Part shown: piece after piece, positions 1-64,000 of the stretch
How positions within the stretch are numbered: position 1 is the first letter of the stretch
Layout of the letters: each line of letters begins with the position of its first letter
NCBI GenBank assembly: GCA_041937175.2
Contig: CP166615.1
Location: forward strand, 608,001-672,000
Reading direction: 5' to 3'
Source of the DNA: Limnothrix sp. BL-A-16
Lineage (GTDB): Bacteria > Cyanobacteriota > Cyanobacteriia > CACIAM-69d
Length of the DNA: 64,000 nucleotides
Made by a program: the position numbers and the translations under genes
The notes under the pieces: model-generated
The model's input: the letters and a program-made list of their open reading frames with translations, nothing else
Told to the model about the DNA's origin: nothing
Database searches by the model: none

Positions 1-1194
1 GAACCCCTCTTGCGGCGATCGCTGGAAATCAAAGAGCGAGTGCTGGGAGCCGACCATCCCGACACCGCCTCCAGCCTCAACAACTTGGCAGGACTCTACT
101 ATTCCCAGGGGCAGTACGAAGCAGCGGAACCCCTCTACCGGCGATCGCTGGAAATCCATGAGCAAGTGCTGGGAGCCGACCATCCCGACACCGCCACCAG
201 CCTCAACAACTTGGCATTACTCTACCAATCCCAGGGACAGTACGAGGCAGCAGAACCTCTCTTCCGGCGATCGCTGGAAATCTGTGAGCGATTGCTGGGA
301 GCCGACCATCCCGACACCGCCACCAGCCTCAACAACTTGGCAGCACTCTACTATTCCCAGGGACGGTACGAGGCCGCGGAACCCCTCTACCGGCGATCGC
401 TGGAAATCTGTGAGCGATTGCTGGGAGCCGACCATCCCCACACTGCCCAAAGCCTCAACAACTTGGCAGCACTCTACTATTCCCAGGGACGGTACGAGGC
501 CGCGGAACCCCTCTACCGGCGATCGCTGGAAATCCGTGAGCAAGTGCTGGGAGACGACCATCCCGACACCGCCCAAAGTCTCAACAACTTGGCAGGACTC
601 TACTATTCCCAGGGACGGTACGAGGCCGCGGAACCTCTCTACCGGCGATCGCTGGCAATCCGTGAGCGAGCACTGGGAGCCGACCATCCCCTCACCGCCA
701 CCAGCCTCAACAACTTGGCAGAACTCTATCGATCCCAGGGACGGTACGAGGCAGCGGAACCCCTCTACCAGCGATCGCTGGAAATCTGGGAGCAATTGCT
801 GGGAGCCGACCATCCCCTCACCGCCACCAGCCTCAACAACTTGGCAGAACTCTACCATTCCCAGGGACAGTACGAGGCAGCAGAACCCCTCTACCGGCGA
901 TCGCTGGAAATCCGTGAGCAAGTGCTGGGAGACGACCATCCCGACACCGCCTCCAGCCTCAACAACTTGGCAGGACTCTACGAATCCCAGGGACGGTACG
1001 AGGCAGCGGAACCCCTCTACCGGCGCTGCTTGGAGATTTTTCTAGAAAAACTCGGTCAAGACCATCCCAACACCCAAACCGGTCAGAAAAATTTCCGCAT
1101 CTTCGTGCAAACCATCCTCGAAGCCGATCGCGCCGCCGACCTCTCCGACCACCCCCTCACCCAATCCCTCCTGCAACAATTGCAGAATCCTTAA
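1..1194 (+). CDS. Tetratricopeptide-repeat protein (42-aa kinesin-light-chain-type TPRs), 5' part outside window
   Basis: Frame open from base 1; eight near-identical 42-aa units (LGADHPDTATSLNNLAxLYxSQGRYEAAEPLY) then a capping region; stop at 1194. Confidence 0.93.
   Translation, partial: EPLLRRSLEIKERVLGADHPDTASSLNNLAGLYYSQGQYEAAEPLYRRSLEIHEQVLGADHPDTATSLNNLALLYQSQGQYEAAEPLFRRSLEICERLLGADHPDTATSLNNLAALYYSQGRYEAAEPLYRRSLEICERLLGADHPHTAQSLNNLAALYYSQGRYEAAEPLYRRSLEIREQVLGDDHPDTAQSLNNLAGLYYSQGRYEAAEPLYRRSLAIRERALGADHPLTATSLNNLAELYRSQGRYEAAEPLYQRSLEIWEQLLGADHPLTATSLNNLAELYHSQGQYEAAEPLYRRSLEIREQVLGDDHPDTASSLNNLAGLYESQGRYEAAEPLYRRCLEIFLEKLGQDHPNTQTGQKNFRIFVQTILEADRAADLSDHPLTQSLLQQLQNP
13..1020 (+). 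repeat. Eight tandem 126-bp coding repeats
   Basis: Unit cggcgatcgctggaaatc...gaacccctctac recurs every 126 bp. Confidence 0.95.
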
Positions 1195-1205
1195 ACCATT
1201 CATCC

Positions 1206-1565
1206 ATGACCAGCAACGGCCAAACCAATATTCCACCACTCGCCCAAACCCAATCCATCAGCGGCACACCCATTCGCATCACTCACCAGCAATGGGCCCA
1301 CATCACCGAAAACCACGACTACATGGCCGGTTGCCTCGATCTGGTCATTGAAACCGTCAGCGATCCTGACCTGATTGCTAATGGCTGGACAGACGAAAAA
1401 ATCGCCCTTCGCCACTACCCCAAAACCCCAATCACTGAGAAAAACGCCGTCGTTGTCTACAAAGAAACCAGCCCCGAAGATGGCTTCGTAATCACCGCAT
1501 TTTTGACCTCAAAACCCCACAAAATCACCCAACGAGGAATCCAATGGCAACGCCCGCAATCCTAA
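1206..1565 (+). CDS. Putative small toxin-like protein (partner of DUF2283)
   Basis: IRITHQQWAHITENH...PDLI...VVVY...GFVITAF pattern; overlaps downstream DUF2283 gene. Confidence 0.65.
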   Translation: MTSNGQTNIPPLAQTQSISGTPIRITHQQWAHITENHDYMAGCLDLVIETVSDPDLIANGWTDEKIALRHYPKTPITEKNAVVVYKETSPEDGFVITAFLTSKPHKITQRGIQWQRPQS

Positions 1566-1768
1566 ACGCCATCCCCCATCTGCTCCAGGCCCCCTCCAAC
1601 CAAATTTGGAGTAGCTACGACCCGATCGCCGATGTGCTCTATCTCAGCTTTCGCAAACCCCAAAACGCCAACGACAGCACCCTCGAAGACAACATCATCT
1701 ACCACTATCACAACGAAATCTTGGTCGGTTTAACCATCCTGAACGCCAGCCAAAACCGGGCCGCATAA
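1544..1768 (+). CDS. DUF2283 domain protein (putative antitoxin)
   Basis: SYDPIADVLYLSF...IIYHY...LVGLTILNAS signature. Confidence 0.85.
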   Translation: MATPAILNAIPHLLQAPSNQIWSSYDPIADVLYLSFRKPQNANDSTLEDNIIYHYHNEILVGLTILNASQNRAA

Positions 1769-1812
1769 CCCGATCGCCCTTCCCGCCAAAAACCGGATCG
1801 GGATCCCGAGGG
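1768..1812 (+). repeat. 45-bp direct repeat, copy 1
   Basis: acccgatcgcccttcccgccaaaaaccggatcgggatcccgaggg identical to 2581-2625. Confidence 0.95.
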
Positions 1813-1911
1813 GTGATCAACGGTGCGTGGGAGACAACCCAACCCAACCGTTACCCCAAAAGCGTTCTCCCACTTACCCTACGCGATCCACTCAACGCCT
1901 AATCCCGCCTG

Positions 1912-2106
1912 ATGCCCGCCAAAGACCTCTACCACAACGCCATTAAAAACGCCCTGATCACCGACGGCTGGACAATCCTCGCCGATCCCTATCGCATCGA
2001 ATACCAAGACGATCTCCTACTCGCTGACCTCGCCGCCGCCCGCCCGATCGCCCCCGTAAATCCAGACACCCCGGAGATCGTTTTATGGACACCGCAGCGT
2101 ACCTAA
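1912..2106 (+). pseudogene. xisH: XisH-family gene with large in-frame internal deletion
   Basis: N-terminus MPAKDLYHNAIKNALITDGWTILADPY...RPIA joined directly to C-terminal VNPDTPEIVLWT; 64 aa vs 140 aa for the intact copy at 41457; lacks the VEVKSF core. Confidence 0.85.
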
Positions 2107-2423
2107 ACATCCTCGAAGCCACCGTACAGGACTACCACGACTGGGCAAACCGAGCCGCCAGCGACACCGATGAAAACTGCCTGATCATCGATCGCGATCG
2201 GGGTTACTGCCTGTGGCTATGCGTTGGCTGGAAAAACCGCAAACGCATCGAAAAAATCATGATTTTTGCTCGCCTCAAAAACGGCAAAATCTGGATCGAA
2301 ACCGACGAAACCACCGACGGCATCGCCACCGACCTGATGCGAGCTGGCATTCCCAACACCGATATCGTCCTTGGCTTCCTTGCTCCCGAAGAGCGCCCCC
2401 TCTCCGAATTCGCGCTGGCATGA
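2085..2423 (+). CDS. xisI: XisI-family protein
   Basis: GKIWIETDETTDGIATDLMRAGIPNTDIVLGF motif; overlaps xisH end. Confidence 0.92.
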   Translation: MDTAAYLNILEATVQDYHDWANRAASDTDENCLIIDRDRGYCLWLCVGWKNRKRIEKIMIFARLKNGKIWIETDETTDGIATDLMRAGIPNTDIVLGFLAPEERPLSEFALA

Positions 2424-2478
2424 GCCGAGCCATATCGCGCCGCCGACCTCCCCCGACCACCGCCCCACCCGAAACCCC

Positions 2479-2582
2479 GTAGGGGCGCATGGCGATGCGC
2501 CCTCCGATACGCGAGATCTGCGATGACCCATTCGTGGCAACCGATCGACCCCGGCGGAGGGCGTACGGCGGTACGCCCCTAC
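2479..2582. repeat. Inverted pair of GTAG-type REP-like hairpins (REPIN-like doublet)
   Basis: + GTAG-GGGCGCAT-GGCG-ATGCGCCC at 2479-2502 and - GTAG-GGGCGTAC-CGCC-GTACGCCC at 2582-2559. Confidence 0.8.
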
Positions 2583-2625
2583 CCGATCGCCCTTCCCGCC
2601 AAAAACCGGATCGGGATCCCGAGGG
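2581..2625 (+). repeat. 45-bp direct repeat, copy 2
   Basis: Identical to 1768-1812. Confidence 0.95.
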
Positions 2626-2744
2626 CCGATCGCCCCATTTTCTCGCCCATGGGCCACGCAAAACCCGTGGGGTCATCCGTGCGGGCCGCCGTCGGGGTTT
2701 CGCTTAAAATTCAAAGGTTCGATCGCTCCCCGTCAGCGCCTGCC

Positions 2745-3599
2745 ATGTCTTCGCCCACCGCCACCCTCCTAATCAACTGCCCCGACCAGCGCGGCCTAGT
2801 CGCCAAAATTGCCAGCTTCATTGATGCCAACGGCGGCAACATTCTGCACGCCGACCAACACCAAGACCCCACCGCCAATTTGTTCCTCAGCCGCGTGGAA
2901 TGGCAGCTTGATGGCTTTAATTTGCCCCGCGATCTGATTAACCCAGCCTTCGGGGCGATCGCCAAACCCCTCGGTGCAACTTGGCAACTGCATTTTTCCG
3001 ACGACATTCCCCGCATGGCCATTTGGGTCAGCCGTCAGGATCATTGCTTGCTGGATTTGTTGTGGCGCAATAAGGCCGGCGAAATCCCCGCCAACATCGC
3101 TTTAATTATTAGCAACCATCCGGATTTAGCCCCGATCGCTCAACAATTTGGCATCGACTATCACCACGTACCGATTACCAAAGACACCAAATCCGAAGCC
3201 GAAGCCCAACAGCTTGCTCTGCTCGATCAATACAACATTGATCTAGTCGTCTTGGCGAAATATATGCAAATTCTTACGCCAGGATTTGTCGCCGCGTTTT
3301 CCAACGCGATTAACATTCATCACTCCTTTTTGCCCGCATTTCCCGGCGCAAATCCCTACCAACGGGCGCACGATCGCGGCGTAAAAGTGATCGGCGCAAC
3401 GGCCCACTACGTCACCCAAGATTTGGATGAAGGGCCGATCATTGAGCAAGATGTTTCGCGAGTCAGCCACCGCGATACGGTCGAAGATCTGATCCGCAAA
3501 GGCAAAGATCTAGAGCGCGTGGTGCTGGCCCGAGCGGTGCGGTTACACCTCCAACATCGCGTGCTGGTGTATGGAAACCGCACGGTTGTTTTTGAATAA
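2745..3599 (+). CDS. purU: Formyltetrahydrofolate deformylase
   Basis: CPDQRGLVA ACT start; VLAKYMQIL, INIHHSFLPAFPGANPY, GATAHYVT.DLDEGPIIEQ; start taken at MSSPTAT. Confidence 0.96.
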   Translation: MSSPTATLLINCPDQRGLVAKIASFIDANGGNILHADQHQDPTANLFLSRVEWQLDGFNLPRDLINPAFGAIAKPLGATWQLHFSDDIPRMAIWVSRQDHCLLDLLWRNKAGEIPANIALIISNHPDLAPIAQQFGIDYHHVPITKDTKSEAEAQQLALLDQYNIDLVVLAKYMQILTPGFVAAFSNAINIHHSFLPAFPGANPYQRAHDRGVKVIGATAHYVTQDLDEGPIIEQDVSRVSHRDTVEDLIRKGKDLERVVLARAVRLHLQHRVLVYGNRTVVFE

Positions 3600-3624
3600 T
3601 TTTCAGGGGAGTAGGTCGTCGAAT

Positions 3625-4038
3625 TTAGGGCTGCAACACTTGCGACTCAATAATCGAAATCCCGTGGCGATCGAGCAACTCCTTCACGGGAATTCTGACA
3701 TAGTCCTTGTTGTAAAAATCATCACGAACGACGTGTCCATCCCAAATAATGATGTCAAGATCGATCGTCTGGGGCCCTGCCTTGATCGGTCTTTTCACAC
3801 GGCCAAGTTGTTTTTCAACAGCTTTTAAATACTGGTTGAATTCCGAGTAATCCAGATGAGTTTCTACCCAAAAGGCTCCGTTCAAAAAATCATCTTGGTC
3901 TTGATAGCCCACAGGTGCAGTCAGAATATAAGCCGATGTGTCCAGTAATCGATGGTCAGTTGCTAAAATAATTTCGGATTGGTGGCAATACTTCTGTGGC
4001 TCAGTGTTGGAACCCACTGACAAAATTGCTTGATGCAT
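3625..4038 (-). CDS. folK: FolK-like 6-hydroxymethyl-dihydropterin pyrophosphokinase
   Basis: ILSVGSN, DFLNGA, LKAVEKQLGR, GPQTIDLDII motifs. Confidence 0.85.
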   Translation of the reverse strand: MHQAILSVGSNTEPQKYCHQSEIILATDHRLLDTSAYILTAPVGYQDQDDFLNGAFWVETHLDYSEFNQYLKAVEKQLGRVKRPIKAGPQTIDLDIIIWDGHVVRDDFYNKDYVRIPVKELLDRHGISIIESQVLQP

Positions 4039-4267
4039 GGGACAGGATCCTCACAGAATAGTTCAGCCTTGCAGCATTAATACCGGTCAACCATAAATCT
4101 TGCAGTCAATGCGCCCAGCATATTGCACACAGAATGCTTAGAGTTTTCAGAATACTCCAAATATTCAGGGTTTCCAGAGCTTCCAGAAATAATTCTAGTC
4201 AACCTAAAATCCTAGTTAACCTCTAGTCAACCTGAAGATTGCTCCAGACAACCTCCAGGTTTCAAAA

Positions 4268-5041
4268 CTACTGCTTGATCTGGGTTATTTGCTCATAGGT
4301 GACAGCGTTTCTACCAACGTTGGTTAGAGACTCACCACCATCGACAAATAAAATTTGCCCCGCCACAAAGGAGTTATCGAGAATATAGTGAACTGCTTTG
4401 ACAATATTCTCAGTCGATCCCTGTTGCTTCACAGGAATGCCATCAATCAACCATTCAACATAGTCCTGGGTGCGGGTGCTGACGGGCAAAATAAAACCGG
4501 GCGCAATACCATTAACCCGGATTGCTGGAGCGAGTTCGATCGCTGCTAGTTTTGTAAACTCCGCCAGAGCCTTTTTCGAGAGCAGATAGGCTGAATATTG
4601 ATATTGGTTGAAGGCAACTTTGTTATCAATAATATTGATCACGCAGCCGCTGCCATTGTTTTTTGCAAAGGCTTGGGTGAGGAAATAGGGTGCTTGGAAG
4701 TTAACTTTAAATTGCTTTTCAAACAAATCGAGTGTGGTTTCCGCGATCGGGGCCGCATCATAAACCGATGCACTATTGACCAAGACGTTTAAATCGCCAA
4801 AGCGAGATCGAACCCGTTCCACTAGCGGGTTCATATCAGGTTCATTGAGTAAATCAAAGGGAAATAGATCGCATTCCACACCATAGGAGCGAAATTCATC
4901 GGCGGTGGCCAGCGCTGCTTCCTGGGATGAATTGTAATGGAGAGCGATGTTATACCCTGCTTGGGCGAGGCTTTGAGAAATTGCTTTTCCGAGACGAATT
5001 GCGGAACCCGTCACCAGTGCTGTACCTTGAGCTTTGGGCAT
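4268..5041 (-). CDS. Pteridine reductase / FolM-like SDR
   Basis: ALVTGSAIRLG, IALHYNSS, LVNSAS, INIID, YLLSK; adjacent to folK. Confidence 0.85.
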   Translation of the reverse strand: MPKAQGTALVTGSAIRLGKAISQSLAQAGYNIALHYNSSQEAALATADEFRSYGVECDLFPFDLLNEPDMNPLVERVRSRFGDLNVLVNSASVYDAAPIAETTLDLFEKQFKVNFQAPYFLTQAFAKNNGSGCVINIIDNKVAFNQYQYSAYLLSKKALAEFTKLAAIELAPAIRVNGIAPGFILPVSTRTQDYVEWLIDGIPVKQQGSTENIVKAVHYILDNSFVAGQILFVDGGESLTNVGRNAVTYEQITQIKQ

Positions 5042-5739
5042 AATTTAATAATCAGGATTTGACAACTGGAGGGCGATCGTAACGGGATGAATCTCAGCAG
5101 ATTGTGACTGAATTGGGTTCAAGAATCGTACATTCAGCAACCGCTCAAAGCACCGAAAACACCAAATCAACGATTACCAGACGATGACTAATCTAGAGGG
5201 TCTAGATTGCTTTCTCAGAAATCGAGGTGCTGTTCCAAACTACCTAGATAGCCGACCTAGTAACTGATGATCATTGCGGCTTATGGCGGCGGGTTGATCG
5301 CAATCGGTCGATCGCAATGAGCTTACAGCGTTGCTAGATATTAACTTGAGATCGTGAATTAATGCTAAAGCAAAATTTAATATTTTGCAACCTAATGATC
5401 GGCTCATTCACAGAAAAAGCTGATGATTTTGATTAGTGATCAGAGCCTTTTAACCAGAATTTTGCTATCAGTAAATCATCAGAGTCTGTTATCAATCTGC
5501 CTCGACTAATTGGCCGAAAGAAATCCATCATATTAATCAGATTAACCTGCTGATTAATCTGACCAATGACCGCACGGATCAGTCGTTTGCCCATTAGTCC
5601 CGAATCATCTGATGGCCATAAAGCTGGAGTGCGATCGAGCCTAGGCCGATCGCACCCTCTCGCCAATCATCTTGCAGACTATTGATCGGCCCGCTTGCAC
5701 AAGACAATTGGCAAAAGATGGGATTGAATAATCTTGGAT

Positions 5740-6432
5740 TTAGACTGACAAACCACCATCAATTACAATCGCCTGACCCGTTAGGTTGCCAGCATCAGGG
5801 GAAGCCAACCAAGTAACCATGGTCGCAATATCGCGGGGGGTTGTGATCTTGCCCGTTGGAACGCTTTGCGCCACTTCATCCGCCGTCAAACCGAGTTCCA
5901 CAAACCGCCCTCGGGACATTTCAGTGTCCACCCAACCCGGACAAATGGCGTTGACGGTAATTCCCCGAGGGGCCAAGGCCAGGGACAGGGCGCGGGTGAG
6001 GCCAACTACGCCGTGTTTGGCTGCACAATAGGCCACCTGGTCGGGCACTGCCCGCAAACCCAAGATAGAAGCAATGTTGATGATCCGTCCGGTGCGATCG
6101 GGCATTCGGGGAATAGCAGCTTTGGCGCAACGATAGGCCCCATCTAAGTTGATCGCCATGATGGATCGCCAGTGGGATTCATCATCATCATCGGGGCGAT
6201 CGGCTCCGGCTTTCCCTGCATTATTCACCAACACATCCAACGTCCCGATCGCCTGAAAAAGTGTATCCACCGCATCGGGAACAGCCACATCGCAGGGCAT
6301 AAAAGTCGCCCCTGGCAAAGGATCTGCCGGAGGCTGCCGGCCGCAAATCACCACCTCAGAACCGATCGCCAAAAATTGGGCTGCAATTTCCCGACCAATA
6401 CCACGCGTACCGCCGGTCACTAAGACTTTCAT
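5740..6432 (-). CDS. Short-chain dehydrogenase/reductase
   Basis: TGGTRGIG, VNNAG, YCAAK, NAICPG. Confidence 0.92.
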   Translation of the reverse strand: MKVLVTGGTRGIGREIAAQFLAIGSEVVICGRQPPADPLPGATFMPCDVAVPDAVDTLFQAIGTLDVLVNNAGKAGADRPDDDDESHWRSIMAINLDGAYRCAKAAIPRMPDRTGRIINIASILGLRAVPDQVAYCAAKHGVVGLTRALSLALAPRGITVNAICPGWVDTEMSRGRFVELGLTADEVAQSVPTGKITTPRDIATMVTWLASPDAGNLTGQAIVIDGGLSV

Positions 6433-6490
6433 CGAAATCGTGGCTCTCCAAGGATGCAATCAAGAATTGATCAAGAGTTCAATCGAGTAT

Positions 6491-6604
6491 GGGTCAGATT
6501 CCCCGCCGCTCTGCGGCGAAAACAAAAAGCCTGCAATCCGAATCTTTAGGTTTGGGAGCAGATCTGATTCCATACCCCGTCCGCTTGCGGCGGGGTTCTT
6601 GATT
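6491..6604 (-). mobile_element. Non-autonomous element with two GC-rich hairpins resembling IS200/IS605-type ends
   Basis: Hairpins ccccgccgcaagcggacgggg and cgccgcagagcggcg (minus strand) at either end of ~110 bp, no credible ORF; followed by aatcaagaatcc tandem repeats. Confidence 0.5.
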
Positions 6605-6853
6605 CAAGAATCCAATCAAGAATCCAATCAAGAATTCATCAAGAATTTTAAGAGGCGAAGGTTCGCTGTCTGATTGATTGACAAAACTCCTAGTAGTCAA
6701 GTTTTACAGAAGGTGTCAATCGTTATGTTGTGACTAGCTGTATGGTGACTAGCTGCATAACAACTGTTTCACATTTTTTCAGCATCAGCTCAACCGATGA
6801 TTGATGATTGATGACTCGCAGGCTGAAAGAAATTCATGGAAATTCATGGGCAT

Positions 6854-7567
6854 TTATTGGGCCGTTCCACCACCATCAACGGGAATGACTGCACCAGTGA
6901 TAAACGATGCCGCATCAGAAGCCAAAAACGCCACCACCCATGCAATTTCTGCGGGTTCCGCAAAGCGTCCCAGGGGCACCGAGCTTTTGTAAAATTCCTC
7001 GGACATATCCCCAAACAGGGCCGGATATTGGGCCGCTAGATCGGAGGTGACTTGACGGAGCATGGCAGTGTCGGTGCTGCCGGGAGCAATGCAGTTGATG
7101 CGGATATTGTGGGTGGCCCAGTCGAGAGCGGCGCTGCGGGTAAGCTGTGCGATTGCACCTTTGGTGAGACCATAGGCGGCGCTCACCCGTTTGCCAATGA
7201 AGGCTTGGTCGCTGGCAATGTTGACGATCGCCCCGTGACCGCGTTGGATCATGCCCGGTAGGACTGCTTTCATGAGCAGAAAGGGGGCGCGTACATTAAC
7301 AGCAAATAAACGATCGAGCACTTCGATCGGGGTGTCCAGCACCGTGCCCAAGGCTGTCGCGCCGGCATTGTTGACAAGGATATCGACGGAGCCAAAGTCC
7401 GCTGCCCGGGCGGCGATCGCGTTGCTGTCGGCGAGGTCGATTTCGGGTAGATCCAAGCCGATCACCTGAACGCCTTCCTCGGATAAGCGTTGGGCGATCG
7501 CGGATCCAATCCCCCCCTTATGGCCTGTCACAATGGCGGTTTTGCCAGTCAATCCCGGTAAACTCAC
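6854..7567 (-). CDS. Short-chain dehydrogenase/reductase
   Basis: TGHKGGIG, VNNAG, YGLTK, NCIAPG; GTG start with GAGGAG upstream. Confidence 0.92.
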   Translation of the reverse strand: MSLPGLTGKTAIVTGHKGGIGSAIAQRLSEEGVQVIGLDLPEIDLADSNAIAARAADFGSVDILVNNAGATALGTVLDTPIEVLDRLFAVNVRAPFLLMKAVLPGMIQRGHGAIVNIASDQAFIGKRVSAAYGLTKGAIAQLTRSAALDWATHNIRINCIAPGSTDTAMLRQVTSDLAAQYPALFGDMSEEFYKSSVPLGRFAEPAEIAWVVAFLASDAASFITGAVIPVDGGGTAQ

Positions 7568-7859
7568 AGGCACTCCTCGTTGATTTCTATTGATATTTTC
7601 TGAATCTCTGTTGATCTGAATCTCTATCGATCGCCAATGTTGATCGCCAATGTCTATTTTCTGATGTCTGTTCGATTTTTTCGCAATACTTGCAATGCCC
7701 GCCATTATTGCAATGAGTCATTTTAGTGGCTGGCTGGACGATTCCAGAGGGCGGCGATCGCCGGATTTGAGAACCAAGACTGATCAATTAGGACGAATCG
7801 ATCGATTCGTCCAAAGGCATAGGGGATAGAGGGCCGTGCAGCGATCGCTAGGGGCATGA

Positions 7860-8600
7860 TTAAGCCCGATCGCTCCCGCGAATGGCAGCAATGCCCGCAA
7901 AAATTACCGTGGGATCATGATGCACCGCCGCCCCCAGATCGGGATCGATCGCCCGTAAATACCGCAAAATGGTCGGCCCATCGCCGCCGGTCAGCACCAC
8001 CGCCCCCCTGGGATAGCGCGATCGCCAATCCCGAATCCAGGCTTGCACCAGGGTCGTCACCCCGTGGGCCACGCCGCTGGCGATCGCCCCCACCGAATCC
8101 TGCGCCCACAGTTCCGGCAATTGCTCAGGCGGTGACACGATCGGGAGGGCGGCCGTTTTTTCCGTCAAGCTACGCAGTTGCAGGCCCAGCCCTGGCGCGA
8201 TCGCCCCGCCGATCAGTTGCCGGTTTGGATCCACCGCCGTCAGGGTCATGGCCGTGCCACCGTCGATTACCACCGCCGGGAAACCATAGCGCCGCCCGGC
8301 CCCGAATGCGGCCAAGGCCCGATCGACCCCCAAGGTTCCATAGAGTCCCCCGATCGGGATATCGGCCAAGGTGATCATGTGCCAGTCGGTTTGATCGCGC
8401 CATCGATCGAGCGCCCCCGGAACCACGGACGCGGCCCAGACCAAACGCCCTTGGGCCAGGTCATCGACGGGTGGTTGGGGATCGTCCCAGGTGCGATCGA
8501 GCCGATCGCCCGTCCACTCGCCCCAGTGCCAGCGCGAATTGCCCACCATCAGCGATCGCCAGCGATCGGCCGCATTGTCGATCGTACCCATGGCCATCAA
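7860..8600 (-). CDS. coaX: Type III pantothenate kinase
   Basis: MVGNSRWHW, ASVVP, TLGVDR, VIDGGTA.T, GGAI.PG, LTGGDG. Confidence 0.93.
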   Translation of the reverse strand: MMAMGTIDNAADRWRSLMVGNSRWHWGEWTGDRLDRTWDDPQPPVDDLAQGRLVWAASVVPGALDRWRDQTDWHMITLADIPIGGLYGTLGVDRALAAFGAGRRYGFPAVVIDGGTAMTLTAVDPNRQLIGGAIAPGLGLQLRSLTEKTAALPIVSPPEQLPELWAQDSVGAIASGVAHGVTTLVQAWIRDWRSRYPRGAVVLTGGDGPTILRYLRAIDPDLGAAVHHDPTVIFAGIAAIRGSDRA

Positions 8601-8631
8601 GGGAGCTACATTGAGGGAACGGGTTCAAGCT

Positions 8632-8740
8632 GAAACAACCAATCTTCCCCGCTCAACCGCCCCAGACAAGGGGCTTAAGCCCCTTGCCCTCACGATCACG
8701 CAACGCAGGAATCAGATTTTATGGGTTTGATAACAGGCCC
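8632..8740 (+). mobile_element. Degenerate miniature element, family A, with central palindrome
   Basis: Aligns by eye to 56990-57132; contains caaggggcttaagccccttg; ends tgataacaggccc|ta. Confidence 0.65.
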
Positions 8741-8750
8741 TAACGATCGC

Positions 8751-9755
8751 TTAAAACTGGCGCAGGAACCGCAGATCGCTGGCATATACCCGGCGGATAT
8801 CGTCAATTTGGTGCAAGACCATCGCGAACCGCTCCACACCAAACCCCGCCGCAAAACCAGAATAGACTTCCGGATCGAGACCCGCCGCCTTCAGCACATT
8901 GGGATCCACCATGCCGCAGCCCAAAACCTCCAGCCAGCGCCCCTTCCACTTCACATCCACTTCCGCTGAGGGTTCCGTGAACGGGAAATAGCTGGCGCGG
9001 AACCGGATTTCTACTTCGCCAAAAATTTCGCCCAGGAAGGTTTCGATCGTCCCCTTCATATCCGTGAAGGTCAGTCCCTCATCGATCGCCAATAGCTCAA
9101 TTTGGTGGAACACCGCCGCATGGGTTGCATCCACCTGGTCGCGCCGATAGACCCGTCCGGGCGCAACGACTCGGATTGGCGGCTCGTGTTCTTCCATGTA
9201 GCGGATTTGCACCGACGAGGTATGCGTCCGCAGCAGGTTGCCATCGGGCAAATAGAACGTGTCCGCCATGTCCCGCGCGGGGTGATCGGCGGGCGTGTTT
9301 AGGGCCTCGAAGTTGTAATAGTCCGTTTCCATTTCGGGGCCATCGGCCACCGTGTAACCCAAGCCAACGCAGATATCGACTACTCGGTCGATCGTGCTGG
9401 CGAGGGGATGCTTGCGGCCCAGGGGGCGATAGGTTCCCGGCGCGGTCACATCCAAGGTTTCCGCATCCAGCCGGGCCCGAATGGCGGCCGCTTGCAGGTC
9501 TGCCCGTCGGCGATCGAGCAGGTCTTGCACCGCGTCTTTCACTTCGTTGGCCTTGGCTCCAATCCGCGGCCGATCTTCGGCGGGCAGCTTGCCCATGCCC
9601 CCCAGCACGGCGGAGATTTTGCCTTTTTTGCCCAGGAAGGCAACGCGCAACTGCTCGATCGCGTCGAGGTCAGGGGCTTGGCCGATCGCGCCTTGGGCTT
9701 CGGCTTGCAGTTGGCTCAGTTGGGCTTCGAGGTCGCTGACCTGGGTGGCAGTCAT
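8751..9755 (-). CDS. pheS: Phenylalanine--tRNA ligase alpha subunit
   Basis: [49 protein letters not shown]. Confidence 0.98.
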
Positions 9756-9921
9756 GGCTGAAAACAATTGAGAAAGGCGGCATGGAGTGGGTTTAATGAA
9801 TTCGCCGAATGCGCCAAAAAATCGCAAAGCAATCGGCTGAAATCATCACCCATTCCATCAAAGGATAGAGCATCGGGCGATCGCCCGCTTGTTTTCTGGC
9901 CTAAGATCCTGGCCTTAGGAT

Positions 9922-10542
9922 TTGGTTAATTTAATGATGAGCGAACCTCAAACGGTTGAGACCAGCTATCTGAGCCAGACAAGCCAGCGCCAAACCCCGA
10001 ATTCTCCGGCGAATCCCCTGGCGATCGGGCTGTTGGGTTTGTTGGTGACCGGTGGACTGCTCGGCGGGGCGATCGGAATTTTGAACTTAGCCGTCCCCCA
10101 GGCGATCGCCCAAACCCGCCCCAGCCAGCCCAGCGCCCCCAACGTCCTCAATATTTTGCGCGGGTTGCCCCAACCAACCACTGCTCCCGCCAACCGGCCC
10201 GCCATCTTTGCGGCCAATGCCTACGGCCAGCAAAGCCTGAACTTCCAGAGCAAATCCAACGCAGAAGCCGCCATCCAGTTCTATCGCCAAGCCCTTGGCC
10301 GCCTGGGCTACACCGAACGCACCATCAACACCACGATCGGGCAATGGGGGTTCAGCATTGTTTTTGACCCGCCGGCCAGCTTGGGCCTCAAACCCAGCAG
10401 CACCGCCCCGCGCAACACCCTGGAAGTGGGCGACCAAGTGACGGTTCAAGGCAGTGGCAGCCCCTCGGTGGTCTTGGTGTTGCAGGGAACCATGCTCTCT
10501 CCTGACACCATGAACACCAACATTCGCTTTGAGGAAATTTAG
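9922..10542 (+). CDS. Hypothetical exported/membrane-anchored protein
   Basis: 206-aa ORF with hydrophobic N-terminal segment and AIA-Q site; start uncertain. Confidence 0.7.
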   Translation: MVNLMMSEPQTVETSYLSQTSQRQTPNSPANPLAIGLLGLLVTGGLLGGAIGILNLAVPQAIAQTRPSQPSAPNVLNILRGLPQPTTAPANRPAIFAANAYGQQSLNFQSKSNAEAAIQFYRQALGRLGYTERTINTTIGQWGFSIVFDPPASLGLKPSSTAPRNTLEVGDQVTVQGSGSPSVVLVLQGTMLSPDTMNTNIRFEEI

Positions 10543-10668
10543 AGGGCGATCGGCCCTGTCAACAAGCGCAGTCTGCATTGATGGGGATCAGGACTGACCG
10601 CCTTGGAGCCAGGGTCGCCAAGCGCAACGCCCAAACGTCAACGCCCGAAAATTAACCCGAGAAAGTTA

Positions 10669-10807
10669 GGGAGCGTCGCCATTTTGCGAGGTGGTGCTGA
10701 AACGGTTGATCTTCCGCGCCCTAATCGTTGTCACAAGGGGTAAGTCCCTTGTCTGCGTCGATCACCGGGGCGTACAGAGTAGCCATTTTGGCTTTTCAGG
10801 CATCCTC
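10669..10807. mobile_element. Chimeric miniature element (family A left half, family B right half) flanked by TTA
   Basis: gaaacggttgatcttcc shared with family A; gtctgcgtcgatc...ttttggcttttcaggcatcctc shared with family B; junction at the degenerate palindrome; TTA at 10666-8 and 10808-10. Confidence 0.6.
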
Positions 10808-11338
10808 TTAGCGATCGCCCACCCGTTGGTCATCCACGGCCCCAAAAATCGCCTCAGGATGAACATAGTGCTTAAATTCCAGCAAATTATGGAACGGATC
10901 GGCTAAAAATGCCGTGTAATGCTCCAATTGCTCCCCAGGAAACCGACGGCGCGGGGGCTGCTCAAAGGTGAGTTGTTTGGCCTCAGCTCGATCGATCAAG
11001 GTCTGCCAGTCGGCCAAGGCCGCAAACACCAACCCAAAATGGCGTGGATAGATCCCCTTTTGCGGTTGGCAGGCCCCAGGACTCACGTGGGCCACGATTT
11101 GGTTGCCATAGCAATTCAAAATCAGCGAGTTGGGCCCCTCGCGTCCAGCGGTGCAACCCAGCCCATCAATATAAAAGGCCTTGGTTTGGGCCAGGTTGGC
11201 AACTGGAAAAGCCAAGTGAAACAGGGCGATCGCCCGGGGACTTTCGGAACCGAAGGGTTGACCCGTGGGAGTTACTTCCAAATTTGCGGGAATCGCTACA
11301 GTCCCGGTTGCTGAAGTTATCGCTGTTGAAGTGATCAT
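10808..11338 (-). CDS. VOC/glyoxalase family protein
   Basis: LFHLAFPV, FY.DGLGC..GR, YPRHFG.V, FLADPFHNLLEFK; true start may be downstream. Confidence 0.9.
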   Translation of the reverse strand: MITSTAITSATGTVAIPANLEVTPTGQPFGSESPRAIALFHLAFPVANLAQTKAFYIDGLGCTAGREGPNSLILNCYGNQIVAHVSPGACQPQKGIYPRHFGLVFAALADWQTLIDRAEAKQLTFEQPPRRRFPGEQLEHYTAFLADPFHNLLEFKHYVHPEAIFGAVDDQRVGDR

Positions 11339-11429
11339 GATGAGAACGGTTTAGAGAAATGGCCAAAGCCAGAGGGAACCACCATCCACCTGATAGCATG
11401 GCAGGAGAGGTCTGAAGGAAAAGGTTGCC

Positions 11430-12233
11430 GTGGATTTCAGCGCGATCGCAACGCCAATCACCCAGCAAGCAACCCAACACCCTTGGCTCACGGCCGCGGT
11501 GCTGAACACGCTGCTGCTCACCCTAGTGGCGATCGCCCCCAAAAAACTGCTCACACCGGCCGGCATTGTCCATGCTTGGATTTTGGGTGTGTTGGTGTGG
11601 GGTTGCATGGGCTGGCCGGGCTATGCCGTGGTGGGGTTCTATTTTTTGGCGGGGTCGGCCGTCACTCGGGTGGGTTTGGCCCGCAAGGAAGCCGCTGGCA
11701 TTGCCGAGAAACGATCGGGCGCAAGGGGCCCGGAAAACGTTTGGGGATCGGCCCTTGGCGGGGCCCTTTGTGCCGGGGCGATCGGGCTGTTATCGTTGAT
11801 GCCGGATCAGGCGATCGCCCAAACCTGGCTCCCCCTTCTGAGTTTGGCCTATGCCGCCAGCTTCAGCGCCAAACTCTCCGACACCTGCGCCAGTGAAATT
11901 GGCAAAGCCTATGGCCGGCGAACCTTTTCGGTGATTTCCTTTCAGCCCGTGCCGCCGGGAACCGAAGGAGCCGTCAGCCTGGAAGGAACCCTGGCCGGTT
12001 TGGCCGCCTCGATCGCCCAAGCCCTTGTGGCCTGGGGTGTGGGCTTAATTTCTCCCTTCGGAATTTTGGGATGCGCGATCGCTGCATTCCTGGCTACAAC
12101 AGTGGAAAGTATTGTGGGCGCGACTTGGCAGGAGCAGCAGCCATGGTTAACAAACGAAGTCGTGAACGGTCTGCAAACCCTGCTGGCGGCCCTGCTGGCG
12201 ATCGCGATCGGGTGGCCGACGATCAGCCCCTAG
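11430..12233 (+). CDS. DUF92 / TIGR00297 membrane protein
   Basis: KRSGARGPENVWGS, KLSDT.ASEIG, VPPGTEGAVSLEGT, TNEVVN. Confidence 0.92.
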   Translation: MDFSAIATPITQQATQHPWLTAAVLNTLLLTLVAIAPKKLLTPAGIVHAWILGVLVWGCMGWPGYAVVGFYFLAGSAVTRVGLARKEAAGIAEKRSGARGPENVWGSALGGALCAGAIGLLSLMPDQAIAQTWLPLLSLAYAASFSAKLSDTCASEIGKAYGRRTFSVISFQPVPPGTEGAVSLEGTLAGLAASIAQALVAWGVGLISPFGILGCAIAAFLATTVESIVGATWQEQQPWLTNEVVNGLQTLLAALLAIAIGWPTISP

Positions 12234-13168
12234 ACTCGCCCGCCGACCCCAACCCCCGCAGCCTTGGGGCCACGGCCCAAGCCGCGATCGAAAAGCATTG
12301 GGCCAAGGCCGGCCGCCACGAAGCCGCCGTCCTCAAAGATCAGGATCCCGAAGAGTTGCATCAAATGCGTGTGGCCCTGCGACGGCTGCGATCGGCCATG
12401 GTGGGTTTTGCCTCGGCCATTGAGCTGCCCAAACGGGCCAGCGAGCGGGCCGTGGGTCAAGTGGCCAGAATTTTGGGGGAACTGCGCGATTTGGACGTGA
12501 TGGACGAAACCTTGCGCGATCGCTACCTCCAAAACCTACCCCCGGAAGAACAGCCCCTTTTGCAAACGGTTCGCGAAGAGCTGGCCGGCCAGCGCCAAAA
12601 AGCCTTCGGTCGTGTCAGCAAAACCCTACAAAAACGCGAATGGCCCGCCATCAACACGGCCCTTGGGCGTTGGATTGCCCAGCCGCGCCTGCGGCCCGCC
12701 GCCGATTGGCCCGCCGTGGTGGTGGTTCCCGATTTGCTGTTGCCCATTTTGTCCCACTGGTTAATGCATCCCGGCTGGTTGGTGCAAACCGAGGGGCGAT
12801 CGGTCACGGATCTTTCGTTGTTGGAGTGGGCGGTGATCCATGACCTGCGCAAGGTGGCCAAACGGGTGCGCTATCAAATGGCCCTTTTCACCGATTTCTA
12901 TGGCAGTGAATACGAGCGATTGCTCGACGCGATTGGCGATATCCAAACCGTGTTAGGCGATTTGCAAGATATCGCCGTGCTGGAAAACTTTTTGGTAAAA
13001 ACGATCGGGATTCAGTGGGCCACCGATGCGCCCGCCTGGGCTGGTTTGCTGGAGCAACAGCGCGATCGGGCTTGGGAAAACTGGCTGAAGCTCCAGGAGC
13101 AGTTCGATCGCCCCAATCAACGGGAACGGATCCGAGACGTGGTGAATCGCCCCCACCTCAACTCCTAG
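12212..13168 (+). CDS. CHAD domain protein
   Basis: DPEELHQMRVALRRLRS, LGELRDLDV, IHDLRK.AKRVRY, LGDLQD; GTG start inferred. Confidence 0.9.
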   Translation: MADDQPLDSPADPNPRSLGATAQAAIEKHWAKAGRHEAAVLKDQDPEELHQMRVALRRLRSAMVGFASAIELPKRASERAVGQVARILGELRDLDVMDETLRDRYLQNLPPEEQPLLQTVREELAGQRQKAFGRVSKTLQKREWPAINTALGRWIAQPRLRPAADWPAVVVVPDLLLPILSHWLMHPGWLVQTEGRSVTDLSLLEWAVIHDLRKVAKRVRYQMALFTDFYGSEYERLLDAIGDIQTVLGDLQDIAVLENFLVKTIGIQWATDAPAWAGLLEQQRDRAWENWLKLQEQFDRPNQRERIRDVVNRPHLNS

Positions 13169-13406
13169 AGGATGTCTGAGCAGTTCCCGACCAACGCATC
13201 AGGTCACCGGATCAGCACCACCTGCTCACTCATCAACTCACGGCTACCGCTTCCTTGGGCTATCCTCCACCATGCCACGCAAGTCATGTAGTCCAGTGAG
13301 TCATCTTTCTCAAGGATTCTTCTGCAAGGATTTGAAGTTTTGTGGTCAAGTATTTTATAAAATCTTTAAAAAGAGAAACACAAAAGTAAACATCAAGGAT
13401 TGACGT

Positions 13407-13435
13407 TTGACAGGTCATAGGGACAGCTCTAAGGT
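13407..13435 (+). promoter_or_regulatory. Putative sigma70-type promoter of the cas operon
   Basis: TTGACA (13407-12), 17 nt, TAAGGT (13430-35), 26 nt before cas5 ATG. Confidence 0.65.
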
Positions 13436-13461
13436 GTGTTTAACCTCCGTCTGAATTTTGT

Positions 13462-14103
13462 ATGAAAATTCGCCTTTGGGGAGAGCGGGCATTATTTGCC
13501 ATTCCCGCCTATAAGGTTGAAGCGCGTTCTTATCCCATTCCACCACCAACCGCCATTGAAGGGCTGCTGCGAAATCTCTATTGGCATCCGGGTTTTGAGT
13601 GGCGCTTGAATCGAATTGCAGTTAATTGCCCGATCGTCTATGAATCCGTAACCCGAAACATGGTGCAGGACATTGCACCCAGCCAAGAAACCCTGGCAGC
13701 GGGCAAGCGCTACACCATCGAAGACGATCGCACCCAGCGCACCCTATCGCTGTTGCGCAACGTGGACTACACAATCGACTGTGCCCTTTGGCATCCTGAG
13801 CCGATCAAGCAATCGCGCGGCAACCGAATCACGATCGAGCGCCTGCAAAGGGGCCAGCATTGGGCCCAGCCCTATCTGGGCCAGCGGGAATTTACGGCCC
13901 ATTTGGCCTTGCTGCCGCCAGACACCAAGTTGCGGGGCCACCCGACCCTGGGCCGTGAAATGTTGTTGCCTGTTATGCCCCGAGCAATTCGGTTTACCCC
14001 AAAAGGCACAACGGTTGAGTGGTTCCAGCCCACCTTGCGCGACGGCGTTTTGGATCTACGGAACTCTGAGCGACAGGAGAGCAGTGATGCTACAGGAACT
14101 TGA
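13462..14103 (+). CDS. cas5: Type I-C Cas5 (Cas5d)
   Basis: LWGERALF..P..KVE.RSY..PPPTA..GLL..LYWHP; RTQR..SLLRNVDY; GQ...QPYLGQREF. Confidence 0.93.
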   Translation: MKIRLWGERALFAIPAYKVEARSYPIPPPTAIEGLLRNLYWHPGFEWRLNRIAVNCPIVYESVTRNMVQDIAPSQETLAAGKRYTIEDDRTQRTLSLLRNVDYTIDCALWHPEPIKQSRGNRITIERLQRGQHWAQPYLGQREFTAHLALLPPDTKLRGHPTLGREMLLPVMPRAIRFTPKGTTVEWFQPTLRDGVLDLRNSERQESSDATGT

Positions 14104-15859
14104 CCAGCTCGCCAATTACCTAGAGACACCCGCAGTTCAGGGAGGGCTGCCCCCGATCGGGTACGAAAGCGCCACCGTGGAATTCGCGATCGACCTGAAC
14201 AACAGTTCAATTGTGCCCCTGTATCAAGAACCCGACCCCAAACGCAAATCCACAACCCAACAACTGGGGCGGCGGGTTCTCACCACCATCCGGCTCAGCA
14301 ACCATGCTCCAGCCCTACTGGATGACAAGTTGAAATACATCCTGGGGACGGGTTCCAATGGCCCCAAATGTCAACCGAAGTATCGTGAACTCTTGGGGTT
14401 GTTGCTGTCCAGTGCCGATCCCCCGTTTCCGTGGGCCCCGGCTATTCAGCAGTTGTTGGATTGTCCCCAACTAGCCGAAGCGGCCGCAATCCAAACAGGC
14501 TTGCCCTTGGCAGAGGTCGCCGACAAGCGCTGCCGCTTGCTGTGGGACGGTGAGCCGGTGGTCAACGATCCACAGGTGCGTATTTGGTGGCGCAATCACG
14601 TGCTGGAGAGGGACGGGGGACAGCAGGGGAACTGTTCCATTACTGGACAAACGGGATTAATCGTTAGCAAAACAATCCCAGCAACAGTTAAAGGCATTCC
14701 CGGCGCACAGCTCTCGGGAGCCAAACTGAGTTGCTTTGACAAGCCATCGATGTGTTCTTGGGGGCTTCAGCAAAACGCTAATGCTCCCTTGCTGGCCTCA
14801 GTGGGATTACGCAGTCATGCGGCCTTGCAAGTTCTGATTGAGGACAAGAACCACCACGCCAAACTCGGCAATCAGCTCTGGGTGTTTTGGGGCACGGAAG
14901 GCGAAGGCATCAAGGAAGAAATGTGGCAGGAGCAACCTGCGGGAGCTATGTGGCGCGACCCATCAGCATTCACCCAAATCATTGGGGCTTTTGATGACGC
15001 GACCAAATCGGGCACGCTGCCCCCCCGCAAGCTAGACCGGCCCTTCTTTCTGGCATCCCTGAGGGCCCATGGCGCAAGGATTGCAATCACCCGTTGGGAA
15101 ACCACCACCATTCGCCACATGGTGGATCGGCTGCAATGGTTTCGATCGGCCCAATGTCCGCATCAACGTTGGCGGCCCTTGGCCCTGTGGCAACTCCGGC
15201 AAGTGGCTTTTCACAAAGCACCCAAGCCCCCGGAAACCGCCTACATCGATGATGCACTGCTGGCCTGTGCGCTACAAAACGCCCCCTTACCCGATCAATA
15301 TGCCCAGCGGCTTTTGGATCGGCTTTGTGCAGAAGGCGACCTGGAAACCTACTGGAATCCCAAAAAAGTGGCTTGGGTTTTGCTCCAGCGGATCCAAGCA
15401 CTGGCCCTATACCTGGCATCTCGCAACATCAACATTCCTATGGACAATCAATCGTTACCGTTTGCTTTGGGGCAAGCCTGTTTTTGGATGGCCCAGGCCC
15501 AAGCCCGGGCCCAAAAGCGTCCCTTGGCAGCGACCAATGTGGTGCAAGCGCTGCGAGGAATTTTGCAGTCACCTTCCCGAGTTGCTGGGTTGTTCCCGAA
15601 TTTTTTCAACCATTTGAAAGAACTGGGATCTGTCCATGATCTTTACCTGGAGCGATTTTCACGGGCGATCGCCGCAACGGGTACAACGGGCGACTGTTTC
15701 CCCGAGAGTTTTTCCGTGGAAGACCAGGCTTTGTTCATGGTGGGGTTTGCCATGGCCTGTGCGGACAACGCGGAAAACCGCCACGCGGCCGCCCAGAAAA
15801 AACAAGCGGCCCAAGCTGAGATCGCTGACGACTCTGAAATTTTTGATCTGGAGGATTAA
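14087..15859 (+). CDS. cas8c: Type I-C large subunit Cas8c (Csd1), divergent
   Basis: MLQEL start with AGGAG upstream; CSITGQ, VKGIPG...GAKLSCFDK, GARIAI, FPESFSVEDQALFMVGF; lies between cas5 and cas7. Confidence 0.9.
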   Translation: MLQELDQLANYLETPAVQGGLPPIGYESATVEFAIDLNNSSIVPLYQEPDPKRKSTTQQLGRRVLTTIRLSNHAPALLDDKLKYILGTGSNGPKCQPKYRELLGLLLSSADPPFPWAPAIQQLLDCPQLAEAAAIQTGLPLAEVADKRCRLLWDGEPVVNDPQVRIWWRNHVLERDGGQQGNCSITGQTGLIVSKTIPATVKGIPGAQLSGAKLSCFDKPSMCSWGLQQNANAPLLASVGLRSHAALQVLIEDKNHHAKLGNQLWVFWGTEGEGIKEEMWQEQPAGAMWRDPSAFTQIIGAFDDATKSGTLPPRKLDRPFFLASLRAHGARIAITRWETTTIRHMVDRLQWFRSAQCPHQRWRPLALWQLRQVAFHKAPKPPETAYIDDALLACALQNAPLPDQYAQRLLDRLCAEGDLETYWNPKKVAWVLLQRIQALALYLASRNINIPMDNQSLPFALGQACFWMAQAQARAQKRPLAATNVVQALRGILQSPSRVAGLFPNFFNHLKELGSVHDLYLERFSRAIAATGTTGDCFPESFSVEDQALFMVGFAMACADNAENRHAAAQKKQAAQAEIADDSEIFDLED

Positions 15860-15862
15860 GCC

Positions 15863-16750
15863 ATGAGTCAAGACACTGAAATGCACTTGGATCCAACTTT
15901 ACGCCACGATGCGGTGTTGCTGTTTGACTGTGAACGGGGAAATCCGAATGGCGACCCAGACGCAGATAATCAACCCCGCATTGATCCCTACTCGGGGCGC
16001 GGGTTGGTGAGCGATGCTTGCGTGAAGCGGAAGCTGCGCGATTACGTGGCGATGGTGGCCAGCGATCGCCCTGAATACAAAATCCTGATTGAGCAGGGTG
16101 CGGTCATCAACAACCAGATTGAGCGCGGCTATATCGAGAGCGGGGCCGAAACCAGCGGTTCCAAAAAACCCAAGGAAAATTCCCCAGAACACAGGGCCCA
16201 ACAAGACCAGGTACGAGACTGGTTTCGTAAGAATTTCTTTGATGTGCGGATGTTTGGGGCGGTGTTGTCCACGGGGCGCAAGGTGGGTCAGGTGTTCGGG
16301 CCGGTGCAGGTGGCTTGGGCCATGTCTCAGGATCCAATTCGACCGTTGCGATCGACCCTAACGCGCTGTGCGGCCACGGAGGAAAAGGATGGTAAGGAAA
16401 ACAAAACCATGGGGGCGAAGTGGCTGTTGCCCTATGCGCTCTATCGCACGGAGGTGACCTACAACCCCTATCGCGATCGGGCGAGTGAGTATGTGACGAG
16501 GGAGGATTTGCAATTTCTGTGGGATGGATTGTTGCGGGCCTGGGATTTTGATCGTTCGGCGGCACGGGGCACGATGGCCTGTCGAGGGTTGTATATCTTC
16601 ACGCACCGGGCAAAGTTTGGGAATGCACCGGCCCATCAGCTTTTTGAGTCGGTGACGGTGACTCGCGTGGCGGACAAACCCCTATCGTTTCGGGATTATG
16701 CGGTGCAGGTGAGTGAACCACCGGAGGGGGTGAAGTTGACGGCGCTATGA
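15863..16750 (+). CDS. cas7: Type I-C Cas7 (Csd2)
   Basis: LLFDCERGNPNGDPDADNQPRID, VSDACVKRKLRDYV, FFDVRMFGAV, GPVQ, TMG.K, DRSAARG, GNAPAHQLF. Confidence 0.96.
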   Translation: MSQDTEMHLDPTLRHDAVLLFDCERGNPNGDPDADNQPRIDPYSGRGLVSDACVKRKLRDYVAMVASDRPEYKILIEQGAVINNQIERGYIESGAETSGSKKPKENSPEHRAQQDQVRDWFRKNFFDVRMFGAVLSTGRKVGQVFGPVQVAWAMSQDPIRPLRSTLTRCAATEEKDGKENKTMGAKWLLPYALYRTEVTYNPYRDRASEYVTREDLQFLWDGLLRAWDFDRSAARGTMACRGLYIFTHRAKFGNAPAHQLFESVTVTRVADKPLSFRDYAVQVSEPPEGVKLTAL

Positions 16751-16965
16751 GCGCGAAGGGGAAGTGCTGTTTTTGGGTGATCGCCTGAATCCCAAGCGGA
16801 ACAACGAGTTCAGGGCAATTTCTGAAATTTCGGTTCGCGATTCTTGCGCTGTCTGAGTTTGGGCGCTGAATCGCTGGTTCAGTTGCCTGGTTTTGACCTG
16901 GTTTGGCTGGGATCGCGAATCGTGCCTCTCAACTACTGATGTTGCAAGACTTTGGAAGCCAAGCA
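16751..16965 (+). promoter_or_regulatory. CRISPR leader
   Basis: Non-coding 215 bp 5' of first repeat, with recurring gcgcgaa/ttcgcg motifs; repeat orientation (3' ATTGAAAC) places the leader on this side. Confidence 0.7.
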
Positions 16966-18905
16966 GCAAAATCCCCCGCTCCGGCGGGGCCGCAATTGAA
17001 ACGGTGTGGACATGAACGGCAACCCCGTGATCGCACGCAAAATCCCCCGCTCCGGCGGGGCCGCAATTGAAACCACTCAGGAAATCGTGTTCCCAAATCC
17101 CTCTGGTGAGCAAAATCCCCCGCTCCGGCGGGGCCGCAATTGAAACCGTGTCGGTACAGTTGGCAATCCACTCGCCCAATCCGCAAAATCCCCCGCTCCG
17201 GCGGGGCCGCAATTGAAACCGTATCGGTGACGCGGTAGCTAGCCCCCCATTTGCGGGCAAAATCCCCCGCTCCGGCGGGGCCGCAATTGAAACCACCAAT
17301 CCGGACAAAGCAGATCCCTGGTATGTGGGCAAAATCCCCCGCTCCGGCGGGGCCGCAATTGAAACAATGCCGCCATCCATGCCCACCGATTTGGCCCCGA
17401 GTGCAAAATCCCCCGCTCCGGCGGGGCCGCAATTGAAACACCGGGACAGCCAAGCAAGAGCTGGCCCAAGGGCTGCAAAATCCCCCGCTCCGGCGGGGCC
17501 GCAATTGAAACTGGCTCAATTTCCTGGAAACCTTTGCCACACCGGGCACTGCAAAATCCCCCGCTCCGGCGGGGCCGCAATTGAAACTTGCTGGCTGGCT
17601 GATGGCTCGATCGCCTCATCGCAAAATCCCCCGCTCCGGCGGGGCCGCAATTGAAACTTCGGCGGTGGGGGCGGGGGCGGCGATTGGGGCGGTGCAAAAT
17701 CCCCCGCTCCGGCGGGGCCGCAATTGAAACAGCCCTTAGTCTGGTCTCCAGATTGAGGGCTTTTTGAGCAAAATCCCCCGCTCCGGCGGGGCCGCAATTG
17801 AAACGCTTTTTAACGGTTTTTGGAGAGGGTCGCAAGTGACGCAAAATCCCCCGCTCCGGCGGGGCCGCAATTGAAACCCTATCAAGCTCCCGCCCTGGCA
17901 TGAGAAGCGCCTAGCAAAATCCCCCGCTCCGGCGGGGCCGCAATTGAAACATCGTCAGTGAGCAGGTTTTTGCTGTTGGTGGTCATGGTGCAAAATCCCC
18001 CGCTCCGGCGAGGCCGCAATTGAAACGTGCCCAACTCGGGGCCATTCGCGTTGCGTTTTAATGCAAAATCCCCCGCTCCGGCGGGGCCGCAATTGAAACA
18101 GAGTCAGCTAAAAGAGTTCTGCACCTCAGTGCTATGCAAAATCCCCCGCTCCGGCGGGGCCGCAATTGAAACACTCAGGGCGTTTGCGAGCCGGGGGACT
18201 CGGTGCGGCAAAATCCCCCGCTCCGGCGGGGCCGCAATTGAAACATCCTTATCTGATTGCGACGGGACGATCATGTAACCGCAAAATCCCCCGCTCCGGC
18301 GGGGCCGCAATTGAAACCCACGTAACCCCGGCCAGCTCGGTAACTTTCCCGGTCAGCAAAATCCCCCGCTCCGGCGGGGCCGCAATTGAAACACGATGGA
18401 TTGTCAGTCCATGAGATATACAGGGCAGGCAAAATCCCCCGCTCCGGCGGGGCCGCAATTGAAACACCAGCCAACTGACTCGCGGCGACTACCTCTACGA
18501 CGCAAAATCCCCCGCTCCGGCGGGGCCGCAATTGAAACCCATCCAAGCGATCGCGCCGCCGTCACCGACACCTGCAAAATCCCCCGCTCCGGCGGGGCCG
18601 CAATTGAAACATGTCGCGCCAACTGGGCGGCTTGAACTGTACAAGCAAAATCCCCCGCTCCGGCGGGGCCGCAATTGAAACGATCTCGGGGAACCCGCCC
18701 GCACCTCGGGCCGCTTGCCCGCAAAATCCCCCGCTCCGGCGGGGCCGCAATTGAAACTAGGTAGACAGAAAACCGTTTGTGGAAGGTGTCATGCAAAATC
18801 CCCCGCTCCGGCGGGGCCGCAATTGAAACAGCCAGGGTCTTGATCCGCTCGGCCGCCTGATTGAGCGCGCAAAATCCCCCGCTCCGGCGGGGCCGCAATT
18901 GAAAC
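16966..18905 (+). CRISPR. CRISPR array, 27 repeats of 37 bp (GCAAAATCCCCCGCTCCGGCGGGGCCGCAATTGAAAC), 26 spacers of 33-39 bp
   Basis: Counted directly; only repeat 15 differs (G>A at 18011); internal hairpin CCCCGC-TCCG-GCGGGG. Confidence 0.99.
17731..17765 (+). terminator. Intrinsic-terminator-like structure forming spacer 11
   Basis: AGCCCTTAGTCTGG-TCT-CCAGATTGAGGGCT 14-bp stem (two G-U pairs) with a T5 run at 17761-65. Confidence 0.7.
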
Positions 18906-18915
18906 ATAACAACCT

Positions 18916-21000
18916 ATGAAAAAAACACCGATTAAAACATCTCAACCCCTCGCCAGACCCAACCAATTACTAACCACCCATCTTCAAGAAACCGCCAACT
19001 TTTCAAAACAAATCATTGCTCCCCATTCCCCCCCTTCCCTCCAATCGATCGCCTACCTCATTGGCGCATTACACGACCTTGGCAAAGCCAATCCTCAATG
19101 GCAAGCCAAACTGAATCGCCCAAACTCCGCCTTGCACGATCGCGTTCCCCACGCCGCCCACGGCGCATGGGTTGCCCTTGAACAGCTCAACCGAAATCCT
19201 GAAGGAGCCACCGCCAAAGCCATTGCCCACTGCATCGCTGCCCACCACACGCGCTTACGAAATTGGGGCGATCGGGAAGGAAAAATCTACGAAACCGAAA
19301 CCGTTGCTCAAACCTGTTGGGATCTTTTAAGACAACTGGATTCTGAGCTTCACGAATCCATCTTGCAAGCAGCCGCCAACAGCCATGAACTCCCCCACAA
19401 CAGCCAGGGTGAAATGACCGTTCGCTTGCTCTATTCCGCCCTCATTGAGGCCGATCGCTGCTCTGCGGCCGCAATTCAACCCGCCGCCTTTCCCGCTTCC
19501 TTGCTGCTTCAGCCTTCTCCTCCCGCCCCCGTTTGCCAACCTAAAGATCAATGGCGCAATTTATTTGCACAGCATTGCCAGCGATTAGCTGAACAACCGC
19601 CCGGCTGGTATCGAATTACTGGCCCCTGTGGTGTTGGCAAAACCCAAGCTTCCGCCCAAGCCATCGCTCAACATATTCAACACAATCAGATGCGCGGGCT
19701 AATCTTTGTGGGGCCGCTGAAATCCGTCATTGAACAGACCGCCCATCACTATCGCCGCTGGTTTGGCGCTGAACAGGTGCTGGAACATCACGGCGATTTT
19801 GATAGCAGTCAAGATGCCGACTATCGCGATCGCTGCGCCCGTTGGAATAGTCCCGTCATCTGCACAAGCGGCGCACAGTTCTTTGATTCACTGCTGAGCG
19901 ATCGAGCAGGGCGTTGCCGCAAGCTTCAGCAATTAATTGGCCGAGCCATTGTGATTGATGAGGCTCAATATTTACCACCTCATTTGGCTGTTCCTGTTCT
20001 GTCAGCCCTCAACACTTTGGTTCAACAATTTGGTTGCACAGTTGTGTTGATGTCAGCCACAAATCCCGCCTTTTCTGGGGTTGCAAAGGTACTGGAAGAG
20101 GCCGGCAGTCCGCTGCCACCTTGGGTTGATGTGGTGCAACCGGATGAAGTCAAGTCTCTGTTTGCTGCCATGACCACAACGAGCTGGCGCTTGGGCGGCC
20201 CCATGAACTGGAACGCGATCGCGAAAGATGTGCAGTCTGCGGGTTGCACTTCCGTGGCCACGATTGTAAATACAACCGCCCTAGCCCGAACTGCCGCAAT
20301 TCAACTGCAAGAATCATTGGCCGATTGGACAATTGCCCACCTTTCGGCGCGGATGTATCCCCAACATCGTGGCCAAACGATTCAGGCAGTACGCCAGGTA
20401 ATTCAACGGGGCGATCGCATTTTGCTGGTCGGTACTCAGGTTATTGAGGCCGGCGTTGATCTGGATTTTCAGCGTCTCTACACCCAAATGGCTCCGTTAG
20501 ACTCCCTGTTGCAGCGGGCGGGGCGATGCGATCGCAATGGTTGTCATCCTGGCTCTGTCGTCACCATTTTTGAGACGGGCCAGGCTTTTGATGTGCGCCA
20601 AACAGATATTGCGGTCACTCGCCCACTGCTGGAGAAAGCTATTGCATCCACCGATGGAATGCTTGAGGCGATCGATCAGTTCTATAGGACTATCTATAGT
20701 CGCGATCGGATCCAAACGGGAATTGAGATCGAGCGTCTGCGTCATTACTGGCAATTTGGTGATGTGGCTGACCGAGCTAAAACGATTGAAGAGGGCGATC
20801 GCATTCGGGTGGTCATTCCTAATTCAGATCTCGATCTGGCCAAGCTATCCAATCAAAAATTAACCTGGAAAGATTGGCGAGAAATCAGTCGCTACTCAGT
20901 TTCTATCCCCCTCAAATATCAAAAAAGTATCGAATTTTGTGCCAATGGCTTGCCCGTCTGGCGCGGTGGATATGACCAATTTGGTTGGGTTGATCCTTAG
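18916..21000 (+). CDS. cas3: Cas3 HD nuclease-helicase
   Basis: LTTHL, LHDLGK, HAAHG, AAHH, LIEADR; GPCGVGKT, LEHH, IDEAQ, LMSAT, VNT, TQVIEAGVDLDF, QRAGRCDR. Confidence 0.96.
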   Translation: MKKTPIKTSQPLARPNQLLTTHLQETANFSKQIIAPHSPPSLQSIAYLIGALHDLGKANPQWQAKLNRPNSALHDRVPHAAHGAWVALEQLNRNPEGATAKAIAHCIAAHHTRLRNWGDREGKIYETETVAQTCWDLLRQLDSELHESILQAAANSHELPHNSQGEMTVRLLYSALIEADRCSAAAIQPAAFPASLLLQPSPPAPVCQPKDQWRNLFAQHCQRLAEQPPGWYRITGPCGVGKTQASAQAIAQHIQHNQMRGLIFVGPLKSVIEQTAHHYRRWFGAEQVLEHHGDFDSSQDADYRDRCARWNSPVICTSGAQFFDSLLSDRAGRCRKLQQLIGRAIVIDEAQYLPPHLAVPVLSALNTLVQQFGCTVVLMSATNPAFSGVAKVLEEAGSPLPPWVDVVQPDEVKSLFAAMTTTSWRLGGPMNWNAIAKDVQSAGCTSVATIVNTTALARTAAIQLQESLADWTIAHLSARMYPQHRGQTIQAVRQVIQRGDRILLVGTQVIEAGVDLDFQRLYTQMAPLDSLLQRAGRCDRNGCHPGSVVTIFETGQAFDVRQTDIAVTRPLLEKAIASTDGMLEAIDQFYRTIYSRDRIQTGIEIERLRHYWQFGDVADRAKTIEEGDRIRVVIPNSDLDLAKLSNQKLTWKDWREISRYSVSIPLKYQKSIEFCANGLPVWRGGYDQFGWVDP

Positions 21001-21025
21001 CTGACTGAGGCCGATCACCTGTCAA

Positions 21026-21562
21026 TCAGCGGGTCAAAGGAGCAGCACCATACCAACCTTGGAGATAGGTTTGCAGCATGGCGGCGGCCGTCGTGCGGCT
21101 GGGGGCCCGATCGGGCATAGACCACCACCCCCAAGCGTGATCGGGCGATCGCCAAAAGGCCTGGTGGGACAGGGGTGGATCGGCCCAAAACTGCGCCCGC
21201 CCGGCCCCCAACCAAGCGGAACTGTGGTGCGTCCATTGATCGTGGCTGAACCGATAAATTGGCAGTCCTCCCGGCAGCGCCACCCCCCAACCATCCCAGG
21301 CAAACACCGCCCGCACTCGCCCACCGCGCCGCTGCCAAGCCTGAGCGGCTCCCAAGGCCGCCACCACTCCCGCACTGAAGCCAATTAGCCCGATCGCCCG
21401 TTGGGGATCGATCTCCCGCAGCGCCTCCAGCACCCGATCGCCCCGATAGGTAGCCTCCCAAATCACCAAAGGTTGCGGCCAGGCGGGTTTCCAGGTGGCT
21501 GCTAAAAACTGTTCCGTCGCCGATCGATCCGCAAAGCCGGGACAAATGCAACAAATCGGCAT
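21026..21562 (-). CDS. Hypothetical protein with alpha/beta-hydrolase-like GxSxG motif
   Basis: ICPG, LIGFSAGVVAA, DGWGV, SHD.WTH.SS, HQ.FWRSP; start MPICC inferred. Confidence 0.75.
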   Translation of the reverse strand: MPICCICPGFADRSATEQFLAATWKPAWPQPLVIWEATYRGDRVLEALREIDPQRAIGLIGFSAGVVAALGAAQAWQRRGGRVRAVFAWDGWGVALPGGLPIYRFSHDQWTHHSSAWLGAGRAQFWADPPLSHQAFWRSPDHAWGWWSMPDRAPSRTTAAAMLQTYLQGWYGAAPLTR

Positions 21563-21960
21563 GGCGGCCTTGGTTCGTTGGGTCTGATCCCTCTGGATTG
21601 GAAGATCGTGAGCGAGTTGACCGTTATTTTGAGGGTCATGAATTTGAGAACCAGAGGCTTGATTTTCCCCATGGAGACAATTCCAAGAATTCCAATATTT
21701 TGCAGACCTATTTAAATTTTTCATCGAAATTGTTACCCAATTTTTGATTGATCTTTGCGTTTAGTGACCAAGCATTACAAAAAGATAAAAGTCCTGATCA
21801 AGATCTCCAAAGAAATTTGTCTTCTTCTCAAGAATTTCCCTTAACTGATGCCGATTGACCAACTGAAATCTGATTCCGCTTTCATAATAGAAATGAATCC
21901 CCCCATGAGGCATTTGCTGTGGCTGCGTCTTCCCAAAAGGCTGAAGGTCAATCCCCCCTG

Positions 21961-23211
21961 ATGGCAACCCAAATCAGCGCGATCGACCCATCGGAAGCCG
22001 AAACTGGGCCCGGTGGTGATCGGGTGGCGGTTTTGCTGATGGGCTATGGCGAGGTGGAATCCTATGCGGATTTTGCCAATTACAACGAACAGGCTTTGAA
22101 CCTGTTAACTGCCAAGTTTGCTCCGGTTCCTCAATGGGTTTATCCGCCTTTGGCAAAATTATTGGCGGCTTTTGATTTGCATGAGTGGAGTCACCAGCAC
22201 GGTCAGTTTATTTCCCCCCACAATGCCATTTTTGAGCGTCAACGATCGGGCATTGAGCAAGCACTCAAACAACGTTGGGGCGATCGCGTCTCGGTGTTTA
22301 AGGCGTTTAACTTTTGTCGTCCCCATTTGCCAGAGCAAGTTTTGGCAGAAATTCGCGATCGGGGATTTAGCAAGTTACTGATTTATCCCTTACTGGTGGT
22401 GGACTCGATTTTCACCAGTGGAATTGCCATTGAGCAGGTCAACCGGGCCTTGAGTCAGTTAACCGATGGCGACACCCATTGGGTGCGATCAATGCGCTAT
22501 TTCCCGTCGTTTCATGACCAGGCTAGCTATATTCAACTGCTGGCGAAGTTGGTGAGCGAAAAAATTGATCGGGACTGGCGATCTCACTTCTTGCCGTCGC
22601 AAATTGGCATTGTGCTGCTGAATCATGGTTGTCCCCACGAAGCCAAGGGGTTTGTGTCAGGAATTGCTGAAAGCCAAGCCCTATATGAATCGGTGCGTCG
22701 GGAGCTGATCACTCGCTATCCCCTGATTTCGATCGGCTGGCTCAATCACGATACGCCCATGATCGATTGGACACAGCCCAATGCTCAATTGGCGGCTCGC
22801 AATTTAATTGAACTGGGAGCCAAAGCAATTTTGATGGCCCCGATCGGGTTTGCCACCGAAAACCATGAAACCTTACTGGATGTGGACCATATTTTCCTAG
22901 CGCTCCAGCGTCAATATCCTGAGGTGGTTTATCAACAATTGCCCTGCGTAAATGATCACCCTGAGTTTTTGGCCATGGCGGCGGATTGGGCTGATCCGCT
23001 GATTACGGAGTTATTGGCAGAAACCAGCGCTGTAATTCACTTCGCCGGGTTCGATCGCTCCAGCCTTGATTCCGCGCATCATCACCACCAAAGCCATAGC
23101 CATGATCATGGTCATGATCACAGTCACGATCACGGTCATGCTCATGGTGACAATCATAGCCATCACGGCCATTCCCATGATCACGCTCATCATCAACATT
23201 CCCATCATTAA
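21961..23211 (+). CDS. Ferrochelatase-family chelatase with His-rich C-terminal tail
   Basis: AVLLMGYG, LIYPL, NHG.P, WTQP, PIGFATENHETLLDV, CVND.PEF; tail HHHHQSHSHDHGHDH... Confidence 0.85.
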   Translation: MATQISAIDPSEAETGPGGDRVAVLLMGYGEVESYADFANYNEQALNLLTAKFAPVPQWVYPPLAKLLAAFDLHEWSHQHGQFISPHNAIFERQRSGIEQALKQRWGDRVSVFKAFNFCRPHLPEQVLAEIRDRGFSKLLIYPLLVVDSIFTSGIAIEQVNRALSQLTDGDTHWVRSMRYFPSFHDQASYIQLLAKLVSEKIDRDWRSHFLPSQIGIVLLNHGCPHEAKGFVSGIAESQALYESVRRELITRYPLISIGWLNHDTPMIDWTQPNAQLAARNLIELGAKAILMAPIGFATENHETLLDVDHIFLALQRQYPEVVYQQLPCVNDHPEFLAMAADWADPLITELLAETSAVIHFAGFDRSSLDSAHHHHQSHSHDHGHDHSHDHGHAHGDNHSHHGHSHDHAHHQHSHH

Positions 23212-23221
23212 GGTTTCAAAT

Positions 23222-24025
23222 TCAAGGTTTCAAATTCAGCGATAGTTGCAGAATTGAAGCGGGATGATTCGGTGTGGGAATTGGCTCGGGACTGGTGGTT
23301 TGGGCTGGGCAATATTGTTTGTAATGACACTGATCGCAATGGGTTCCGGGATTGGGTTCCCAGGCGCGATCGGTTCGTAATCGCTGGGCCAAGTCTGCAA
23401 TCACCGCCTGGGCTGCGATCAACCGTTCTTCAGTGACGGGAATTCGCACCGATTCCCCGGGCCGCAAAAAAATGAGGTTGATGTATTTCAGCTCCCGTTC
23501 CCATTGTTGATTGATGGCGATCGCGTAGAGGCCCACTTGCATCGTGAGCTGATCAAAATCTGGCTCCACAAATTGCCGTGAGGTTTTGTACTCAATTAAT
23601 TCGAGGGAGTCTAAATCAAACCAATCGAGGCGATCGAGCCGACCCGTGAGGGCAAATTCCAAGTCATTGATTTGTAATCGACCTTGAATTTTGGCCTCCG
23701 TGGCCAGGGGTTTGAGGAAGCGATCGCTCGGTTCAATCCAGTGATGGAAATAGCGCACCAAAATATCGTAGCCCTCGGCAATTTGGCGCTCCGTGAGACC
23801 AGCGGTTTCTTGAGTCCAGCAAGCATCAATCCAACTGAGTCCTGGTTTTTGGGGATAGCTATAGTCCCAATCGCGGTAAATTCGCGTGAGTGCCCCATGG
23901 AGCGATCGCCCTAGGGCCGCGCCGCCAAAACCCGCCGTCGGAATTTTATATTCATAGCGAAATTGATATCGAGCGGGACAGGTTTGGTAGGTGGTTAATT
24001 TGGCCGGCGAGAGTCGATAGGACAT
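23222..24025 (-). CDS. RecB/Cas4-like PD-(D/E)XK nuclease with four Cys
   Basis: LSPAKL..Y.TCP, G.SLH, LTGRLDRLD, IEYKTS, Q.GLYA, CDQCHYKQYC. Confidence 0.9.
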   Translation of the reverse strand: MSYRLSPAKLTTYQTCPARYQFRYEYKIPTAGFGGAALGRSLHGALTRIYRDWDYSYPQKPGLSWIDACWTQETAGLTERQIAEGYDILVRYFHHWIEPSDRFLKPLATEAKIQGRLQINDLEFALTGRLDRLDWFDLDSLELIEYKTSRQFVEPDFDQLTMQVGLYAIAINQQWERELKYINLIFLRPGESVRIPVTEERLIAAQAVIADLAQRLRTDRAWEPNPGTHCDQCHYKQYCPAQTTSPEPIPTPNHPASILQLSLNLKP

Positions 24026-24175
24026 TTGGCTTCAGAGGGCTTCAGAAAAACCGGGAATTTGTGACCGCAGAATCTACCGCAGAATCTATAGACTAAAAAG
24101 AATTGGGAGCCGATGCTTAATTTCGGTTAGATTTGCTTAGATTTAAGACATAACTTCAATTTTAAGTCCTCCAAA

Positions 24176-25366
24176 ATGGCCATGGGAATGCGAGCGATCG
24201 GGTTAATGAGCGGCACCTCCGTTGATGGAATCGATGCGGCATTGGTGGAACTGTCGGGAACGGAAACAGACTTGGAAGTGAAGCTACTGCGGTCTGAAAC
24301 CTTTGACTATCCAGCGGCCTTGCGATCACAAATTTTGGCGGTTTGTGCCGGTGAATCCCTATCCATGGCGGCCATGGCTCAGTTGGACGACGCGATCGCC
24401 CGGGAATTTGCGGCGGCCGCCAAAACGATCCAAACGGCACAACCGGATCCAGAACCCATCCGCTTCATTGGTTCCCACGGCCAAACGGTGTTCCATCGCC
24501 CACCCCAAACGGCCAACGAGCAACCCCTGGGCTACAGCTTGCAGTTGGGTCGCGGCAGCGCGATCGCCCACTGGAGCGGCATCACCACCGTCAGCAACTT
24601 TCGGGTGGGTGACTTGGCCATGGGCGGCCAGGGTGCGCCGTTGGTGCCTCGGGTGGATGCTTACCTGTTGGGTGATGAGCAGGAATGTCGCTGTGTGCAA
24701 AATATTGGCGGCATTGGCAATGTGACCTATTTACCGGCCCGGCGGGGTTTTGCCAGTTTGACGGACTGGGAGGGGGCCGTTTGGGGTTGGGATACGGGGC
24801 CGGGCAATGTGTTGGTGGATTTGGCGGTGCAACACCTGACGGACGGGGCCCAAACCTTCGATCGCGATGGAGCCTGGGCGGCCCAAGGACAGATTTCAGA
24901 TCCCCTGGTGACCCAGTGGCTGGCGGATCCCTTCTTTAGTCAGGAACCACCCAAGTCAACCGGACGCGAGCACTTTGGCCCGGACTGGTTGGCCCGCAGC
25001 CGCCAAGCGGCGATCGCCCTGGATCTGTCCGATGCCGATTGGTTAGCCAGCCTCACGGAACTGACGGCCCGTTCCATTGCCGACAGTTACCGCAACCACT
25101 TGCCCCAACTGCCCGATCGGGTCTTGGTCTGCGGGGGTGGCAGTCGCAATCGCACCCTCTGGGCCCGTCTGCAACATCATTTGGGAGCGATCCCACTGGA
25201 AACCACGGATCAATGGGGACTCTGTGCCAGCAGCAAGGAGGCGATCGCCTTTGCCGTTTTGGGCTACTGGCGACTGCTCGATCGCCCCGGCAACCTGCCC
25301 GCCGCCACGGGAGCACGGCAATCCGTACCCCTCGGCGAGGTGTGGCCCGCCCCCAGCGCAGGGTAA
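24176..25366 (+). CDS. anmK: Anhydro-N-acetylmuramic acid kinase
   Basis: [59 protein letters not shown]. Confidence 0.97.
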
Positions 25367-25428
25367 ACTCGATGGCAGGTTCGTAACAAAACATTTCAAA
25401 TCTGAGTTTTCCCCTGGAGGCCCCACCC

Positions 25429-25869
25429 TTGGCAACCCCCACCGGATTCGGCAAGCCCAAAGCCCAACCCAAAGCAAAATCGAACGATCGCCGCGCCGCC
25501 GCCGCCAGTCAGCTTGATGAGATGCGATCGAAGGGAATGCCGGAATTTGAAGTTTACGTGCGGGTCAAAGACCAGAAACCCTGGTACCCGGTTGGGGCCC
25601 TGGCGGTGAACCGCAGTAATCAAATTAACCAGGCCATCTTTGCCAATGAAAATGACCTGCGCCAAGGGGCGTTCCGGCTTTTTCCGCGCCTGAAAAAACA
25701 GCAGGGCAATTTGGAATATGGCTATCGAATTAAGGCCTATAAGGACGATCCGATTACCCTTGCGGTTCAACCCACGTCGGTGTTGCCTGGGCCACTGCAA
25801 GGGGCGATCGACCAAGTGCGGGAAGGTCTGGGCAGTTTGGTCAGTCGGTTCACGGCCCGCCGCTCCTAG
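25429..25869 (+). CDS. HHL1-like conserved cyanobacterial protein
   Basis: GFG..., MPEFEVYVR, WYPVG.LAV, L..GAFRLFP, LEYGYR; family name from recall. Confidence 0.65.
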   Translation: MATPTGFGKPKAQPKAKSNDRRAAAASQLDEMRSKGMPEFEVYVRVKDQKPWYPVGALAVNRSNQINQAIFANENDLRQGAFRLFPRLKKQQGNLEYGYRIKAYKDDPITLAVQPTSVLPGPLQGAIDQVREGLGSLVSRFTARRS

Positions 25870-25905
25870 CGCCTCATTTCCTAACTTCCTAACCTAAGAA
25901 GTTAA

Positions 25906-26275
25906 GAGGATGTTTACAAAGGATCTTGAGACGCTTGCCAATCCCCAATAGTCGTGGAGGCAAGGGGCTTAGGGCGTGTCGTCAAATCGCCTGAAGCCTT
26001 GATTCCGCCGTTGGCAGATCGTGGGGGACAAGGGGCTTAAGCCCCTTGTTACAATGACTGGGACATGGAAAATCAATCGTTTCCGCCCGATCCTAGGAAA
26101 TGACGACAGGCCCTAAGCCCCTTGTCTACGTTGATCGCTGGGGCCTATGGATTTGAGAAGGATCTTGAGACGCTTGCTAATCCCCAATAGTCGTGGGGGC
26201 AAGGGTCTTAAGCCCCTTGTCTGCGTCGATCGCTGGGGTCTATGGAGTCGCAATTTTGGCTTTTCAAACAGCCTC
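25906..26275. mobile_element. Outer miniature element, family B (GAGGATGTTT ends), with internal duplication and nested insertion
   Basis: TIRs gaggatgtttacaaa / ttttcaaacagcctc; ~86-bp unit repeated at 25921 and 26160. Confidence 0.7.
25972..26113. mobile_element. 142-bp miniature inverted-repeat element, family A, with TA duplication
   Basis: TIRs gggcgtgtcgtca / tgacgacaggccc; splits aaggggct-TA-agcccctt with TA on both sides; homologous to 56990-57132. Confidence 0.88.
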
Positions 26276-26420
26276 TACGACCCAAGTTCGAGTCTCACGA
26301 CCTAGGGCGATCGGGCAGTAACCATTACTGGGATCGCCCCCAAGATCGACCATCAGCGCAATTTGGCTAAGATGGTGACCTACAGAAGCATTGGACTCTT
26401 TCACCAGGAGAGCGATCGGC

Positions 26421-26777
26421 ATGGCCCAACCCGTTCCGCCCGTCATTTTGGCCCCCGTTGAAGATTTGGACCGCGAACGCCAATGGCTGGAGCAGTCCCT
26501 CGCAAACCTCCTCGACTCGGAATATATTCCCGAGGCCGTGAACAGCCAAATTGCCCGCGTAGCCACCAATGCCTATATCCGTCAGCGCATGGAAGGCGAG
26601 GATGATATTGATGGCATTGCGATCGCAATTTTGACGGAAATGCAGGGGTTTGACTTTTCCAAGAGCTTTTTCAGTGAATTTGCGATCGCCAATGCGGTGA
26701 GTGAGCTACTGCTCGATCGGATGGGCATTGAACCCTGTTGTGGTCGCGGCCGCTTTGATCCGCCGGCCGCCGCTTAG
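26421..26777 (+). CDS. Conserved hypothetical protein
   Basis: Clean ORF (LDSEYIPE.VN..IA...RQRMEGE.D...FAIANAVS) upstream of def. Confidence 0.8.
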   Translation: MAQPVPPVILAPVEDLDRERQWLEQSLANLLDSEYIPEAVNSQIARVATNAYIRQRMEGEDDIDGIAIAILTEMQGFDFSKSFFSEFAIANAVSELLLDRMGIEPCCGRGRFDPPAAA

Positions 26778-26915
26778 GAAGCTACCGGGGTTAATCAACA
26801 GCTACTTGGGCGTTGCTGCCATCCAGCCGCAACCCTGAGCACCAGTCCACGGAAAAAACCAATCTTTCGATAGGATGGGAAGGCAGAAAGGTAACCGCCA
26901 AAGACCGCCCCACCC

Positions 26916-27479
26916 ATGACCGCGAAAGTATTGGTTGAGAAGAAAAAGCTCAAGAATCCGCCCCTTGAAATCCACACCCTGGGCGATCGGGTGCTGCGTC
27001 GTCCGGCCAAGCGCGTGGCCAAAGTGGATGCTGAAGTGCGCAAAATCGCTGAAGACATGTTGAAAACCATGTACAGCGCTGACGGCATCGGCCTTGCGGC
27101 TCCCCAAGTGGCGATCGACAAGCAAATTATTGTGATTGACATCGAGCCAGACAAGGCCGATGTGGAACCCCTTATTTTGATCAACCCCGTGGTGAAGTCC
27201 GCAGGCGGCCCCCTGGAATGCGACCAAGAAGGTTGCCTCAGCATCCCGGGAGTCTATTTGGATGTGGAACGCCCCACCCAAATTGAAGTGGCCTACAAAG
27301 ACGAAACGGGCCGCCCCCGCACCCTCAAGGCCGATGGGCTGTTGGCCCGCGCCATCCAGCACGAAATGGATCACCTGAATGGGGTGATGTTTGTCGATCG
27401 GGTCGAAAACGAGCTGGCCTTGACCACCGCCCTCAAGGAAAAAGGCTTTGTCTATGGCGATGTGCGTCCTGTGCGCTAA
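26916..27479 (+). CDS. def: Peptide deformylase
   Basis: GIGLAAPQV, EGCLSIPG, QHEMDHLNG. Confidence 0.98.
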   Translation: MTAKVLVEKKKLKNPPLEIHTLGDRVLRRPAKRVAKVDAEVRKIAEDMLKTMYSADGIGLAAPQVAIDKQIIVIDIEPDKADVEPLILINPVVKSAGGPLECDQEGCLSIPGVYLDVERPTQIEVAYKDETGRPRTLKADGLLARAIQHEMDHLNGVMFVDRVENELALTTALKEKGFVYGDVRPVR

Positions 27480-27513
27480 TGCTCGGGAGCCGCGCCAACC
27501 GATTTCACACCAT

Positions 27514-27586
27514 GGCCTAGTCGAGCAACTTCGGTTGCTGGGCTAGGGCCGGAATCCCCAGACCTTCAGGCTGGAGAAGATATCAG
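27514..27586 (+). mobile_element. IS200/IS605-like right-end remnant
   Basis: C-UUCG-G hairpin (27516-47) followed by gaatccccagaccttcaggctggagaagatatcag, resembling the GAATCCCC...GGGGAGGATGTCAA end pattern; no transposase. Confidence 0.5.
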
Positions 27587-27590
27587 CAAG

Positions 27591-27641
27591 GCAATTTCAA
27601 GAAAGCGATTTCAAGAAAGCGATTTCAAGAAAGCAATTTCA
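27591..27641. repeat. 14-bp tandem repeat (gcgatttcaagaaa) about 3.5 copies
   Basis: Seen directly. Confidence 0.85.
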
Positions 27642-27693
27642 GGTTAATTCAGACCAAGATTTTTCAGCAAAAATTCGGAGCAAATCAAAACCC

Positions 27694-27888
27694 ATGCTGA
27701 CTCCTAAGAGTGGCTTATTTTTGGCGATCGCCTGCGTTGCCGCGATCGCGGCGGTGGGCTGTGTGTTTGAACTCACGTCCGGCGAGCCAGAGTTGGGAAC
27801 CGTCACCACGGGGACGATTCTGGGTCTGAGCATTCCCGTCACGATCGCCAGTTTCTTTGGGGCCATCAAAAACGCCCAACAGGATTAG
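27694..27888 (+). CDS. Small two-helix membrane protein
   Basis: 64 aa, two hydrophobic segments around FEL.SG.PELG. Confidence 0.75.
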   Translation: MLTPKSGLFLAIACVAAIAAVGCVFELTSGEPELGTVTTGTILGLSIPVTIASFFGAIKNAQQD

Positions 27889-27921
27889 GGCTAGCCGCCT
27901 AATCGCCCGCAACCCTAGCTC

Positions 27922-28659
27922 CTAGGAGCCAGCTCTCGGCAGGCTGCCTTCGCGCGGGACGATTGTTTTGGTAGCCCGGTTCGTTTTCGCAATGATGTAG
28001 TCGATCGCTCCGGCCAAATTCGGGGCGATCGCGTCGGGTTCGTATCCTTCCAGGCGATCCCGATCGCGAATTCCGCTGAGTACACCCACGATCGGGATTT
28101 GAGCCGATCGAGCCGCCGCAATATCCGCTTCCGTATCTCCCACCATCCAGGTCAGGGCTGCGGGTGGCAGCTCGACCATGGCTTTGGCCATGAGCTTGGG
28201 CTTATCTTCCACGTCGCGGGTTTTCACATAATCATTTGGTAGGCAATAGCGGCGATCGGGCGTAAAGAACCGAGCCAAGCCACACCGCTCCAGGGCTTCA
28301 TCCAATTCCCGCACCCGGCGCATCGTCATCACCACCAGTTCCCAGCCCATGTCTTGGGCCCGCTCCAGCGCTTGGATTGCACCGGGAACCGGTTGATCCA
28401 GCGGCATATATTCCATGCGGTGAACTGTGTCCCGCCGCAGTTGGGCAAATTGATCCGCCTGGGTTCCATCCAAGCCCGATCGCAGCCCAATTTCAGCCTC
28501 TTTGACTTGGGCCCGTTTCAGGTTCCAAAATTCCTGCTTGGACAAACGGTGGATTTCCTGACCCGATCGAGCAATTTCCCGCAAACAGTATTGATAGACC
28601 TGGTAATACCGTTCTGAAACATCCGCGATCGGGCCGTCGAAATCCGTAATTAGTCTCAT
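27922..28659 (-). CDS. HAD-family hydrolase
   Basis: ITDFDGPI motif I, MTMR, K, MVGDTEAD motif IV. Confidence 0.92.
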   Translation of the reverse strand: MRLITDFDGPIADVSERYYQVYQYCLREIARSGQEIHRLSKQEFWNLKRAQVKEAEIGLRSGLDGTQADQFAQLRRDTVHRMEYMPLDQPVPGAIQALERAQDMGWELVVMTMRRVRELDEALERCGLARFFTPDRRYCLPNDYVKTRDVEDKPKLMAKAMVELPPAALTWMVGDTEADIAAARSAQIPIVGVLSGIRDRDRLEGYEPDAIAPNLAGAIDYIIAKTNRATKTIVPREGSLPRAGS

Positions 28660-29833
28660 ATGTCACCAGTTGCCTAACCATGGACAAGCGAATTTCGCAA
28701 TTAGTTTGCAAACTGATTGCCTTGGCTCGCCCTTAGGTTTGTTAAGAGTTGTAATGAAATCTATCTAATGACAATTCACCCCGTTCGTCAATTGAAAGGG
28801 TCGTTATAATCACCGATCGTTCATCGAAATATGCAATGACTTGATCCAAGATTGCTTATTTTCATTCTCAATAACCCTAATTTTTAAGCAGTTCCCGACA
28901 GCATTTCTGGGCCCTGGACTGGCGCTGATTCCCGATCGTCGCTGCCGATCATCACTGCAATCACTTGCAGCCATCCCCCATTGCCCTAACTCAGCGGCAC
29001 GGTCGGCGACGGTCATGCATGGTCCAAAGTCACAATCATCATTCATCACTAAAATTCATATCGAGTTCGAGTTATCAAAACCGGTTAAAAATTTGGCACA
29101 AGTTCGCGCTCAATGAAGCGGCAATTTGGCAGTAATTCCCCCGAAGTTTAGTGCTGATTTGCCCAAGTACACCTGTTGAGCCAGTCATGAGCGGTCGAAT
29201 ATTGCGAGTTTGGCCATGATCGATCGGGGGGCTGCTCCTACGACGTGATCCCCTGAATTGGCGGCTCAGCCCCGATCGGGCGGCCGATGGTCGTTTGAGC
29301 CATGGCAGGGACTGTTACGAAACATTTCAGAAATAATGCTAATATGAAGTTGCCCTTAACAAGTTCCAGGGCAACCCCCCAAAAGTCACGCTTTTAGACC
29401 CCCACTTCACCAAGTCTTTACGCAAAAACGGCAAATTTTATACGTTTCTTTAACTGGGTCTGGCTTAGACTTTTTAAGCTGAAATCGAGGCAAGGGGAGT
29501 GTATCTTGCAATGAGCCTTGAAGTATGGCCTGCTCTCACGTCAAATCTCGATCGCACGAAGCGAAATTACCCCAAAGCCTCATCGGTTTTCGCAACAAAT
29601 CGGTTGTTTTTGTGCCCAGTCAAACAGGATCTTGGTTTGCAGCTTGTCCGCTGTACCTGTTGAGACATCACCTGAGTCTCTGAAGCATTGCTCAACCTGA
29701 CTTGAACGGTTTTTCCAAAACAGCTATCCCCATTCATCAATTTTGGTCGGTAGCTGCGGCATCCAAACTCGGCGTGCCCCCTCTGCAATCACGACGCTTC
29801 AGCGTCATTTGTTAGCTTTCTTCAACTTCCCAG

Positions 29834-30094
29834 ATGTTCCAACTTCTCCAATTCCTTCGTGACAGCATCGATCGCATTGAAATCCGCGATCGGGAAATGG
29901 CCCTTTTGATCTATCGCCTCATCCCCAGCCAATGCCCCTTCGCTCGGGATGTAAAGTTGTTTGGGCGCTTGTTGTTTCGGATTCCGCCCCTGTGCAAGCT
30001 GAATCCGCTCTATGAACAGTTGATGGGCCTGCGATTCCGCGCCACCTGCTATTTGGTTGACCAATGCGGCATGGATCTGCTGGCTTTGGGTTAA
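29834..30094 (+). CDS. Mo-dependent nitrogenase C-terminal-domain protein (function unknown)
   Basis: LIPSQCPFARDV.LFG....IPPLCKLNPLYEQL.GLRFRA. Confidence 0.9.
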   Translation: MFQLLQFLRDSIDRIEIRDREMALLIYRLIPSQCPFARDVKLFGRLLFRIPPLCKLNPLYEQLMGLRFRATCYLVDQCGMDLLALG

Positions 30095-30101
30095 ACAACC
30101 A

Positions 30102-30803
30102 TCAAAGCCACAACCGATCGCCCAACAGGGCCATCACGCTGCTCGCAATGGGCACGGTGAGGTTGTCGATTCCCCACTTGGAGAAGGCTTCCAACCCCGC
30201 TGCCACCCCGGCAATTCCCAGGGCGATCGCCCCAGCCGGCCAACTGAACCCTTGAGTACTAAACAAAATACTGGCGGCCACCAGAAAGCTAACGATGGCC
30301 ATGGTGGCACTACCTTCCCAACTTTTGGTGATGCCGCCTAATTGATATGGGTGGCGGCCAAACCGCTGCCCCACCAAGGCCGCCAACCCATCACCCCAGG
30401 CCATGACCAAAATGCCCAGCGCTGCATATTGGGGGCGATCGGCTGGCCAGCAAAGGGCAATGACAAGACCAATGCTGACGGCATAAAACAGCGTGCCCAA
30501 ACTCCGGCGACCCACGCCGTTCACGCTGGGAAGCAGGGGCAGGTGATAGGACAACCAGGCCCCCAAGGCGGCCAACAGAGAAGCCGTGATCCCCACCCAG
30601 GCAGGAATTTGCAACCACCAGGCCAAGAGCAACACATGGCCGGTGCTGATATGAACCACTTTGCGCCCCACTTCGGGCCCCGCAACTTGGCGGCGATAGA
30701 GCCATTCGGCGGTGAAGATGGTGGCTCCCAACCAGGCGGCCACTAGGGCGATCGACCCCAGCAAAGAGGGTGTGAGGTTGAGGTGAGGATCAAGGAAAGA
30801 CAT
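30102..30803 (-). CDS. Phytol/polyprenol kinase family membrane protein
   Basis: RKVVHI, R.SLGT.FYA, MAWGDGLAALVG, KSWEGS, GIDNL.VP. Confidence 0.9.
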   Translation of the reverse strand: MSFLDPHLNLTPSLLGSIALVAAWLGATIFTAEWLYRRQVAGPEVGRKVVHISTGHVLLLAWWLQIPAWVGITASLLAALGAWLSYHLPLLPSVNGVGRRSLGTLFYAVSIGLVIALCWPADRPQYAALGILVMAWGDGLAALVGQRFGRHPYQLGGITKSWEGSATMAIVSFLVAASILFSTQGFSWPAGAIALGIAGVAAGLEAFSKWGIDNLTVPIASSVMALLGDRLWL

Positions 30804-30920
30804 GGGAGTTGCAACGCAGCCGAACCCGATCCACTCTAGCCTGGATTGCGGCGCTCCCGAGTTCCCAGACTGGGGGCTACCAATTTGGCGGCCGCCCGGT
30901 CAGCTTCGTTCACCATCCAA

Positions 30921-31925
30921 TTAGCGGCGACGGCCACTACTGCCAAAACCACTGCGCCGACTGGAAGATCCCGAGCTACGCGATCGCTCCCGCGAGGAAG
31001 AACCGGACGATCGAAAGGTGCTGCTACCAAAGCCGGCCCCGGTCGATCGGCTGCGATCACGGCTTGGGGAACGAGTGGCGCTGGACGGTGTGGCGGTTGT
31101 GGTGGAGTCAGGGGCTGCGCTGGGCGTTGCGGCCGGAGATGAACCACTGGTGCTGGAGCCAAAGCCACTCGATCGGGAAGTGGGGCTGGGGCTAGGGCTG
31201 CGGGTTGGGCTGTTTGCTGGCGAAGGTCGCAAATTCTGGGTGGTGCGGAAGTTGCGATTTTGCACAGGCGCTGGAGGAGCGTTGTAGCGCTGTTGATATT
31301 GGCCGGCGGCCTGTTCATAGGTTCCGCCATAGCCCCCAAATCCCGTCAGTACCGATCCCGATCGATAGGGCGGCGGCACGTAATAGTAGGGCTGATAAAA
31401 ATCCAGGTCAATTTCCAACTCCCCACCGCGCTGCATCGGTTGCCAGTAGGTGGGTTGCACTCCCGCCTGTTGCACTTGGGTCGGTTCACCGCTCAACATT
31501 TCAATCTTGAAAGTCGGCAACAGATGCAACACCGGAGAACTCGTGGGGCTGCTGACGGCCAGATAGCTGGTTTTGCCCGCTTTGGCTTCCGCTTCCGGAA
31601 TCTGAGCCATTTGCAAGTTGCTGACTCGGTAGGGACTCATACCCGGCGGCGCATTCAGCAACATGAGGGTATATTCCCCGGTGCTGTTGTTGTAGCTGGC
31701 CTGTTGCACGGGATAGTTACCCGCCACCACGGGCGCAGCGGCCCTTTGGCTGACGGTGCCATTGTTCGTCGGGCTGTTGGCCTTGTTGGCGGAACCGCCG
31801 CAGGCCGCCAAGCCACCCCCCAGGGCGATCGCCAGGGTTAATGCGGTGACTCTGCTGAGGGCTAGATATCGAGATCGAGACCACACAGAACCTAACGAGT
31901 CTACCCACAGTGAATGAGAAGCCAT
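30921..31925 (-). CDS. Hypothetical lipoprotein with Ser/Arg/Gly low-complexity tail
   Basis: Lipobox LAAC; YPVQQA.Y...GEYTL.LLN; YY.PP.Y..G. Confidence 0.8.
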   Translation of the reverse strand: MASHSLWVDSLGSVWSRSRYLALSRVTALTLAIALGGGLAACGGSANKANSPTNNGTVSQRAAAPVVAGNYPVQQASYNNSTGEYTLMLLNAPPGMSPYRVSNLQMAQIPEAEAKAGKTSYLAVSSPTSSPVLHLLPTFKIEMLSGEPTQVQQAGVQPTYWQPMQRGGELEIDLDFYQPYYYVPPPYRSGSVLTGFGGYGGTYEQAAGQYQQRYNAPPAPVQNRNFRTTQNLRPSPANSPTRSPSPSPTSRSSGFGSSTSGSSPAATPSAAPDSTTTATPSSATRSPSRDRSRSTGAGFGSSTFRSSGSSSRERSRSSGSSSRRSGFGSSGRRR

Positions 31926-32083
31926 GGCAGCTACAGGATTTCAGAGAGATTGAGAAGGTTATGGATCAATCCCCATGACTCTACAAAACTTGCGGGATGG
32001 CTTGCAATGGCTGAAATCAGCGATGAACTATGACCGGTAATTCCTCCAGGGCAGATCCTGATCGCCCCAAGATTGCAAATAGC

Positions 32084-32118
32084 AAAACGACGGCTCAGTC
32101 CAAAAACTGAGGCCGTCG
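32084..32118 (-). terminator. Intrinsic terminator of the small gene 32202-32438
   Basis: cgacggcctcagt / actgagccgtcg stem followed by TTTT on minus strand. Confidence 0.6.
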
Positions 32119-32201
32119 AGAGAGGAGAAAAGAAATGAGACGATTAACGCGGTTGAAATTCAGCTCAGGGTTTTGACGGTTCAAAACCTCTGCTGGGGCC
32201 C

Positions 32202-32438
32202 TTACTGTTGGGTCACCTGCTTGCTGGTGTACGCATCCATGGCGTAGGCATAGGCGGGGCGGCGCTTACCGTAGTCGATCGAGGAACCCGTGATCGCTTC
32301 GGCCAGGGTTTCAAATTCTTGGGAATTCCAGTTGCGCGAGTGGATCGGTTTGGTCTGCTCGCCCAGGAAATAGGCTTGGGTTCCGAGGACGACGGCTGCG
32401 AGCCAGCCGATCGCGAACAGTGCGATGAGTAAAACCAT
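32202..32438 (-). CDS. Small single-TM protein, probably Psb35-related
   Basis: GWLAAVVLGTQAYFLGEQTKPIHSRNW; GAGG upstream; family assignment from recall. Confidence 0.65.
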   Translation of the reverse strand: MVLLIALFAIGWLAAVVLGTQAYFLGEQTKPIHSRNWNSQEFETLAEAITGSSIDYGKRRPAYAYAMDAYTSKQVTQQ

Positions 32439-32475
32439 GACAACCTCTCGGGGTGATCGCAACGTTTCGTTGCCT

Positions 32476-32514
32476 TATGTAAATAAATGTAACAAGATAT
32501 TTACAATCTGTCAA
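32476..32514 (-). promoter_or_regulatory. Sigma70 promoter overlapped by HLR1 (RpaB) site
   Basis: TTGACA (32514-09), 17 nt, TACATT (32491-86); GTTACATT-TA-TTTACATA (32493-76) matches HLR1 consensus exactly. Confidence 0.8.
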
Positions 32515-32773
32515 GGCGATCGCCCAATCCGGTTTTCCCAGGGGTGCTTTGCCCTTCCCAAAACCGCCAAATTTAGACAATTCAAGGGTTTCTGTGGATG
32601 ATGTCTACCGGCTTGGTTCTTTCAACCATCCGGTTTTTCACCCCGAACCCCCCAAGGTAGCCCATCAAAAAGCGATCGGCCATGACCGATCGCTGAGGAA
32701 CAGAAGCCTCGATTCTGAGAATCTGGCTCAAATTGTTAAAGAACGTTGCAAGACTGGAAAATGAAATTAGCCC

Positions 32774-34225
32774 CTAGGACAAGGCCGCCTCTAGGCGATC
32801 GTGGGCTGCCGGCTCCGTCACGGGCGTTAGAATCCCCAGTTCCGAGTCTGGAATTCCCAGCAGGTTGCCGTAAAGCTTCACGTATTCGATCGCGGATTTT
32901 TCCCAACTGAAATCTTGGCCCATGGCCCGCTGCTGCAACTTGAGCCATTCCGCCTTGAACCGGAAGGCCTCCGAAGCCCGCACCATGCAGGTAAACAGAT
33001 CCAGCGGCTCATAGCGATCGAAACAATAGCCCGTGCCCGCTTGGCCCACGGGATCGTTATGTTGCACCGTGTCCACCAGGCCGCCTGTCCGCCGCACGAT
33101 CGGGATGCAACCATAGCGCATGGCCAGCATTTGACTGATTCCGCAAGGTTCAAACCGTGACGGCATCAGGAACGCATCGCACCCGGCATAAATCCGGCGG
33201 GAAAGGGCATCGTTGTATAGCAGAAAGACTGAAACGCGGCCAGGATGGCGAGCCGCCAGTTCCCACATCTGGGTTTCATAGTAGCGATCGCCCGTTCCCA
33301 GCAGCACAAACTGCGAATCGGTGTAGGCCAAGAAGCGATCGATCGTCTGCATGATCAGATCCACCCCTTTTTGTTCCACCAACCGCGACACCATCCCCAC
33401 CAGGAACGTGCTGGCGTTGATCTCTAAGCCCATTTCCTCTTGCAGGGCCACCTTATTCAACCGGCGATTCTCGATCGTCTCGGCCGTGAACGGTTTGACC
33501 AAAGCGCGATCAGTCGCTGGGTCGTAAACCTCCGTATCAATCCCATTCACAATTCCCGACAGCTTGCCGCTAATCCAAGACATCAACCCCTCCAACTGCT
33601 CGCCATAGGTGGGGGTTTGGATTTGGTGGGCATAGGTGGGTGACACCGTGGTGACCCGATCGGCATATTGCACCGCCGCCGCCAAGGTGTTGTGGCCCTG
33701 CATATACCAAGGACACCAGGTCATTTGCTCCAATTTCCAGCGCCAAGGCCCCTGGTAAGCCAGGTTGTGAATCGTAAAGACCGTCGAGATGTCCGGCGAT
33801 TGGTGCATCCAAACCGGAATCATGCCCGTATGCCAATCATGGCAGTGAATAATCTGAGGTTTCCAATAGTTCCAAGCGAATTCCGAGGCAGCATTGGCAA
33901 ACAGGGTAAACCGCCAATCCTCGTCATCCCCAGAATAGATACGCCGCGGCCAAAACGCCGGATGCCCCATTAGGTATAGGGGAACATCGGTTCCCGGCAA
34001 AGTTGTTTCATAGACGGCAAACCGCTGAAACATGGCATCGCTCCACCAGATTGGCTCCTTGGGCGCGTCCACTAACTTGTCAGCGATGAAGCCATAGAAC
34101 GGCATAAAGATCCGCACATCGTGGCCCATGGCCCGCAACACCTTGGGCAACGCACCAACCACATCGCCCATGCCACCCACCTTGGCCAGGGGAGCTACTT
34201 CAGCGGAAACAAACAGGATTCTCAT
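32774..34225 (-). CDS. glgA: Glycogen synthase
   Basis: [44 protein letters not shown]. Confidence 0.98.
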
Positions 34226-34702
34226 GGGGCGATCGCTTCTATATAGAGATCAGATGCTATGCAGGGCTGTAACTGTTTTACCAGCGGTTCGGTGTTTTGG
34301 GAGTGCTTATTGCTGCCGATCCCCACCGATCCCCTGAAGCCGGTCGGCCCATGGGGCCCCATCGGACAGTTACGAATTTTGCAAAACGGGTTTTGTGCGC
34401 CCATCCATCCTGCTTATTGCGAAAATCAGCGCATTTTTGCCCGATCTCAGCCGCTGGTTTCCCTGATTGTCCTGGTTTTGTCAAACCCTGGCCAGCCGCG
34501 CAATAGCGGGCAACTGAGGATTTTGTGATTCAAGATGCAGACCACCTCGCCAAAGGTGGGTATTCTAAAATTAGAGAACGCAATGATTTCGAGTTTTGAT
34601 ATTTCTTTACTAATTTGCCGTCAAAACTGCAAAACGACTTCAAAATTCGTTACTATAGAGTTTCCTCAGTTGCCCAGCGGTCGTTCGCGGAGCCGAACTG
34701 CC

Positions 34703-35659
34703 ATGAAAAAAGACCCCACAGCTACGGATCTCGTTCGCGCCTACCTTCGTGAAATTGGTCGCGTTCCCCTGCTCACCCACGAGCAAGAAATCGTCTTGGG
34801 CAAGCAGGTACAACGCCTCAACGTTCTGCAAGAGGAAAAAGACAAGCTGACCATGCGCCTGGGCTATGAACCCGGCCTGGCGGAATGGGCAGCGGCCACC
34901 GGTTTGAGCCTAGATGAGCTGAAAGCCGCCATTCGCGAGGGCGATCGCGCCAAACGCAAGATGGTGGAAGCTAACTTGCGCCTCGTGGTGTCCGTTGCCA
35001 AGAAATACATCAAGCGAAATGTAGACCTTTTGGATCTGATCCAGGAGGGCACGATCGGGATGCAGCGCGGCGTTGAGAAGTTTGACCCCACCAAGGGCTA
35101 TCGGTTTAGTACCTATGCCTATTGGTGGATTCGTCAGGCCATCACTCGGGCGATCGCGGAAAAGGGGCGCACCATCCGCCTCCCAATCCACATCACCGAG
35201 AAACTGAACAAAATCAAAAAAGCCCAGCGCACTCTGTCGCAACAACTGGGCCGCAGCGCCACCATTGCCGAGTTGGGCGACGAAATTGGCCTCTCTCCCA
35301 AGCAAATTCGGGATTACCTGGAACGGGCCCGCCAGCCCCTGTCGTTGGATTTGCGGGTGGGCGACAACCAAGATACGGAACTCGGCGAGCTGCTCGAAGA
35401 CGAAGGGCCCTCCCCGGAGGAATTTGCCACCCAGTCTTCTCTGCGCGGCGACATTGAAACCATCATGGCCGACTTGACCCCCCAACAGCGGGAAGTGCTT
35501 TCCCTTCGCTTTGGGTTAAGTGACGGACAAGCCCTCACGTTGGCCAAAATTGGCGATCGCCTGCAAATTAGCCGTGAGCGCGTCCGCCAAATTGAGCGCG
35601 AAGCCCTCACCAAGCTCCGCAAGCATAAGGCGGATATCCGTGAATACCTGGCCAGTTAA
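34703..35659 (+). CDS. Group 2 RNA polymerase sigma factor (SigD-like)
   Basis: [53 protein letters not shown]; no region 1.1. Confidence 0.93.
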
Positions 35660-35725
35660 TTAGCCTGGGTTCGTCTGTCACTGATCTTAAGTCCGTTTCT
35701 TAGGCGACCATTCATATAACCCCTG

Positions 35726-35758
35726 CACGCTGGATCAATCAGATCCAGCGTGTTTTTT
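35726..35758 (+). terminator. Intrinsic terminator after sigma factor gene
   Basis: cacgctggatc-aatca-gatccagcgtg followed by T6. Confidence 0.9.
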
Positions 35759-35985
35759 GGCTTCAAGGGAGCAGGGCGATCGACTCCCTCGGGGCCTCTT
35801 TTCATGGGGGTTGAACCCGGAAGCAGCATGAAGATTTCATGAAGACTTCATGTGTCCTTCATAGATTAAATCGACATTATGAAGTGTTGATGAAGAGACT
35901 AGGCGAAAAAGGTCTCAAAACCTATGATTGGGATCAAGCGGTACTTAACCAAATGTTCTTCTACGTCTTCATTTGGTGATTCTTC

Positions 35986-36948
35986 ATGAAATTCTCAGTT
36001 GTTATCCCCTGTTATAACGCCGAACAATGGATTGATCAAGCTCTGCAAAGCATTGCCGAACAAACCATTCCAGCTAGTGAAGTCATTGTGGTTGACGATG
36101 GTTCTACCGATCGCTCGATCGAGTACCTGCATCGCAGCCCAGTACCTACTAAAATCTTGCGCACACCTAACCTGGGTCCAGGAGGAGCCAGAAACGCAGG
36201 CATTGCTGCCGCCACTGGCGATTGGGTTGCCTTTTTAGATGCCGATGATTGGTGGAAACCAAACCACTTGGAGCGCATTCAAAGCCTAGTTGAAAACTCG
36301 GACGATGTGCTGTATTTAGCCGCCGCTGAGCACTATTCCATCAGTGCCGATCGAGTGGTTTCCATGTCCGATACGGGGCCATTTTCAGAGCCAACTGGAC
36401 AACTAGATCACGCCACCTATTTTCAGCTTTATCGCAAGCATGGCATCTTAGAACTGTCGAGTTTAGCCGCTCGTCGATCGCACCTACAAGCCGTTGGCGG
36501 GTTCGATGAAAAAGCATCCGGTGCGGAAGATTTAGAACTAGTGTTGCGAGTCATTCATGGCCAAACCTGGGCCTATGATCCAGTGCCTTCAAGCCTGTAT
36601 CGGTGTAGCAATCCTGCCAGCTACTCCCGCACTGCCCATGCCAATGAACAGCGCTTAACCGCTAAGTTTCGAGTCTTTCTGAAACACCGCGACCATTATC
36701 AGATCAGCCAATCAATCTTCATGGAGCTGGGCAAAACCATGATGAGCAAGGCAATTATGAGCGGTGATTGGCGAATGCAACAGCAGGTTAAGGAGTTGGT
36801 TTATTACTACCTATCGACTCCCCAAAAAGCTGTTTTCTCGATCGCTGGACAATTGCCCACGTTCTATAGCCTATTGAATCAACTGCGCAATCAACTGAAA
36901 GGAGAACAGTACCGGCCTCGCAAGGTGTTGAACCCGGTCAGTGCTTAA
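35986..36948 (+). CDS. Glycosyltransferase family 2
   Basis: SVVIPCYN, VVDDGSTD, ARNAG, AFLDADD, ED. Confidence 0.93.
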   Translation: MKFSVVIPCYNAEQWIDQALQSIAEQTIPASEVIVVDDGSTDRSIEYLHRSPVPTKILRTPNLGPGGARNAGIAAATGDWVAFLDADDWWKPNHLERIQSLVENSDDVLYLAAAEHYSISADRVVSMSDTGPFSEPTGQLDHATYFQLYRKHGILELSSLAARRSHLQAVGGFDEKASGAEDLELVLRVIHGQTWAYDPVPSSLYRCSNPASYSRTAHANEQRLTAKFRVFLKHRDHYQISQSIFMELGKTMMSKAIMSGDWRMQQQVKELVYYYLSTPQKAVFSIAGQLPTFYSLLNQLRNQLKGEQYRPRKVLNPVSA

Positions 36949-37396
36949 TCTTTTCAACATTGCTGCCTAGGCTTTCATACCATTGCATTGTTCTTGATTG
37001 GGGTCACTCAATTTCAGCCCCAATTTCAGAGCCTGCTAAAAGCGGTTCACAGCTAGCTGTCAATCGAGTTCTGTACTTTCATCTTTAATAGAACCGGAGC
37101 ATTCAATTTGTTCTGGTTCTATTTTATTTTTTCTGTTATTCTTCGATTTTTTATATGCTTGATTGATTTCTATATTCTGAAAATGAATAGTAGCTCCGTT
37201 GAAGTTGACTTTCTGGTGATCCAGATGATCATGCTACAGATAGGCCACTTAAGCATTATTAGATTTTGTTTGATCAGTCTAGATCACAAAGAAACTACCT
37301 AATTTTACTGATTGGTGGCGTGAGAAATCGAGCAAACTGCCACATGATCGATCTCCGTCAAATCCGGTGAGGTCGTTTTGGCCTCGTCCTGGCTAG

Positions 37397-37527
37397 GAGG
37401 AAGTCTGAAAAACCAAAACTGCTACCCTGTGGATCTCCTCGATCGACGCAGACCGGGGGCTGAAGCTCCTTGAAACCGGGACTACTAGCGCTTTGCCAAT
37501 CCCCCAAGTGACTTCTCGGGCATCTTC
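37397..37527. mobile_element. Degenerate miniature element, family B
   Basis: gaggaagtctgaaaa...cgatcgacgcagac-gggggctgaagctcctt...gcatcttc aligns to the reverse complement of 26160-26275. Confidence 0.6.
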
Positions 37528-37706
37528 TTTAGGTCTAAATTGACCTGTTGATGAACCCTGAGTTGACCCTGATTTGGCTCTCAGTTAGTTCTGAGTTAGC
37601 TCTAAACTGACCAATTGGAACCGCCGCCCCCCGCTTCAGCCGCTCGCACCGCCTTGGTGCGCTGGGCTGCTGAATGTGTTAGTCCCGCCACGACGGAGAA
37701 ACCGTA

Positions 37707-38594
37707 GTGCTCATGTTCGATCGCCTCTTGGCCCAAGCCCCCAAACTCGCTGCCTATCCCCTGCCCTTGCGGATCGCTAGCTTCATCGGTGTGTTGTTGG
37801 TGTTGTGGTTGCCGGTGGCGGCCCTCACCTGCTGGCCACTGGTGCTGTCCCTGGGTTGGAGCCACAACCTCACCAATCTGATGGCGGTGTTGACTTTATA
37901 TTTGGCAATCCTGACCACCCTATGGCTGTGGGGGCGACGGGTGCGCGGTCAGCAACGGCCCCTCTCTGCCTATGGTTGGTCTTGGAACCGGGGCATGGTG
38001 CAGGATGTGGCGATGGGTGTGGCGATCGCGATCGGGAGTTTTGCCCTGCTCCATGGTCTTTATTACCTGTTGGGTTGGTTTTGGTGGGAAATGCCGCCTA
38101 ATCAGTCTTGGTTAACCATTTGGCTGAATGGCATCCTCAACGGCGTGGGGATTGCATTCCTCGAGGAACTGTTTTTTCGAGGTTGGTTTTTGGCAGAATT
38201 TCGCCACTCCATGCCCCAAAAGCAAGCGGCCGTTTGGACGAGCGCGATTTTTGCGACCCTGCATTTTCTGAAACCTTTAGATGCTGTTCTGGCCACCTGG
38301 CCCCAATGGCCGGGCCTGTGGCTGCTGGGAATGACCATGGTGCAGGCGCGGGCCTTGGGGCGGGCCCAACCGGGCAGTTTGGGTTGGTCGATCGGGATGC
38401 ATGGCGGTTGGGTTTGCACCATTACTGTTCTGAGCCTCAGCGGCATGGGACACTACAGCCCGACCGTGCCCGCTTGGCTCACGGGCATTGGTGGCAACCC
38501 CTTGGCCAGCGTGTCGGGGTTGGCCTTCATGGTGATCGTGTTCGGGCTGTTGCGCTGGCGATCGCACCGGCAATCCATGCCCCCCATCCACTAA
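37707..38594 (+). CDS. CPBP-family (CAAX/Abi) intramembrane protease
   Basis: EELFFRG, FATLH, IGMHGG motifs; multiple TM helices. Confidence 0.92.
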   Translation: MLMFDRLLAQAPKLAAYPLPLRIASFIGVLLVLWLPVAALTCWPLVLSLGWSHNLTNLMAVLTLYLAILTTLWLWGRRVRGQQRPLSAYGWSWNRGMVQDVAMGVAIAIGSFALLHGLYYLLGWFWWEMPPNQSWLTIWLNGILNGVGIAFLEELFFRGWFLAEFRHSMPQKQAAVWTSAIFATLHFLKPLDAVLATWPQWPGLWLLGMTMVQARALGRAQPGSLGWSIGMHGGWVCTITVLSLSGMGHYSPTVPAWLTGIGGNPLASVSGLAFMVIVFGLLRWRSHRQSMPPIH

Positions 38595-38758
38595 AAATTG
38601 CTTAGAAAATCCTTGGGAAAGCGCCTGGAAAGCTCATCAAGATTTGATCACCATCTTGATCGCCTGAATGATCCTCTGATCAGCCCCATGGCGAATCCAA
38701 GACCTCGGCCAGATGTGTCAAAATTCCTGTACGCCTTGATTTGCGCCCCAAATTTCCC

Positions 38759-40690
38759 ATGACTGTTGCTGCTGTCGATCGCCCCGTCCAACCCGATTTC
38801 CAAGACGACTTTGATGTGATTGTCGTGGGAGCCGGCCATGCGGGCTGCGAGGCGGCCTTGGCGGCGGCCCGGTTGGGCTGCCAGACCCTGTTGATCACGC
38901 TGAATTTGGACAAAATTGCCTGGCAGCCCTGCAACCCGGCCGTGGGCGGCCCGGCCAAGTCGCAGCTTGTCCATGAGGCCGATGCCCTGGGCGGCGAAAT
39001 TGGCAAAATCGCCGATCGCACTTATCTGCAAAAGCGGGTGTTGAATGCGTCGCGCGGGCCGGCGGTCTGGGCGTTGCGGGCCCAAACGGACAAGCGCGAA
39101 TATGCGGCAGAAATGAAGCTGATTGTGGAAAATCAGCCGAACTTGACGATCCGCGAAGGGATGGTCACAGATCTGATTTTGGGCAACAACGACGAGATCA
39201 TCGGCGTAGAAACCTACTTTGGCGTGGCGTTTCGCTGTCGATCGGTTGTGTTGACCACCGGCACGTTTTTGGGCGGGATCATCTGGGTCGGTAACAAATC
39301 GATGCCCGCCGGTCGCGCTGGGGAATTTGCCGCCGTGGGGCTGACAGACACCCTGAAGCGGCTGGGTTTCGAGACCGATCGCCTGAAAACCGGCACGCCG
39401 GCCCGGGTCGATCGGCGATCGGTGGACTTCAGCAAAATGGAACCTCAGCCGCCCGACCCTGACAACCGTTGGTTTAGCTTCGACCCAGCGGCGCACATTG
39501 AGCGGGATCAGATGAATTGCTATCTCACTCGCACCACCGCCGAAACCCATCGCCTGATCCAGGAAAATCTACATCTATCACCGGTCTATGGCGGCTGGGT
39601 TGATGCCAAAGGGCCGCGCTATTGCCCCAGCATTGAAGACAAAATCGTGCGATTTGCCGACAAGGAATCGCACCAAATTTTCATTGAACCGGAAGGACGC
39701 GAAATTCCTGAACTCTACATTCAAGGCTTTTCAACGGGCTTGCCGGAACGCTTGCAAATTGCCATGTTGCGATCGCTCCCGGGCCTAGAAAACTGCACGA
39801 TGTTGCGCCCGGCCTACGCGGTGGAATATGACTATTTGCCCGCCACCCAGTGCTATCCCACGATGATGACCAAAACTGTGGAAGGACTGTTCTGTGCGGG
39901 GCAAATTAATGGCACTACGGGTTACGAAGAAGCGGCGGCCCAAGGATTGGTGGCGGGCATCAATGCAGCTCGGTTGGCGCAGCAAAAACCGCCGATTATT
40001 TTGCCGCGTGAAAGCAGCTATATTGGCACGTTGCTTGATGATTTGTGCACGAAGGAATTGCGCGAACCCTATCGAATGCTAACCTCGCGATCGGAATATC
40101 GGCTGTTGTTGCGATCGGACAATGCTGATCGCCGGTTAACGCCCTTGGGTCGCGAAATTGGCTTAATCGACGATCGCCGCTGGGATCTGTTCCAAACCAA
40201 ACAGGCAAACATTGCCGCCGAACAGGAACGGCTACAAACCTCGCGAGTTAAGGAAAATGACCCGGCCGCTCCGGCGATCGTGGCGGCCACAGGTGGCCCG
40301 ATCAAAGGCTCCGTGACCCTAGTAGAATTGCTGAAGCGGCCGGGATTTCATTACGCACAATTGGCGGAGTTTGGGCTAGGAAATCCCGACCTCGATCGCG
40401 CGGAAACCGAAGGGGCGGAAATCGAAATCAAATATTCCGGTTACATCCAACGCCAACAGCGACAAATCGAGGCGATCGCCCGCCAAGAAAATCGCCGCCT
40501 ACCGGAAAATTTGGATTACCAGGCGATCGAAACTCTCTCGAAGGAATCGCGCGAAAAGCTGGCGAAGGTGCGGCCCCTAACGGTGGGCCAAGCCTCCCGA
40601 ATCGGCGGCGTGAACCCGGCGGATATCAATGCGCTGCTGATCTACCTGGAACTGCGCGATCGACAACCAGTCGCCACGATCACGGCTTAG
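38759..40690 (+). CDS. mnmG: tRNA uridine-5-carboxymethylaminomethyl modification enzyme
   Basis: [52 protein letters not shown]. Confidence 0.98.
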
Positions 40691-40717
40691 CGATCAGAGT
40701 AAACTTAAAAGGCTGAT

Positions 40718-40746
40718 GTTGGGTTGAGGAACGCAACCCAACCTAC
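40718..40746 (-). repeat. GTAG-type REP-like hairpin
   Basis: GTAG-GTTGGGTTG-CGTTCCT-CAACCCAAC. Confidence 0.7.
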
Positions 40747-40778
40747 TGACTACTGCTGATGACTAGTAGGGCTGATTC

Positions 40779-40952
40779 ATGATAGTCGATTGGATACAAA
40801 AAATTGCATCATGGATTCAAAGTTTTTGGAATCAGTTAGACGAATCAACCAAGCGCAAAATCATTGATGCGATCGTGAAAGAGCTTGGGTTGCTACTGCG
40901 TGCATTTTATCGATACTGGAAAAGTCAATCCACAGAACAAGGTGAAGCATGA
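40779..40952 (+). CDS. Unannotated 57-aa Trp-rich small protein
   Basis: MIVDWIQKIASWIQSFWNQLDESTKRKIIDAIVKELGLLLRAFYRYWKSQSTEQGEA; TGA overlaps next ATG (ATGA 40949-52); below ORF-track cutoff. Confidence 0.75.
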   Translation: MIVDWIQKIASWIQSFWNQLDESTKRKIIDAIVKELGLLLRAFYRYWKSQSTEQGEA

Positions 40953-41290
40953 AAACATTTAAAGCATTCATCCAAGAGCTTGAAAATCTATCTACAACAG
41001 CTCTACCATCTGCAGACTCACTGGTATCGACTGTTGAAAGTGCCATGAACCTAGCAGTGAGTGCTTCATTGTCTCCAGTGCCAAGTAGTGATGAAGACAA
41101 GGAAAACCTAGCAAAAAAACAAGAATTTGTGGAGAAGGTAACTAACTTTATCCATGACGATCAATTTATCTCGGATTTGAGTGACCGAATTGGATTACCA
41201 TCTCCAGCCGAAACTAAAGATGAGTTTGTGGCACGAGGTAGTGACGCTCTTAAAAAAATGTTGTATGCCCGATTTGGCATCAAAGAATAA
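40949..41290 (+). CDS. Hypothetical 113-aa protein
   Basis: Clean AT-rich ORF overlapping the stop of the 57-aa ORF. Confidence 0.8.
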   Translation: MKTFKAFIQELENLSTTALPSADSLVSTVESAMNLAVSASLSPVPSSDEDKENLAKKQEFVEKVTNFIHDDQFISDLSDRIGLPSPAETKDEFVARGSDALKKMLYARFGIKE

Positions 41291-41322
41291 CTTCATGACT
41301 AGCAGCCTGTAGGGTGGAAAGT

Positions 41323-41431
41323 AGTAGTAGCGCGGTTGCCTTAATTCATCGGGTCTGCCAATTTCTGAGTCAGATTCGCCAAGCTTGTAAGCTTTGACAG
41401 CTCAATATTTTGAGTTTGCCGCGCTACTACT
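41323..41431. mobile_element. Miniature inverted-repeat element, family C
   Basis: 13-bp perfect TIR agtagtagcgcgg / ccgcgctactact; left end similar to the end at 58777. Confidence 0.7.
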
Positions 41432-41456
41432 CAACTTAAAAAGTCAACATTGAGAA

Positions 41457-41879
41457 TTGGCAGTGCCTAAACTAGATATTATTCACCATGCTGTGAAGCG
41501 CGCACTCATTAAAGACGGCTGGCTGATCACGGATGATCCATATATCATCCAGTACCAAAAGACGGTTCTCTATGCAGATCTTGGGGCTGAACGCCCGATC
41601 GCAGCCGAGCGAGCCGATCAGAAGCTAGTTGTAGAAGTTAAAAGCTTTATTGGTCAATCCAAAATTCAAGATCTGAAAGAAGCCCTTGGCCAATACGATA
41701 TTTATCGTTATCTTTTAGAAGAAACAGCACCAGAGCGAAAACTATATATTGCCGTTAGCGAAGTGTCTTATAGATCCTTTTTTATTCAAGATATTGCCCA
41801 GCTCATTATCAAAAAACATCCGCTATCCATGATTATTGTTGATCTTGAAATGGAGGAAATTACACAGTGGATAAATTAG
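41457..41879 (+). CDS. xisH: XisH-family protein
   Basis: H.AVK.AL.KDGWLITDDP, DLGAE, VEVKSF, ALGQY..Y, LYIAV, EEITQWI; exact start uncertain. Confidence 0.93.
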   Translation: MAVPKLDIIHHAVKRALIKDGWLITDDPYIIQYQKTVLYADLGAERPIAAERADQKLVVEVKSFIGQSKIQDLKEALGQYDIYRYLLEETAPERKLYIAVSEVSYRSFFIQDIAQLIIKKHPLSMIIVDLEMEEITQWIN

Positions 41880-42220
41880 TTGAATACTCCAAGCTGATTA
41901 AGGAAATTTTGGCGAGTTACGTTGAACTTTGTCGCCAGAAAAACAATGACAGCTTAGAGACTTTCTTGGTTGCTGATGATGTTAATCATCACTATCTCTG
42001 GATGAATTTAGGTTGGCAAAAGGGCGATCGCGTCAATGGCCCAACCGTCTATGTACGTATTCGAGAGGGGAAATTTTGGATTGAAGAGGACTGGACAGAA
42101 GAAGGAATCGCCACCGACCTCATGCGAGCAGGCGTACCCAAAACAGATATTGTTTTGGCATTTCATGAACCCAAAATCCGAGAACTGACGGGTTTTGCTG
42201 TCGCCAACTCGTTGCCATAA
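41867..42220 (+). CDS. xisI: XisI-family protein
   Basis: GKFWIEEDWTEEGIATDL.RAGVPK.DIVLAF. Confidence 0.94.
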   Translation: MDKLVEYSKLIKEILASYVELCRQKNNDSLETFLVADDVNHHYLWMNLGWQKGDRVNGPTVYVRIREGKFWIEEDWTEEGIATDLMRAGVPKTDIVLAFHEPKIRELTGFAVANSLP

Positions 42221-42278
42221 CTTATCTCAGCGATCTTCGCGATTGACTTTCATCTCAGTCATGCATAGAGGTTTGATC

Positions 42279-42614
42279 ATGCAAAATTTTCAAGTGATCG
42301 CCTCAAGGGTTGCGATCAATGAGAACCAAATCTCAGCATTCTGCCATCGATGGAAAATCACAGAATTTTCGTTGTTTGGGTCAGTCTTAAGAGATGATTT
42401 TCAGCCCGAAAGTAGTGATATTGATGTGCTTATTTCATTTTCCCCGGATGCACATTGGACACTGTTTGACTGGGCAGATATGGAAGACGAGATTCAACAA
42501 ATTTTCCAACGAAAAGTTGATCTGATCAGCCGCCGGGGGCTAGAACGCAGCCGCAATCAGCAACGCCGTCAAGCCATCCTAGATTCTGCCCAAGTGATTT
42601 ATGCAGCCTCGTGA
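42279..42614 (+). CDS. MNT (minimal nucleotidyltransferase) antitoxin
   Basis: LFGSVLRDDF...SDIDVL, RKVDL. Confidence 0.92.
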   Translation: MQNFQVIASRVAINENQISAFCHRWKITEFSLFGSVLRDDFQPESSDIDVLISFSPDAHWTLFDWADMEDEIQQIFQRKVDLISRRGLERSRNQQRRQAILDSAQVIYAAS

Positions 42615-42933
42615 ACCAAACTACCTACGAGATATGCTGAACGCTGCACAATTGGCGCAAAGCTTTGTGCAGGGGATTGGCTGGGAAACATTTGAACAAG
42701 ATTTAATGCGCCAAGCTGCGGTTATTCGTCAGTTTGAAATCATTGGCGAAGCTGCTCGTAGAATTTCTATTGAAACACAAGCAAGCATCCCGAGCATTCC
42801 TTGGGCTAAAGTGATTGGAATGTGAAATCGCCTGATTCATGAATATGATGCGATCGATCTTGAGGTTATTTAGGACACTATTCATCTGGCATTGCCGGGG
42901 CTAATCACTGCCATAGAGCAAGTCATTACCTGA
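42601..42933 (+). pseudogene. HEPN/DUF86 toxin with two in-frame nonsense codons
   Basis: EIIGEAA...IPW..VIGM*NRLIHEYDAIDLEVI*DT; TGA at 42823 and TAG at 42871. Confidence 0.9.
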
Positions 42934-42967
42934 TTTCCAGGGGTTAACTTGATCACGTTGATTTTGC

Positions 42968-43225
42968 TCAACCGGGTAGCGAATCCAGCAAAGCAGTCAA
43001 CATTCGGCGCGGATCGGCTTTTAACTTCACTGCCACCAAACCCAACAAACCACTAGCCGCTAAGCCCAGAAACCAACCGCCCACCGGCCAAGGCACATCG
43101 GCCACGCCATAGCAGTAGAGCGCAGCGAAAGCCAGTCCCAAAAGCCCCAGGACAGTGCCGCCCCAAAATCGCTGCCAAGTCGTCAAATTCTGGTCTGGAT
43201 TGAGATTATCAGGTTGCGTCTTCAT
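42968..43225 (-). CDS. Small hypothetical membrane protein
   Basis: Two hydrophobic segments. Confidence 0.6.
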   Translation of the reverse strand: MKTQPDNLNPDQNLTTWQRFWGGTVLGLLGLAFAALYCYGVADVPWPVGGWFLGLAASGLLGLVAVKLKADPRRMLTALLDSLPG

Positions 43226-43339
43226 CAATTCACCGAACAATGATAGGTGGACGATCGGAAGTTAAATCATGATCTGCTTCTCCAATGTAGCGAAACTCAG
43301 CTCAGGATTGTGTCCCCAAGTTCAAGGTTTATAGATCAA

Positions 43340-43858
43340 ATGGACTTTTCGTTTCAATGTACCTATTGCCACGAAGTGTATGAAGGATCGCCAAGCTTTG
43401 GGTTCACAGCGCCCGATCCCTACGTGGCACTTAGCGAGGAACAGAAGCAGTCGATCGCCTCGCCAACTGATGATTTGTGCGTGATTCACTATGAAAATGG
43501 CACGGTCGATCGCTTTGTCCGAGCAGTGCTGGAAGTGCCGATTCATGGCATCGATCGCCCCTTTCTCTGGGGTATTTGGGTCTCAGCGAGCGAACAAAGT
43601 TTTGATCGCTACGTTGCCACGTTTAATGACCCGATCGAGGGTGATGGCTTCTTTGGGTGGGTCTCGAATCGTATTCCTGAATATCCCGTGGAGTCGATGC
43701 GATCGGGTGATGTTTACATTCAAATGGGTCAGAAGCGCCCCAAGGTTTTGCTCCATCAACCCAAGCAAGGAATCGATCAACTATTCATCGATCAGCAGCA
43801 GGGAATTTCAGTCGATCGTGCTCAATTACTGACCGAAAAACTCTTACATGGACTCTAG
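43340..43858 (+). CDS. DUF2199 domain protein
   Basis: CTYC, DDLCVI, FVRAVLEVPI, FLWGIWVS.S..SF, FFGW.SN, RP, QQ.GI. Confidence 0.88.
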   Translation: MDFSFQCTYCHEVYEGSPSFGFTAPDPYVALSEEQKQSIASPTDDLCVIHYENGTVDRFVRAVLEVPIHGIDRPFLWGIWVSASEQSFDRYVATFNDPIEGDGFFGWVSNRIPEYPVESMRSGDVYIQMGQKRPKVLLHQPKQGIDQLFIDQQQGISVDRAQLLTEKLLHGL

Positions 43859-43900
43859 GGGCATCACGAATAAACTTCACCAATCATCCGTTTTATTCTT

Positions 43901-44614
43901 TTATTCCGCCTGAGTCCATTGTTGCATCAGCCATTGCATTGTTTCCCCTTGGCTTTCCTGTTGGCTTCGTTGCAAGGCCGCAGAAACCAGGGCGATCGAC
44001 AAGTTGGGTAAGACTGCGGACGTTTCAATCATGCCGCTGCGCCCTTGATCAATCCCAAATGCCACGACCTGGGATTGCACCGAATCCACCACCCAATATT
44101 CCTGAATTCCTAACTGTTCATACAACAGTCGCTTAAATCCCAAATCTGAATTGAGGGAACTGGCGGCAATTTCAATCACCAATGTGGGTGACTCATACTG
44201 ATCCAAATTGACAATCGCATTATTAGCTGGTGGCAAGCGGCGATCGCTCCCCAAATAAAATGCAATATCCGGTTGAGCTTCCCATTTTTTCAATTTCTGG
44301 AAGCTTACATTCGTGTAGCCGTCAACTTGCACTCCCAACTGCATGGCACACAGCAACACAAGCACACTGAATAGTGAATGATTTCTAGCGTGCAGTGGCC
44401 CAACTGGTGACATATCAATCAAAAACCAACCATCGTGATAAAAACATCGAGCCGCTGCGGATTCGGGGCGATCAGCTTGCTGGCGAAAATCTGTCCAAGA
44501 GCCAGCCAGCCAGCCTTCATCGAAGGAAGCAACGGTTGGGTTCGGTGCGATCGGTGCAATGTCGATCATGGATTGTTGGCCTCCGTGCGATCGCCTCACT
44601 TGATTATGACTCAA
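43901..44614 (-). CDS. Uma2-family endonuclease
   Basis: MSPVG..H, QPDIAFY, PTLVIEIA.SSL..D...KR.LYE..GI.EYWVVD; start uncertain. Confidence 0.92.
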   Translation of the reverse strand: MSHNQVRRSHGGQQSMIDIAPIAPNPTVASFDEGWLAGSWTDFRQQADRPESAAARCFYHDGWFLIDMSPVGPLHARNHSLFSVLVLLCAMQLGVQVDGYTNVSFQKLKKWEAQPDIAFYLGSDRRLPPANNAIVNLDQYESPTLVIEIAASSLNSDLGFKRLLYEQLGIQEYWVVDSVQSQVVAFGIDQGRSGMIETSAVLPNLSIALVSAALQRSQQESQGETMQWLMQQWTQAE

Positions 44615-44659
44615 GGGCTTAGTGCATCTAAGCTGAATTTTTTGACCCAGCGTAAAGCT

Positions 44660-45271
44660 CTAAGCTGATAGCTGTGAATTTATAAACTGAAGACCATGAT
44701 CAAATCGGGGAATCATTCGACAATTCAGATTTTGTAGAGATTCCACAATATCAGGGCGATCAAAGTCCTTAGAGTTTCGATTCAGAAAACAAGCTTTCTG
44801 TGGTTTTTTCTCTTCCAAATGATTTATGACTGAAGCATACACAACTGAGTCTTGGGCACTTAAGCCATATTCAGACTCGCAAGTAGCTGCATAACTCAAA
44901 ATTTTCTGGGAGAGCGTGATGATTTCGGCCACATCAAGCAACCGATTCCGATAAAGAGAGAATCTTGATCTCTCCTCTTGAGTACTCGCAATGATTAAGT
45001 TGGCAGTATCTTGTAGATTCTGAACGCGGTTTCGATAAACTTCTGACCGTTGTAACTGACTCAACTCTTGATTGAGTTCTTCTTGAAGCTTTTTGCGCTT
45101 TTGAGCTTGCCGATATAGCTTGTCGTTGGGTTCAACTAATGAGTAAGCAGGTATTACTAGCTTCAATTGGTGTGACTGACACAGCGCCAGAATTGCTTCA
45201 CAAGATTTATATTCTTCTTGCTGAAAAACCAACTCTAGAAAAAAGTTAGTCTCAACATAGACACTGATCAT
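44660..45271 (-). CDS. PIN-domain protein
   Basis: VYVETNF, IP.YSLVE, LS.QDSVVYASV, FLNRNSKDF. Confidence 0.8.
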   Translation of the reverse strand: MISVYVETNFFLELVFQQEEYKSCEAILALCQSHQLKLVIPAYSLVEPNDKLYRQAQKRKKLQEELNQELSQLQRSEVYRNRVQNLQDTANLIIASTQEERSRFSLYRNRLLDVAEIITLSQKILSYAATCESEYGLSAQDSVVYASVINHLEEKKPQKACFLNRNSKDFDRPDIVESLQNLNCRMIPRFDHGLQFINSQLSA

Positions 45272-45723
45272 GCAACCAGAACCTCATGCTCAATTTTTCC
45301 TCCTTGAATCGCTGAATAAAGCCCCGACTCCAGAATCCAGCTTTGAGACTCATCCAAATCACTTGGCTCTGGATTGGCATAGATCAGTGTAGCTAACCAA
45401 GTGGAAACAATTAAAACCAGACTTTGCCCAGCAACTTGATCTTTAGAAATACTGGCGCGATCAAAGTAGGGCTGAAGAATTGACTCTGCATTAATGATGT
45501 AGTCAGGTTCTCGGAGCAATGGAGCAGATTCCACATCACACCAAAGATAAAAATGATCTAAGAATGCAAATAGGAAATAAGGTACGTTGGGCTGATGGCC
45601 ATGGGCTAAAAGATTCCGGCGAAATTGAGCAACCCAACTGGGTGATTTTTGGCGGTAGCGTTTGACTTCAACCATCAGCACCAAACGCCCATCTGCGCCG
45701 CGCACAACTAAATCTGCTTGCAT
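45268..45723 (-). CDS. Hypothetical protein with restriction-endonuclease-like D...EVK motif
   Basis: ADLVV.......LMVEVK; ATGA overlap with PIN gene; start could be 45762. Confidence 0.7.
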   Translation of the reverse strand: MQADLVVRGADGRLVLMVEVKRYRQKSPSWVAQFRRNLLAHGHQPNVPYFLFAFLDHFYLWCDVESAPLLREPDYIINAESILQPYFDRASISKDQVAGQSLVLIVSTWLATLIYANPEPSDLDESQSWILESGLYSAIQGGKIEHEVLVA

Positions 45724-45880
45724 TTGAGGAGTTCCAGTTAACAGTCCAAGCACAATTCTCACCAGAAGTGCCTAGCTCCAGTATCGCTGATCCCATTGAG
45801 TCAGCATAAAAGTACAGATGCCGACCTAGGAGCGATCGGCATCTGCTGATTAATAAGTTTTGAGGCAAGTCGCGATCGCG

Positions 45881-48517
45881 TTAGCCGATCGCCCCTTCTA
45901 GTTGCGCCTTAGCAGCGGCGATCGCCTCATCCAGTTTGCTGGCATCGCGGCCGCCTGCTTGGGCTAGGTTGGGTTTGCCGCCGCCGCCGCCGCCGCAGAG
46001 TTTGGCGATCGCCCCGATGAATTTGCCCGCTTGCAGGCCCTTGGCGATCGTTGCTTTGCCAAAAGCCGCCACCAGGCTCACTTTGCCATCATCGGTGGCC
46101 GAAGCCAGCACTACCGCTGCGCCGTCGCCCAGCTTTTGGGCCAACCGATCGCCCGCCGTGGTCAGGGAAGCCGCATCGACCCCATCGATCCGCGCCACCA
46201 AAATTCGGAAGTCGCCGATCGCCTCGGCCTGGCTGGCCAAACTGTCGGACTTGGCGATCGCCAGTTCCGCTTTCAGGGCATCCAGTTGTTTTTGGCTGGT
46301 TTTCAGCTCCTCTTGCAGGGTGCTGACCCGATCGAGCACTTCCTCGGGCTTCACCTTGAACCGATCGCTTAGGTCGCGCACCACCCGATCGCGCAGGTTC
46401 AAATAGTCCAAAATTGCCGGGCCCGACACCGCCTCAATCCGTCGGATGCCAGAGGCCACGCCCGCTTCGGAAATAATCTTGAATGCGCCGATTTCCGCCG
46501 TGTTGCTCACGTGGGTGCCGCCGCACAGCTCCATGGACACGCCGGGGAAATCGACCACCCGCACCACGTCGCCGTACTTCTCGCCAAACATGGCCGTTGC
46601 GCCCTTGGCCTTGGCATCGGCGATCGGCATTTCCGCCACCACCGCGCCGTGGGCTTCCGCAATCCAGGTGTTCACTTGGCTTTCCACTTGGGCCACCTCG
46701 TCGGTGGTTAGGGGGCGGGGGCAATTGAAGTCAAACCGCAGCCGATCGAAGTCCACCAGCGAACCGGCTTGGGAAATGCTGGGATCGATCAGCGTTTTCA
46801 GGGCCGCTTGCAACAGGTGGGTGGCGCTGTGGTTGGCTTGGGCCCGGCGGCGACAGGCTTGGTCAATTGTGGCCGAGAGGGTTTGGCCAGCTTTTAAAGT
46901 GCCGCGCTCGACCCGCCCGAAATGCACAAAAAAGTCCGATTCTTTTTTGACATCGGTAATTCGTACCAGCAAATCATCGCCGCTGAAATAGCCCCGATCG
47001 CCAATTTGGCCGCCCGATTCCGCATAGAAGGGGGTGCGATCGAGCAGGATTTGCACCTCGTCTCCGGCGCTGGCGGTTTCTACCACTTTGCCCGCCACCA
47101 ACAGCGCTTCTACTTGGGCGGTGCTGGCGCTATTTTGGTAGCCCAAAAATTCGGTTTTTTGGACTTTTTCGGCCAGGGAATCGATCGAGCCTTGAACGGT
47201 CAAATCGATCGTTTCGTGGGCGGCGCGGGCCCGTTCCCGCTGCTTGTCCATCTCCACTTCAAACCCATCCACGTCCACAGAAATGCCCTGTTCTTCGGCA
47301 ATTTCCTGGGTCAATTCCAGCGGGAAACCAAAGGTGTCGTAAAGAACGAACGCATCGGCTCCGGAAATTTGTTGGGGATTTTTCGCGAGGATTTCTGCAA
47401 GCAGTTTCTCGCCCCGTTCCAAAGTTTTCAGGAATTGGGCTTCTTCCCGTTGCAACTCCGATTTGATGTAGTTAGCTCGATCGCGCACATTTGAATAAAT
47501 CGCTTCCGACAGAACGATCGCGGTTTCAGCCACTTTTGTGGTGAATTCACCGGAAATCCCGATCAAGCGACCGTGGCGCACCACCCGCCGAATCAACCGC
47601 CGCAAAATGTAGCCCCGACCCAGGTTAGAAGCCGTCACCCCATCGGCAATCAGATGCACGACCGCTCGCACATGGTCGCCGATCACCTTGAGGGAAACCT
47701 TGGTTTTTTCGTCGGCTTTGGCGTAGTCCACCTGGGCAATATCAGCGGCCGTTTTGATGATCGGAAAAATCAGATCCGTTTCATAGTTATTCGGCACTTT
47801 TTGCAGGATTTGGGCCATCCGTTCCAAGCCCATCCCGGTGTCGATATTTTGGTTTTGCAGGGGCGTGAGGTAGCCATCTGCGTCTCGGTTATATTGCATG
47901 AACACCAAGTTATAGAACTCGATGAACCGCTCATCGTCTTCTAGATCAACTTCACCGGCTTGGTCGGGAAAAAAGTCGTAATACAGTTCCGAACAGGGGC
48001 CGCAAGGGCCAGTGGGGCCAGACACCCAAAAGTTATCGGCCTCGCCCATCCGCTTAATCCGATGCTCGGGCACACCGACTTGATCGCGCCAGATTGCAAA
48101 GGCTTCGTCGTCGCTTTCAAACACACTAACGGCGATGTTTTTGGGATCTAAACCGAAGCCCACTTCAGGATCGGTGGAAAGTTTCCAGGCCCAGGCGATC
48201 GCCTCTTTTTTGAAATAGTCCCCGAAGCTAAAATTACCCAACATTTCAAAGAAGGTGTGGTGGCGCTTGGTGCGGCCCACGTTTTCAATGTCGTTGGTGC
48301 GGATGCATTTTTGGGAGGTGGTGGCGCGGGGCGTGGCGGGCGCTTGCTGGCCCAAAAAGATCGGCTTGAAGGGCAACATCCCGGCGATCGTCAGCAACAC
48401 CGTCGGATCTTCTGGAACCAGGGAGGCGCTGGGCAGGCGCTTGTGGGCCTGGGCCTCGAAGAAAGCCAGGAATTTTTCGCGAATTTGGGAACCGCTGAGG
48501 GGAGCTGGCGACGGCAT
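45881..48517 (-). CDS. alaS: Alanine--tRNA ligase
   Basis: [51 protein letters not shown]. Confidence 0.99.
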
Positions 48518-48582
48518 AGGTTGGCGGGGTGGGACGGGACGATCGGAAGAAACTGTTGCTAAAACCAGTCTATGAGTTTAAC

Positions 48583-49536
48583 TCAAGTGGGGCCGGCGCT
48601 GATTAACTCCCGGACTTGTTGATAAAACCAGTGGTTACGATCGCGCGTTTCCTGCAAACTTTCGGGATAGGTGCGGCATTGTTTCAAAAAGCGCTGCCAG
48701 CCAGTCACATCGCAGGTAAATCGATCGTACCGACGGCGATCGATCCAGGTTTTTCCCAGTAGTTTTAGTTGCCAACCGGCAGGCCGCCACCGCTCGATCG
48801 GGAAAATGCCCGGTTGATGTTTCAGGGTATAGGTTTTGCTGGTGAACGGAAAGGCTAAAACCCTACGGCCTAACAGTGTTCCCCAATAGGCTCCATGGTA
48901 GGAACTGGTGAGAATAGTTTCGCCGGATCCGAGGAAGTTGAGAACCGTTTCAAAATCCGTTTCCTCGTTGGTCATGCGGGGAAAATCGGGGAAATCAATC
49001 TGGAATTTTTTATGGGAAAAAACTACAAATTCATGGCGAATTAGCCTTGGCTGGTCAAAGGCGGGATGTAGGCAACTGGCACAGGGCAGCCAATGGTAAC
49101 CCAATCCTAAATTCTCCACATGGGCATCCCGCAGCCCCACCAAATCAAACCCATCCAAATAGGGTCGATAGTCGAAGTTTTGAATTTGTTGGGGTGTAAA
49201 TTTGCCGTAGATCTGTTGACCCGGGCCCCAGGCAATTAGCTTGGTTTGATCGGGCGATTGTTGTCGTTGCTGAACCAAGGCTTGGATCGCCGGTTTAAAG
49301 CGATCGAACAAGAGACCGCCGCCACCCACCACATGGGCGATCGGGCGATCGCCTAACAGCGATTCCGCTTGAGTTTGGTCGCGGGCTTCCGGATCCAACC
49401 GGCGCAGGTCGATCGCTTTTTGATCGGCGGCTAATGTCAAATAACGACTAGGAGCCGCAAGCAAATCACCAATATTTTTGGGGTCAATGACATGCCAATT
49501 GAGTAACTGCCAAGCATCAGCAACAGAGGTATCCAT
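48583..49536 (-). CDS. Hypothetical protein, polysaccharide pyruvyltransferase-like
   Basis: NIGDLL, VGGGGLL, LVGLRD, PCASC, TSSYHG.YW..LLG; start MDTSV inferred. Confidence 0.7.
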   Translation of the reverse strand: MDTSVADAWQLLNWHVIDPKNIGDLLAAPSRYLTLAADQKAIDLRRLDPEARDQTQAESLLGDRPIAHVVGGGGLLFDRFKPAIQALVQQRQQSPDQTKLIAWGPGQQIYGKFTPQQIQNFDYRPYLDGFDLVGLRDAHVENLGLGYHWLPCASCLHPAFDQPRLIRHEFVVFSHKKFQIDFPDFPRMTNEETDFETVLNFLGSGETILTSSYHGAYWGTLLGRRVLAFPFTSKTYTLKHQPGIFPIERWRPAGWQLKLLGKTWIDRRRYDRFTCDVTGWQRFLKQCRTYPESLQETRDRNHWFYQQVRELISAGPT

Positions 49537-49600
49537 AGGCTCCGGGCGGCTGCCGTAACTCCGTGAAGGGATGATTCCCATTTTCCAAAGCGGCCCCCAC

Positions 49601-51739
49601 CTAGCGGGACTGAATTCGGAAATTACTGAGCACCCCTTCCAAAACCGCATCCCGATGCCACAGGGAATCGCTGTCGATTGCCACCACGTAGGTCTTGCCC
49701 TGGCGCGTGTACAGGGCCACGATCGAGGCCAGAGATGGATTATCGATCGTGTATAGTTGCCAGCGCCGGTTCCGATAGCGCCGTTCTCCGAGCGATCGGG
49801 TGGGGTAAGGGAGCGATCGCAGCACTTCCGCCGTGGATTGCTGGGCCACCGACACCGCCAACACCCGCCCCGTGGCAAACCCGCTGCCATCCACCTCACT
49901 CCAAACCGGAGCCAATCCCTGCATACTCAAGCGCCAACCCGCTGGAATCACCATACTGATCCCGAGATTGTTGGCTGTGGCAGGTGTGAACCGCAGGGGC
50001 TTGGGTACTTCAAATTGCGTCCGCATTTGCGACACACAGGCCGCGTTGGGGGCGCGATCGGGCGATTGCAAAAACCCTCCCATAATTTGGCTCACGCAAT
50101 CGGAACTGCCAAACACTGCGTGGCTCAGACCCGGCAGCACGTAGCGATAGTGGCGATCCAAACCCCGAGCCACCCGTTCCGCAAACTCCGGCGGCGTAAC
50201 CTGATCCAATTCCCCAGACAACAGCAACGAGGGCACAGGGCTACGCACCGGTTGATTCGCCTTAGGAGCCAGGGCCGGCACTTGCCAGGTTTGGCAGGTG
50301 CGCAACAGTTCCTCAGGCGCTTGGAGCAGGGCCGGGGCGATTTCCGGATACACGCCGCTAGCATCTACCTCCGCCAAGGTAAACCCGCCATCTTCCGAAC
50401 ACATCACGGAGTTATAGACCCCATCGGCCTGGCTTTTGCTAAATAGCAGCAGCGGCAACACGCGCAAAATCCCCGCATAGCTGTTTTGGCGAGTTTCCCG
50501 CAAAGCCTGGGGCAACTTGGGAATGCTGGCGGAGGAATAAAACGCGGTGCTGACGGCGGAGATGAACCCATCCCCATCCAACAACACGGGAACTGCCAAC
50601 CGATTCGGATCCAAATTCTCGATCGAGAGGCGGCCTTCCAACAAATCTTGAAGTTCCCCATAGTTGGGCAACTGAATCACTTGGGGCCGAGCACGCAGCT
50701 TGGCCACGGCTCCCAAAAAGTCCTGCTCAAGGGTGGTGTAGGTGGAACCACAGAGGCGATCGCGCCGACAGGCCTCGAAAAACCGCCGCAGGGCCCGATC
50801 GGTGTTGCGCGGCAAATGCACAATGAAGCTGGTATCCAGGGGCGCAACGGAATCCAAGATCACCGATCGCAGGCGATCAGGAAAATCGCGCATCAGGTGC
50901 TGGGCCAACATTGTCCCGTAGGACACCCCATAGAAATTGAACGGGCCGCCATACCCCGCCGCTTGCACCACCAAGGGCACATCCGCTGCACTTTCTAGGC
51001 TGTTATAGGCCGCCAAATCCACGCCGGAACTTTTGAGCCGATCGCGACAGCCCGCCACCGCCGCTTGATAGCGATCGCGCAGGGCCGGTGAGTCGGGAAA
51101 CCGCGCATTTTGCACCTTGAAATCATAGATTTCTTGGCAAAACAAAAAGGGTTCTGAATAGCGCGTGCCCCGTTGATCAAACAAAATAATGTCCCGATCG
51201 CGCATTCCCGCCAACGAGGGCAAAAAGGCCGGCAGCAACTCCAACATCGATCCGCCCGGCCCCCCTTGGGCCATCACCAGCGGATCCGGTTGCGGGTTGG
51301 CGCTCTTGCTTTTTAAGATTGCCACCCCCAGACGAATGGTTTTCCCGGTGGGATTGCTGTGGCGCTCGGGCACGGTCACCATGCCGCAGCGCACCGTTTC
51401 CCGGGCAAATTCTGGCGGCAGGGTAAAGGGACAATTTTTCGGCTCGAAAGTTGGCGCGAAGCTGGAATTGGCGCTGGCGTTGGGAACGGAATTTGGGGTG
51501 GAATTGGGAGCGGAATCCAGATTTGGACTGACGAGATCTTCTGGCGCGATCGGGGGTGCAGCCGGAGCATTGGGTTGCGGCAGCGGCTCGATCGCCTGCA
51601 TCGTTTGACCCGCCTCTTGGGCCAAGGCCCGAGGAACCGAGGGCAAGGTTGTGAGGGCTGTGGCACAGGTGGCCAACACCATTCCCAACCGCCGATGCCA
51701 ATCGTGTGATCGCCGCGTTCTCGCCCCTGAAGTCGTCAT
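49601..51739 (-). CDS. Secreted alpha/beta hydrolase (TAP-like peptidase/esterase)
   Basis: Signal-like ALA-Q; GGPGGS, DQRGT, YGVSYGT, GELDQVTP, H near SHAVF. Confidence 0.9.
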   Translation of the reverse strand: MTTSGARTRRSHDWHRRLGMVLATCATALTTLPSVPRALAQEAGQTMQAIEPLPQPNAPAAPPIAPEDLVSPNLDSAPNSTPNSVPNASANSSFAPTFEPKNCPFTLPPEFARETVRCGMVTVPERHSNPTGKTIRLGVAILKSKSANPQPDPLVMAQGGPGGSMLELLPAFLPSLAGMRDRDIILFDQRGTRYSEPFLFCQEIYDFKVQNARFPDSPALRDRYQAAVAGCRDRLKSSGVDLAAYNSLESAADVPLVVQAAGYGGPFNFYGVSYGTMLAQHLMRDFPDRLRSVILDSVAPLDTSFIVHLPRNTDRALRRFFEACRRDRLCGSTYTTLEQDFLGAVAKLRARPQVIQLPNYGELQDLLEGRLSIENLDPNRLAVPVLLDGDGFISAVSTAFYSSASIPKLPQALRETRQNSYAGILRVLPLLLFSKSQADGVYNSVMCSEDGGFTLAEVDASGVYPEIAPALLQAPEELLRTCQTWQVPALAPKANQPVRSPVPSLLLSGELDQVTPPEFAERVARGLDRHYRYVLPGLSHAVFGSSDCVSQIMGGFLQSPDRAPNAACVSQMRTQFEVPKPLRFTPATANNLGISMVIPAGWRLSMQGLAPVWSEVDGSGFATGRVLAVSVAQQSTAEVLRSLPYPTRSLGERRYRNRRWQLYTIDNPSLASIVALYTRQGKTYVVAIDSDSLWHRDAVLEGVLSNFRIQSR

Positions 51740-51843
51740 GTTTTTGTATTGACTCCGCAACGTTGACCCCATGAATTCAGGCAACCGCGCTACTACTGTA
51801 GAAATTTGGTGTAGGGATTCTTCTGTTTGGGGGCGCGAATCCT

Positions 51844-51868
51844 GTAGGGGTGTACGGCCGTACACCCC
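51844..51868 (+). repeat. GTAG-type REP-like hairpin
   Basis: GTAG-GGGTGTAC-GGCC-GTACACCC, same family as 2479-2582. Confidence 0.75.
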
Positions 51869-51896
51869 GATCCAGAATTGCACTAACCCGTTGGAA

Positions 51897-53042
51897 TTAG
51901 CCGATCAAATGCTTGGCCGCTGCTGCCACCCCAGCACCGGAGGTCACCTCAGCCCCCAGCTCGATCAAAGTGGCTTCCAGAGCAGCGATCGCCGTCAGCA
52001 CATCGCGATCGCTCACAAAGCCCAAGTGACCAATGCGGAAGATCTTGCCCTTCAGCGCATCCTGACCACCGGCCAAGGCGATGTCGTACTTCTTGCGCAT
52101 CACCGATCGTACCTGTTCCGCATCCACCGACTGGGGCATCACCGCCGTAATCGCCGGACTAGCGCAATCGTCGGGTGCGTAGAGCGGCAAATTCAGGGCC
52201 GCCACCGCCGCCCGCGTCGCTGCCCGCAACCGAGCGTGACGCGCAAAGATGTTGTCTAGCCCTTCCTTCTTCATCAACCGCAAGGCCTCTTGCAGCGCGT
52301 AGAACAAATTCACGGGCGGCGTGAAGGGCGTGCTGTTTTTGGCCGCATCCTTACGATATTTGCCCAAATCCAAATAGTACTTAGGCAAAGTTGCGGTCTT
52401 GTAAGCTTCCCAAGCCTTGGGACTAACGGCCACAAAGCCCAAACCGGGCGGAATCATATAGCCCTTTTGGGAACCGGAAGCCACCACGTCCAAGCCCCAC
52501 TCATCGATCGGGACGCTGGTTGCACCCAAGCTGGTGACCGCATCCACCATCATCAGCGCACCGTGCGCCTTCACATGGCCGTTGATCGTTTGCAGGTCGT
52601 TGATCACCCCGGTGGAGGTTTCGCTGTGGGTGACAATCACCGCCTTGATGCTCTTGTCGGTGTCGGCACTCAGGCGATCGGCAAAGGCTTGGGGATCCAA
52701 GGGCTTGCCCCAATCCGCCGTAATGGTTTCTACGGTCAACCCATAGGCCTCGGCCACTTCGGCCCAGCGTTCGCCAAACTTACCGTTCGTGCCCACCAAC
52801 ACGCGATCGCCCGCGCTCAGGAAGTTGATGATGCCGGCTTCCATGGCCCCCGTGCCGCTCGAAGCCAAGATCAGCACATCATTTTGGGTTTGGTGCAGCC
52901 ATTTCAGGTTTTCGGTTACTTCGGCCATAATCTTGCCAAAGTCGCCGCTCCGGTGGCCGATCGGGTGTTTGGCTTGGGCCAGCAGCACGGGTTCCGGAAC
53001 CGGGGTGGGCCCCGGAATCATCAGCATCAATTTGTTATCCAT
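51897..53042 (-). CDS. Class V PLP aminotransferase (serine/alanine--glyoxylate type)
   Basis: LMIPGPTP, SGTGAME, HSETSTG, VDAVTS, SGSQKG..PPG, FRIGHLG. Confidence 0.95.
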   Translation of the reverse strand: MDNKLMLMIPGPTPVPEPVLLAQAKHPIGHRSGDFGKIMAEVTENLKWLHQTQNDVLILASSGTGAMEAGIINFLSAGDRVLVGTNGKFGERWAEVAEAYGLTVETITADWGKPLDPQAFADRLSADTDKSIKAVIVTHSETSTGVINDLQTINGHVKAHGALMMVDAVTSLGATSVPIDEWGLDVVASGSQKGYMIPPGLGFVAVSPKAWEAYKTATLPKYYLDLGKYRKDAAKNSTPFTPPVNLFYALQEALRLMKKEGLDNIFARHARLRAATRAAVAALNLPLYAPDDCASPAITAVMPQSVDAEQVRSVMRKKYDIALAGGQDALKGKIFRIGHLGFVSDRDVLTAIAALEATLIELGAEVTSGAGVAAAAKHLIG

Positions 53043-53641
53043 CAGCCGGATTGATTCGCTACAAAAAAGGGGTGGTTACTCAGTTGGCCGGGTTGCCAAT
53101 GGCCGGGTTGCCGACCGGTCGCGGCTCATCAGTCACGGTTCATAGCCGGGCGATCGGCTGGGGGCGAGATCGCCCGGTTGCCATTGCCTTGTCGCCTGTG
53201 TCATCGCCACGTCGTGAATAATTGGGATCCACGCGAGAGACCATTAGTGTAGAGCCGGAGTGGGAACTTGCGATCAAACAGCGCCAATAAGTCAGCTTTT
53301 GCTTACGGATTTGATCGATCGAGCATGGCATCATCCCATCCTTATCCCATCCTTCCCACCCACCGATCGCACGCAAACAACCATTGCCAATCGATTCGCA
53401 ACGACGCGATCGACCCTCCAAAAGCAATCCCAGGCAATCCCGATCAACCACTCCACTCAACCAACCCCACAACCTCCATAAAGAAAGGGCCCGGCAGCAC
53501 CAGACCCTCTCCCAAACGGATTTTAAAAAACTTTCCTTGCTTACCGCCCCAACGCCACTTCCGATCGCAACAGATCAGAACTGGCGAGTTGAAAACGATC
53601 ACAACTCAACTGTTGATTAGACCCAAGCGAGCCTTGGCCAA

Positions 53642-53755
53642 TTAGCCCTTGCTGTTTTCGCGGCTGGCGGTTTGGATGTAGAGAATCAACAAAAAGGCGG
53701 CAGGAATTGCCACAAACAGAATGCTGGCAATGAAGCCGAGATCATTAACTTGCAT
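53642..53755 (-). CDS. psbM: Photosystem II reaction centre protein M
   Basis: Hand-translated [37 protein letters not shown]; not in ORF track. Confidence 0.96.
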
Positions 53756-54300
53756 GGAATGATGCCTCTAGGTGTCTTTTGAAGTGTTGGTTGACCCCGC
53801 GCTAGGGCAGGGAGCTGAGACCCAAGCCGTCGAATTGATGGCTGGGGGCCCTCAGTGGATGGATGCTGTCCAGTCTACCAAAGGCTGCTCGCTCCATTGG
53901 CTGGAAGTGGCCGGATTGGCCCAGGGCGATCGGGCAGCGGTTTCCCAAGCGCATTCCTGCACGTTTTTTAGGATACACCGGGCTAATTTGCGGCAATTGA
54001 TGGCGCTTGATAGAGATTGATGGCGCTTTGCGGTGCTCGACCCGATCGCGGGATGATCACGAATCGGGGTCATTCCCGCAAGAACACGAAGCAAGTGCTG
54101 ATTGGGTGACTGCGAATCGACGGTCAATCAACAAGAAATTGCCGATCAATCAACGGCTGCGCGAGTACCGAATAATACCCCGCCAACCTCGCCCAACACG
54201 GAACCACCCATGATTCAGCCCGATCGCCTTGCTTCGGAGGCGATCGCGTGCTAGGACTAGGCGGGGTGGTTGCGGACAATCCGCCATTAACCAAGACTTA

Positions 54301-54481
54301 ACCCCTCCGGGTGCTCTCTTCATGCGGTGTTTGGGCATTTTAGCGGTAACATCCTGAAGGCTCTGACCCAAAGTCTCAACCCCCAGCCGATGGTTTTAAA
54401 GCTGTCAGCTTAGGGTTAGTTACTTCGTCAAAGTCTTTTGATTTCACAGCGTTTGTTCAGAAAAATCAACCACTCAAATTC
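54301..54481 (-). ncRNA. ssrS: Probable 6S RNA
   Basis: ~180 nt non-coding; minus strand has pairing arms (gcugug/caccgc, guaac/guuac), a GCUUUAAAAC element like the GCCUUAAAAC of 6S RNAs and a 3' gcacccggag closing strand; ends approximate. Confidence 0.6.
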
Positions 54482-55375
54482 GAGTGAAGTCTTCTAAACT
54501 AACACTGCCATTGTTGCTGATCATGATCAATGATGTCCAAACCCAAAATCTGAATTCTTTGAATCATTCTCCAATTAGCTTCCAAAGTCTTCTTCAAAAA
54601 TTCTCAAAGGATTTTCCCAGCGCCAAATGCCATCCTGATCAAGTCCTTCCGCAGGATTGATAACGCTTCCAAAAGCTTAAGGATCATAGACTTTCGCTTG
54701 CTTTGACTGCGTTGCAATTGCATTGATTTCAAAGAGCCAGGAATCTCAACGGGATCAAACAGCCCTCTGGAGGGACTTAGAGACATTGATGCAAAAATGC
54801 TGCTAAAAATGTCGCATTCAATCGGTTGATTGCCTGTTGCCAAGGATTTCAAGATAGGTTTGCATCGGTTTCAAGATAGGTGGGCTTGCGGTAGGCTGGC
54901 TTACCTCTAGGGCCACCCATGAACCATTCAAGGGTGATTCAATTCAAGAGCAATTAATGAATTGATTAATAGTCTGGCTAACGAGCTGGTCTAATTAATC
55001 TGTCTGATTACTCAATTCATTGATTTATGAGTCGTTATGAATTCATCCGGATCTCATACCCCATTCTGGATGAACTAACTATGGTCAGTCACCAGACTCA
55101 ACGATCGATTGCTGCTGAATTTTGCTGATTTTTAGGGTCACGAATTTCAGTTCTGTCATCGTTAAAAAAGTCACCCCCATTGCACCAGTTTTACGGAGAG
55201 GGGTAATCCTCCCTACTGCCCCTAGCACATTGCCGAATCACAAGCAAATTGCTAGAACCTTGGGGGATTTGGGTTTCTTGCAACCCAGACCATGCTGGGG
55301 GATCACATCGTGTATCAGGGTGCAGCCCACTAGCTTAACTATCCATTTCTGCTTAACTGCGCTCACTCACTGGTT

Positions 55376-55792
55376 TTGATGAACGCTTTCCAGCCCCAGC
55401 ATCGTCCTGATCCACCGGTACAACGCCGACCCAGGTTGCGCCCCAAGCAACTGCCGAAGTCTGCGTCCTATCGCTCGATCGCGCTGGAAAGCCTGTTCAA
55501 GCTGTCCGTTAACAGCTTGTTGGCGCTCATTGCGATCGTGGCGCTGGTGCAGTGGATTCCGCTCTATGCCACCCGTCGGGCAGAATTGCGACAACTGCAA
55601 GCGGAGGTGCGCCTGGTGGAAACCCGCGTGCAGACCTTGCGATCGGAAATGACCCAAAATTTTGACCCCGCGCGCAATCGAGCCACCGTTGAAGCGGAAA
55701 CGGGCCGTGTGCCCCTCAATCAGCGGCCGGTGCGATGGCAGCCCGATCGCCCCAGTCAGCCCGACTTTGAAGAAGGGGACGGCCTCCCTTAG
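55376..55792 (+). CDS. Conserved hypothetical protein, TM plus coiled coil (FtsL/DivIC-like architecture)
   Basis: KL.VN.LL..IA..AL..W.P then heptad-rich helix and FDP. Confidence 0.7.
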   Translation: MMNAFQPQHRPDPPVQRRPRLRPKQLPKSASYRSIALESLFKLSVNSLLALIAIVALVQWIPLYATRRAELRQLQAEVRLVETRVQTLRSEMTQNFDPARNRATVEAETGRVPLNQRPVRWQPDRPSQPDFEEGDGLP

Positions 55793-55910
55793 GCAATCCT
55801 GAAAATCGCCCCGCCGCCCGTTGCTTCCTGGGGCCGATTGGCCAGCCACCATGGGCCCTGCGGTAGCATTAGCCATGGTTCACAAATCGCAGTGATTTCC
55901 TTAGGTTCCT

Positions 55911-56366
55911 ATGGCTATTCAAGTGGGCGATCGCGCGCCGGATTTTTCCCTGCCAACTCAAACGGGTGAAACCATTACCCTGAGCCAGTTTTCGGGTAAA
56001 CAACCCGTCGTGCTCTACTTTTACCCCAAGGACGACACGCCCGGCTGCACGATCGAAGCCTGCGCTTTCCGCGATAGCTACGAAGCCTTTCAAGGGGCCG
56101 GTGCAGCAGTGATTGGCGTGAGCAGCGACTCCGTGGATTCCCACAAAACGTTCGCGGAAAAATATAGTCTGCCCTTCGCCCTCGTGAGCGATCGCGATGG
56201 GGCCCTGCGCAAGGCCTATGGTGTCCCGAACACGCTGTTTGTGGTTCCGGGCCGGGTTACCTACGTCATCGACAAAGCGGGCATTGTGCGCCACCAGTTC
56301 AACGATCTGTTGAATGCCAAGGGCCACGTGACCGAAGCGCTCAAAATTGTGCAAGGGTTGGGCTAG
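55911..56366 (+). CDS. bcp: Peroxiredoxin (BCP/PrxQ)
   Basis: VLYFYPKDDTPGCTIEAC.FRD. Confidence 0.95.
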   Translation: MAIQVGDRAPDFSLPTQTGETITLSQFSGKQPVVLYFYPKDDTPGCTIEACAFRDSYEAFQGAGAAVIGVSSDSVDSHKTFAEKYSLPFALVSDRDGALRKAYGVPNTLFVVPGRVTYVIDKAGIVRHQFNDLLNAKGHVTEALKIVQGLG

Positions 56367-56454
56367 CCCCCCGAAGGGTCACCCCCAGGATCATTTCCAT
56401 CCCAAACCGCTATCCTAGACAACCATCACTGGCGACACGACAAGCACATTCATC

Positions 56455-56937
56455 ATGGCAACCATCACCGATCTCTCAGTCAAAACCATTGACGGCGAAG
56501 ACCGTGCCCTCAGCAGCTATCAAGGGCAGGTGCTTTTGATTGTGAACGTGGCTTCCTATTGTGGCTACACGCCGCAATATCAAGGACTTCAGGCCTTGCA
56601 TGAAAAATATAGTGCCCAAGGTCTGCGGATTTTGGCCTTTCCTTGCAACGATTTTGGTTCCCAAGAACCCGGAACCAATGACCAAATTAAGACCTTCTGC
56701 TCAACGCGCTACAGCGTGACCTTTGAGCTGTTTGACAAGGTACATGCCAAGGGAGCCGAGCAACACCCGCTCTATGCCCGCCTGACCTCGGGATCCGAAC
56801 CAACTGGGGATGTGGCTTGGAACTTTGAAAAGTTTCTGATTGGTAAAAATGGCGAAATCCTGGGTCGTTTCCCCAGCCGCATTGCACCGGATTCGGCTGA
56901 ATTGATCGGCGCGATCGAGCAGGCCCTTTCTGCCTAA
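56455..56937 (+). CDS. Glutathione peroxidase family (Cys type)
   Basis: NVASYCG.T.QY, AFPCNDFG.QEPG, WNFEKFL. Confidence 0.96.
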   Translation: MATITDLSVKTIDGEDRALSSYQGQVLLIVNVASYCGYTPQYQGLQALHEKYSAQGLRILAFPCNDFGSQEPGTNDQIKTFCSTRYSVTFELFDKVHAKGAEQHPLYARLTSGSEPTGDVAWNFEKFLIGKNGEILGRFPSRIAPDSAELIGAIEQALSA

Positions 56938-56989
56938 ATTCGGTCTGGATTGAGCACGGCATTCAAGCCTAGTGATCGCTTGGTTCCTA

Positions 56990-57132
56990 GGGTCTATCGT
57001 CACTTCCTGGGATCCAGTGAAAACGGTTGATCTTCCATACCCGAACCACCCTAGACAAGGGGCTTCAGCCCCTTGCCCCCCACGATCCGCCAACGCTGGA
57101 ACCAGGGCTTCAGGCGTTTTGACGACACCCTC
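56990..57132. mobile_element. 143-bp miniature element, family A, inverted relative to 25972-26113
   Basis: gggtctatcgtca...tgacgacaccctc flanked by TA; colinear with reverse complement of 25972-26113. Confidence 0.85.
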
Positions 57133-57468
57133 TAATGACTCATCCCTGATCTGGCTTCTGGATTGCTACGGTTTGATTTTTGATGTGGATTGCAGTGAGG
57201 ATAGGAACTTTTTAGAGAGTCCCTATCCTTCTCTGTAACTCCTCGATCGCCCGTTGAGCTGCTCCTGATTTAGCCATTCTTTAGCCATTGATCGCCATCC
57301 CTCGGAACTAATTCAATCGCCACCAGCTTCTTCAGCATTCTCCAAAACCATCTCTAAGCGTTTGTTTGCACTTCTCCCGATCGCCTTCTGAGCATTCTAG
57401 CCAGCCCTACTCTGCTTGATGACTGTTTGCACTGGTCGTTGATGATTGGTCAATCCAAGGACAATCCT

Positions 57469-58128
57469 ATGGCTCCAAATTCTCGGAACTACGCCCTTAG
57501 TAAACCCGGGCTAGGGATCCTCTCGCTGGTTTTGGGTTTTGGTTTGGGAACGATGGGAGCATTGGCCGCAATACCCACCCCAGCCACGCCTAAATCCACC
57601 ACGTTTGATCAACAGGAAGTTGACCAATCACGCTTTATTGCCATTGCCCAACCCCTCGGCACGGATTCTTTCAAGCTGTTAGTTCTAGAACAAGTCTCTA
57701 ATCAGCGGCTTTGCTGGGCCGAAAGTGGCAGCTATCCCGTAGTGGTTGATCCATTGCTGGTTAACTTCAATTTCACGGGTATTTGTGGCCGCAGTATTGA
57801 TAGCAATGGCTTTTCAGTTCGAGTAGCCAAACGTGATTTAGGGTTGCAATATTCCCTACGTCTCAGCCGTCGATTTAATTCAGTGGTGTTGCAAGGCGTG
57901 CCTTTCGGTGCCAATGGTGGCCCGGTGATGGACATTGCCAGCACCCGAGGATTCACTTCTGGATTTTTGAAGCTGCAACTTTTTCCCGGATGGCGATTCA
58001 CCAAACGCTCCTATCAAGGCCGTCCATTGGGCCATGTTTACTTCACCAATGATTCCTTTGATTCGGCGGTGACTCCCAAGGAAAACTCGGAGCGATCGCC
58101 CAGAAAGCTCCAGCCAACTGCCAATTAA
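57469..58128 (+). CDS. DUF3747 domain protein
   Basis: FDQQEVDQ..FIAIA.P, LLVLEQ....RLCW.E, VDPLL..FNFTGICGR..DSNGFS.R. Confidence 0.88.
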   Translation: MAPNSRNYALSKPGLGILSLVLGFGLGTMGALAAIPTPATPKSTTFDQQEVDQSRFIAIAQPLGTDSFKLLVLEQVSNQRLCWAESGSYPVVVDPLLVNFNFTGICGRSIDSNGFSVRVAKRDLGLQYSLRLSRRFNSVVLQGVPFGANGGPVMDIASTRGFTSGFLKLQLFPGWRFTKRSYQGRPLGHVYFTNDSFDSAVTPKENSERSPRKLQPTAN

Positions 58129-58206
58129 ACTGAAGCACAGCTTAACCCTATTCATGGGCGATCGAGATTGACAGCGATCGCCTCAGTGGTGAGTGCAATG
58201 GTGCAA

Positions 58207-58587
58207 TTATGGTGCGATTTCGGGTTCTATTCCCGATTGGCCGATTCCCGGTGGCCCGATTTCTGATTCCGATTGGGTTGCCAACTCAGGCTCAAAAACC
58301 TGGGAAATTTGCGACCCAGACCAATCCGCAATCAGGGATTCTGCCTGATCGGGATTAGTGTAAATCAGTTCCAGCAAGGCCCCAGGATCTTGGCCGATCG
58401 CCCGGGCATAGAACCCCACTTCGGCCATAATTCGCCCTTCCGACTGCCGCAAATACATCGACAGGCAGTGATGTGCCTGATTGTTGCGGCTGCGCTGGGT
58501 TCGGAAAAAGGCCAACGCCGACAGCAACCGATCCTCATAAGGGGCCAAAGGACGCAGGGCGATCAGCTCGGGGGGTAAAGGCTCCAT
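58207..58587 (-). CDS. Conserved hypothetical protein
   Basis: ORF LAPYEDRLL.AL.FF....QAHHCLSMYLRQS. Confidence 0.75.
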   Translation of the reverse strand: MEPLPPELIALRPLAPYEDRLLSALAFFRTQRSRNNQAHHCLSMYLRQSEGRIMAEVGFYARAIGQDPGALLELIYTNPDQAESLIADWSGSQISQVFEPELATQSESEIGPPGIGQSGIEPEIAP

Positions 58588-58629
58588 GGCTCGGGGGGGT
58601 GAAGTGGAAAAGCAACCGCTCAAACGTCC

Positions 58630-58777
58630 CTAGTGGCATGACAGGCTTAATACATTGGGTCAAAGTTGCGAAGCCAGCCGTGGTAACAAGGGGCTTGAGC
58701 ATCTTGCTGCCTAACGATCAGGTGACGGTAACAGCCATGTAATTTAGCCCAACGAATTGAGGCAGCCACGCTACTAG
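58630..58777. mobile_element. Degenerate miniature element, family C, with central palindrome remnant
   Basis: Ends ctagtggcatgacaggc / ggcagccacgctactag; internal acaaggggcttgagcatcttg; its end overlaps the radical SAM stop codon. Confidence 0.6.
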
Positions 58778-60354
58778 GGCATTTTGATCAGCTCGCGGCT
58801 CGGGGTTTTTGGGGCGATCGGGGCTGAAAGAGCCGCCTCCAAAGAGCTGCGGCCCAACCGACGCTCCAAAATTCGCATCACTTCCCGGCCGAAGTCATTG
58901 CTGTTGCTGCGCCAGGCTTCCAGGCACACTTCCCCAAAAAACGACCCCAATGGCTCTGGGTTCCAGAGCAGTTTCCGCGCCGTCCAAGGCATCAGGCTCA
59001 TGGGGTCATACCCGGGTTTCAGAATTTCCTTCTTGAGGGCATATTCTTCCAAGTGAGTATGGGGTTGCAAGCCAATGAAGAAAATTGCTGGCTCCACCTT
59101 GTCAGCCCCAAAAATTTCCTCCAGGGCCCGATGATAGGCAATGGTTTGGCGAATGGTTTCATGGGTCTCATCAATCACATTGAAGGAGTAATTAACCGAA
59201 ACCACATCCTCAAAACCAGCCGCTTTTAGGTCACGACAATTTTGCAGAACCGTGCGCAAGTTATAGCCCATGCGCATTTTGCGAACCAGTTCTTGGGATC
59301 CGCTCGTAATCCCAATTTCAAAATAGTTCATGCCCGTTTTCACCATCAGATCACAGAGTTCTGGATCGAGGTTGTCGGCGCGGATATAGGCAGCCCAATG
59401 AATATCCGTCATGCCAGCCGCCAGGACTTTTCTGAGCAGTTCTTTGGCATCTTCAATGAAGCGCCGAGCCGGAATAAATTGGGCATCGGTGAACCAAAAG
59501 TTGCGAACACCCAATTGATAAAGCTGCTGCATTTCTGCAACCACTTCAACGGCTGGGTTAATCCGAACTTGCTTACCCTCAATGACGGTATAGACGCAAT
59601 AGCAGCAGTTATGGGGGCAACCGCGCTTGGTTTGCACGCCGATATAAAAGTCCCGATCGCGAAAATAGTAGCTAAAGGCCGGCCAGATCGTTTGAATGTA
59701 GGCGTAGTTACAGGCGGTTTTTTCCAAGGGCGCAGGTGGTTCATGCACCAGGCCTGCCCGGGGCTTCGTTTCCCCAGCAATGTAACAACGTTCTTGGTCT
59801 AAGGACTCGCCTCGCAGCAGTTTTTCCAGCAGGGTTTCCCCTTCCCCAACAGAGACGATCGTGCCCTTGGGAAGCGATCGCTGCAACTGTTCATAGAACA
59901 CACTGACGGCCCCACCGCCCACCACCGCCCGGGCGCTGGAATGGTAGCGTCGGGCCCGGCGTAATCCCCGCCGAATCAGGCCCTGATTGCGCCAGAGTTC
60001 CGCATAGTAAGCACTGGTGACCCGCAAACCACCCAAGGCTCCCCGAAGCTTGATCAGGGGGTTTTTGGCGTAATAAAACTCGAAGGCATTTTGCAGCGGA
60101 TTGCCACCGCGGCCGCCCACGGGTGCATAGATCTGAATATCGCGCCAGGAAAAAACCAGCAGGGTGGGCCGGAAGGCATCGATTTCCGCATCAAGGGCCG
60201 CTTTGAAGTCCAAGGGCGGCACGGTTCCCAGGTCAAAGAGCCGCTGCTCGATCGCGGGGAACTGCTTGTGTACGTGGTCAGCGAGATAAACCACCCCGAT
60301 CGGGAAGATGGGGTTACAGGGCAGTCGGACGTACAAAATGCGATCGGCCATCAT
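58774..60354 (-). CDS. Radical SAM protein (cyanobacterial PSII high-light-acclimation type)
   Basis: RILYVRLPCNPIFPIG; KRGCPHNCCYCVY CxxxCxxC motif. Confidence 0.9.
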   Translation of the reverse strand: MMADRILYVRLPCNPIFPIGVVYLADHVHKQFPAIEQRLFDLGTVPPLDFKAALDAEIDAFRPTLLVFSWRDIQIYAPVGGRGGNPLQNAFEFYYAKNPLIKLRGALGGLRVTSAYYAELWRNQGLIRRGLRRARRYHSSARAVVGGGAVSVFYEQLQRSLPKGTIVSVGEGETLLEKLLRGESLDQERCYIAGETKPRAGLVHEPPAPLEKTACNYAYIQTIWPAFSYYFRDRDFYIGVQTKRGCPHNCCYCVYTVIEGKQVRINPAVEVVAEMQQLYQLGVRNFWFTDAQFIPARRFIEDAKELLRKVLAAGMTDIHWAAYIRADNLDPELCDLMVKTGMNYFEIGITSGSQELVRKMRMGYNLRTVLQNCRDLKAAGFEDVVSVNYSFNVIDETHETIRQTIAYHRALEEIFGADKVEPAIFFIGLQPHTHLEEYALKKEILKPGYDPMSLMPWTARKLLWNPEPLGSFFGEVCLEAWRSNSNDFGREVMRILERRLGRSSLEAALSAPIAPKTPSRELIKMP

Positions 60355-61031
60355 CCACTTCCCTAACTGTCGCAACGGATCATTAAGGCTTGTTCATATA
60401 AGTTAACGATAACATCAGACCTTGGCCGGATTTCACCCGAGCCACCCTTTCAGGCTAATTTTCTTCAAAAATTGGGCCCATACGAGTCGTCCCTGGGGTC
60501 TCCAGATCGTAGCGGGTGGGCCTTGTCCGTTAGCAAATGGTGACGATTCCACGCCTTGAATCGTCAAGCTCCCACGATTTCGGGAGCCTTGAGCTAGCAT
60601 GAAAGAATAGATCAACTGGCAACTGAACCGATTGGTAAGCGTTGATCAAATTCATAGAATTTGCAGAGAGCTTCACCAGAAATTCGAGGAAGTTTGAGGG
60701 AGGTTTTATTTGAATTTTTCAGAAAATCAGGCCCTTTTCAAAGCTTGTGATCAATAGAGCTTAGGTTGTGGGAGATTGCAATTGAGCCGCTACTTTCAGC
60801 TCAGTTGAGACCCATTTTAGTTGAGATTTGGTTGATCCTTAATCGAGCCTTGGCTGAGTCTTGTCAGGATCTTGATTTGGAAAATTGATATTCGTTAGAT
60901 TTTCTTAAAGATTTGAAAATTGAAAAGCTACTCGTTGGTAATCGGGTTTACAGCTTGTTGGCAAAGGGGGTGTTAGCGTAGCGAAATCGTTCTATTCCCT
61001 TGATCTACCCTTGGCTCCTATCCCTGCAACC

Positions 61032-61391
61032 ATGGCACAAATTATCGATCCCATTCCCAATGACGATCGGCAAAAGCTCCTTTGCTGCTACGTCAATGCC
61101 ACGAGCAAGATTCAGGTTGCTCGGATCACGAACATTGCGAATTGGTATTTTGAACGGGTGGTTTTTCCGGGGCAGCGCTTGGTTTTTGAAGCACTGCCAG
61201 AAGCCCAACTGGAAATTCACACGGGCATGATGGCTAGCTCAATTCTTTCTGATCGCATTCCCTGTTTAGAATTGTCTTTTGAGGAAGACATGGAGAGTCT
61301 CATTGACTCGCCCGATCGTGCGAATGAAACCGTTAATCGGGAAACCGAAACCCGTTCCGATCCGGAACCGGCCGTTTCGGTTGGGGCCTAG
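61032..61391 (+). CDS. DUF1830 domain protein
   Basis: CCYVNATSKIQVARI....WYFERVVFPGQRLVFEA. Confidence 0.9.
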   Translation: MAQIIDPIPNDDRQKLLCCYVNATSKIQVARITNIANWYFERVVFPGQRLVFEALPEAQLEIHTGMMASSILSDRIPCLELSFEEDMESLIDSPDRANETVNRETETRSDPEPAVSVGA

Positions 61392-61689
61392 TGACCCATT
61401 AGTTGCTGGTCCAAAGACCGCCCAGAGGAGTAATGAGGCGGTCAGGGGGGACAGCTCGGGTCGGGCTTGGTGTGATGGATACGACGCTGAAGGTAGTGCT
61501 GAATTCTGAGGCCATGGCACTAGATGAGCAGCGCGAGACAGGCAGCGTAGATGTTAGGCTCGATGGAAGCGCTGCTATGGATCTCCGATGGTTAAGAAAT
61601 GCTGTGACATTTTGTTAACTGATTGTTAATTCATCGGGTGCTCCATCTCATCTTGCCATTTCAGTTTTGAGCAACTTGAGCGAATTGAT

Positions 61690-62157
61690 TTGAACCTGCC
61701 GGATTTTTTGTGGCTGTGGCGAATTGCCGCATGGTCAATGGGCCTGACGCTGACGGCCTATAGTTTGCTGGGTGTGACGGGAGTGGTGTTGAGGCGCGAT
61801 CGCTTAAGGTCTAGCGATCGCGCCTTAGCTATGGCAACTATGGCAACCATTCCAAGCTGGCTGCGGCCGTTGCACATCACCCTGGGCATTGGGTTGGTGG
61901 CGTTGGTGTTGCTGTTGCTGGGGGTGGGAATTGTCGGCACGCTGGGGCATTTTGGCCGCTTGGGCCACTCGCCCCACCTGCTGGCGGGGTTGACCGTGGT
62001 GGGGTTGGCGGGCTTGTCGGCTTGGAGTGCGAGCCGGATTGCGATCGAGCGTCCTTGGGCCCGATCGCTCCATTGGCGCACCAATTTGGTTTTGTGCTTG
62101 GCCTTGCTGTGGGTATTGGGAACGGGTTGGACTGTGGTGCAGAAGTACCTGCCCTAG
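61690..62157 (+). CDS. DUF4079-type membrane protein
   Basis: FLWLWRIAAWSMGL, LRPLH, GTLGH.G.LGHS.HL, WAR.LH. Confidence 0.82.
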   Translation: MNLPDFLWLWRIAAWSMGLTLTAYSLLGVTGVVLRRDRLRSSDRALAMATMATIPSWLRPLHITLGIGLVALVLLLLGVGIVGTLGHFGRLGHSPHLLAGLTVVGLAGLSAWSASRIAIERPWARSLHWRTNLVLCLALLWVLGTGWTVVQKYLP

Positions 62158-62164
62158 CCGTTGA

Positions 62165-63580
62165 TTAACCCTGTTGAGCAGCGATCGCGGTCTGATGTCG
62201 ATCGCGGGCGGCGGCCAAGGCCTCTCGCACCTGTGCAAACCCCGTTCCCCCAAAGCTATTGCGGGCGGCAATCACCTGCTGAGGCGCGATCGCCCCATAA
62301 ATATCGGCCTCAAATGCCGGGTGCAGCGCCTGCCATTCTTCGAGGGTCAAATCCTTCAGCAGCTTGCCCGCCTCCAAGCAGGTGCGCACCACCTTGCCCA
62401 CCAGGTTATAGGCTTCCCGGAAGGGCACGCCCTTCGCGGCCAAATAATCCGCCACGTCCGTCGCATTCGAGAAATCTTCGCTGACGGCCGCTTCCAACCG
62501 AGCTGTGCGGAAGCTCAATCCTTCGGAGAACAGAATGGTCATGGCTTCCAAGCAGCCTTGAACCGTCTTCACCGTGTCAAAGAGCGCTTCTTTATCCTCT
62601 TGCAGGTCTTTGTTGTAGGCCAGAGGCAACCCCTTCATCAGCACCAACAGGGCTTGCAGATGGCCAAATACGCGCCCGGTTTTGCCGCGCACCAATTCCG
62701 GCACGTCAGGGTTTTTCTTTTGGGGCATGATGCTGGAACCGGTGGAGCAGGTGTCGCCCAGTTTCACAAACCCAAATTCCTCAGAACACCAGAGGATCAC
62801 TTCCTCCGAGAGGCGCGACAGGTGAACCATGATCAAGCTGGCGGCGCAGAGAAACTCCACGGCAAAATCCCGATCGCTCACCCCATCGAGGCTATTGGCG
62901 TAGGGGTGATCGAACCCCAGCAGTTGGGCGGTGTAGTGGCGGTCGATCGGGAACGTTGTGCCCGCCAGGGCCCCGCTGCCCAAGGGACAAAGATTGGTGC
63001 GGCGGCGAATTTCGCCCAACCGCTCCCAGTCGCGAGCCGTCATTTCCACATAGGCCAGCAGGTGATGGGCCAGGCTCACCGGTTGGGCCCGTTGCAGGTG
63101 GGTGTAGCCCGGAATTGGCGTTTCCACATAGGTTTCCGCCAAAGTTAGCAGGGCCCCTTGGAACTCAAGCAATTGCTGGCGAATTTGGTCAATTTGGTTT
63201 CGCAAATACAGGCGCGTATCGGTTCCCACCTGATCATTGCGCGATCGAGCCGTGTGCAGCTTTTTGCCCGCATCGCCAATCAGTTCCGTGAGCCGTCGTT
63301 CCACCGCAAAGTGGACATCCTCCGCTTCCACACCCGGGTTGAACTGACCGGCACGATATTCCTGGCGAATTTGCTCTAAACCCGCCACAATCTGCTCGGC
63401 TTCCTCGGGGGCAATAATCCCCTGGTGACCCAACATCCGGGCATGGGACTGGGAACCGGTCAAATCATATTCAATTAGTTCAATATCAAACCCGATACTG
63501 GCATTAAAACGGGCGATCGCCGGATGCAACGCGCTTTCAAAACGTTGACTCCAGGTTTGGGTTTGGCTGGAATTGCTCAT
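62165..63580 (-). CDS. argH: Argininosuccinate lyase
   Basis: [53 protein letters not shown]. Confidence 0.99.
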
Positions 63581-63725
63581 GGTGGGCAAGGGATCGACCG
63601 CCGCTCACGACAGTCAAAAGTGGCAATCAGGAACGGCAATCAGTATCCCATGCCAACGTTAAGGAAATGTGCTTATTGCGACGACAATCCCCAGCTTGCT
63701 GCCCACCATCGAAGCGGCATCTTCC

Positions 63726-63968
63726 TTAACCGTAGGTGGTGGCTTGGCGAATGATATATCCCAACACCAGACCGATCAGCATGGCCCAGATTTGCCCTGT
63801 TTGCACAAAATGAGACCAAAATCGCTGAACTTGACCCACAAAATCGGGAGTTTCAAACTGAGCCGCAAAGAGCGTGGGATGGGCCAGGCTGGGGCCGCCG
63901 GCCATCGCCCCTTGGGCCAAGCTGCCCAACAGGCACACCCCTAAGCAGCCAATCACAGCCCAAAGCAA
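63726..63968 (-). CDS. Hypothetical membrane protein, start may lie beyond window
   Basis: FVQTGQIWAMLIGLVLGY..R..T C-terminus. Confidence 0.65.
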   Translation of the reverse strand: MLWAVIGCLGVCLLGSLAQGAMAGGPSLAHPTLFAAQFETPDFVGQVQRFWSHFVQTGQIWAMLIGLVLGYIIRQATTYG

Positions 63969-64000
63969 GGCATTGACCCAGCTCGATCGTCGATCGACCC

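Follow-up and report, generated by a model that had tools for sequence, protein, structure and literature searches.

The window analysed here, a 64,000-nucleotide stretch of the Limnothrix sp. BL-A-16 genome, carries a CRISPR-Cas island in which cas5, cas8c, cas7, a leader, 27 repeats and cas3 follow one another 5' to 3' (Table 1). In blastn comparisons with a genome of the same genus, G002, L145 1-2644 aligned with window positions 23689-21047 (91.9%) and L145 2719-4401 with positions 13168-11495 (94.2%), and only 74 nt lie in G002 where the window carries the island. Neither Cas1 nor Cas2 was found in the complete genome. Cas6 (PF01881) and a Rho RNA-binding domain were likewise missing from this 100%-complete genome; the Rho-domain search gave a positive in 9 of the 14 genomes used as its control. 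The island nature of the locus, the upstream cas5-cas8c-cas7 genes and the lack of adaptation genes all go beyond the original prediction, which concerned the junction between the last repeat and cas3.

Table 1. Features of the island, in window positions
Feature	Position	Strand	Description and basis
CRISPR-Cas island	13169..21046	+ (all genes)	7.9 kb, type I-C-like; blastn against same-genus G002 (L145)
Candidate operon promoter	13407..13435	+	TTGACA-17 nt-TAAGGT, 27 nt upstream of cas5; consensus match only
cas5 (Cas5c-like)	13462..14103	+	213 aa; PF09704 E 1.9e-12, score 48.1 against a cut-off of 23
cas8c (Csd1)	14087..15859	+	PF09709 E 4.6e-53, profile positions 3-552 of 559
cas7 (Csd2)	15863..16750	+	TIGR02589 249.8 against a cut-off of 182.25; PF05107 E 8e-81
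CRISPR leader	16751..16965	+	215 nt; homologous to relatives' leaders, alignment A2
CRISPR array	16966..18905	+	27 repeats of 37 nt, 26 spacers of 33-39 nt
Last repeat	18869..18905	+	0 mismatches; hairpin 18877-18882/18887-18892; 13-nt tail CCGCAATTGAAAC
Repeat-to-ATG gap	18906..18915	+	10 nt, ATAACAACCT, no Shine-Dalgarno; sequence
Hypothetical footprint of seven Cas7	18906..18947	+	~42 nt; deduced from stoichiometry and the clamped handle (available text of PMC7684278)
cas3 (HD nuclease + helicase)	18916..21000	+	694 aa, intact; TIGR01596, TIGR01587, Pfam, alignment A1

All four cas ORFs are intact and match their families over the full length. The genome's sole Cas7 is of the Csd2 type, its gene preceded by GGAGGA. 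The maximal cas8c ORF opens at 13673, and the likely start is the ATG at 14087, behind GGAGAG. Cas8c, the large subunit characteristic of type I-C, scored 154.9 with TIGR01863, under the equivalog cut-off of 218.65, and is therefore a divergent member. Cas5 scored 66.7 with TIGR01876, under its cut-off of 85; its best solved relatives are 7kha_A (a CRISPR-associated protein of the CT1134 family, E 2e-26) and 8dex_A (a pre-crRNA processing endonuclease), which gave identical alignments and place a Cas5c/Cas5d fold in this Cas6-less genome. Cas3 scored 85.7 with TIGR01596 and 122.1 with TIGR01587, each above its cut-off, has the Pfam domains Cas3_HD, DEAD and Cas3-like_C_2, and keeps the HD and helicase motifs in alignment A1. 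As in canonical type I-C systems of the Desulfovibrio vulgaris and Bacillus halodurans type, a Cas5c-like protein, Cas8c, Cas7/Csd2 and an HD-helicase Cas3 occur without Cas6, and the repeat forms a GC hairpin with a tail ending in ATTGAAAC. In contrast, the canonical repeat has 32 nt and an 11-nt tail (37 and 13 nt here), the window genome lacks the cas4-cas1-cas2 adaptation module, the catalytic Lys-His of Cas5 is Arg-Gly, and the canonical order cas3-cas5-cas8c-cas7-cas4-cas1-cas2-array is permuted to cas5-cas8c-cas7-array-cas3, which puts the array between cas7 and cas3.

The repeat unit, GCAAAATCCCCCGCTCCGGCGGGGCCGCAATTGAAAC, is identical in 26 of 27 copies, the copy at 17990 having one mismatch, and this array is the only one in the genome with this repeat. 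Each unit has a 6-bp GC stem, a 4-nt loop and a 13-nt tail, CCGCAAUUGAAAC; relative to the 11-nt 3' tail of type I-C repeats, UGGAUUGAAAC, AUUGAAAC is kept while three bases beside the canonical cut differ. The final copy is intact, as had been proposed, retains its hairpin in the computed fold, and is separated from the cas3 ATG by just ATAACAACCT. A perfect terminal repeat also closes 5 of 8 relatives' arrays, so its intactness is not unusual for the clade.

The original prediction further held that Cas5 cuts this repeat to leave a crRNA-type handle. The available portion of PMC8524198 is in line with that view: Cas5c cleaves at the stem base by a Tyr-Lys-His triad with an invariant Lys, leaves a 5'-OH, and recognises both the cut site and downstream handle nucleotides. 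By analogy, a cut in the last repeat is predicted after 18892 (stem base) or after 18894 (giving an 11-nt handle). The window protein fits this scheme only in part. In a MAFFT alignment and a profile built from relatives, Tyr40 is kept but Arg119-Gly120 replaces the catalytic Lys-His/Tyr, whereas all 32 relatives' rows, from 31 distinct loci, have the Lys, followed by His, Tyr, Phe or Ala. The window handle, GCAAUUGAAAC, also differs from that of the sister clade, UGGAUUGAAAC, at the three cut-adjacent bases (UGG in the clade), and since BhaCas5c requires U22-G23-G24 according to the same portion of PMC8524198, cleavage at the canonical site is uncertain.

The cas3 ATG lies on the same strand as the array, its AUG forming nt 11-13 past the repeat end. 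Because an in-frame TAA occupies 18907-18909 and no in-frame ATG, GTG or TTG occurs after 18916 ahead of the HD motifs, 18916 is the only usable start. This bears out the earlier view that the start could not be far downstream: the TIGR01596 HD model begins at residue 19, with His22 within LLTTHL, and the N-termini of Cas3 homologues align to within a few residues of the window start. Also as claimed, the gap has no GGAG-type Shine-Dalgarno sequence, which makes cas3 the one downstream cistron lacking such a site.

The sole good promoter-like site of the locus, found by scanning for TAnnnT with the best -35, is the one upstream of cas5; its -10 is weak (3/6 to TATAAT) and a stricter consensus scan missed it. 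An alignment of eight leaders (A2), in which 20 columns are invariant and two GGTTCGCG-type blocks occur, establishes homology with relatives' leaders and thereby fixes the direction of array transcription. TAnnnT does not occur in the 215-nt leader, where relatives have a -10 box, or in 18500-18916, the 416 nt ahead of cas3. Between 16000 and 19600 the consensus scan returned a single site, at 17160 (1.3 expected from shuffles), and nothing promoter-like near the repeat-cas3 junction. Because consensus scans capture cyanobacterial promoters poorly, a weak internal promoter is possible. The 17 terminator-like sites between 16000 and 19600 all fall on the minus strand, and no plus-strand terminator-like site was found between cas7 and cas3.

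Since the promoter-like site stands upstream of cas5, TAnnnT is missing from the leader and the region before cas3, and no plus-strand terminator intervenes, cas3 is, on balance, probably carried as a 3' tail on the operon/pre-crRNA transcript and released by a cut in the last repeat. The original prediction had made cas3 such a tail, and the anatomy, with all genes on one strand in a genome lacking Rho, supports it. The whole island would most likely be a single transcription unit: RNA polymerase would start upstream of cas5, and possibly weakly in the leader too, cross the 1.9-kb array and enter cas3. An endonucleolytic cut in every repeat would then yield a cas5-cas8c-cas7 mRNA, 26 crRNAs and a cas3 mRNA, Cas5 being the only candidate for a dedicated enzyme. 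The cas3 mRNA would begin with 11-13 nt of crRNA handle plus the 10-nt gap. A comparable arrangement is Myxococcus xanthus CRISPR4, where, in the available part of PMC6061681, the cas operon reads through a silent leader into the array, so that one promoter ahead of the cas genes gives a polycistronic cas-mRNA/pre-crRNA, as we infer for the window. There, however, the array comes last in the transcript and Cas6 does the processing, whereas here the array is followed downstream by a cas gene. The substitution at an otherwise invariant Lys of Cas5, the diverged handle and the weak candidate promoter argue against this account.

Comparison with relatives indicates how the junction may have arisen. 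In the Cas7 tree the window falls in a clade of eight (support 98/99) with G343, G240, G392, G185, G388, G218 and G050. These sister loci resemble it in Cas7 (48-56% identical), in a homologous leader, in 37-nt repeats ending in GATTGAAAC or GATTGGAAC, and in an array placed right after cas7 or after cas4-cas1-cas2. They differ in that none has a repeat adjoining cas3: in all seven, cas3 diverges from cas5 and has an upstream region to itself, and the gene order of the window is for this reason derived. More widely, the repeat-abutting layout is missing from all 15 distinct loci of cyanobacterial relatives, where cas3 is divergent from cas5, precedes the array or, in another layout, follows a degenerate last repeat at a distance of 699 nt, a Uma2 gene intervening. 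Nor did any of 80 general I-C loci have an array end within 10 nt of cas3, the closest upstream one being ~330 nt away. The survey of homologous loci thus gave no conserved repeat-to-ATG distance of the kind put forward with the original prediction, which had itself named variable, long gaps as counting against it. In the ancestor, cas3 would have been transcribed divergently from cas5 and would have lost its own promoter during the move, making the 10-nt adjacency a lineage-specific rearrangement scar, as opposed to a regulatory device that has been conserved; were the handle to influence Cas3 output, that would be a by-product. Taken as a whole, the account we favour, by a modest balance of probability, is that these genes form a compact type I-C-like island that serves interference only and has a derived gene order.

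A decaying or silent remnant, in which crRNAs and Cas3 are not made in useful amounts and the junction is without function, is unlikely. It would agree with the lack of Cas1, Cas2 and Cas6, the Lys to Arg and His/Tyr to Gly changes in Cas5, the leader without its relatives' -10 box, and the array spacers, for which no protospacer was found in phages or plasmids (best E-values 0.5-0.6). Against decay stand the four intact ORFs with full-length family matches, the near-uniform repeats and the retained Cas3 motifs. Adaptation-less relatives are moreover common: Cas1 is absent in 3 of 6 genomes checked, namely the window genome, G240 and G125. Environmental contigs carry Cas3 and Cas5 variants with 1-3 aa differences from the window proteins, along with a Cas7 variant that shares a 90% cluster with window Cas7, so the island persists in a population. 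As these variants have an identical Cas3 N-terminus and an identical Arg119-Gly120 in Cas5, neither feature is an assembly error.

Less likely again is transcription of cas3 from a promoter of its own, weak or non-consensus, within the last spacer or repeat, perhaps with a start at or close to the ATG that would produce a leaderless mRNA, independently of read-through and processing. The sister-clade cas3 genes apparently carry 5' UTRs that are very short and AT-rich, with -10-like boxes 11-20 nt ahead of the ATG, so a near-leaderless mode of cas3 translation may be native to this clade. The gap resembles the short native 5' UTR of G240 cas3 (ATAACA + 4 nt + ATGAA), a weak likeness because it is limited to 6 nt plus spacing. 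CATAAC at 18905-18910 matches TATAAT at 4/6 positions, but its final position is not the conserved T and no -35 precedes it (the 17-nt position reads CTCCGG), and the scans described above gave no TAnnnT or consensus site here.

The least probable reading is an evolved RNA-level feedback, in which the array would serve as an intercistronic processing cassette: Cas5 would cut its own operon mRNA and remain on the handle, and Cas7 would polymerise over the cas3 start, in cis. Cas3 translation would then be repressed, stabilised or titrated by free Cascade subunits; in the repressing form it would drop with an increase in these subunits and recover once crRNAs soak them up. Cas7 covers 6 nt per subunit, and the hypothetical footprint would span the AUG along with roughly the first 10 codons. 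According to the available text of PMC7684278, Cas5c and Cas7 (Cas7.7) clamp the 5' handle, seven Cas7 per crRNA bind the RNA backbone non-specifically, and the crRNA in the complex lacks the 3' stem-loop; Cas5c also recognises the cleavage position together with nucleotides downstream of it and so stays with the downstream fragment (PMC8524198, available portion). These properties and the missing Shine-Dalgarno sequence of cas3 make the loop mechanistically possible, yet it is otherwise unsupported and purely inferred: the layout is conserved nowhere, in the seven nearest relatives cas3 has kept a divergent promoter of its own, Cas5 lacks the catalytic Lys on a diverged handle, and in G240 an unrelated KdpD gene begins ~20 nt past the last full repeat, so repeat-gene adjacency arises without any link to cas3.

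Nor does the junction resemble the CreR/crRNA-like mini-arrays, in which RNA elements derived from repeats, close to cas3, set Cas levels (10.1101/2023.03.03.530964; its available text nowhere mentions 'I-C', 'mRNA' or 'translation'). Those are degenerate repeat pairs whose guide, partly matching its target, binds PAM-flanked promoter DNA, whereas the last repeat here is a full array member and any effect would act in cis on RNA. No degenerate repeat copy (≤9 mismatches) occurs elsewhere in the genome, and the 36-nt pseudo-spacer after the last repeat has no second genome match better than 14 nt (E 0.33). A feedback loop, if true, would be RNA-level autoregulation, distinct from the DNA-level CreR/crlRNA circuits.

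Synthetic Csy4/Cas6 cleavage sites ahead of ORFs serve as operon insulators. The window junction shares with them a predicted CRISPR endonuclease site right before an ORF, which would set a standard 5'-OH mRNA end; those devices are engineered, however, and Cas6 is kept on the upstream fragment, whereas Cas5c would hold the downstream fragment, here the mRNA. Type I systems usually control cas3 as a separate gene, and this natural locus appears to make its nuclease mRNA from the pre-crRNA tail, beside a full processing site. As the type I-C processing protein stays on the downstream RNA, the locus is a ready-made natural test of whether Cascade loads onto a handle-bearing mRNA and of what loading does to translation or stability. 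Should the junction be merely a rearrangement scar, it would be a curiosity of a single species. This locus is, in addition, a member of a set of cyanobacterial type I-C systems without adaptation genes beside the array, which raises the question of how such arrays are maintained. Outside the island, a PD-(D/E)XK/Cas4-like gene lies at 23222-24025 on the minus strand, and its locus is largely conserved in G002.

The cas3 gene starts directly behind an intact CRISPR repeat, and this junction is real and unusual. All but one of the 27 repeats are identical, the remaining one carrying a single changed base, and the 26 spacers measure 33-39 nt. The original prediction that an intact repeat directly precedes cas3 is borne out: the last repeat is a perfect copy, followed by ATAACAACCT and then the cas3 ATG. 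It also placed the start not much further downstream, and rightly so: a TAA lies in frame upstream of the ATG (at 18907) and no further in-frame ATG, GTG or TTG occurs before the HD motifs, which leaves 18916 as the sole usable start. This ORF encodes a fused HD-helicase Cas3, with TIGR01596 and TIGR01587 both above cut-off. The TIGR01596 match begins at residue 19, and the N-terminus aligns with those of homologues within a few residues. We dropped the idea of an N-terminal extension derived from array sequence, Cas3 being only about three residues longer than in the nearest clade, and the segment one spacer-length past the last repeat, compared by hand, agreeing with the repeat at only 10-12 of 37 positions.

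Outside the array the genome holds no copy of the repeat, even at 9 mismatches. Within cas3, a 19/26 match to 3' repeat sequence (core GGCCGCAATT) was treated as likely chance, since it is one of 10 such genome-wide matches outside the array and lacks a hairpin. Folding of the junction retains the repeat hairpin; overall, the fold does not surpass shuffled sequences in stability (z = -0.88). Compared with Rfam, 13000-21200 yielded no family (E up to 0.1). The 10 nt before cas3 resemble the short native cas3 5' UTR of a cyanobacterial relative, G240 (ATAACA + 4 nt + ATGAA), a likeness that is weak as evidence.

Coordinates of features in the window and, where a locus number (L) is given, in extracted loci of other genomes
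Feature	Position	Strand	Remark
Promoter-like site	13407-13435		TTGACA-17 nt-TAAGGT, just upstream of cas5
cas5	13462-14103	+	same strand as cas3, upstream
cas8c	14087-15859	+	likely extent; same strand as cas3, upstream
cas7	15863-16750	+	same strand as cas3, upstream
Leader	16751-16965		215 nt, after cas7
CRISPR array	16966-18905		27 copies of 37-nt repeat GCAAAATCCCCCGCTCCGGCGGGGCCGCAATTGAAAC
Terminator-like repeats	16974-18816	-	13 of 27 repeats; CCCCGC/GCGGGG hairpin, then GATTTTGC
Last repeat	18869-18905		perfect copy
cas3 ORF	18916-21000	+	694 aa, opened by ATG 18916
X1 contigs	19022-19181, 19228-19468		99% alike, inside cas3
Repeat-like match (rejected)	19456-19481	+	19/26
Convergent gene	21026-21724	-	
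PD-(D/E)XK / weak Cas4-like gene	23222-24025	-	2.2 kb past the island
Extra handle copies	L135 ~5440-5481	-	
Extra handle copies	L136 ~6684-6698	-	
Extra handle copies	L138 11159-11173	+	
KdpD/Usp gene of G240	L136 5561-6679	-	PF02702, E 4e-95; on array strand
Variant repeats of G125	L143 ~8480-8630	-	3 leader-proximal repeats

The original prediction covered only the array and cas3; it overlooked the three cas genes upstream, which give the order cas5-cas8c-cas7-leader-array-cas3. The genome (100% complete, 2 contigs) holds a single Cas7 and no Cas1, Cas2 or Cas6. In a genome of the same genus (G002), the flanking CHAD-domain and ferrochelatase-like genes show 92-94% DNA identity and just 74 nt occupy the site of window 13169-21046, so the whole system is a 7.9-kb island. 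Its ends show no clear target-site duplication, merely a 6-nt GAGCAG near both. G002 has a canonical I-C locus elsewhere, whose Cas3 is 34% identical. The PD-(D/E)XK gene probably lies outside the CRISPR system, since most of its locus (up to 23689) matches the island-free G002.

Searched by blastn against phages and plasmids, the array gave only chance-level matches (E 0.5-0.6). The genome contains no self-target with one exception: the 3'-terminal 20 nt of spacer 26, the last spacer (18849-18868), coincide fully with C1:69142-69161 (E 1e-4). This match does not extend to the spacer's 5' seed part and probably reflects chance or a relic of part of a target. The pseudo-spacer, the sequence after the last repeat, has no second target within the genome.

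The leader can be aligned with those of seven relatives (20 invariant columns), which establishes that transcription runs from cas7 to cas3. When we scanned for TAnnnT, the minimal -10 motif, the leader and 18500-18916 had none and the array had three in all, each lacking a -35; the only good promoter-like site lies before cas5. Stricter consensus scans returned nothing relevant. Between 16000 and 19600, each of the 17 terminator-like sites belongs to the minus strand, and 13 fall within repeats. No Rho RNA-binding domain was found in the genome (control: found in 9 of 14 genomes). Given the scarcity of TAnnnT, the site before cas5, and the lack of plus-strand terminator-like sites and of Rho, the sequence is most simply read as a single transcription unit whose 3' tail is cas3. 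The minus-strand terminator-like repeats could block antisense transcription from the convergent gene.

The most likely reading, which we consider somewhat probable, is that cas3 expression depends on transcription continuing through the array and on the final repeat being cut. A silent and decaying island is improbable. The one RNA run found (X1, metatranscriptome contigs) contained 0.11 of the sampled words; placed on the window, it gave two short contigs, both within cas3, and no coverage of the array or the junction, so that it bears on neither co-transcription nor 5' ends. A promoter of its own driving cas3 is quite improbable, the promoter scans having found none near the junction. For array read-through there is a parallel in Myxococcus xanthus CRISPR4, where, according to the accessible text, the cas operon reads through a silent leader into the array (PMC6061681); the new element in the present locus is a cas gene behind the array.

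In a set of 5.8 billion clustered proteins, the nearest Cas3 shares 37-42% identity. Matches were found in 20 genomes among 61 near relatives (E <= 1e-3), in 26 of 401 genomes of the class and in 2 of 8 of the order (both E <= 1e-40). We compared layouts in 15 distinct cyanobacterial loci with all four genes, counting L054 and L142 as one. The order is the canonical cas3-cas5-cas8c-cas7 in five, cas3 is divergent from cas5-cas8c-cas7 in eight, and one (G375) reads cas5-cas8c-cas7-cas3-array. In the last (G125), which reads cas7-array-cas3, the final repeat is degenerate and is separated from cas3 by 699 nt and a Uma2 gene. A repeat adjoins cas3 in none of the 15, which contradicts a conserved repeat-to-cas3 arrangement. 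Nor does any array end less than ~330 nt upstream of cas3 in 80 general I-C loci, array orientation disregarded. A tree built from 24 Cas7 rows, with 6 set aside for split or short matches, puts the window in a clade of eight (support 98/99) whose seven other members are all divergent, so its gene order is derived. The junction has the appearance of a scar that rearrangement left in a single lineage.

A perfect terminal repeat occurs in 5 of 8 relatives' arrays, and in G240 a KdpD/Usp gene, apparently another gene fed by array read-through, starts ~20 nt past the last full repeat; thus neither an intact end nor an abutting gene start is peculiar to cas3. Environmental contigs carry near-identical Cas3, Cas5 and Cas7 variants. 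In collections that may omit near-identical records by design, no metagenome contig contained the exact 30-nt core of the repeat, a 19-nt core gave three single matches without arrays and none in viral contigs, and none of 400 other cyanobacterial genomes showed an array for a 17-nt handle (<=1 mismatch), with at most 3 scattered matches per genome.

In Cascade, each Cas7 covers 6 nt. The accessible text of PMC8524198 describes recognition of the cleavage site and of nucleotides lying downstream by Cas5c. In that of PMC7684278, Cas5c together with Cas7.7 holds the crRNA 5' handle clamped, seven Cas7 bind the backbone non-specifically and complexed crRNA lacks a 3' stem-loop. RNA past the last repeat, here the cas3 message, would thus carry a handle and could nucleate Cascade over ~42 nt, including the AUG 11-13 nt past the repeat. 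Cascade loading on cas3 mRNA, as originally predicted, is thus a mechanistically reasonable idea, but a dedicated feedback loop built on it is the least probable reading, and two findings, on Cas5 and on its substrate, speak against going further. The window Cas5 keeps Tyr40 but has Arg119-Gly120 where Lys followed by His/Tyr/Phe/Ala stands in each of 32 rows from relatives (31 distinct loci), the Lys being called invariant in the cleavage account of PMC8524198. An environmental Cas5 variant also has Arg119-Gly120. The nearby Lys116 is replaced by Glu in an environmental variant and is therefore no displaced catalytic Lys. The repeat's last 11 nt read GCAAUUGAAAC versus UGGAUUGAAAC in the clade, whose handle contains the UGG on which, by the same account, BhaCas5c depends. 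Cas5 and the repeat may have changed in concert; alternatively, the cut could be inefficient or lie at a shifted position.

Searches of the open-text literature turned up no account of a cas gene whose start codon directly follows a terminal repeat, or of Cascade loading on a cas mRNA. CreR/crlRNA regulators of cas genes target promoter DNA via degenerate mini-arrays, and the accessible description (10.1101/2023.03.03.530964) does not cover a repeat-cas3 arrangement of this kind.

In several cyanobacterial I-C loci (L135-L138, L143), the array directly follows cas7 without cas4-cas1-cas2. No Cas1 occurs anywhere in G240 or G125 (each 99% complete), Cas1 lies only at other genomic places in G343, G392 and G185, and G388 retains Uma2-cas4-cas1-cas2 ahead of the leader. 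In the sister clade (G343, G240 and G185), one or two extra partial, handle-only copies (for example ATTGAGGATTGAAAC) directly follow the last full repeat, a conserved feature of the array end. In G125, the leader-proximal repeats deviate at four positions of the 3' handle (GAGTGTGTC versus GAGTGAAAG in the rest). In the canonical cyanobacterial I-C loci L054/L142, L081, L110 and L111, the Cas7 match falls into two tblastn pieces 180-560 nt apart, which could reflect an insertion, a frameshift or an intervening element.

Follow-up and report, generated by a model that had tools for sequence, protein, structure and literature searches.

A terminator-like phage hairpin captured as a spacer in a type I-C CRISPR array of Limnothrix sp. 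BL-A-16

The window analysed here, a stretch of 64,000 nucleotides of Limnothrix sp. BL-A-16 (contig CP166615.1, positions 608,001 to 672,000), carries a CRISPR array accompanied by the genes of a type I-C interference complex (Table 1). All four genes, cas5c, cas8c, cas7c and cas3, were matched by NCBIfam profiles. The cas8c reading frame is open from 13673, and the match to TIGR01863 begins at residue 143 of this long frame; judging from the sequence around it, the start codon is likely to be the in-frame ATG at 14087, which is preceded by GGAGAG. The cas3 gene is intact and its ATG lies 10 nt past the last repeat, in line with the gene order read by the initial annotation, which had placed cas3 behind the array. 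Among 400 other genomes from the class, 27 have a cas3 homologue (best identity 39%), and in none of the 19 cas3 loci of other genomes that were fetched and scanned does an array abut cas3. At one of them an array lies about 770 nt from cas3, presumably on its 5' side.

Turning to the adaptation genes, profiles for Cas1 and Cas2 (PF01867, TIGR00287 and PF09827) gave no match in the Limnothrix genome, which is scored as 100% complete, and the only cas4-like open reading frame (23222–24025, opposite strand) is a weak match (48.7 bits versus 65). With neither Cas1 nor Cas2 recovered here, the acquisition of spacer 11, the subject of this analysis, is an old event, and the array appears to be frozen now.

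Table 1. Features of the CRISPR-Cas locus, in coordinates of the window.
Feature	Position	Strand	Description
cas5c-like	13462..14103	+	TIGR01876, E 3e-18, 66.7 bits (below curated cut-off of 85); TIGR02593 (Cas5 N-terminal) above cut-off
cas8c/csd1-like	14087..15859	+	TIGR01863, E 2.9e-45, 154.9 bits (below cut-off of 218.65)
cas7c/csd2	15863..16750	+	TIGR02589, E 3.3e-74, 249.8 bits (above cut-off of 182.25)
Presumed leader	16751..16965	+	cas7 to first repeat; assigned by position only
CRISPR array	16966..18905	+	27 repeats of 37 nt, 26 spacers of 33–39 nt
Spacer 7	17440..17474	+	Matches the spacer 11 phage contig, 7 mismatches of 35, 5' TTC
Spacer 8	17512..17550	+	Matches the spacer 11 phage contig, 4 mismatches of 39 (positions 6, 30, 36, 37), 5' TTC
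Spacer 10	17658..17693	+	Matches the related phage contig, 3 mismatches of 36, 5' TTC
Spacer 11	17731..17767	+	37 nt; identical at 37/37 positions to an intergenic hairpin and T-tract of a phage
Spacer 11 stem-loop	17731..17761	+	Arms 17731–17744 and 17748–17761, loop 17745–17747; ensemble frequency of the MFE structure 0.72
Spacer 11 T5 tract	17761..17765	+	Followed by GA, then by the next repeat
Repeat 15	17990..18026	+	Sole variant repeat; its hairpin has a G-to-A change in the 3' arm
cas3 (HD nuclease and helicase)	18916..21000	+	TIGR01587, E 2.7e-35 (above cut-off); TIGR01596, E 3.9e-24 (above cut-off)

The array itself is highly uniform. Of its 27 repeats 26 are identical, 15 of the 16 repeats downstream of spacer 11 have the consensus sequence, and all 27 genomic copies of the repeat sit in this array, with none elsewhere in the genome. 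Neither the repeat nor spacer 11 was found in the 60 other genomes, relatives of the host, in which they were searched for. A motif scan of the presumed leader listed no consensus promoter and no plus-strand terminator, and a boxA motif had no match with up to two mismatches in the leader and seven matches elsewhere in the window.

The predicted fold of spacer 11 sets it apart from its neighbours. As the initial annotation had described, it consists of a 14-bp stem, a 3-nt loop and a T5 tract, and both the coordinates and the predicted fold agree with this (minimum free energy (MFE) -22.6 kcal/mol on the plus strand, z -5.75). None of 200 shuffles folds as well, and the runner-up among the other 25 spacers reaches only -14.7. 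Two of the 14 pairs are G-U, and the basal pairs are A-U, G-C, C-G, C-G, C-G. That these G-U pairs exist on the plus strand only was likewise borne out: on the minus strand both turn into A/C mismatches, leaving two internal loops and an MFE of just -15.1. When the spacer is folded together with its two flanking repeats, the hairpin is kept in the centroid structure. Both of these repeats are free of mismatches, and at 37 nt the spacer falls within the length range of the array. In the U-tract the first T (17761) pairs with A17731. The tail after the full 14-bp stem is therefore TTTTGAGC, with 4 T in 8, and the tail that follows the stem when read as 13 bp is TTTTTGAG, with 5 of 8. A simple terminator scan with a threshold of 5 T in 8 did not list the site, the tail of the 14-bp stem being below that threshold. 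Spacer 11 nevertheless has two features expected of an intrinsic terminator, a stable GC-rich stem-loop and a U-tract directly 3' of it (at least 4 U in 8).

The source of this element lies in a phage. An exact 27-nt core of spacer 11 matches one viral contig, and the full spacer is identical over 37 of 37 positions to a contig of an uncultured phage, with a TTC PAM directly 5' of the match. The protospacer lies between genes, in sense orientation, 24 nt past the stop codon of a 91-aa open reading frame, and the ATG of a 355-aa protein, a match to the head maturation protease family phrog_976 (E 2e-76), starts with the last A of the spacer. The proposal of the initial annotation that an invader's terminator gave rise to the spacer is thus supported as regards a terminator-like hairpin, and the protospacer does lie downstream of a phage gene, a point that the initial annotation had raised for a BLASTN check; the element also adjoins the start codon of the next gene. 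Because no repeat flanks the match in the phage contig, a chimeric contig containing host array DNA is unlikely. No second copy of spacer 11 exists in the host genome at up to three mismatches, and it is therefore neither self-targeting nor derived from a prophage. Among named records, blastn of the spacer gave two partial matches to phages (E about 6) and five to plasmids (E about 5), both at chance level, and these were rejected as sources.

A second phage contig carries a protease 80% identical to the first, with an unrelated gene upstream, and in both phages the protease ATG lies within 0–3 nt after the hairpin. The hairpin of the second contig folds at an MFE of -22.4 and retains the TTTTTG tail as well as all 14 pairs, five of them invariant, three with a change on one side, six with changes on both sides and none broken. 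These compensatory changes, in a comparison of only two distinct phage sequences, support the view that the phage hairpin is a conserved structure. In a scan of metagenomes for further relatives only these two contigs came up again, under different names, and a scan of genome contigs yielded none. As the hairpin adjoins the start codon of the next gene, and its 3' arm contains GAGGG, it may act in the phage as a conditional terminator, an attenuator or a translation-control hairpin.

Other spacers of the array point to the same phages. Protospacers were found for spacers 7, 8, 10 and 11, and all four carry a 5' TTC when read in the sense of the plus strand. TTC is the PAM of type I-C systems (10.1101/2022.06.15.496202; PMC8406640, as far as these sources were available to us). 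Spacers in other arrays of the host genome have matches in these phage contigs as well, two examples being identical at 38 of 38 and 37 of 38 positions, and the CRISPR systems of this host target the tailed phage of spacer 11 repeatedly. Spacer 11 is in this respect a normal, PAM-selected type I-C spacer, which was taken from an intergenic hairpin and U-tract of a tailed phage. Of the 720 37-mers next to a TTC in the phage contig, about 3 fold at -20 kcal/mol or lower; the capture of such a hairpin is thus uncommon but expected.

The four TTC motifs also support transcription of the array from the plus strand, as the initial annotation had assumed. In addition, the array repeat ends in ATTGAAAC, which we take to be a mark of type I-C repeats and of their orientation, and on the minus strand 13 of the 27 repeats would themselves form hairpin-plus-T, terminator-like sites. 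With TTC located 5' of the phage element on its sense strand, it follows that the strand transcribed in the array is the one on which the hairpin is terminator-competent. It could be argued instead that spacer 11 is a chance palindrome or an insertion other than a spacer, or that the array is transcribed from the minus strand and the hairpin is irrelevant. Beyond its prior, this has in its favour that Rfam (evalue mode, 16000–19500) returned no match, and hence no CRISPR-DR family by which to orient the repeat. Given the complete phage match with its PAM, the failure of all 200 shuffles to fold as well, the uniform strand sense of the four TTC motifs and the terminator-like minus-strand repeats, we consider it extremely improbable.

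How would the host polymerase treat such a hairpin? A scan of the host genome for stems without interruption, 12 bp or longer, that enclose a loop of 3–8 nt and are followed by 8 nt with 5 T or more yielded 43 sites, spacer 11 included. When spacer 11 is left out, 38 of the 42 remaining sites fall outside open reading frames of at least 120 aa, which cover 80% of the genome, and at 28 of these 38 noncoding sites a co-oriented open reading frame ends on the 5' side. This distribution speaks for a response of the host polymerase to such hairpins. The host also appears to lack Rho, the best match to the family in its genome reaching 22 bits where the cut-off is 509. In Synechococcus elongatus, transcript ends at U-tracts with preceding hairpins have been described as intrinsic terminators, at which more consecutive U residues bring less readthrough (PMC12642595, in the part available). 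The stem of -21 to -23 kcal/mol and five U residues seen here fit the terminating class of that account.

These observations suggest a model in which spacer 11, once in the array, would share the form of the host's own presumed intrinsic terminators, with a GC-rich stem base, five consecutive U residues and the GAAAC of the preceding repeat as an upstream A-rich tract. Because of this form, and because the host lacks Rho, RNA polymerase would probably terminate at spacer 11 part of the time. The terminated transcripts would have no downstream repeat, and would therefore yield neither a complete crRNA 11 nor crRNAs 12–26, and they would stop short of cas3, for which no promoter of its own was recognised. 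The expected outcome is partial polarity, not a full block. From the sequence, we put the chances that the hairpin causes such partial termination, with polarity on spacers 12–26 and cas3, at about even. It is unlikely, to our mind, that the effect goes as far as cas3 being made only from whole-array transcripts, with spacer 11 setting how much is produced of Cas3 and the 15 older crRNAs. In 13000–22000 the only promoter-like site listed lies at 17160–17189, upstream of spacer 11, and none lies between spacer 11 and cas3; cyanobacterial promoters often differ from the sigma-70 consensus, however, so a cas3 promoter may have been missed by the scan. RNA contigs from two runs cover 16401–16859 and 19022–19400, both outside the array. 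Contig pieces from cas7 and from cas3 occur together in one RNA-library run, which is neutral on read-through.

Alternatively, the captured hairpin may be silent in the array, with near-complete read-through that leaves the array and cas3 unaffected, a reading that we regard as a realistic, if less probable, possibility. The U-tract is short (five U, then GAGC), and the simple scan passed over the site. The phage itself needs transcription or translation to proceed across the element; as it must either read through the hairpin or use it as a 5'-UTR element, the efficiency of termination may be modest or conditional. Moreover, cas3 and the downstream repeats show no sign of decay from disuse, and with roughly 3 in 720 phage sites folding this strongly, a chance capture calls for no functional reading. 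Set against this are the near confinement of hairpins of this form to noncoding DNA of the host, mostly after co-oriented reading frames, the lack of Rho, and the fit to the terminating class of S. elongatus.

A different effect, which we think rather improbable as the main one, would fall on the guide, with self-pairing of crRNA 11 hindering Cas7 loading or target pairing, and polarity of minor importance. Secondary structure in arrays is reported to lower crRNA abundance and activity in Cas12a arrays (PMC6610086), and structure is reported to affect Cas6 substrates in Synechocystis (PMC5741207), as far as these accounts go. In addition, protospacer 11 and its PAM are unmutated, as compared with 7, 4 and 3 mismatches for spacers 7, 8 and 10, as would be expected under weak selection for escape. 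Structural constraint on the phage hairpin explains the perfect match equally well, however, and in the predicted fold both flanking repeat hairpins are intact, so the processing signals would not be masked.

Returning to partial termination as the favoured outcome, its interest stems from the way in which arrays grow. Invader DNA is sampled without regard to its content, and arrays must therefore sometimes import transcription signals. In spacer 11 such a signal can be traced to its exact source, a conserved phage hairpin, in an orientation that was forced by the PAM. The host setting would make any effect unusually visible, as the genome lacks Rho, has cas3 immediately after the array and yielded no adaptation genes by which spacers could be added. 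If the hairpin does terminate transcription, one spacer would impose polarity on the immune memory and on the supply of Cas3. In the further case, judged unlikely above, that spacer 11 sets the levels of Cas3 and of the older crRNAs, a single acquisition would have throttled the whole interference arm, a state then frozen by the loss of cas1 and cas2, and sense-strand phage terminators beside a PAM would be 'poison' protospacers that weaken the arrays capturing them. If there is no termination, spacer 11 is an ordinary spacer of well-documented origin.

The system resembles type I-C of the Desulfovibrio vulgaris type in its cas5c, cas8c, cas7 and cas3 genes, its 5'-TTC PAM and its repeat end ATTGAAAC. 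It differs in its repeat of 37 nt, in an array that separates cas7 from cas3 and is not at the operon end, in the lack of any cas1 or cas2 match in the genome, and in Cas5c and Cas8c scores below the curated NCBIfam cut-offs. As in the described cases of array structure (PMC6610086; PMC5741207), spacer-dependent RNA structure would change crRNA yield; the structures in those accounts, as far as they were available, disrupt the repeat hairpin, whereas spacer 11 is predicted to fold on itself and to leave both repeat hairpins intact. Intrinsic terminators of cyanobacteria, a phylum described as lacking Rho, consist of a GC-rich hairpin followed by at least 4 U in 8 (PMC12642595; PMC7843447, in the parts available). 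Spacer 11, as a candidate identified from its sequence, has the same GC-rich hairpin and U-tract, although such terminators end transcription units and spacer 11 lies in mid-array, in noncoding DNA upstream of cas3.

In bacterial arrays, premature Rho-dependent termination and boxA/Nus antitermination have been described (summarised in bioRxiv 10.64898/2026.07.09.737519, a study of a type I-C array). The polarity proposed here would be similar, in that spacers far from the leader would be weaker in expression and in effect, but the mechanism in that account, as far as we could consult it, requires a factor and has no link to any single spacer. The present host, in contrast, has no Rho above the cut-off and no boxA-like motif (up to two mismatches) in its leader. 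The closest precedent comes from the Sulfolobales, where, in the Cbp1 model, invader-derived spacers bring in promoter and terminator motifs that threaten the long pre-crRNA (PMC3315313; PMC10883916). In the portions of these papers available to us, the signals are archaeal, T-rich or TATA-like, were inferred statistically and are countered by a repeat-binding protein. Here there is instead one bacterial hairpin-plus-U element, with an identified protospacer and a structure that appears to be conserved in the source phage, and no counteracting factor is known for the array.

Spacer 11 of the type I-C CRISPR array folds on the plus strand with an MFE of -22.6 kcal/mol (z = -5.75), a fold matched by 0/200 dinucleotide shuffles; the best MFE among the other 25 spacers is -14.7. 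This confirms the 14-bp stem, 3-nt loop and T5 described in the initial annotation, together with its statement that the two non-Watson-Crick positions form G-U pairs on the plus strand only, as both become mismatches on the minus strand, where the MFE is -15.1 and two internal loops appear. In the centroid structure of the repeat-spacer-repeat unit, the spacer 11 hairpin and both repeat hairpins are retained. A consensus terminator scan with a threshold of 5 T in 8 did not list spacer 11 among its sites: the tail after the full 14-bp stem is TTTTGAGC (4 T in 8), and under a 13-bp reading of the stem it is TTTTTGAG. The repeats themselves are identical in 26/27 copies. The single change, in repeat 15 (17990-18026), is a G-to-A substitution; it produces a C/A mismatch midway along the 6-bp hairpin of the repeat, which might hinder processing at this point, between spacers 14 and 15.

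Coordinates, within the window, of the array, the spacer 11 hairpin and the neighbouring cas genes
Feature	Position	Remarks
CRISPR array	16966-18905	27 copies of a 37-nt repeat; 26 spacers (33-39 nt)
Spacer 11	17731-17767	exact boundaries
Spacer 11 stem	17731-17744 with 17748-17761	14 bp, loop 3 nt
Spacer 11 T5	17761-17765	first T paired with A17731
cas5c-like gene	13462-14103	upstream of array
cas8c-like gene	14087 (likely ATG)-15859	upstream of array
cas7c	15863-16750	upstream of array
cas3	18916-21000	downstream of array; ATG 10 nt past last repeat

Sequence evidence also lends good support to transcription of the array from the plus strand, as had been proposed. The repeat ends 3' in ATTGAAAC, as is typical of type I repeats, in which this end becomes the 5' handle. 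Read on the minus strand, each repeat is CCCCGCCGGAGCGGGG then GATTTTGC, and 13/27 copies pass a terminator-like scan as hairpin-plus-T sites, so that antisense transcription would meet repeated stop-like signals. The strongest evidence on orientation is the PAM: in the plus-strand reading, TTC lies directly 5' of 4/4 protospacers found (spacers 7, 8, 10 and 11), and two papers (10.1101/2022.06.15.496202; PMC8406640) give this trinucleotide as the PAM of type I-C. Among the cas products, the Cas7 and Cas3 domains exceed the NCBIfam curated cut-offs, and the Cas5c and Cas8c matches fall below theirs. A lone Cas4-like nuclease ORF (23222-24025, minus strand; TIGR00372, 48.7 bits against a cut-off of 65) lies about 2.2 kb past cas3 on the opposite strand, with a ferrochelatase-like gene in between.

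As candidate sources of spacer 11, named phage or plasmid records gave partial matches at chance level, and the host genome held no second copy with up to 3 mismatches allowed. An exact IMG/VR scan with the 27-nt core of the spacer matched one phage contig of 24,773 nt (55% complete by CheckV estimate), to which the whole spacer aligned at 37/37. There, the protospacer lies 24 nt past the stop codon of a 91-aa ORF without a family match, and its final A opens the start codon (ATG) of the gene for a 355-aa protein matching the head maturation protease phrog_976 (E 2e-76); hairpin, U-tract, ORF and protease gene share one strand. The protospacer lies downstream of this small ORF in the sense orientation, and the proposed capture from a terminator-like hairpin of an invader is supported both by this match and by the conservation of the hairpin among phages. 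When all 37-mers flanked by TTC on either strand of the contig were folded (n=720), three reached -20 kcal/mol or below, the spacer 11 site ranking second. By arithmetic this amounts to about 0.4% per acquisition, or about 0.1 expected per 26-spacer array; capture of a strong hairpin is uncommon for one array and inevitable over many.

Spacers 8 and 7 also have protospacers on this contig, with 4 mismatches in 39 nt and 7 in 35 nt, and spacer 10 has one on a related contig, with 3 in 36 nt. Spacers from two other arrays of the host genome likewise match these contigs (for example 38/38 and 37/38). Since several spacers from separate arrays match it, this phage group is a real, repeated target of the Limnothrix lineage. 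Further CRISPR-like arrays lie near 2,132,000, 3,247,000, 3,264,000 and 4,394,000 of host sequence C1, all outside the window; by k-mer scan at least three of them are large (about 42, 25 and 40 repeat copies), a smaller one has 7 copies, and two of these arrays contain spacers that match the phage contigs. Spacers 7, 8, 10 and 11, which target one phage group, sit near one another in the array (17440-17767). The protospacers of 7, 8 and 11 occupy one strand of the same contig; measured from protospacer 11, those of 7 and 8 lie about 8-9 kb away on its PAM side, a pattern compatible with primed acquisition begun by spacer 11. Type I Cascade flips out every sixth position, which stays unpaired; as three of the four mismatches between spacer 8 (17512-17550) and phage locus L004 (1502-1540) fall at positions 6, 30 and 36, this spacer may retain almost its full effect on the phage.

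A second phage contig from the same collection encodes a protease 80% identical, preceded by a completely different gene. Its intergenic element aligns to that of spacer 11 gap-free with 14/14 pairs kept: 5 are invariant, 3 changed on one side, 6 changed on both and none broken. Sliding the 3' partners by one column lowered pairing to 50-64%. The second hairpin has an MFE of -22.4, retains the TTTTTG tail and is followed by an ATG within 3 nt. In addition, several pairs are G-U in both phages, indicative of an RNA feature of the sense strand. Judged from these two distinct sequences, the phage hairpin is a conserved RNA structure; scans of metagenome and genome collections yielded no further phage relatives. 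Its location and form match those of a terminator that follows the small ORF. It also adjoins the protease start codon and carries GAGGG (GGGG in the relative) in its 3' arm, so the phage must either transcribe past it, in which case any termination is partial or conditional, or employ it in a 5' UTR or as a hairpin that controls translation. In both loci (L002:1476-1540 and L008:1440-1505), the hairpin ends 0-3 nt 5' of the ATG, which leaves no space for a promoter, and the sole purine-rich, SD-like stretch lies inside the 3' arm; upstream are a second small hairpin and the short conserved blocks CAAACCT and ACCCTTA. This layout suggests that the head module is controlled, either at translation or through regulated read-through. 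L002 also encodes a 183-aa ORF (469-1020, minus strand) with a Rho_N match (PF07498, E 4.6e-6), in a phage whose host is without Rho.

The host genome (4.56 Mb, 55% GC) contains 5,235 copies of GCGATCGC, which we take to be the cyanobacterial HIP1 repeat. No Rho was found in it (best match 22 bits against a cut-off of 509), in agreement with the absence of Rho from cyanobacteria stated in passages of two papers (PMC12642595; PMC7843447). A whole-genome scan for hairpins whose end lies no more than 2 nt from a stretch of four or more T returned 43 sites comparable to spacer 11, itself included (uninterrupted stem of at least 12 bp, loop of 3-8 nt, 5 or more T among the following 8 nt). On a crude ORF map covering 80% of the genome, 38/42 of the others fall outside ORFs of at least 120 aa; the 5'-side neighbouring ORF is co-oriented for 28 of these 38, and 14 of the 28 lie within 150 nt of its stop codon. 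Many share the same tail type (TTTTTG...). Such placement means that these hairpins are used or tolerated there and is no measure of efficiency. Ends that combine a U-tract with a hairpin act as intrinsic terminators in S. elongatus, and readthrough there declines with higher U content and more consecutive U (PMC12642595). Taken together, the host survey, the absent Rho and the S. elongatus terminators give measurable termination at spacer 11 roughly even chances. Two public runs, the only ones found with sequence from the window, contain small shares of it; their contigs overlap portions of cas7, leader and cas3. The array lies outside this coverage, which has no bearing on termination.

A transcript that ended in the spacer 11 U-tract, without the next repeat, would yield neither a complete crRNA 11 nor crRNAs 12-26. 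The one promoter-like site between 13000 and 22000 (17160-17189) lies upstream of spacer 11, and none was found between spacer 11 and cas3 by a sigma-70 consensus scan, which cyanobacterial promoters may escape. Since cas3, as the gene order in the initial annotation had it, begins just downstream of the array, it is probably expressed through array read-through, in which case termination at spacer 11 would attenuate it as well. The last repeat before cas3 is undegenerated, with the short junction to the cas3 ATG at 18906-18918, and pre-crRNA processing may create the 5' end of the cas3 mRNA. Such a layout is unusual: of 400 other genomes of the class, 27 have cas3 homologues, at no more than 39% identity, and an array abutted cas3 at 0/19 homologue loci fetched and scanned. 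It is plausible, as suggested, that spacers 12-26 and cas3 are attenuated and that crRNA 11 loads poorly as a guide. As the host genome, scored 100% complete, gave no match to Cas1 (PF01867, TIGR00287) or Cas2 (PF09827), the array has probably stopped growing, leaving spacer 11 as a record of a past event.

The case resembles that of Sulfolobales arrays, for which transcription signals imported on spacers have been proposed, and in which a suppressing role against internal initiation and termination has been attributed to Cbp1 (PMC3315313). A preprint of 2026 (10.64898/2026.07.09.737519), itself on a type I-C array, summarizes array polarity caused by Rho and relieved by boxA/Nus, and crRNA yield is documented to depend on structure in Cas12a (PMC6610086) and cyanobacterial Cas6 systems (PMC5741207). 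Keyword searches of open-access text, which cannot prove absence, found no bacterial precedent in which array transcription was shown to stop at a single spacer whose source was a phage terminator hairpin. Spacer 11 is a new, well-documented case of a spacer with a terminator-like hairpin.
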